DNA of 17,830 bases from NCBI GenBank assembly GCA_964619725.1, contig CAZUFC010000155.1, positions 1-17,830 of the forward strand, read 5' to 3'. The position numbers and the translations under genes are program-made. The notes under the pieces are model-generated. The model worked only from the letters and a program-made list of their open reading frames with translations. It was not told the DNA's origin and made no database searches. Within the stretch, counting starts at the first letter, position 1. The number at the start of each line of letters is the position of its first letter. This document shows positions 1 through 17,830 of the stretch, in pieces. The DNA is from an uncultured bacterium. GTDB taxonomy: Bacteria > CSSED10-310 > CAZUFC01.

Positions 1-19
1 AGCATTATGAACAGCACCG

Positions 20-87
20 CCTGGGGTTAAGCGAGCTTGCGAGCGCAACCCCAGGAAAAAACCAAAAAATGAAAGCTCTGAAAGAGC
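20..87. repeat. REP-like palindromic element (CCTGGGGTT...AACCCCAGG stem plus GCTCT-GAA-AGAGC mini-hairpin)
   Basis: Perfect 9-bp inverted repeat at 20-28/47-55 and a second hairpin at 75-87. Related copy at 5023-5058; partial reverse copies at ~13779-13800 and ~14519-14540. Confidence 0.6.
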
Positions 88-184
88 GCAGTAAAATAAT
101 GCCCAACGCCGTTTTTGATCCGGGACGCTTTGTTTCAGCAATCGGGGTCGGGCATTATTTATAATGACCGAAGATTTCATCAAC

Positions 185-211
185 CATGAAGCGCATGAAG
201 AACATGAAGAT
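185..211 (+). repeat. Three tandem 9-bp repeats CATGAAGNN
   Basis: CATGAAG at 185, 194 and 203. Confidence 0.6.
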
Positions 212-229
212 TGAGTGATTTAGCAGGCG

Positions 230-322
230 ATGACCATACGCCGGTCGACAGCGCAAATTTATGCCCATATCGTTCTTTCAAAGAAAAACAGTCTCTTGCC
301 GGCATCAAAGGAAAAACAATAA
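230..322 (+). pseudogene. Degenerate 5' fragment of an IS200/IS605-family (Y1/HUH, RAYT-like) transposase
   Basis: Translates MTIRRSTAQIYAHIVLSKKNSLL..., resembling the Y1_Tnp N-terminus (MPQSxxxIYxHIVFSTKNR). Stops at TAA 320-322. Homologous to 5101-5150. Confidence 0.5.
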
Positions 323-484
323 ACCGTCTATATATCCGTGATTCCATCCGCAAAGTTGATTAAGCGTCCCTGACTTTCAGGATTTGATCCATATCCAGGA
401 TTGTGATATGAAAATAACCAGATGCCTTAAAATGAGCGTCGTCTGAGGATTAAAGATGGTGAAACGTCGGATTCAGTTCAATGC

Positions 485-3400
485 ATGCCTGGGGGAACGT
501 TATTAATTATGGGAAAATGTGATCTTTTCATCAGTTACAGTTCGCACGACCGTGATTGGGTGAAAACATTCGTGTCGCACCTGGAGCAATTGGGCGTCAG
601 GGTATGGTGGGACGTTAACAGAATTAAATACGGCGAGTCATTTATATCGGCTATTGATGCCGGATTAACCGAAAGCGGCCGGCTTATTCTCATCGTCAGT
701 CCGGCGAGTATGGCATCGCCCTGGGTGAGAAGGGAGTATACCGACGTCATGGTTCGATATCCCAACTTCGATCAGACCGGACGCATTATTCCCGTTATTA
801 TCAGCGAAGCATCCCGTCCACCCTTGTCCAGCGACTGTCAGTACATAAACCTTACTTACGCTGACTCTGAAAAATACCGCATGGGAATGCAAAAACTGAT
901 ATCCGGCTATTTTCCGCACTTGAAGGAGGGCTTGGCGACAGCTTCACTGCAACTGCCGTCACCTCCCAATTATGAAATAAACGGCAAATTGTGGACTCAG
1001 GCGGTAAACCTTTTCTCGGAATTGTCTGAAACCCGGTGGGATCGTAAACTTCTTTACGATAAGCTTCCCCCTGACATAAAACGGAAGAGCAAAGATATTC
1101 TGGAAAACAAAAACAAGGAAATATCGTCAACCGCCTTCCTTTTCTATTCGGAATGTTACAGGATGAAAAAACTAAAAAGCATTCTTGCCGTGCAGGATAT
1201 TGAGGAGGTATTGCGTTCGAGAAATCCTGATGAATATGAATCGCTGCTGAAGGAGCTGGACAAGTCAGAACCGCATCCGGCGATCAAATCGGAATGGATA
1301 AGGAAAATAGAGGAATATCTGAAGAGTCTGGAAATGCTCTGTAGAATCGATCTTTCGTCTCGTATTTTTCCCGAAGCCCATGATTTGCCGTTGCAGAAGG
1401 TCTACGTGGATTTATATACGGAGCCTTATGATCGAGCAAGGGATTTCGAGAGCGGCGCATGTCGTACGGATTATTTTCGTCATTTATCGTCAAAGGAACG
1501 CAGCGAATACCGGACAGGGACTCTGGAGAATTTCCTGAAAAGCGGAGAATCGCGGTGCTGGACGCTGCAGGGCGAGCCGGGCAGCGGTAAAACGACATTG
1601 CTGCTCGACATGTGTCGCAGGATGATAGGAGACGCTCGTGAAACCATTTCCGCAGGCGACCGGAAAGAAATACAGGCTAAGCTGCTGATCCCTGTTTATG
1701 TCCGCATAGGAGCGTGGAGGCGCCGCCCGGAGAGCATAATCGGATATTTGGACCGTGAATTCAGGGAAATGGACCTGGAGGGGACCGGCGAATTTTTGAA
1801 AACAGAATCTGATGCCGGCAGGGTCGTCTGGTTCTTCGACGGACTGGATGAAGTCGATCCGAAAGAAACCTTTGATGCCGCTGAAAAGATATCGATTCAC
1901 AGCCAGAGATTCAAACAGTGCAAAATAGTCATGACATCCCGCATTTTCGGATACGAGAAACCCCCGGACGCTGAAGACGCTGTTTTTAAAGAACTTAAAC
2001 TTTTGCCTCTTCGCCGTGAAGAAAGGAAGGAACTGCTGGAAGAGCTCCTGCAGGATAAACGTTCCGTTGAAGATGTTCTTGACGAAATAGACCGTCACAG
2101 CACGCTCAGAGAACTTTCCGGGAATCCCTTCTTCCTGACGATGATTGCAATCGCTGCATTACAACCAAAAATAGACGACGAATACAAACCTCTCCCCGTT
2201 CGACGTTCTGAATTGCTCGAAAGAGTCATCGACCGCCTTATGCTCGGCCTTCCGGGACTGAGAGAGAAGGGCCCCTTTCCCGATCATCAGCGGGTCTTGA
2301 GCTTCCTGAAGGAACTGGCGCTGGACCTGATGATGCATTATACTCCGCCCTACAGAGCGAATGAAGTGACGGAACGAATCATTTTCCTGGACAGCAAAGC
2401 GGACGGAGAATGCCGGCTGCTTAAAAACTATCAGAATGAAGCGGCAAAGTTTATAAGAAGTCTGGCCGCTCATACTTTCCTCATAATGTTCTTTGGAAAG
2501 TCCGAGAACGTATGCCATTTCCTGCACCGCTCCATACAGGAATACTTGGCGGCTTGCGCCCTTCACAGCCTGGAAGAAGAAAAATGGATGGAAATAGCCG
2601 AGTCGCTTCTTCCCGATAAAAGTGATGAAGCGACAGCCGCAAAGCTGGGACGCTGGGCAGAAATCTTCGGATACCTGGCCGGTATGGCGGACGACCCGAA
2701 CGCATGGCTGAAGAAACTGATGCATATAAACCAAGACCTGGGACTGAGAGCCCTTTCCACTACAGAAAACGTCACCGAAGAAACCCTGGAAACCATGCTC
2801 GACTGGGTGCAGGGCGGCTCAGAATGGGAAAAACGAAGAAAAATAATCGAATCGATACCCCTGCAGAAAAAGCTGGGATGCTCCAAATCAGCAGTCGATC
2901 TGCTGGATACGATAAGACGAAAAACAACTCACGGCGCAGACCTCTTTTTCATTTCCAGTACATTCGATCACATCGCAAATAGCGAAAACGTGGATGCTGA
3001 AGTGAAAAAATACGCCCTGGACCGTAAAAGAAATATTTTCGAAAGAGAACAGAAAGTCATAACGCCGCCGGATTTCTTGAAAACAATAGTCATTAAGGGC
3101 AAGGAACATGAATACTGGAGCAGAATACCGGCGGGAAATTTCCTGATGGGCAGCCCCAAAGACGAGGAGGGGCGATATGATGATGAACCGGAAAACCTGC
3201 CCGTCAGCCTTTCCGAATTCCACATGGGAAAAGTCCCTGTAACCAACCGTGATTATGAACTGTTCGATCCATCTCATAAAGACGACAGGGCTTTCGGCGA
3301 TAAAGAGACGGAAATGCATCCCGCGGTGAATGTGACCTGGTATGAGGCGATCATGTTCAGCCGGTGGGCGACTGAAATACTGAAAAGAAGGGGCGATCTG

Positions 3401-3835
3401 GACGACGGTGAAATAATAACGCTTCCGTCGGAGGCGCAATGGGAATACGCCTGCAGGGCCGGCAAGAAAACGATGTTCTGGTCGGGCGATAAGGAAGAAG
3501 ACCTGGATAGAGTCGGATGGTATGACGGAAATTCAGGCGGCAGGACGCATGCCGTGGGTGAAAAATCGGCGAATCCACGGGGGTTGTTCGACATGCACGG
3601 TAATGTATGGGAATGGTGCCTGGATGAATGGAGCGGACATTATAAAAGATCAGGAAATGACCAGATCGTCGGAAAAGTGGAAAACATTTCCGCCAGGCGG
3701 TCCATCCGGGGCGGCTCCTGGGGCAATGATCCGCGTGACTGCCGCTCCGCTTTCCGTAGCGGCAGGTATCCCGATGTCCGCTTCTTCAATCAGGGATTCC
3801 GCGTTGTCCGGGTCCGTCGCGGCCCCCAGGCTTGA
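485..3835 (+). CDS. TIR - helical linker - NACHT NTPase - FGE-sulfatase (CLec-fold) protein; NLR-like sensor and probable DGR target
   Basis: TIR motifs DLFISYS and SPWVRRE (catalytic-position Glu present); Walker A GEPGSGKT; Walker B FFDGLDE; NACHT GNPFFL and FLHRSIQEYLAA; FGE-sulfatase motifs FLMGS, LPSEAQWEYACRAG, GLFDMHGNVWEWC, RGGSW, GFRV. The true start may be ATG 509 (GGGGGA upstream). Confidence 0.93.
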   Translation: MPGGTLLIMGKCDLFISYSSHDRDWVKTFVSHLEQLGVRVWWDVNRIKYGESFISAIDAGLTESGRLILIVSPASMASPWVRREYTDVMVRYPNFDQTGRIIPVIISEASRPPLSSDCQYINLTYADSEKYRMGMQKLISGYFPHLKEGLATASLQLPSPPNYEINGKLWTQAVNLFSELSETRWDRKLLYDKLPPDIKRKSKDILENKNKEISSTAFLFYSECYRMKKLKSILAVQDIEEVLRSRNPDEYESLLKELDKSEPHPAIKSEWIRKIEEYLKSLEMLCRIDLSSRIFPEAHDLPLQKVYVDLYTEPYDRARDFESGACRTDYFRHLSSKERSEYRTGTLENFLKSGESRCWTLQGEPGSGKTTLLLDMCRRMIGDARETISAGDRKEIQAKLLIPVYVRIGAWRRRPESIIGYLDREFREMDLEGTGEFLKTESDAGRVVWFFDGLDEVDPKETFDAAEKISIHSQRFKQCKIVMTSRIFGYEKPPDAEDAVFKELKLLPLRREERKELLEELLQDKRSVEDVLDEIDRHSTLRELSGNPFFLTMIAIAALQPKIDDEYKPLPVRRSELLERVIDRLMLGLPGLREKGPFPDHQRVLSFLKELALDLMMHYTPPYRANEVTERIIFLDSKADGECRLLKNYQNEAAKFIRSLAAHTFLIMFFGKSENVCHFLHRSIQEYLAACALHSLEEEKWMEIAESLLPDKSDEATAAKLGRWAEIFGYLAGMADDPNAWLKKLMHINQDLGLRALSTTENVTEETLETMLDWVQGGSEWEKRRKIIESIPLQKKLGCSKSAVDLLDTIRRKTTHGADLFFISSTFDHIANSENVDAEVKKYALDRKRNIFEREQKVITPPDFLKTIVIKGKEHEYWSRIPAGNFLMGSPKDEEGRYDDEPENLPVSLSEFHMGKVPVTNRDYELFDPSHKDDRAFGDKETEMHPAVNVTWYEAIMFSRWATEILKRRGDLDDGEIITLPSEAQWEYACRAGKKTMFWSGDKEEDLDRVGWYDGNSGGRTHAVGEKSANPRGLFDMHGNVWEWCLDEWSGHYKRSGNDQIVGKVENISARRSIRGGSWGNDPRDCRSAFRSGRYPDVRFFNQGFRVVRVRRGPQA
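3695..3790 (+). other. DGR variable region VR1 (core), followed by an IMH-like invariant GC-rich tail (~3791-3830)
   Basis: Against VR2 there are 17 mismatches, 16 of them at codon positions 1-2, mostly in NNC/NNT codons, in the RGGSW...GFR segment of the CLec domain. Confidence 0.8.
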
Positions 3836-4032
3836 TGATTGGATATTGGTACGGACAGATGCGGACATTTACGGAGAAAAATCACCGGAAATATCCGCCA
3901 AAAGTATGGCTTGTACACGAAAAAAGGTGCGGACAAATGCGGCTATCGGACAACATTCGGCTAAATCTTGGCCGCAAATTTCCGCAAATGGCCGGATATG
4001 GCCGTATCTAGCCGTACCTGTCCAAAAGGAGG
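3836..4032. other. Conserved structured element downstream of VR1 (10-bp-periodic CGG/CCG imperfect inverted repeat)
   Basis: CGG at 3852/3862/3872 and CCG at 3972/3982/3992/4002/4012. About 11 mismatches to 8107-8303. Confidence 0.6.
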
Positions 4033-4368
4033 AATCGCTCCCTTTCAGCGTCATAGAGAACGCTGACACGGGCAGAAGATTGGATGTTCATAACGATTTT
4101 TTAACTGCTGGAACTGCCGGTTCATTCTTGCAGGTCCTCAACGATGTTGTTCGCTTTATTTTGTAAATCGGGACTTTTACGCAGAGGGAGCATTATCATC
4201 CCGGCATTTCCTGGACTGATCAAGCCATGCATGCAATTTTACGGCTTTAAACTTCCGTGGTGATGAAAATTCGGGCATTTTCGATAAAAACGGTAACTTC
4301 CGATTCATATTATCTTCCGGGAAGCAATATACGCAATGCTGAAATTACCGGTTACGGAGTATTGCCCG

Positions 4369-4662
4369 TCATTTGGACTGTTTCTTAGGTATTAATTCTA
4401 TCAATTTTCTCAGCGTTTTATTCACTGATTCAGAATCCGGAAAAAAAGGCCTGACGTCCGGGTCCAACATTACAGCGCCCTCTTCGAGTTTATAGTTTTT
4501 CACTACTAGATTACCCTCTTTTTTACGTATCTTTACGGAATGACCGGCTCTGTAATCCTTAAAATATTTACCCCTCTCGCCGCCTTTCAACTTTGAAAAA
4601 TCATATTCTTCCCTTATGTCACGATCTTTTGCTTTATTATTTTCTGAATTATCCTTCTTCAT
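4369..4662 (-). CDS. Putative antitoxin, BrnA-like partner of BrnT
   Basis: 97 aa with EYDFSKLKGGERGKY and LDPDV..FFPDSESVN..LR motifs. Overlaps the end of the brnT-like gene. Confidence 0.75.
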   Translation of the reverse strand: MKKDNSENNKAKDRDIREEYDFSKLKGGERGKYFKDYRAGHSVKIRKKEGNLVVKNYKLEEGAVMLDPDVRPFFPDSESVNKTLRKLIELIPKKQSK

Positions 4663-4933
4663 AATATTTCCGTTCCTTGCGCGTTGCTTTTCGAGAACTG
4701 ATGATACGGATATTTTTATTTCTTTCTGTATGGATAACGACCAAAATTCTGCCTTTTGCTGAAATTCCCAGGTTAATATATCTCTCCTCTATATCAGAAT
4801 GTTCTTCATCAGGAAACGTTAGTAAAAACGGATCGTTATACGCTGTTTTTGCCTCTTCGAAGCCGACTCCATGTCTTTTAATGTTTCTGTCATTTTTTTC
4901 CTCATCCCATTCAAATAATAATTTCATCATCAT
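4649..4933 (-). CDS. brnT: BrnT-family (DUF497) ribonuclease toxin
   Basis: FEWDEEKNDRNIKRHGVGFEEA...EERYINLG...IRIISSRKATRKERKYY is the canonical BrnT pattern. The start could be any of three tandem ATGs. Confidence 0.92.
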   Translation of the reverse strand: MMMKLLFEWDEEKNDRNIKRHGVGFEEAKTAYNDPFLLTFPDEEHSDIEERYINLGISAKGRILVVIHTERNKNIRIISSRKATRKERKYYEEG

Positions 4934-5022
4934 TTCCGCAGTAAATTCAGAGTTTCCTCAATCGAGCTTTCAGTCAACGATCCACTATATTAAAGAATCC
5001 TGTTTTTTTCAAGAGAGCGAAG

Positions 5023-5058
5023 CCCAGTGTTAAGCGACCCAAGGGAGCGTAACCCCGG
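5023..5058. repeat. REP-like element, copy of 20-55
   Basis: CCCAGTGTTAAGCG...GAGCGTAACCCCGG versus CCTGGGGTTAAGCG...GAGCGCAACCCCAGG. Confidence 0.55.
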
Positions 5059-5100
5059 TTTACGATGTTAAAAACACGAATCATGAGGATTTAACAGGAT

Positions 5101-5230
5101 ATGACCATGCCCCAATCAACAGCACAAATTTATCCTTATATGTTTTTCAACGGAACCGTTAACCGATTTTAAACGACATTGATATCCTTCTCATTAAATT
5201 AATATCCAGCCGGCATAGTCGACAATCAAC
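5101..5230 (+). pseudogene. Second degenerate IS200/IS605-family tnpA 5' fragment
   Basis: ATG CCC CAA TCA ACA GCA CAA ATT TAT = MPQSTAQIY, then frameshifted segments reading FST, PILNDIDI and AGIVDN. Aligns with 230-280. Confidence 0.55.
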
Positions 5231-5463
5231 CATTGATGAAAAATGCTTTTTTACAGTTCACAATTCGAGGTATTATCGCCTCAATGACCGACCTTTTATG
5301 GGCGTAGAGCGACGGCGGCGATGTTGCGACGATTTCTATTAATCCGTCCGATCATTCCAAAGAATCGGGTTCAGTATCGTAATCGCGCATTCAATAAAAC
5401 AAAATCGCTTCCTCCGCGTTTTTATTTCATAGGAAGGCTTGCGAACCCAATAATCTTAAGGAA

Positions 5464-8106
5464 TTGCTTTCCATAAAAAAGATCGAGGGAGTATTGAAAA
5501 AAAAGGAACCGGAAAAGCTGGACTCCCTGTTGAAGGAGCTGGAAAAATTCAAAAAGCCGAAACAATATAAAAGGGAGACGGCGAAAAAAATCGAGGCTTA
5601 TCTGAAACGCCTGGAAATGCAATGCGAATGCGATTTTGAATCCCGCCGTATTCCCGGCGCTGCGGAATTGACGTTGGAAGACCTTTACGTGGAGCTGCAG
5701 GCGGAGCGATTGCATCGTCCTAAAGAGCGTCCGGAGGAAGCCGTCCGTGACTCGTCATGTGTTCCCGATGAAGAGTTAAAAAATCGTGCTGGTTTTATAC
5801 GAGGAAAACTGGATGATTTTTTAACAAGCGAAATATCGCTTCGATGGACGCTTCAGGGCGAGCCTGGGAGCGGAAAAACCACATTATTGCTGAAAATATG
5901 CGACGATATGATTAAGGAAGCCCGCCGAATCATCCGTAAAGGCGATACGAAGGAGTTGCAGGAGCGTCTTGTCATTCCGGCATACGTTTCCATAGGAGCC
6001 TGGAGGCGAAGTCGAACGGAACTTCTTGAGTATCTGGATCAGGAATTCAGTGAACTGGGCGTTCGGGGAGCGGGCGAAATTCTCCGTACTGAAGCTGATG
6101 CCGGCAGGGTGGTCTGGTTGTTCGACGGGCTGGATGAAGTCGATCCTCAAGATACCCTTTCTGCGGTTAAACGCATAGCGATACACGTGAAAACATTCGA
6201 TCAATGCAAAGCGGTCATGACTTCCCGTATTTTCGGTTACAAAAAACCGCCCGGCGCCGGATTCAAAGAACTGAAACTTCTGCCCCTGGAAGGGGAAAAC
6301 CGCTTTAATCTACTAAAAAATCACCTGAAAGGCGAACGACCCGCGGAAGAAGTATTGGACGAAATAGACCGTAACCGAACCTTAAAGGAACTGGCCGGCA
6401 ATCCTTTCTTCCTGACCATGATTGCGGTCGCCGCATTGAAGAAAAAAAACAAGAAACAATACGAACCGTTGCCGGTAAGACGTTCGGAACTGCTTAAAAA
6501 GGTCATCGACGAACTTTTGTCAGGCGGACCGGGACCGAGACCCGAAGGCCCCTTCCCCAATCGCCCGCTGGCGCAGCGCTTGCTCGAAGACCTGGCGCTT
6601 GAACTGATGCGAAATTTTACGCCTCCTTATGAAGCCTTCGACGTCAATGAAAGGCTGATGATCATCGACAACCGGAAGCATGAAGACTCGAGGTTGCTGC
6701 CGGAAGCTTACAGGAACGATCCTTCGAGGTTCATCAGCAGCATAGCCAATCATAATTACCTGATGACGTTCCACGGGGAATCCCGGAAATACTGCCGCTT
6801 CCTCCACCGCTCCGTGCAGGAATACCTGGCGGCATGCTCATTGAAAAGAATGGACGAACCCACATGGAAAAAAATCGCTGAATCGCTGCTTCCTGAAAAA
6901 CGGGACAAGATAAGTTCGTCAAACCTGGGACGCTGGGCTGAAGTTTTCGGATACCTGGCCGGAGAGATGAAGAATCCGAATGAACTGCTGGAAAAACTGA
7001 TGAAAATCAACAGCGATCTGGGACTGCGCGCCCTTTCCACAGCAGACAATGTTACTGGGGATACCCTGGCGGCAATGATGGGCCTGGTCAAAGGCGGCGA
7101 CAAATGGCAAGCCAGGCGGGAAATCATCGAATCCATACCCGACCAATTGGGATACACGGAAACAGCGGTCGACCTTCTGGATAAGATACGTCGCGAAACA
7201 AAACCCACGAACGGCGCCGACCTGTTTTTCATTTCCGGGACTTATGACCTCATACGAAAGAAGACTGACGATAACGCTGTAAAACGTCACGCTTTGATTC
7301 ATAAGGAAAAAATATTCCATCATCTGGACGAACCGCAGCCGGATTTCTTGAAAACAATAGTCATTAAGGGCAAGGAACATGAATACTGGAGCAGAATACC
7401 GGCGGGAAATTTCCTGATGGGCAGCCCCAAAGACGAGGAGGGGCGATATGATGATGAACCGGAAAACCTGCCCGTCAGCCTTTCCGAATTCCACATGGGA
7501 AAAGTCCCTGTAACCAACCGTGATTATGAACTGTTCGATCCATCTCATAAAGACGACAGGGCTTTCGGCGATAAAGAGACGGAAATGCATCCCGCGGTGA
7601 ATGTGACCTGGTATGAGGCGATCATGTTCAGCCGGTGGGCGACTGAAATACTGAAAAGAAGGGGCGATCTGGACGACGGTGAAATAATAACGCTTCCGTC
7701 GGAGGCGCAATGGGAATACGCCTGCAGGGCCGGCAAGAAAACGATGTTCTGGTCGGGCGATAAGGAAGAAGACCTGGATAGAGTCGGATGGTATGACGGA
7801 AATTCAGGCGGCAGGACGCATGCCGTGGGTGAAAAATCGGCGAATCCACGGGGGTTGTTCGACATGCACGGTAATGTTGATGAATGGTGCCTGGATGAAT
7901 GGAGCGACAAATATAAAGAAACAGGAAATGATCCGGTAGTCGGCAATGTTCAAAACATTTCCGCCGGGCGGTCCATCCGGGGCGGCTCCTGGTTCAATGA
8001 TCCGCGTAACTGCCGCTCCGCTTTCCGTTTCGACTGGGATCCCGGGGACCGCAGCGACGATCAGGGATTCCGCGTTGTCCGGGTCCGTCGCGGCCCCCAG
8101 GTTTGA
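5464..8106 (+). CDS. NACHT - FGE-sulfatase (CLec) protein, paralog of 485-3835, 5'-truncated (no TIR); probable DGR target, possibly a pseudogene
   Basis: GEPGSGKT, LFDGLDE, GNPFFL, FLHRSVQEYLAA and an identical CLec scaffold. In-frame homology continues upstream of the TTG to ~5398, bounded by TAA at 5395. Confidence 0.88.
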   Translation: MLSIKKIEGVLKKKEPEKLDSLLKELEKFKKPKQYKRETAKKIEAYLKRLEMQCECDFESRRIPGAAELTLEDLYVELQAERLHRPKERPEEAVRDSSCVPDEELKNRAGFIRGKLDDFLTSEISLRWTLQGEPGSGKTTLLLKICDDMIKEARRIIRKGDTKELQERLVIPAYVSIGAWRRSRTELLEYLDQEFSELGVRGAGEILRTEADAGRVVWLFDGLDEVDPQDTLSAVKRIAIHVKTFDQCKAVMTSRIFGYKKPPGAGFKELKLLPLEGENRFNLLKNHLKGERPAEEVLDEIDRNRTLKELAGNPFFLTMIAVAALKKKNKKQYEPLPVRRSELLKKVIDELLSGGPGPRPEGPFPNRPLAQRLLEDLALELMRNFTPPYEAFDVNERLMIIDNRKHEDSRLLPEAYRNDPSRFISSIANHNYLMTFHGESRKYCRFLHRSVQEYLAACSLKRMDEPTWKKIAESLLPEKRDKISSSNLGRWAEVFGYLAGEMKNPNELLEKLMKINSDLGLRALSTADNVTGDTLAAMMGLVKGGDKWQARREIIESIPDQLGYTETAVDLLDKIRRETKPTNGADLFFISGTYDLIRKKTDDNAVKRHALIHKEKIFHHLDEPQPDFLKTIVIKGKEHEYWSRIPAGNFLMGSPKDEEGRYDDEPENLPVSLSEFHMGKVPVTNRDYELFDPSHKDDRAFGDKETEMHPAVNVTWYEAIMFSRWATEILKRRGDLDDGEIITLPSEAQWEYACRAGKKTMFWSGDKEEDLDRVGWYDGNSGGRTHAVGEKSANPRGLFDMHGNVDEWCLDEWSDKYKETGNDPVVGNVQNISAGRSIRGGSWFNDPRNCRSAFRFDWDPGDRSDDQGFRVVRVRRGPQV
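7966..8061 (+). other. DGR variable region VR2 (core), followed by an IMH-like tail (~8062-8101)
   Basis: Encodes GRSIRGGSWFNDPRNCRSAFRFDWDPGDRSDD versus RRSIRGGSWGNDPRDCRSAFRSGRYPDVRFFN in VR1. Confidence 0.8.
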
Positions 8107-8303
8107 TGATTGGATATTGGTACGGACAGATGCGGATATTTACGGAGAAAAATCACCGGAAATATCCGCAGAAAGTATGGCTTGTACACGCAAAAAGGTG
8201 CGGACAAGTGCGGCTATCGGACAACATTCGGCTAAATCCTGGCCGCAAACTTCCGCAAATGGCCGGATATGGCCGTATTCAGCCGTACCTGGCCGAAAGG
8301 AGG
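8107..8303. other. Conserved structured element downstream of VR2, ending in an AGGAGG ribosome-binding site
   Basis: Near-identical to 3836-4032. Confidence 0.6.
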
Positions 8304-8315
8304 AGACGCGATATA

Positions 8316-8648
8316 TTGTTGAGCGTTAAAGAAACCGCCGCAATGTTGGGTTTCAGCGAACGTCACGTCCGGTATCTGCTCTTGAATGAGTTCATACCGG
8401 GTCGTAAGCGGGGGAAATCCTGGGTTATACGGCGGTCTGATCTGGTTTCCGTTTTTCCCGAACTGCAGAGCGACGTTGAGAAAAAGATCGGCGAAATACG
8501 CGAGGTGACCGAAAAGGTCCTGGAAAAAACGGCGAAAAAAGCCGGCGGACGATCTTTCCGGGCGATACGCGATATGAGAGTGATACAGAAAGCGGCTGCG
8601 GCGTTTAATGAGATCAATGATCTTAAAAATTCAGGATTGTACATCTGA
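8316..8648 (+). CDS. Excisionase-like helix-turn-helix (HTH_17) protein, possibly C-terminally truncated
   Basis: AGGAGG at 8298-8303 precedes TTG 8316 (or 8319). LSVKETAAMLGFSERHVRYLL...IPGRKRGKSWVIRRSDL is a typical HTH_17 pattern. The ORF-track start at 8103 runs through the non-coding repeat. Confidence 0.75.
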   Translation: MLSVKETAAMLGFSERHVRYLLLNEFIPGRKRGKSWVIRRSDLVSVFPELQSDVEKKIGEIREVTEKVLEKTAKKAGGRSFRAIRDMRVIQKAAAAFNEINDLKNSGLYI

Positions 8649-8814
8649 AGGATCAAACGAGCCGGAGACTATGGATGACAATTCAGCAAAACAATTAACG
8701 AACGCAGAAACAATCAGGAAATCACGCCGTTGCTTCCCGCATTTAATAATTAAAATCTCCCCGATTGCGGCTTTTGAGGTTACAATTCGAAAGAATCGTC
8801 TGTCATTTTGTTTC

Positions 8815-8935
8815 GATTTCGATCACGATTGCTATACCGATGCCGATACCGATTGCGAATCCGACCCCGATACCGATACCGACACCGATACCGATTGCGA
8901 TACCGACCCCCGATACCGACACCGATACCGATTAC
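8815..8935 (+). repeat. Tandem array of about 20 degenerate hexamers (consensus GAYNCC/GATACC)
   Basis: GATTTC GATCAC GATTGC TATACC GATGCC GATACC ... GATTAC, with one 1-nt slip at ~8911. Confidence 0.9.
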
Positions 8936-9229
8936 TGAAAAAAACTGTCAAACGTTTTGAAAGAAGTGTAACCACTGTTTGATCAGTCCCTAAAAAAGTA
9001 AAATCCCGGCTTAATCAGTCGCAAAAAAATGTAACCTCGAAACACGGATATCTGATCATCTCCGGAATTTATAAAGCAAACAAAATGAATTCTGTTGTCC
9101 TTTCCGGCCCGGATTTCTCATATAAAAATTGATATCCGTCTCACCGGGCCGTCAATTTCGATCTGATCGGAAAACATCACGGTTGCGTTACAATATTATT
9201 GATTTTCGGTTAAAAATCCGAAAAAATAA

Positions 9230-9268
9230 TTGACAAATCGGACAGGAAATACTACTCTTTTGAGTAGT
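9230..9268 (+). promoter_or_regulatory. Sigma70-type lexA promoter with an overlapping palindromic operator candidate
   Basis: TTGACA (9230-9235), 17 bp, TACTCT (9253-9258). Palindrome ACTACTC-TTTT-GAGTAGT (9251-9268) covers the -10 box. Confidence 0.65.
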
Positions 9269-9272
9269 TATT

Positions 9273-9887
9273 ATGAAAAAGCCCACTAAAAGACAAAAGC
9301 AGATTCTCCGCTACATCAGGGATACATTGAATTCCGGGAGACCGGCGCCGACCGTCAGGGAGATCAGTGAACATTTCGGATTCGCCAGTACCCGAAGCGT
9401 GCGGGACCATCTTGCGGCTTTGGAACGTAAAGGCTGCATAATCAGGACTCCTCGTAAAGCGCGTGCCATAAGTCTTCCTGAAAACAGACAAATGGCTGAG
9501 GGGTTGAGTTATATCCCTGTATACGGCAGAATATCGGCTGGAATTCCAGTGAGTGAAACTCAGCATCAGGATAATGTGATAACTCTGGATATAGAGTCGC
9601 TGGGGGTCAAAAAAACGAAAAATATGTTTGCTTTGAAAGTGATGGGAGATTCCATGACGGGTCGCGGAATATTCGACGGCGACATAATCATTTTCGATCC
9701 CGAAAAAAAGCCGGAACATGGGGATGTAGTCGCTGCTCTTATCGACAAAGAATCAACTGTGAAGACTCTTGTAAAACGAGATGGGCGAATATTTCTGAAG
9801 CCGGAGAATATTCGTCATAAAGAGCTGATACCCGTAGACGAGCTTCGCATTCAAGGCACAGCCAGTTTAGCGATTCGTAAAATATGA
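9273..9887 (+). CDS. lexA: LexA transcriptional repressor
   Basis: wHTH motif PTVREISEHFGFAST..V..HL.ALERKG; Ala-Gly cleavage site (ISAGIP); catalytic Ser (GDSM) and Lys (TVKT). Confidence 0.93.
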   Translation: MKKPTKRQKQILRYIRDTLNSGRPAPTVREISEHFGFASTRSVRDHLAALERKGCIIRTPRKARAISLPENRQMAEGLSYIPVYGRISAGIPVSETQHQDNVITLDIESLGVKKTKNMFALKVMGDSMTGRGIFDGDIIIFDPEKKPEHGDVVAALIDKESTVKTLVKRDGRIFLKPENIRHKELIPVDELRIQGTASLAIRKI

Positions 9888-9899
9888 GAAAGGCCGGAC

Positions 9900-12800
9900 A
9901 TGCAAGTTGCACAGACTTATGATCCGAATGAAATAATAGAGAAGCACACGGAAACTCCTTCAGGGATGACCTTTTATAATTCGTTGGAGGCGATAACATC
10001 CGAGCCGCGACTTTATCAGTATTCTCATCTGTTGATAAAGGCCTGGAAAGAGATGCAATTATCAGGAATTCTATGCGTGGACGGAGCGCCGACTCTTTAT
10101 TTGCGGATGACCGACGGAAAAATTGATGCACAGAAGGCCCAGGAATATCAAAGGTTATTTTGGAACCAGGGAACGGCTTCTTTGCTGGTATTGGTCGATT
10201 CTCAAAACGTGAGAATTTTTTCGGGTATGTCTGTACCGGGCAAGCCGGGAGATGAATCGGCGACAGGAGCCGGTCTGGTCGAAAAAATTGACCAGGCTGA
10301 ATATGCAATCGGAATTCATGATTTTTATATCCGTCTGGGTACCGGCGCCTATTACAGGCAACATGAAAACAAATTTCGAAAGAAACAAACCGTAGACGTT
10401 TATCTGCTCGAAAATCTCAGAGCGCTAAGAAATTTATTCACTCGCAATAAAAACCGAATGCCTGTTGAAGTTGCACACGCTTTTTTAACCCGCCTGCTTT
10501 TTACCTGTTACCTTATAGATCGCGGTATAATTGATTTAACAGATTATGGATGCGATGCCCGTTCACGTTTGATCCACATGCTTGACATCGGAAATTTAGT
10601 TGAGTCGAAACAAATGCTGTATAAACTTTTTAACGACCTGAAAGATAAATTCAACGGCAGTATGTTTGATTGCTCATCAGAAGAAGAGTCAGCATTCACA
10701 CTGGAACATTTAGATGCGGTCGTCAGATTTCTGAAAGGCCATGAGATTTCTACAGGACAGCTTACGCTGGGGTTCTGGGCTTATGATTTCGAATGGATAC
10801 CCGTGGAAACAATAAGCGCCGTATATGAAGATTTCCTTAAAAGTGAAAATGAAACGGAAAAAAGAAGCAGCGGCGCTTATTACACTCCGAAATTCCTGGC
10901 TGAAACCGTTATCGGAGTCACTCTGGAAAAACAGACTTCATTGAAAAACAGGAAATTTTTTGATCCGGCATGCGGATCAGGCATATTTCTGGTTATTTTG
11001 TTCAACCGGTTGGCTTATGAATGGATGGACCGTCATCCCTCGGCGGATTACCAAACAAAAGCGGATGCTCTATTGGGGATACTCGAACATCAGATATTCG
11101 GCATGGACATTAATGAAACGGCATGCAGGATCGCCGGGTTCAGTCTTTATCTCGCTTTTCTGGACTGCTTCGATCCGCCTGACATCACAGAATACATGGA
11201 GCATACAGGAAAAAAATTGCCCAGGATTATTCAATACGATTCGCAAGACAAACCAAAGCCGGATTTTCCTGTGATCAGGAAAGCCGATTATCTTGAATTA
11301 TATTCTGAATACAACGCTAAATTCGACTATATCGTCGGTAATCCGCCCTGGTCAGGATCAGGAAAAGAAAGAACCGAACGGAAATTTACCGTTTTAATTC
11401 CGAAATCATTAACACATGAAGGAAAAGCATGTATTCTGCTGCCTGCCAGACTTTTTCTTAATAAAAAACTGGTCTCATTTCAAAAGGAGTGGCTGAAAAG
11501 GGTAACTCTTGAAAAAGTAATACAATTGGCTGATTTCCGTAAAATACTTTTTAAACATGCCAGGTGTCCGGGCATGATCGTCAGATTCACGGCAAAACCG
11601 CCGGCATCGGGTTCTATTCCGATTGAGTATGAAGTACCGAAAGTATCGAGAACAGACCCGCGGGAGGGCAAGATACAAGTCTTTCCGGCAGACAGAAAAT
11701 GCATTCGCCTGGGAGAACTGTTAGCTGCCGGCGAAGATGAAGAAATTCCGATGATATGGAAAAAGTATCTATGGGGCACTTCGAGAGATCAAAAATTCTT
11801 GCAGTTGTTGAGGGTTATGCCCGCTCTGGGGGAAATAGCCGGAAGCTCAAAAGTTGCTAAGAGATGGGTATGCGGCTCTGGATTGAAACCTTACAGGACA
11901 AGGATCAGCGGTAAACAAAAGCCTGGATGGTGGAAAGAATCACATTTGTTCGTGAAAAACGATTCAAATTTCCCGGGTCTATTCTTGCTTGAGTCGGATT
12001 GTGAAAAGATCGGCGACCGTTTTCAGAGCCTGGAGCGGACCAGGGAACCTAAAATTTTCCAGCCGCCGCTGATCATATTAAACACCGGATTCACAAAAAC
12101 AGCATTTTGTTCTTTTCCGGCGCTTTTTCAACACTCATTGTATTCAATAAGCGGTCCGGCTGAAGATGAGGAGCTATTGCTGTTTTTAACGGCTTATTTA
12201 CGATCGAAGTTAGCCAAGTATTTTTTATTTCATACAGCAGCCAATTGGGGGACGGAACGAACCAAGGTTCATCTTTTTGAATTGCTGAGGTTGCCGTTTC
12301 CTCTGCCGGGAAATGAATTCGTCCATCCGGATTCCAAGGATATCGTTAAAGTCGTCGTCCATAAAATGAGAGAATTCAAAACTTTTTTGTATGATCTCTA
12401 TGATCAGGCCGATAAGAATGACCATACTCCATTTTCATCAACAACCAGGAAAAAAATTAAAGAACTGCGAGAACAAAAAGAAAAGGTTCTGCAGTCGGAA
12501 CTGGATAATCTGATTAATAAGTATTTCAATTTAATCGACCAGGAGATCGTATTAATAGAAGATACGACGAATATTTTTATACCGAGTTCCACACCGGACC
12601 GTTCAGAAGCCGAAATAAAGACGCTGATTCCCATAATCGGCAACAATATTAAGTCATACGAGGACGGATTATCCGCTTATGCAGAAACGTTATTGAAAAC
12701 ACTTAATCAATGGGCGTTAGAGAGCGGATCAGAAATTCAAGTTCAGGCGACTGGATATGCTGACGGCAAAACCCTGGCCATGATCACTTTGGAACAGACT

Positions 12801-13067
12801 GCAACTCCGAAGACTTTTGAACAGAAAAATATGGAGGATAGGCTGAAGAGAGTATTGAAAAAATTACAGATGAGGGCCACGGAGCAGTCCGGCCGCTTGG
12901 ATTATTTAAGAGGTATCATCATATTCGAAGGACAGGTCATTCATATCGTAAAACCCCTGGAACTTGTGCATTGGACAAGGACAGCAGCCCTTAACGACGC
13001 CGCTGAAATATACGCAAGAACGGCAAGAGCAAGACGAGAAAAAGATCATGTACCGCACAGATGCTGA
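9900..13067 (+). CDS. Large N6-adenine DNA methyltransferase (type IIG / Eco57I-like architecture with TRD-like C-terminus)
   Basis: GAYYTP, motif I FDPACGSGIF, motif IV IVGNPPW, FNGSMFD, IPVETISAVYE. Confidence 0.88.
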   Translation: MQVAQTYDPNEIIEKHTETPSGMTFYNSLEAITSEPRLYQYSHLLIKAWKEMQLSGILCVDGAPTLYLRMTDGKIDAQKAQEYQRLFWNQGTASLLVLVDSQNVRIFSGMSVPGKPGDESATGAGLVEKIDQAEYAIGIHDFYIRLGTGAYYRQHENKFRKKQTVDVYLLENLRALRNLFTRNKNRMPVEVAHAFLTRLLFTCYLIDRGIIDLTDYGCDARSRLIHMLDIGNLVESKQMLYKLFNDLKDKFNGSMFDCSSEEESAFTLEHLDAVVRFLKGHEISTGQLTLGFWAYDFEWIPVETISAVYEDFLKSENETEKRSSGAYYTPKFLAETVIGVTLEKQTSLKNRKFFDPACGSGIFLVILFNRLAYEWMDRHPSADYQTKADALLGILEHQIFGMDINETACRIAGFSLYLAFLDCFDPPDITEYMEHTGKKLPRIIQYDSQDKPKPDFPVIRKADYLELYSEYNAKFDYIVGNPPWSGSGKERTERKFTVLIPKSLTHEGKACILLPARLFLNKKLVSFQKEWLKRVTLEKVIQLADFRKILFKHARCPGMIVRFTAKPPASGSIPIEYEVPKVSRTDPREGKIQVFPADRKCIRLGELLAAGEDEEIPMIWKKYLWGTSRDQKFLQLLRVMPALGEIAGSSKVAKRWVCGSGLKPYRTRISGKQKPGWWKESHLFVKNDSNFPGLFLLESDCEKIGDRFQSLERTREPKIFQPPLIILNTGFTKTAFCSFPALFQHSLYSISGPAEDEELLLFLTAYLRSKLAKYFLFHTAANWGTERTKVHLFELLRLPFPLPGNEFVHPDSKDIVKVVVHKMREFKTFLYDLYDQADKNDHTPFSSTTRKKIKELREQKEKVLQSELDNLINKYFNLIDQEIVLIEDTTNIFIPSSTPDRSEAEIKTLIPIIGNNIKSYEDGLSAYAETLLKTLNQWALESGSEIQVQATGYADGKTLAMITLEQTATPKTFEQKNMEDRLKRVLKKLQMRATEQSGRLDYLRGIIIFEGQVIHIVKPLELVHWTRTAALNDAAEIYARTARARREKDHVPHRC

Positions 13068-13713
13068 AGGATTCATCCCGTTATTTCCACAGGATGAGAT
13101 ACCCTCGATTATCATAGAAGTGTTGACGTATGCGAGAAACCTGCGAAAAAGATCGGAAACTGACCACGAAAATCAATTAACTCAGCGATTGTTTCGCATG
13201 ATTATAAATTCAGAACGGCACAGGTCCAGTCCCGCCCGGTTGCACCTGGAGCTTGAATACCATATCTTCGGCAGAGAGAATACAGATGAAGACCCGAATA
13301 TGTACAAGGTTGACCTGGCTTATGTATGGGGTTCTCAACACTATGTTTATTTCGGGATAGAAGCCAAAAGACTCCATGTCAGGTTTGATTCAGGCCGGCG
13401 ATCCCTGATCGGTAATTATGTCACAGGCGACCAGGGAATGATGTGTTTCATCAGCGGCAGATATTCGGCAGGTCAACAATCGGCCGCCATGCTGGGATAT
13501 GTTTTCGACGGCGCCGTTTCAGCCGCTGCGGACGGCATCTCCGGGATGATTAATAAAAATCGTAATATTCTAAGAATGAGACAAAATGAGGGAATGAGCA
13601 TATCAGCTATACTTGATGGGATGGACTTCAATTCCGAAAATTCCGTTGGTGAAACCGTTCATGAGTTGGAGAGAGGCGAATTCGTACTGTATCATCTTCT
13701 TGTACCCGTTTGA
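13048..13713 (+). CDS. Putative PD-(D/E)XK-fold nuclease coupled to the methyltransferase
   Basis: Pattern E..LT...LELE...KVDLAY...FGIEAKRL. ATG 13048 overlaps the MTase 3' end by 20 nt. The ORF-track start at 12964 is less likely. Confidence 0.65.
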   Translation: MYRTDAEGFIPLFPQDEIPSIIIEVLTYARNLRKRSETDHENQLTQRLFRMIINSERHRSSPARLHLELEYHIFGRENTDEDPNMYKVDLAYVWGSQHYVYFGIEAKRLHVRFDSGRRSLIGNYVTGDQGMMCFISGRYSAGQQSAAMLGYVFDGAVSAAADGISGMINKNRNILRMRQNEGMSISAILDGMDFNSENSVGETVHELERGEFVLYHLLVPV

Positions 13714-13810
13714 GGAGTTCGGCGAAAGGCGGGCAGATGATGAAACCCGGATATCGGAAAGCGAACAGACGAACTGATCAAACCGGGGTTACGCTTCTTT
13801 CATTGTTTCA

Positions 13811-13852
13811 ATAGTCGGGATCGGTATAGGGATCGTGATCGGAGTCGAAACC
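13811..13852 (-). repeat. Short GAYNCC hexamer array, inverted relative to 8809-8935
   Basis: Reverse complement reads GGTTTC GACTCC GATCAC GATCCC TATACC GATCCC GACTAT. Confidence 0.7.
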
Positions 13853-14023
13853 AATAATAACCATGAGTTTTCCGCCATAAACCTTTCAGTACGATCATAC
13901 AAAACCCGTCGCTGCCGTATTGTCGGATGCTCTGAAAAATTAGTTTGTCGCTCACGCACGGCATCCATTCTTGCGGCGACAAAAGTTGACAATTTCACTT
14001 TGACAGATTAAATTTCTTATACT

Positions 14024-14484
14024 ATGTGGATTGGCAGAGAATTAAGCAGTATCTTGAAAGAAGTCGTTAAAACATTTCCTGCAGTCGTTTTAACGGGACC
14101 AAGGCAAACGGGTAAAACATCGATTCTTGAAAAGCATTTTCCCGATTACAGTTATGCGGCGCGTTGTGGGAAAACTACGTAGTCATTCAATGGTTGAAAT
14201 ATCGCGACTGGCACGATTCGTCCATCGGGTTGTGGTATTGGCGCGACCAGAGCGGCGCCGAAGTCGACCTGCTGCTGGAAAGAAACCAGAAACTCACACC
14301 CATCGAATGTAAATGTACGGAAAAACCAGGATCAAAAGCCTTGCATGGAATAAAAAAACTGAAGAAGTTTTACGGAGACGACACGATCAGGCAATCATTC
14401 ACAGCTTGTCCCATAGAACTGGGATACGAAATCGAACCGGGTCATAGCGTCGAATCAGGATGGAAAATATGGAATATAGAATAG
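14024..14484 (+). pseudogene. AAA_14 ATPase / DUF4143 gene with a large internal deletion and frameshift
   Basis: From 14024: MWIGRELSSILKEVVKTFPAVVLTGPRQTGKTSILEKHFPDYSY (Walker A). Joined out of frame at ~14156 to GALWENYV...YWRDQSGAEVDLLLE...PIECK (DUF4143 C-terminus). Confidence 0.85.
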
Positions 14485-14814
14485 TCCGGGATACATACAA
14501 ATATTCATTTGGAATGATCAAACGGGGTTTGCGCTTTTTAATGAAACGCTTGAATGATTGAAATCCTCTGTTTCTTTCATCAATATAGCCCTTTGTTTCG
14601 GGTCGGGGTCGGGATAGAATAATCACGAGGAGATAAGCGTTGTCCTGATAATATTTTCAAAGCTTTGTAATTATTCAAGGCTGCAAAAATTGCTGCATCG
14701 AAACGCGGATATCTGATCAGCGCCGAAATACGGAAAAATTGTAACCGCAAAAGACGCATTTTTGATCAATGCCGATTTTTGGAAATTTTACTCTTCGTAT
14801 GATCAGGGCCTTAT

Positions 14815-14843
14815 TTTTCATTAGCGCGTTTTTTGACTATAAT
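14815..14843 (+). promoter_or_regulatory. Possible sigma70 promoter for the gene at 14892
   Basis: TTTTCA, 17 bp, TATAAT (14838-14843). RBS AGGAG at 14881-14885. Confidence 0.4.
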
Positions 14844-14891
14844 AGACAATGAGAAAGGATTCGAATTCCCGCCTCTATAGAGGAGTCAGTC

Positions 14892-16145
14892 ATGAAGATC
14901 AAGGACTGTTTCAATGCTTCAATAGTTTTTCCGCTATTGGTTTTATGGTTTATAACAATATATGCGGACACGGTGGGCGCTTCCACGATTCAGGGACATT
15001 TTTACCTGGAAAACCAAACGGACCATTCAGGCATTAAGGTGATCCTGGGCGCCTCCCAAACTATACCTGCCTTCACTTTTTCCGGCATCGGCATTCTGGT
15101 TTTGATGCTGGGTTTTCTTTTGAAAGGAGCTCGGCGCAAGATGAAGGCAATAGGCCTGGGGCTTCTTCTAACCGGGGTTTATTGTTATGCGGACGTGCAT
15201 GACGAGACGGCGACGGAGTCTGACGGCAGCTTTGTTTTTACGGACGTTTCTCACGGGGTTTACCGAATCGAAGCATCCCGGGAATGTTATAAAACGGAAA
15301 AAATCGACCCGGTTAACGTTTATTCCGATTTAATCACGCCTGGTCCGATCACATTGCCTGATATGAATCTGTATAATGAATCGCGCATGCCCTGTAATTT
15401 GCTGTGGATAGATCATGCTCAAATCGATTATAATAATAATTCGTGTCCTCATACCTTCACCGGCGAGTTGTCCTGTCTCTGCAGCGGCAACGGAGCGGGC
15501 GGCGTTCCTTTTTTACCGGCGGATTTCGCCGATGGAATGGCGGACGGCTATGTCCTCGAATTATCCGTGTCCGAACCTGTCGGAGGTTCACACTGGAATT
15601 ATTGGGTTTCCGCTTATCCCGAAGATTATGGATGTTCCGGCCGTTTCTCCTATTATTCCGCCTACGGAAGCTGCATGCGCAGTTTTGTTCGTGGAGCGGA
15701 TATCGGAGGAGAGCCGGGGTACGAAGACCTGCCTGTCATATCTCATATGGAACCGGAACCGACGGCTTACTGGATAACATATCTGATCTATAATGCAGAA
15801 TTTTGCTATTATATGAATTCTTTACCTCACACTTATACCGGTAAAATCGGATGGCTTGAAACAGGACACGGCGCCGGAGAATACAGTTTTCTCTGTCCCA
15901 TCATAGAAGACGGACAGGCGTATGGATATCAATATTACCTGGAGGCGGGCGATTATTACAATGGAACTTACCACAGCTTCTGGGCTGCCGCCTGGCCCAT
16001 TGAATACGGCGACGATACTATCATGAGCTTCTACGTCGACGACTCCGGCATAATCAGAAGCGGCGACGTCGACGGCGAAGCCGGTTCAATTGAACTGCCC
16101 GTCGCCGAACCTTATGATCCCGTCTGCCCGCCCCGGCCGTTCTAG
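14892..16145 (+). CDS. Exported/membrane protein: carboxypeptidase-regulatory-like beta-sandwich interrupted by an IPTL-CTERM-like hydrophobic insert, plus two pilin/DUF2950-like repeats
   Basis: Signal-peptide-like N-terminus; IPAFTFSGIGILVLMLGFLLKGARRK; TATESDGSFVFTDVSHGVYRIEASRECY; duplicated A..Y..NS.PHT[FY]TG...L..G.GAG...DG.A.GY...W..A.P..YG motif; good RBS. Confidence 0.75.
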   Translation: MKIKDCFNASIVFPLLVLWFITIYADTVGASTIQGHFYLENQTDHSGIKVILGASQTIPAFTFSGIGILVLMLGFLLKGARRKMKAIGLGLLLTGVYCYADVHDETATESDGSFVFTDVSHGVYRIEASRECYKTEKIDPVNVYSDLITPGPITLPDMNLYNESRMPCNLLWIDHAQIDYNNNSCPHTFTGELSCLCSGNGAGGVPFLPADFADGMADGYVLELSVSEPVGGSHWNYWVSAYPEDYGCSGRFSYYSAYGSCMRSFVRGADIGGEPGYEDLPVISHMEPEPTAYWITYLIYNAEFCYYMNSLPHTYTGKIGWLETGHGAGEYSFLCPIIEDGQAYGYQYYLEAGDYYNGTYHSFWAAAWPIEYGDDTIMSFYVDDSGIIRSGDVDGEAGSIELPVAEPYDPVCPPRPF

Positions 16146-16148
16146 CGT

Positions 16149-17429
16149 TTATTGTCTCTTAAATGTTTTTTGTTCATTTTCGGCCAATGAGAATTCTATT
16201 TCCCGGTCGTTAATGCGGATCGTATAATTTCCCGGGGGCAACGGCATCCAGTTTGACGTTGCGCTCACGCAGCCTGCTTTTTCGCCGTTTTCGTCATAAA
16301 TGTAATGGCCGCTGAATGAGGCTGATTTTACGGTTACGACTCCCGGATACAATTCTTTTGTTTCTCCCTGTTTTATTGAGACTCTCCAGGGGATATTGCC
16401 GAACATTACGTCATACGTTCCCGGCAGGATGGTCAGGGTATCGTCGGTTCTGCTGACGTATCCGAATAATTCTCCTGTCTCTGCTTCCAAAACCTTGTTT
16501 CCAGATAATGTCGTATTTTTAATGTAAAGGCGGCCCGGTTCCAGGACCGTAGTTTCGTCTGCTTCCACTTCTACGCTTTTCCATTGAGCGTTGCCTATCT
16601 GAACGTTGTAGATGCCTGACGGAATTTCTACGGTATTCTGCGTTGCATCGATACGGACGACCTCCTCTCCTGTTTCGGCATCCGTGACTTTATGTCCCTG
16701 CAGTTCAGCTCCCAGGATCGACAGGCGCCCCGGTCCCTCTTTTTCTTCAATTACGATTACTTCGGTTTTTACGGCTTTATTCAGCATCTCTGTCAGATCA
16801 TCCGTATTTGATGCCGAAAAATAATCGCCTCCCGTCACTTTTGATATGCATTCCAGTTGCCGTCTCGTCACGGAATCGACTCCAAACCCAACCGTGTGAA
16901 CCACCAGGTCCACCTCCTGCTTGTCTTTCAACTCTTTCGCAGTCGCGCAGGGGTCGCCTTCGCAAGTTTCCTTTCCGTCGCTTACCAGTATTATCGTTTT
17001 TCCGCCTTCCGTTTCCCTCTCCGGGAAGTCATTCACCGCAAGATTCAGAACATAGGTAATCGGTGTGTATCCCTTTGCCTGAAGCCCTTCAAGCGAGGAT
17101 ATTATTTTGCTCCTATTCGTTTTCACTGTTCCGAATTCGACCAGCAGGCGAGTATCCTCACAATCATGTTTCTCTGTGACCGATTGATGCCCGTACGCTC
17201 TGAAAGCGATTTCCAGTTCATCCGGCAAATTTTCCACTACTTCCTTTACCGCTTCTTTGGCCGCTGTTATCTTTATTTCCCCTTCAGACGTCACTCCATT
17301 CATGCTGCCCGAAGCATCAAGAATAAGTTCAATCGTTTTATAACTCGATTCGGCATTAATATTATTCGCCGATAAAACAACAACAGCCGCCGTTAAAACA
17401 AATACAAATAAAGAAACACGTTTCTTCAC
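16149..17429 (-). CDS. Secreted von Willebrand factor A (VWA) domain protein with C-terminal beta repeats
   Basis: MIDAS residues in LDASGSM, GYTP and LVSDG; signal peptide VKKRVSLFVFVLTAAVVVLSA; GGAGG upstream of GTG at 17429 (the ORF-track start at 17477 is unlikely); repeated L.PG.Y.V motifs. Confidence 0.9.
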   Translation of the reverse strand: MKKRVSLFVFVLTAAVVVLSANNINAESSYKTIELILDASGSMNGVTSEGEIKITAAKEAVKEVVENLPDELEIAFRAYGHQSVTEKHDCEDTRLLVEFGTVKTNRSKIISSLEGLQAKGYTPITYVLNLAVNDFPERETEGGKTIILVSDGKETCEGDPCATAKELKDKQEVDLVVHTVGFGVDSVTRRQLECISKVTGGDYFSASNTDDLTEMLNKAVKTEVIVIEEKEGPGRLSILGAELQGHKVTDAETGEEVVRIDATQNTVEIPSGIYNVQIGNAQWKSVEVEADETTVLEPGRLYIKNTTLSGNKVLEAETGELFGYVSRTDDTLTILPGTYDVMFGNIPWRVSIKQGETKELYPGVVTVKSASFSGHYIYDENGEKAGCVSATSNWMPLPPGNYTIRINDREIEFSLAENEQKTFKRQ

Positions 17430-17574
17430 ATTAACCTCCCATCCGCATTGATGAATTTTTAACTGTTGAATTGCCAAGGATTGGTTAAACCCTCTTCCCG
17501 CTTTTTTGCGGGCTCACCCATAACCATCGTTAAATATAGCATATGATTCAATGTGTGTCAATTTGCGGGATAAA

Positions 17575-17830
17575 TAGCGCCTGTCCACAAACTCGAATCT
17601 CGATTCAAAATTTAATGCTGGACAGCCACTTGGGTTTTTGATCCATAAACGGGCGAATTTATCTTAAAGCAATTAAGACAATGATTTGCGAGGTAGGGGT
17701 ATTGCTTATACGTTGACTGAGCAAATCCGCAGCCTGACGCAGTATTAGGGAAAATTCGCCGTTTATGGACAAAAACTAGATAGTGTCTGTCCACAAACTC
17801 GAATCTCGATTCAAAATTTAATGCTGGACA
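17575..17830. mobile_element. Tandem MITE/REP-like non-autonomous elements; second copy cut by the window edge
   Basis: Exact 44-bp direct repeat at 17581-17624 and 17787-17830. Terminal inverted repeats TAG-N4-TGTCCACAAAC ... GTTTATGGACA-N4-CTA. Internal ~25-bp inverted repeat at 17634-17660 / 17752-17776. Confidence 0.6.

Follow-up and report, generated by a model that had tools for sequence, protein, structure and literature searches.

A single-chain NLR-like protein with a probable DGR-type hypervariable lectin tip from an uncultured bacterium

The question raised by this locus is whether it encodes an immune-type receptor with a sensor written by a DGR and, if so, where that DGR is. The window, i.e., the whole stretch of 17,830 nt that was analyzed, carries on its forward strand an ORF at 485..3835 (P0001, 1116 aa) which is open throughout and real. 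The true start is probably the ATG at nt 509 (M9), which would give 1108 aa and is the start found in the gene caller's version and in the orthologues. Domain profiles, alignments, and structure models point to one chain in which a TIR effector is followed by a Death-like adaptor, a STAND NTPase of NACHT type, a helical stretch, and an FGE-type C-lectin (CLec) sensor. P0001 would thus be a bacterial counterpart of the NLR immune receptors of animals and plants, with a function that we infer. The reading that we consider probable is a single-chain NLR-like receptor with a DGR-type hypervariable lectin tip, in which the hypermutation signature is present and the DGR machinery was not found. No Rfam family was detected in the window.

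The TIR domain (aa 15-129, 527..871, +) was identified by Pfam as TIR_2 with an E value of 5.3e-25 (88.7 bits against a cut-off of 28). The initial annotation had singled out the Glu of SPWVRRE, and this holds. The motif occupies aa 78-84, with the codon of E84 at 734-736, and E84 is kept in all five of the TIR-bearing relatives aligned. Its counterpart in the NADase AbTIR (chains 7uwg/8g83) is the Glu of WTNYEL, which we take to be AbTIR E208, and the domain also aligns to TcpB and PdTIR chains. As judged from these alignments, the TIR retains a catalytic-type Glu after a conserved Trp, and it shares with AbTIR, TcpB, and PdTIR both the TIR_2 domain and a Glu in the W-x-x-x-E position. Those NADases are free-standing or coiled-coil proteins, whereas the TIR of P0001 is tethered to an NTPase switch and its NADase activity is putative.

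The STAND NTPase of the initial annotation is likewise borne out. Its NACHT-type core (aa 360-524, 1562..2056, +) was placed by Pfam and motif alignment, and contains an intact Walker A motif (GEPGSGKTT, aa 363-371, nt 1571-1597) and Walker B motif (DGLDE, aa 452-456, nt 1838-1852, within the wider VVWFFDGLDE at aa 447-456), both invariant across 27 aligned relatives. The Pfam NACHT model scores 24.1 bits on this segment, slightly below its cut-off of 26.7, whereas NPHP3_N, a NACHT-clan family, scores 31.8 bits, above its cut-off of 24.8, and PF05729 is assigned to the orthologues P0008 and P0010 among precomputed hits. Between NACHT and lectin lies a helical/winged-helix region (aa 525-877, 2057..3115, +) known from the whole-protein model, where it consists chiefly of helices with a pLDDT of about 80-93, and from a weak NLRC4_HD2 match (E 0.0056). 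PADLOC 2.0.0 returned for P0001 just TIR-region and weak P-loop matches, none of NACHT or Avs type, and the NCBIfam EruA match is weak (37 bits against a cut-off of 1000).

The segment between TIR and NACHT had been left as a helical stretch at aa ~165-265 lacking an assigned domain, perhaps an effector-associated adaptor. Against Pfam at E<=10, aa 166-265 (980..1279, +) gave chance-level rows only and no bDLD or EAD model. The AF2 model is a confident helical bundle, with a pLDDT of 84-95 for the segment alone and 79-92 within the whole-protein model. When it was compared by VIA with 48,161 solved chains, at least 44 of the best 50 matches were Death-fold domains (DED/DD/PYD/CARD), spanning 80-88 residues with Z from 6.9 (best) down to 4.3, where Z below 8 is middling for helical bundles. 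The segment is thus predicted, from the model, to be a six-helix Death-fold bundle. Foldseek against the PDB gave nothing at E<=0.001, and phmmer over 1.84 billion representatives returned the query itself and two irrelevant weak matches, with no related domain. The ESM Atlas neighbors were EAD8, bDLD1, EAD1, and EAD7 at a score of only 0.76, a weak lead. A complex prediction with three copies scored 0.01 and carries no weight either way. Further effector-fused copies in the genome, as would follow the "EAD principle", were sought with one sequence as query, a search that distant copies could escape, and only the truncated paralogue matched. The adaptor proposal fits the predicted Death-like fold and, weakly, the ESM neighbors.

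That paralogue, P0002 (5395..8106, +, by sequence comparison; ORF 5464-8106, 880 aa, NACHT-FGE), has neither the TIR nor the first half of the Death-like domain; its homology with P0001 starts near aa 210, beside an in-frame TAA (5395-5397). Purifying selection acts on both paralogues (dN/dS 0.27, dS 1.37). Nucleotide divergence between them is a mosaic, at about 28% in the NACHT region, 0% in the lectin scaffold, 20% in the variable region (VR), and ~5% in the 3' flank.

The lectin of P0001 (aa 878-1109, 3116..3811, +) matches FGE-sulfatase (PF03781) with an E value of 3.9e-43, and its closest solved match is TvpA, Treponema denticola variable protein 1 (2Y3C, E 7.9e-21). The scaffold at 3067..3606 (+) has a perfect match in the paralogue at 7338-7877, with 0 of 540 nt differing. 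Immediately downstream, VR1 (aa 1041-1102, 3607..3788, +) and VR2 (7878..8059, +), delimited by comparison with each other, differ at 36 of 182 nt (Fisher p 1.7e-23), and a CLec with a VR in the same polypeptide as effector and NTPase, as initially annotated, is confirmed. The identity of the scaffold is present in the reads, since in run X1 both copies share one scaffold unitig at a depth of 14.9, double that of the VRs (6.4 for VR1 and 8.1 for VR2).

Several features of this island are of DGR type. The differences (11 transitions and 25 transversions) are dense and mainly non-synonymous, with a synonymous to non-synonymous count of roughly 6:30, whereas the NACHT region has 262:412 (p 0.0075). 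Over the second half of the VR, the changes fall 8:7:1 on the three codon positions, so that 15 of 16 are at positions 1-2 (p 0.0013). The island lies at the very C-terminal end of an FGE-type lectin, and both VRs have a stable hairpin 3' of them. The first is located 25 nt past the P0001 stop codon (3861..3898, +; DNA fold -11.5 kcal/mol, z -4.4, with 0 of 200 shuffles as good) and the second has 18-nt arms and a 4-nt loop (8131..8170, +; -16.1 kcal/mol, z -7.2); an IMH as such is definable only with a TR. TvpA shares the FGE-subtype CLec fold and a VR at the extreme C-terminus, and in the alignment its 45-aa VR is matched by the second half of VR1, so that by homology the VR of P0001, with its 21 variable residues, would be surface-exposed. 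The VR of P0001 is longer (62 aa against 45 aa), and TvpA is a single-domain lipoprotein, whereas the lectin described here is the sensing terminus of an NLR-like protein of cytoplasmic type, 1116 aa in length. Independently, all 16 variable residues among the orthologues P0009, P0048, and P0049 fall in aa 1065-1096, with none elsewhere among 1,092 shared residues, and 11 of these 16 columns coincide with columns that differ between P0001 and P0002. Judged by sequence, the sensor probably ends in a hypervariable patch of the DGR-written type, ~60 residues in length. A count against this explanation is that 30 adenines are identical in VR1 and VR2, above the prediction of a simple saturating-mutagenesis model.

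Could the island have arisen without any DGR, either as a remnant of normal paralogue divergence flanked by two gene-conversion tracts or by positive selection alone? The mosaic history allows for it, and there is no TR against which to check the adenine rule. Base composition does not discriminate either, since A occurs in one copy at a similar share of differing sites (24 of 36 in the VR, 77 of 123 in NACHT blocks), and the transition to transversion ratio of the VR is not significantly different from that of the NACHT region (p 0.17). However, synonymous divergence in the VR is 0.16, fourfold lower than the 0.63 that marks the old divergence of the paralogues, while non-synonymous divergence is similar. 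The concentration on codon positions 1-2, the placement of the island at the VR position of TvpA, the orthologue cluster that varies only in the homologous patch, and the paired hairpins also argue against it, and we consider an origin without a DGR very unlikely.

If a DGR wrote the tip, its core would be expected nearby. The window contains no TR or RT, and the 15 window ORFs scanned show no RT or Avd. The assembly comprises 9.17 Mb in 344 contigs and is 90.9% complete; an RVT_1 search of it gave 12 matches, spread over 11 contigs that do not include that of P0001. A blastn search (word size 7) of VR1 and VR2 against the whole assembly returned just those VRs and short FGE-motif matches. The flanks of all RT matches were searched, and the TRs that could be paired there (contigs C280, C9, C26, and possibly C78) bear no similarity to VR1 or VR2. 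No third, A-rich variant of the VR was found at >=80% likeness in contigs from four metagenome runs of the study in which the stretch occurs, a kind of data that can miss things. In run X1, depth over the VR is exactly accounted for by VR1 and VR2 (6.4 + 8.1 = 14.5). The invariant VR core had no exact match in viral contigs. In one contig of run X2, VR2-type sequence runs into the copy-1 flank, and this contig was set aside as a possible assembly chimera (depth 4, 32-nt shared stretch). The initial annotation had the DGR re-rolling specificity, and this is not supported, as no cognate TR or RT was found in the window, the assembly, or the four metagenome contig sets.

The same assembly does carry at least three other DGRs, a point in favor of a DGR-written tip. 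One of its canonical cassettes, on contig C9, consists of a Metallophos-NACHT-FGE target, a TR, an RT, and a second target, and other TRs pair with remote VRs, that of C280 with C324 and C25 and possibly that of C78 with C53. With two targets and no Avd, TR, or RT, VR1 and VR2 would either have been frozen when their DGR core was lost or be the work of a DGR in trans that went unsampled. In the latter case, an active cognate Avd-TR-RT elsewhere in the organism or on a mobile element rewrites both VRs and was missed by the bin and the contig sets. The remote pairings within this genome and the incompleteness of the fragmented assembly are compatible with this, and excerpts of Kaur 2021 (PMC8195603) state that the DGR either adjoins FGS systems or sits elsewhere in the genome. 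The absence of scaffold differences beside 36 in the VR also favors a DGR in trans, since by implication the VR changes postdate any scaffold point mutation. On the other side stand the lack of a match in assembly or viral contigs, the lack of a third VR copy, the X1 depth, and the identity of VR1 between runs X1 and X2 where covered. We regard an active DGR in trans as somewhat unlikely and lean toward loss of the core.

The 3' flank of P0001 (3836..4033, +) is ~94% identical to 8107-8304 by pairwise comparison and terminates in AAAGGAGGA, a ribosome-binding-like site. It is followed by a unique segment of low GC content (4034..5394, 39.8% by composition) whose ORFs are a BrnT (4649-4933, -, from the ORF and its profile) and an overlapping 97-aa ORF (4369-4662, -). 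A more far-reaching proposal, which we hold to be unlikely, is that P0001 represents the cis-fused form of a two-gene TIR-Death-like/Death-like-STAND-lectin system and pairs, in a sensor/helper-like manner, with the TIR-less and adaptor-less paralogue carrying a second specificity. Gene conversion would keep the lectin scaffolds identical, and the DGR core once located between the targets would have been replaced by the low-GC BrnT segment, freezing two hypermutated specificities into the germline. If true, this would be a naturally occurring case of an adaptive-like receptor turned innate.

TIR/adaptor-STAND-FGE targets of DGRs are already published (Kaur 2021, PMC8195603; Doré 2024, PMC10907252). 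In excerpt, Kaur, Iyer, Burroughs, and Aravind (Kaur 2021, eLife, PMC8195603) describe conflict systems of the STAND NTPase-FGS kind, FGS denoting the FGE/CLec domain, whose N-terminus is occupied by effectors or by EAD/bDLD3 adaptors. They resemble P0001 in the fusion of a NACHT-clade NTPase to a C-terminal FGS, the occurrence of TIR among the N-terminal effectors, the Death-like adaptors, and the presence of at least two copies per genome. The bDLD3 case given there is a gene pair (bDLD3-STAND-FGS plus TIR-bDLD3), whereas P0001 is a single chain with one Death-like domain, which, unlike those adaptors, matches no Pfam bDLD/EAD model and had no second copy found in the genome. Portions of Doré 2024 (PNAS, PMC10907252) describe DGR-diversified putative antigen sensors of multicellular bacteria from clade 5D loci, some with an N-terminal TIR. 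The loci in those portions contain RT, Avd, and TR, whereas the contig of P0001 has two targets, one of them N-terminally truncated, and no DGR core. The exact architecture of P0001 may be present in the Figure 2 source data of Kaur 2021 or in SI Fig. S10/S11 of Doré 2024.

By analogy with bacterial NACHT/Avs proteins and TIR NADases, the variable lectin face would bind a ligand, which would free the NTPase and lead to oligomerization that brings TIR domains together, and the clustered TIRs would then cleave NAD+ or produce a signal that stops the infected cell. The Death-like domain may stabilize the oligomer or recruit partners. P0001 has the tripartite effector-STAND-sensor layout of the bNACHT/Avs antiphage STAND proteins, for which ligand-induced oligomerization is the expected activation, as it would be here by analogy. 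Characterized bNACHT/Avs proteins use germline-fixed sensors, consisting of TPR or other repeats, and are not known to use a CLec with a VR.

The target may also be something other than phage, with P0001 acting in kin or self-recognition or as a signaling receptor of a mat-dwelling, possibly multicellular, bacterium. The genome has many FGE-tipped proteins in which the partner is of a non-defense kind (Ser/Thr kinases in three, collagen repeats in two, and TIG in one), and the stretch occurs in microbial-mat metagenome runs. Regulatory tuning is proposed in the abstract of Vallota-Eastman 2020 (PMC7517822), and kin recognition is named as a selective pressure in Doré 2024 (PMC10907252). Against this, a TIR with a catalytic-type Glu joined to NACHT is the architecture of cell-death and defense proteins, and the neighboring genes are of defense type, with the BrnT toxin and a type IIG restriction-methylase. 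A non-phage role is improbable in our estimation.

At present, DGR-written lectin-tipped NLR-like proteins are the strongest candidates that bacteria offer for adaptive-like antigen sensing, and we know of none that has been tested at the bench. P0001 is compact, with effector, adaptor, switch, and sensor in one chain, and adds a predicted Death-fold domain between TIR and NACHT, recalling the logic of animal MyD88 and NLRs. The natural second VR on an identical scaffold makes a VR swap a clean experiment. The missing DGR core raises the question of whether such receptors persist and function once the diversifier is lost.

No full-length match to P0001 was found among 40 relatives or in 13 other genomes of the phylum, and lectin-pattern scans of metagenomes and genome collections gave mostly unrelated FGE proteins and no whole-protein orthologue. 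A crude detector found TR/VR-like pairs, not all of them convincing, in 12 of the 154 loci from these scans. In favor of the DGR-type reading, one locus, in a Methylococcaceae MAG (L102), carries bAvd-RT-TR together with nSTAND1-FGE and TIR-FGE targets.

The complete 17,830-nt contig C155 belongs to an assembly of 9.17 Mb in 344 contigs (completeness 90.9%), and its ORF at 485-3835 (+), encoding P0001, is open for 1116 codons. The start in the gene caller's version and in the orthologues is M9 (nt 509). The initial annotation had proposed a TIR, a NACHT and a C-lectin (CLec) domain in one chain, an architecture that was confirmed by Pfam matches to TIR_2 (aa 15-129, E 5.3e-25), FGE-sulfatase (aa 878-1109, E 3.9e-43) and the NACHT-clan family NPHP3_N (31.8 bits vs. 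a cut-off of 24.8), while NACHT itself (aa 360-524) scored 24.1 bits, slightly below its 26.7 cut-off. Neither of the Walker motifs, A (GEPGSGKTT, aa 363-371) or B (DGLDE, aa 452-456), changes across 27 aligned relatives. The glutamate of SPWVRRE (aa 78-84), singled out in that annotation, is E84, which is conserved in all five TIR-bearing relatives and aligns (E 4e-10) with the glutamate of "WTNYEL" in the NAD+ hydrolase AbTIR (7uwg/8g83), which we take to be the catalytic E208.

P0001 residues 130-300 remained without a Pfam match when the threshold was relaxed to E ≤ 10, and phmmer against 1.84 billion representative proteins found no domain related to the unassigned segment. The segment, aa 166-265, is common to the three full orthologues P0008-P0010 (40-42% identity) and to P0011, which has an Mrr-type nuclease in front and a degenerate TIR; it is missing from P0012, a TIR-NACHT-FGE protein. 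AlphaFold2 of aa 126-316 (6-row alignment) predicts a bundle of short helices for aa 166-265 (pLDDT 84-95), and the whole-protein model concurs (pLDDT 79-92; model mean 81.7). Foldseek returned zero matches at E ≤ 0.001 for the segment, its best rows above that threshold being Death-fold domains such as the IRAK4 DD (E 0.35). A structure search independent of Foldseek, across 48,161 chains, was far clearer: its 50 best matches included at least 44 DED, DD, PYD or CARD domains, such as MC159 vFLIP (Z 6.9), the FADD DED (Z 6.8, 84/87 residues, rmsd 3.0), the AIM2 PYD (Z 6.3) and the MyD88 DD (Z 6.2); such Z values are only moderate for a helical bundle, so the result draws its weight from how uniform the list is. 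Neighbours in the ESM Atlas have EAD8, bDLD1, EAD1 and EAD7 domains (score 0.76, a lead only). The earlier guess of an adaptor between TIR and NACHT thus holds in that the models predict a Death-like fold, and we read aa 166-265 as a Death-like adaptor which by sequence is not assignable to any named family. A genome search with the P0001 segment as query did not reveal a second copy.

Paralogue 2 (P0002, 5464-8106 (+)) is an 880-aa NACHT-FGE protein whose alignment with P0001 starts near aa 210. Its homology edge is marked by an in-frame TAA at 5395-5397 and the earliest possible start is TTG 5464, so that neither the TIR nor the N-terminal half of the Death-like domain is present. With a dN/dS of 0.27 and a dS of 1.37 over 616 codons, the two genes are old duplicates under purifying selection. 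Divergence in their 3' part is a mosaic: the lectin scaffold at 3067-3606 is identical to 7338-7877 (0/540 nt), the VR at 3607-3788 differs at 36/182 nt (density against the scaffold, p 1.7e-23), and the 3' flank up to 4033 differs at 12/245 nt (Ts 9 : Tv 3). The roughly 200-nt flanks at 3836-4033 and 8107-8304 are 94% identical, hold many short repeats (CGGACAA twice, GGCCG motifs, a 16-nt inverted repeat) and both end in AAAGGAGGA; no Rfam family matched them. These flanks possibly act as an operator region; a gene comes after the flank only in copy 2, and it encodes an HTH_17 protein (ORF 8103-8648).

The VR that the initial annotation placed in the CLec domain is supported by the contrast with the identical scaffold and by the same patch varying in an orthologue cluster. 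Synonymous to non-synonymous changes are about 6:30 in the VR vs. 262:412 in the NACHT region (p 0.0075), and in the second half of the VR codon positions 1-2 take 15/16 changes (p 0.0013). Synonymous divergence in the VR is 0.16, only a quarter of the old paralogue level of 0.63, which argues that the patch is not simply an island left unconverted. Two measures do not discriminate: Ts:Tv inside the VR (11:25; p 0.17 vs. the NACHT region), and the presence of A in one copy at 24/36 differing sites, similar in the NACHT blocks (77/123). Thirty adenines are identical in both VR copies. Among the orthologues P0009, P0048 and P0049, all 16 differing residues fall in aa 1065-1096, with zero elsewhere in 1,092 shared residues, and 11 of them share columns with the P0001/P0002 differences; this supports the hypervariable patch independently. 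Stable hairpins lie 3' of both VRs (z -4.4 and -7.2), and a hairpin after the VR is a known feature of targets of diversity-generating retroelements (DGRs). The best solved relative of the lectin domain is the DGR variable protein TvpA (2Y3C, E 7.9e-21); its VR, 45 aa at the C-terminus, is the counterpart of the second half of the P0001 VR (VR1). Solvent-exposed variable residues are reported for solved DGR lectins in a passage of PMC6328139. The whole-protein model has a low-confidence loop (aa 1055-1063) within the VR.

The proposal that specificity is re-rolled by a DGR was not borne out, as no cognate template repeat (TR) or reverse transcriptase (RT) was found in the window, the assembly or the contigs of four metagenome runs. 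No RT or Avd was present among the scanned window ORFs, RVT_1 had zero matches on the contig, and no third repeat copy was found in the window. Sensitive BLAST of both VRs against the whole assembly returned only the VRs themselves and FGE-motif matches of at most 63 nt. At least three DGRs occur in the genome, some with VRs on other contigs: the C280 TR pairs with VRs on C280, C324 and C25, C26 has a TR with two VRs, and C9 is a canonical cassette (Metallophos-NACHT-FGE target, TR, RT, second target). C78 possibly carries a further one; none of these four is cognate to the window VRs. The stretch is contained in four microbial-mat runs of one study, and in one of them the shared scaffold unitig has a depth of 14.9, the VR unitigs 6.4 and 8.1, and the VR as a whole 14.5. 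Among the contigs of the four runs there was no A-rich third VR variant at ≥ 80% likeness; contigs are better at showing presence than absence, yet a TR would be present in one copy in this same genome. Viral contigs held no exact match to the invariant VR core.

Between the targets, where C9 and a Methylococcaceae MAG locus (L102) hold Avd-TR-RT, C155 has a 1.36-kb segment that is unique in the genome, bears a BrnT toxin gene and has 39.8% GC (flanking genes about 50%, genome 47%). Paralogue 2 is cut off at its edge. We hypothesize that the DGR core was replaced by this segment in C155. Within the segment, at 4369-4933 (-), the BrnT-family ribonuclease toxin gene (Pfam E 7e-30) and a 97-aa ORF without a family match, a candidate antitoxin, overlap. 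In L102 (599-10261), one bAvd-RT-TR (TR 5632-5755) comes with three VRs, in nSTAND1-FGE, TIR-FGE and unassigned-FGE proteins, with a SIR2-TIR gene and an N6_N4 methylase interleaved.

P0001 belongs to a kind already described in parts of two studies. Passages of Kaur et al. 2021 (PMC8195603) describe N-terminal TIR, EADs or bDLD3 on STAND-FGS proteins, a gene pair of bDLD3-STAND-FGS and TIR-bDLD3, and multi-copy systems with DGR components nearby or elsewhere in the genome. Those of Doré et al. 2024 (PMC10907252) describe two NACHT/nSTAND-CLec targets per DGR locus, some with TIR, and propose antigen sensing. The locus has three peculiarities of its own: the NTPase is fused in cis to both the effector and the Death-like adaptor, the second target is truncated and has an identical lectin scaffold, and no DGR core is detectable. 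The family is rare: 5.8 billion clusters yielded three orthologues (40-42% identity), and the 13 other genomes of its phylum that were searched yielded none.

The anatomy of P0001 and its localised hypervariation are established; for the mechanism we draw on its protein families. Ligand bound at the variable lectin face would lead to NTP-dependent oligomerisation of the NACHT, clustering the TIRs, which would then cleave NAD+ or produce a signal, and the cell would arrest. The Death-like domain, for its part, may contribute homotypic contacts or bring in partners.

FGE/CLec-tipped proteins form a large repertoire in the genome (C15, C127, C228, C185, C141, C153, C161, C179, C9), including three Ser/Thr kinase-FGE, two collagen-repeat-FGE, one TIG-FGE, two tandem-FGE and one Metallophos-NACHT-FGE protein. 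In the window, a full-length LexA gene (9273-9887 (+), NCBIfam lexA E 3e-49, above cut-off) is followed after 12 nt by a 1055-aa type IIG restriction-methylase-like gene (9900-13067 (+), PADLOC REase_MTase_IIG E 5.8e-64). The pair looks like an operon, in which case SOS-type control by LexA could extend to the restriction enzyme. Inside ORF 8608-8982, imperfect 6-nt units (CCGATA-like, 8811-8906) occur in a run that would encode an acidic Asp/Thr-rich low-complexity stretch. The ORF at 14164-14484 (+) matches DUF4143 over just its final 51 positions and looks like a putative fragment of an AAA+-associated gene. A repeat of about 55 nt (17571-17624 and 17777-17830) is dispersed in the genome, often at contig ends (C78, C298, C47, C14), and probably represents a small element, mobile or REP-like, at which assembly breaks.

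Follow-up and report, generated by a model that had tools for sequence, protein, structure and literature searches.

The question raised by this window, the whole stretch of 17,830 nucleotides analysed here, is whether the differences between the C-terminal ends of its two NLR-like genes were written by a DGR, as an earlier note had proposed. Our answer is that they very probably were: VR1 and VR2 would be variable regions that a DGR has written into a pair of NLR-like genes, its TR-RT being unassembled, polymorphic (present in only part of the population) or lost. The features of the locus are compiled in Table 1.

Table 1. Coordinates of the features discussed in the text (positions of the window).
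Feature	Position	Strand	Remarks
ORF1	485-3835	+	1116 aa; gene caller's form, 1108 aa
Identical block	3067-3606	+	540 bp, 100% identical to 7338-7877
Divergent stretch	3607-3694	+	88 bp; partner 7878-7965; 19 mismatches
VR1, variable region of ORF1	3695-3790	+	17 mismatches in 12 codons vs VR2
Invariant G+C-rich tail	3791-3830	+	40 nt, 100% identical to 8062-8101
Conserved non-coding stretch	3836-4033		~198 bp 3' of the stop codon; 94.4% identical to 8107-8304
ORF adjoining the BrnT gene	4369-4662	-	Matches no family
BrnT-type toxin gene	4649-4933	-	BrnT_toxin, E = 7e-30
ORF2	5464-8106	+	880 aa from a TTG start; gene caller's form, 870 aa
VR2, variable region of ORF2	7966-8061	+	Partner of VR1 at offset 4271
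HTH_17 (excisionase/MerR-type) DNA-binding gene	8316-8648	+	HTH_17, E = 2e-9

Architecture of the two NLR-like genes

Domain searches gave the order TIR-NACHT-FGE/CLec for ORF1, with a TIR_2 domain at residues 15-129 (E = 5e-25), a STAND/NACHT NTPase at residues ~346-524 and an FGE-sulfatase (CLec-fold) domain at residues 878-1109 (E = 4e-43). The NTPase was recognised by NPHP3_N with 31.8 bits, over its cut-off, and NACHT scored 24.1 bits, slightly under its cut-off of 26.7. PADLOC TIR models matched ORF1 weakly, TIR-NLR among them at E = 6.5e-4. In ORF2, STAND/NACHT was located at residues ~129-288 and the FGE-sulfatase domain at residues 642-873. Its alignment with ORF1 (64% identity) begins only at ORF1 residue 233 and, therefore, ORF2 lacks the TIR; neither the domain search nor the alignment to ORF1 revealed any other recognised effector, and none of the PADLOC models searched matched ORF2. 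The earlier description of two NLR-like genes with CLec ends was hence borne out for the STAND/NACHT and FGE-type CLec portions of both genes, but an N-terminal TIR effector is confined to ORF1.

The A+T-rich spacer separating the two genes (GC 0.38-0.40) is occupied by the BrnT gene and its neighbouring ORF, and the HTH_17 gene, whose start was tentatively placed from a AAAGGAGGA ribosome-binding site, lies immediately 3' of the conserved non-coding stretch of copy 2. Both contig ends bear dispersed repeats common to dozens of contigs of the MAG; these repeats account for the breaks in the assembly and link the contig to this genome.

Mismatch pattern of VR1 and VR2

When the two 3' ends were aligned, all 12 codon pairs listed in the earlier note were present, and its counts were reproduced: 17 of 96 bp were mismatched, 16 of them at codon positions 1 and 2 (9:7:1 over the three positions), and each of the 12 changed codons was non-synonymous. 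Zero synonymous changes occurred across the 32 codons, and those lying between the variable codons were perfectly conserved. Third base constancy characterised nine changed codons, which were of the NNY type; five of the 12 retained their third base while both other bases had changed, and one more differed at positions 2 and 3. This pattern exceeds chance, because at most one position-3 mismatch in 17 has a probability of 3.3e-4 under the codon-position spectrum of the remaining paralogue pair and of 0.0096 under a uniform 1/3. The differences between VR1 and VR2 bear an AAY-codon signature, only seven adenines having stayed common to both.

The invariance reported for the 540-bp block, which encodes the CLec scaffold from the domain start, and for the G+C-rich tail was also confirmed. 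The tail sits in the IMH position, with no IMH* to compare, and the identity run corresponding to the putative TR begins at 3681. At the non-adenine VR sites and in the 40-nt tail, 0 differences were observed between copies, which implies that the last homing was recent relative to the 5.6% divergence of the adjoining non-coding DNA. The template reconstructed in the earlier note was unsupported in two codons, AAT having been written where both copies carry GAT (3728-3730) and AAC where both carry TTC (3752-3754).

DGRs in the same genome

The same MAG contains three complete DGRs (C9, C26 and C280), each with RT, TR and VRs. The VR-TR mismatches of C26 (18 and 19) were located at TR adenines without exception, and those of the other two, given as adenine plus other, amounted to 19+2, 17+3 and 19+1 in C280 and to 13+2 in C9. 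The VR1/VR2 pair resembles the VR-VR pairs of these sibling DGRs, which show 16-23 mismatches. A point against the DGR reading is that VR1 and VR2 have seven adenines in common, including an unchanged AAT GAT, compared with 2-4 in the sibling pairs.

The sibling targets comprised Metallophos-NACHT-FGE, DUF4062-NACHT-FGE (two) and DUF4062-FGE proteins, with targets of the C280 family on C324 and C25. They share with the window genes an FGE-type CLec domain with NACHT, the place of the VR within the domain, homologous variable codons and a G+C-rich tail following GFR; unlike the window genes, the siblings have their own TRs. These TRs (128-137 nt, 17-23% A) start 18-27 nt 5' of the RGG codons, at positions homologous to ~3681-3692, and end with a G+C-rich stretch after GFR.

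The variable sites of the window fell on adenines of the C26 and C9 TRs at 10 of 16 positions each and on those of the C280 TR at 12 of 16 (p = 6e-7), a figure that is biased, since the alignment was made with the A-substituted sequence; an N-masked local alignment, too short, gave 3 of 3 sites for C280 and aligned 0 sites for C26 and C9. The C280 TR was 68.6% identical to the predicted template and at most 64.8% to either VR. As templates for VR1/VR2, the sibling TRs were excluded, being only 59-69% identical to the predicted template. In the C280 family, the distant paralogue C25 showed 26-63% identity upstream and 78-90% in three 50-column windows over the TR-homologous tract, which illustrates how retrohoming in this genome homogenises a VR across diverged genes.

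Search for the cognate template

BLAST (word size 7) with both VRs and with the A-substituted prediction, as well as a genome search, detected no cognate TR in the MAG, and none was found in 40 relatives, of which none was nearer than the same phylum. Scanning metagenome, genome and viral contigs for the pattern yielded 0 hits in each, a phage collection gave no match to the VR/template query, and a plasmid collection contained no cognate TR, two records covering just 18% of the query. Among Logan contigs of four runs with at least 80% likeness, the variable sites showed only VR2 letters and no adenine-bearing third variant. VR1 and VR2 matched the MAG exactly in every run covering them, and no variants were seen within or between samples in assembled contigs, which are unable to reveal rare ones. 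The MAG itself, derived from a metagenome, is 90.9% complete, with 344 contigs and 6.5% contamination. The genome search for a TR and an RT that the earlier note had proposed as a check returned DGR reverse transcriptases and no cognate TR, so that one of the two absences it had counted against its reading was observed; its DGR proposal is sustained by the AAY-codon signature, by variable sites on sibling-TR adenines and by sibling targets of the same gene kind, but not by a TR of the pair's own.

These results also bear on an alternative that is distinguished by the present state alone, the origin being the same: VR1 and VR2 may be frozen alleles from past DGR writing, the cognate TR-RT having since been lost, for instance through replacement by the A+T-rich BrnT segment. 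The C9 and C26 loci keep their TR-RT between two targets, at the place taken here by the segment with the BrnT gene, and two more DGR-type RT fragments of the MAG are truncated, C207 by the contig end and C27 internally. Together with the missing TR and the exact match of the VRs to the MAG in all runs that cover them, this makes such a loss conceivable, yet the apparent recency of the last homing, the incomplete and fragmented MAG and the invisibility of rare variants in contigs weigh against it, and we regard it as somewhat doubtful. Current activity of the DGR at VR1/VR2 is quite possible, a little short of an even chance.

Tracts flanking the variable regions

The 88-bp stretch upstream of each VR, with its 19 mismatches, was overlooked in the earlier note. 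The encoded loop, located between the GNVWEWC and RGGSW motifs, varies in length: indels occur in it among paralogues, and its pLDDT is below 50 (domain residues 191-221). The DGR signature was absent from this stretch by codon-position, synonymous and adenine counts: 4 of the 13 changed codons were synonymous, the mismatches were distributed 6:4:9 over codon positions, and 24 adenines were common to both copies. This spectrum fits the paralogue background (210:146:316; chi-square p = 0.997), with an identity (78%) inside the background range of 43-80%, and we read the stretch, on its sequence, as probable ordinary paralogue divergence.

The similarity of the non-coding DNA following each stop codon had likewise been missed. 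Within the MAG, this stretch is unique to the two loci; it carries CGG/CCG motifs in helical phase, with a 10.5-11 bp periodicity matched by 1-9 of 500 shuffles, and its DNA fold has z = -3.75. Retrohoming leaves the 94% identity of these 198 bp unexplained, and this identity fits awkwardly with the 88-bp stretch as an old remnant, a reading strained because ~5 mismatches would be expected there at the downstream non-coding rate (p = 3e-7 for 19).

The same excess speaks for a VR of double length, in which a template of ~224 nt would cover 3607-3830 and adenine mutagenesis would also account for the 19 mismatches upstream. Divergence in the 88 bp far exceeds that of both flanks, one copy has A at 14 of the 19 mismatches, and the 5' limit of DGR mutagenesis can vary (PMC5758913). 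However, 24 common adenines against 19 mismatches imply a template of ~49% A, with adenines hit much less often than across the 3' half (Fisher p = 0.044), which disagrees with the sibling TRs in A content, length and start; furthermore, the nine position-3 mismatches and the synonymous codons reproduce the background spectrum exactly, and among the template codons implied, several would read AAA, from which stop codons can arise. We consider this extension improbable.

Even less probable is an origin without any retroelement, in which point mutations, strongly selected for diversity at the ligand-binding face, would have driven the tips apart while gene conversion homogenised the rest. Gene conversion indeed appears clearly active at the locus, to judge from the 540-bp block, and no TR was found; against this stand the codons changed at two positions, the lack of synonymous changes, the conserved intervening codons, the 25 transversions versus 12 transitions among all 37 mismatches of 3605-3835, the coincidence of the variable sites with adenines of genuine TRs from this genome, and a pattern that cannot be told apart from that of the MAG's confirmed VR pairs. 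An assembly or binning artefact that placed two strain alleles of one gene as tandem copies is scarcely credible despite the metagenomic, partly contaminated MAG and an X2 contig linking VR2-type sequence with the copy-1 flank, because in the independent Logan assembly of run X1 both VRs (depths 6.4 and 8.1) and the shared block (one collapsed unitig, depth 14.9, corresponding to their sum) are separate unitigs, and the upstream halves (63% mean identity, TIR in one only) as well as the downstream neighbours differ.

Relation to known systems

Dore et al. 2024 (PMC10907252) describe DGR-diversified NACHT-CLec targets, in many cases paired at a locus and in some carrying TIR, as putative antigen sensors of multicellular bacteria (e.g., Thiohalocapsa PB-PSB1 DGR 3, clade 5D loci); the TIR/NACHT/diversified-CLec architecture is, accordingly, already published. 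The same paper also reports targets diversified in trans, one locus with TR/RT in structural variants only, and genomes with several DGRs, some loci being incomplete; the Treponema DGR, too, acts on remote targets (PMC5758913). The window agrees with the systems of Dore et al. in having, fused to a central NACHT/STAND NTPase, a putatively DGR-diversified CLec domain at the C-terminus, in two targets per locus, one with an N-terminal TIR, and in several DGRs per genome. It differs in that locus and MAG yielded no cognate TR-RT, the targets are in tandem and not on either side of a TR-RT, the second copy is without effector, and the CLec scaffolds share 540 bp at 100% identity.

The top solved relative was Treponema denticola TvpA (PDB 2Y3C), a DGR variable protein (sequence E = 8e-21; Foldseek E = 3e-14, TM 0.71), which shares the FGE-type CLec fold and a VR at the C-terminus but is a stand-alone chain of 294 residues, without NTPase or TIR, and has a known TR and RT. 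Bacterial NACHT and Avs antiviral STAND proteins, as summarised in PMC10907252, have a tripartite effector-NTPase-sensor layout like that of ORF1, with its weak PADLOC TIR matches. By contrast, ORF2 matches no PADLOC model, and an anti-phage role of the window pair is putative. Characterised members of those families have fixed repeat-type or other sensors and are not known to use a hypermutated CLec.

In the reading that we favour, mutagenic DGR retrohoming from one common TR would write 3695-3790 and 7966-8061, the common template spanning about 3681-3830. The locus would be a mosaic of a recent gene-conversion tract (3067-3606), an 88-bp remnant (3607-3694) left unconverted, and a segment (3681-3830) reset from the common template and identical save at template adenines. 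In ORF1, the TIR would serve as effector, NACHT/STAND as switch and the C-terminal FGE-type CLec domain as sensor, with the VR as its ligand-binding face, and ORF2 would be the same receptor minus the effector. Binding of a foreign molecule by the diversified CLec tip would lead the NTPase to oligomerise, upon which the TIR may kill or arrest the cell.

Two tandem genes share an NTPase and a CLec domain

Contig C155 of the MAG (9.17 Mb, 344 contigs, 90.9% completeness, 6.5% contamination) carries two long genes in tandem on the forward strand, whose coordinates are compiled in the table together with those of neighboring features. Both had been described as NLR-like in the earlier note, a view that held for the central NTPase of each protein and for the TIR domain of ORF1, but ORF2 was devoid of an effector domain. 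A central NACHT/STAND P-loop NTPase was found in both proteins: the NPHP3_N model scored 31.8 bits in ORF1 and 29.0 bits in ORF2, both above the cut-off of 24.8, the NACHT model scored just below its cut-off of 26.7 (24.1 and 26.0 bits, respectively), and the P-loop GEPGSGKTT was kept in the two sequences. An N-terminal effector was present in ORF1 only, where this region was also matched by PADLOC TIR models. ORF2 aligned with ORF1 only from residue 233 of the latter onwards, with 64% identity, and the reading frame 5' of its TTG start was closed at position 5398, which indicates that ORF2 is the same receptor without the TIR domain. The domain order is TIR-NTPase-CLec in ORF1 and NTPase-CLec in ORF2.

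In both genes, the variable region (VR) lies at the C-terminus of the FGE-type CLec domain. The best solved relative of this domain was TvpA, a DGR variable protein, by sequence (E 8e-21) and also as the top fold match of the CLec model (E 3e-14, TM 0.71). The AlphaFold model derived from 11 paralogous domains had a pLDDT of 70 and a pTM of 0.78, compared with a pLDDT of 31 for a single-sequence prediction.

With regard to the surroundings of the genes, an Rfam search of the window retrieved no families, and the number of sites in a promoter and terminator scan was not above that of shuffled sequences. Short dispersed MITE-like repeats, which recur on dozens of contigs of the MAG, occupy both contig ends; they account for where the assembly stops and support that C155 belongs to this genome. 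Within them, the 54-nt unit at 17571 is repeated at 17777. The tandem array 3' of ORF2 lies within a 124-aa ORF (8608-8982). A 45-nt intergenic repeat occurs in three copies with 71-80% identity, of which one precedes the LexA-like gene and two precede a 417-aa ORF at 14892; these copies may represent shared operators.

Regarding the placement of the MAG, its RpoB (contig C180) showed 63-68% identity to the listed matches named as Nitrospirota or members thereof and 72% to the best unnamed match, and no relative closer than phylum level was found among the 40 genomes searched. Two RpoB-like loci were detected, C180:6115-7668 and C78:14917-15852. The latter lies inside a 1903-aa open frame, on a contig that also has a 339-aa reverse transcriptase (RT), and may be either contamination or an unusual fused gene.

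Features of contig C155 and variable regions of the sibling DGRs (mismatches to the template repeat given as adenine + other positions)
Feature	Contig	Position	Strand	Description
ORF1	C155	485-3835	+	1116 aa; TIR_2, aa 15-129 (E 5e-25); FGE-sulfatase, aa 878-1109 (Pfam, E 4e-43)
Shared block	C155	3067-3606 / 7338-7877		540 bp, 100% identity
88-bp stretch (copy 1)	C155	3607-3694
VR1 / VR2	C155	3695-3790 / 7966-8061		96 bp each
Invariant tail (copy 1)	C155	3791-3830		40 nt, G+C-rich
Stretch after stop codon	C155	3836-4033 / 8107-8304		198 bp, non-coding
Inter-gene spacer	C155	between ORF1 and ORF2		A+T-rich, GC 0.38-0.40
BrnT toxin gene	C155	inside the spacer	opposite	family match
ORF2	C155	5464-8106	+	880 aa, TTG start; NTPase and FGE-sulfatase (Pfam, E 6e-44)
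HTH_17 gene, LexA-like gene, type IIG restriction-methylase	C155	3' of ORF2
Tandem array	C155	8811-8906		6- and 12-nt units, GATACC-rich
45-nt repeats	C155	9024-9068, 14685-14729, 14734-14778
MITE-like repeats	C155	1-104, 17571-17830
C26 VRs				18+0, 19+0
C280 VRs	C280, C324, C25			19+2, 17+3, 19+1
C9 VR	C9	106999-107126		13+2
Second C9 VR	C9	104315-104434		11 mismatches, 8/11 at template adenines

The variable regions differ in a DGR-type pattern

All 12 codon pairs listed in the earlier note were recovered at the offset of 4271 that separates the two copies. Within the 96-bp stretch, 17 mismatches were counted, 16 of them at codon positions 1-2 (9:7:1 over the three positions), and the 12 changed codons were non-synonymous without exception. 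The claimed invariance of both flanks, that is, of the 540-bp block and of the G+C-rich tail, was likewise borne out; the tail, identical in both copies, lies where an IMH would be expected after the VR and is a putative IMH. Judged between VR1 and VR2 only, the AAY-codon/adenine signature was present, with 9 of the 12 changed codons being NNY with a fixed third base. The probability of finding no more than one of 17 mismatches at position 3, given the background spectrum of the paralogue pair, was 3.3e-4. Seven adenines are common to both copies in this stretch. The option that one VR served as the template of the other was rejected, as each copy has A at just 5 of the 17 sites.

The pair is genuine and did not arise through misassembly: in the independent Logan assembly of one microbial-mat run (X1), the shared block formed one unitig (depth 14.9) and the variable stretches were resolved as separate 242-nt unitigs with depths of 6.4 and 8.1. 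In a second run (X2), VR2-type sequence runs on into the flank downstream of copy 1 in one Logan contig of 4x depth (window 3668-4100), which we left unused; a graph artefact may underlie it or, in another strain, a recombination of the two copies. An extra ATG after window position 3176 was also seen in this run.

Working DGRs of the same type are present in the genome

An RVT_1 search of the MAG gave 12 matches. Among the RTs found, those on contigs C9, C26 and C280 (334-358 aa) are of the DGR class, each located beside a template repeat (TR) with adenine-specific VR mismatches; neither these three nor the two truncated DGR-type RTs described below are linked to the VRs of the window. The sibling TRs are 128-137 nt long, and their copies elsewhere differ almost exclusively at template adenines (see table). 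Their targets encode Metallophos-NACHT-FGE, DUF4062-NACHT-FGE (two) and DUF4062-FGE proteins.

Several features of these systems are comparable to those of the window. VR-VR pairs of the sibling DGRs showed 16-23 mismatches and 2-4 shared adenines, against 17 and 7 for the window pair. The sibling TRs begin 18-27 nt 5' of the RGG codons, which corresponds to about 3681-3692 in the window, where its identity run starts. Variable sites of the window fell on sibling-TR adenines in 12/16 (C280), 10/16 (C26) and 10/16 (C9) cases, in alignments with 21-27 adenines in 100-112 columns for which the query had been A-substituted and was hence biased toward coincidence. A by-eye codon alignment anchored on TGG, TGC-CGY, CCS, CGC and GGN-TTY-CGC also gave 12/16 for C280, and N-masked local alignments covered 12-41 columns only, too short for coincidence to be checked. 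Furthermore, a distant paralogue in the C280 family, on contig C25, showed 78-90% identity over the three 50-column windows covering the template-homologous tract, compared with 26-63% upstream and about 40% further downstream; this is the same mosaic as that inferred for the window. As templates of the window VRs, the sibling TRs were rejected, since they were only 59-69% identical to the predicted template.

The MAG also holds two truncated DGR-type RTs. One (C207:2-478) lies behind a dispersed repeat, where the contig start truncates it, and the other (C27:66920-67441) keeps the IGNLTSQ motif and misses the N-terminal half. Each might be what is left of a further DGR, or belong to one that was not fully assembled. 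In addition, a NACHT-FGE gene at C8:44962-49068 has a C-terminal stretch rich in Asn codons (AAC/AAT), template-like and unlike a mutated VR. It shares 74% identity with the C26 TR and occurs only once in the MAG, and may be a target in unmutated form or else a template that is itself coding.

Search for the cognate template

The earlier note had proposed to look for a TR next to a DGR-class RT. DGR RTs were indeed found in the MAG, but the cognate TR was not recovered from any collection searched. BLAST against the MAG (word size 7) with VR1 or VR2 retrieved only the two copies and matches of about 64% to other FGE genes, and with the predicted template, carrying A at every mismatch, the best other match was the non-cognate C280 TR (68.6%). 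Given that the MAG is 90.9% complete and distributed over 344 contigs, a TR not found there is not equivalent to an absent TR; the MAG is fragmented at DGR-type loci, with C280 and C324 being 4.5 kb and 2.5 kb long.

Logan contigs from four mat runs of one study, searched at a likeness of at least 80%, yielded VR1 and VR2 only, with just the VR2 letters appearing at the variable sites and neither an adenine-bearing third variant nor extra VR alleles. These contigs have depths of 4-15, with rare variants dropped and VR cover missing in two runs (X3 and X4) and for the 3' half of VR1 in X2, and this result therefore shows neither that the TR is absent nor that diversification is lacking. No matches were obtained in collections of metagenome, genome and viral contigs when these were scanned with a pattern in which adenine and variable sites were set to N. 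The 40 relatives, at best from the same phylum, were matched at the conserved FGE motif only; phage records gave no match, and plasmid records two partial matches covering 18% of the query. Finally, in a set of 5.8 billion proteins, none of the 120 best matches listed for the CLec domain exceeded 45% identity, the window pair excepted, so that no further VR alleles could be gathered. Both that the TR-RT cassette is unassembled or polymorphic and that it has been lost are live options.

Boundaries of the hypermutated region

The 540-bp block and the 96-bp stretch are separated by 88 bp, overlooked in the earlier note, with 19 further mismatches. Their distribution over codon positions was 6:4:9, 4 of the 13 changed codons were synonymous, and 24 adenines were common to both copies, against 7 in the 96-bp stretch. 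As background, we used 41 windows of 88 columns from the aligned paralogues 5' of 3060, where identity averaged 63% (sd 7.9%, range 43-80%) and mismatches were distributed 210:146:316. The 88-bp stretch, with 78% identity, fitted this codon-position spectrum (chi-square p = 0.997). Domain residues with a pLDDT below 50 (191-221) comprise most of the loop encoded by the 88 bp (residues 184-212) and the VR start, and the paralogue alignment has indels within this loop. Based on these observations, we read the stretch as probable ordinary divergence in a loose loop, outside the hypermutated region.

This reading is at odds with the divergence of the 88 bp, which is higher than that on either side: downstream of the stop codons, the 198 non-coding bases of the two copies agree at 94.4% (p = 3e-7 at the rate of this downstream stretch). 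A longer template, with the 88 bp included in the hypermutated region, would explain this excess, but given the match to the ordinary paralogue spectrum we regard it as quite improbable. Within 3696-3830, all positions other than the variable ones are identical, compared with 5.6% divergence in the adjacent non-coding DNA, which suggests that the last homing was recent.

In the MAG, the 198-bp stretch is confined to these two loci. Its CGG/CCG motifs recur about every 10-11 bp, in helical phase, a periodicity equalled in 1-9 of 500 shuffles, and when single-stranded the stretch folds better than shuffled sequences (z = -3.75). Its terminal sequence is AAAGGAGGA, followed in copy 2 by the HTH_17 gene. 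The stretch may serve as an array for protein binding or be an element related to homing.

Discussion

VR1 and VR2 are very likely of DGR origin. The proposal in the earlier note that both genes were diversified from one template is upheld to that extent, but the cognate template was not found, and the element may or may not still be active. In the mechanism that we propose, a template of about 150 nt shared by both genes (3681-3830) would be copied by the RT with misincorporation at adenines, and the resulting cDNA would take the place of the 3' end of each gene as far as the G+C-rich tail. The ligand-binding face of the CLec fold would be made up of the rewritten residues; when a foreign molecule is bound, NTP-dependent oligomerisation would be released, upon which the TIR domain would deplete NAD+ or signal cell death. 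The effector-less ORF2 could act as a second sensor or as a partner of ORF1, and gene conversion (3067-3606) would keep both scaffolds identical.

DGR-diversified FGE/CLec sensors were noted in NTPase-centred conflict systems in a 2020 study (PMC7159879), and non-adjacent and remote DGR targets are known (PMC5758913). A 2024 report (PMC10907252) describes NACHT/STAND-CLec targets, commonly two per locus, some with a TIR domain and some served in trans, including one locus whose TR and RT were seen by long reads solely in structural variants. The window is a further example of this known kind of target. Compared with the loci described there, it has neither TR nor RT at the locus, and no cognate TR or linked RT in the MAG. 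It also differs in being a tandem pair with one effector-less copy, in its perfectly homogenised scaffold and in the conserved 198-bp stretch after each gene, although comparable loci may already be published.

A more far-reaching reading, which we consider unlikely, is that of a working two-receptor unit with a shared scaffold, a polymorphic or mobile TR-RT cassette and a phased array involved in recognition or control. Here, gene conversion would hold the scaffold identical such that one template serves both genes, each with its own specificity, and the effector-less copy would be a sensor or decoy partner, by analogy with paired plant NLRs. The cassette would be a structural polymorphism or mobile segment present in some cells only, and the CGG/CCG array would function in target recognition or in control by the adjacent HTH protein. 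If the cassette were polymorphic or mobile, the capacity for hypermutation would be a population-level trait rather than one of each genome.

Knowledge of how DGRs or NLR-like proteins work is unchanged by this case. If the DGR origin is true, a TIR-NACHT-CLec pair from a deep-branching mat bacterium would join the hypermutated 'antigen sensors', and such targets would be recognisable by VR-VR comparison alone when the assembly misses the template, in genes that TR-based tools (myDGR-type searches) would miss. The window would then offer a defined case in which to ask if targets persist after their retroelement has gone, and how paralogous receptors are shaped by gene conversion acting together with retrohoming.
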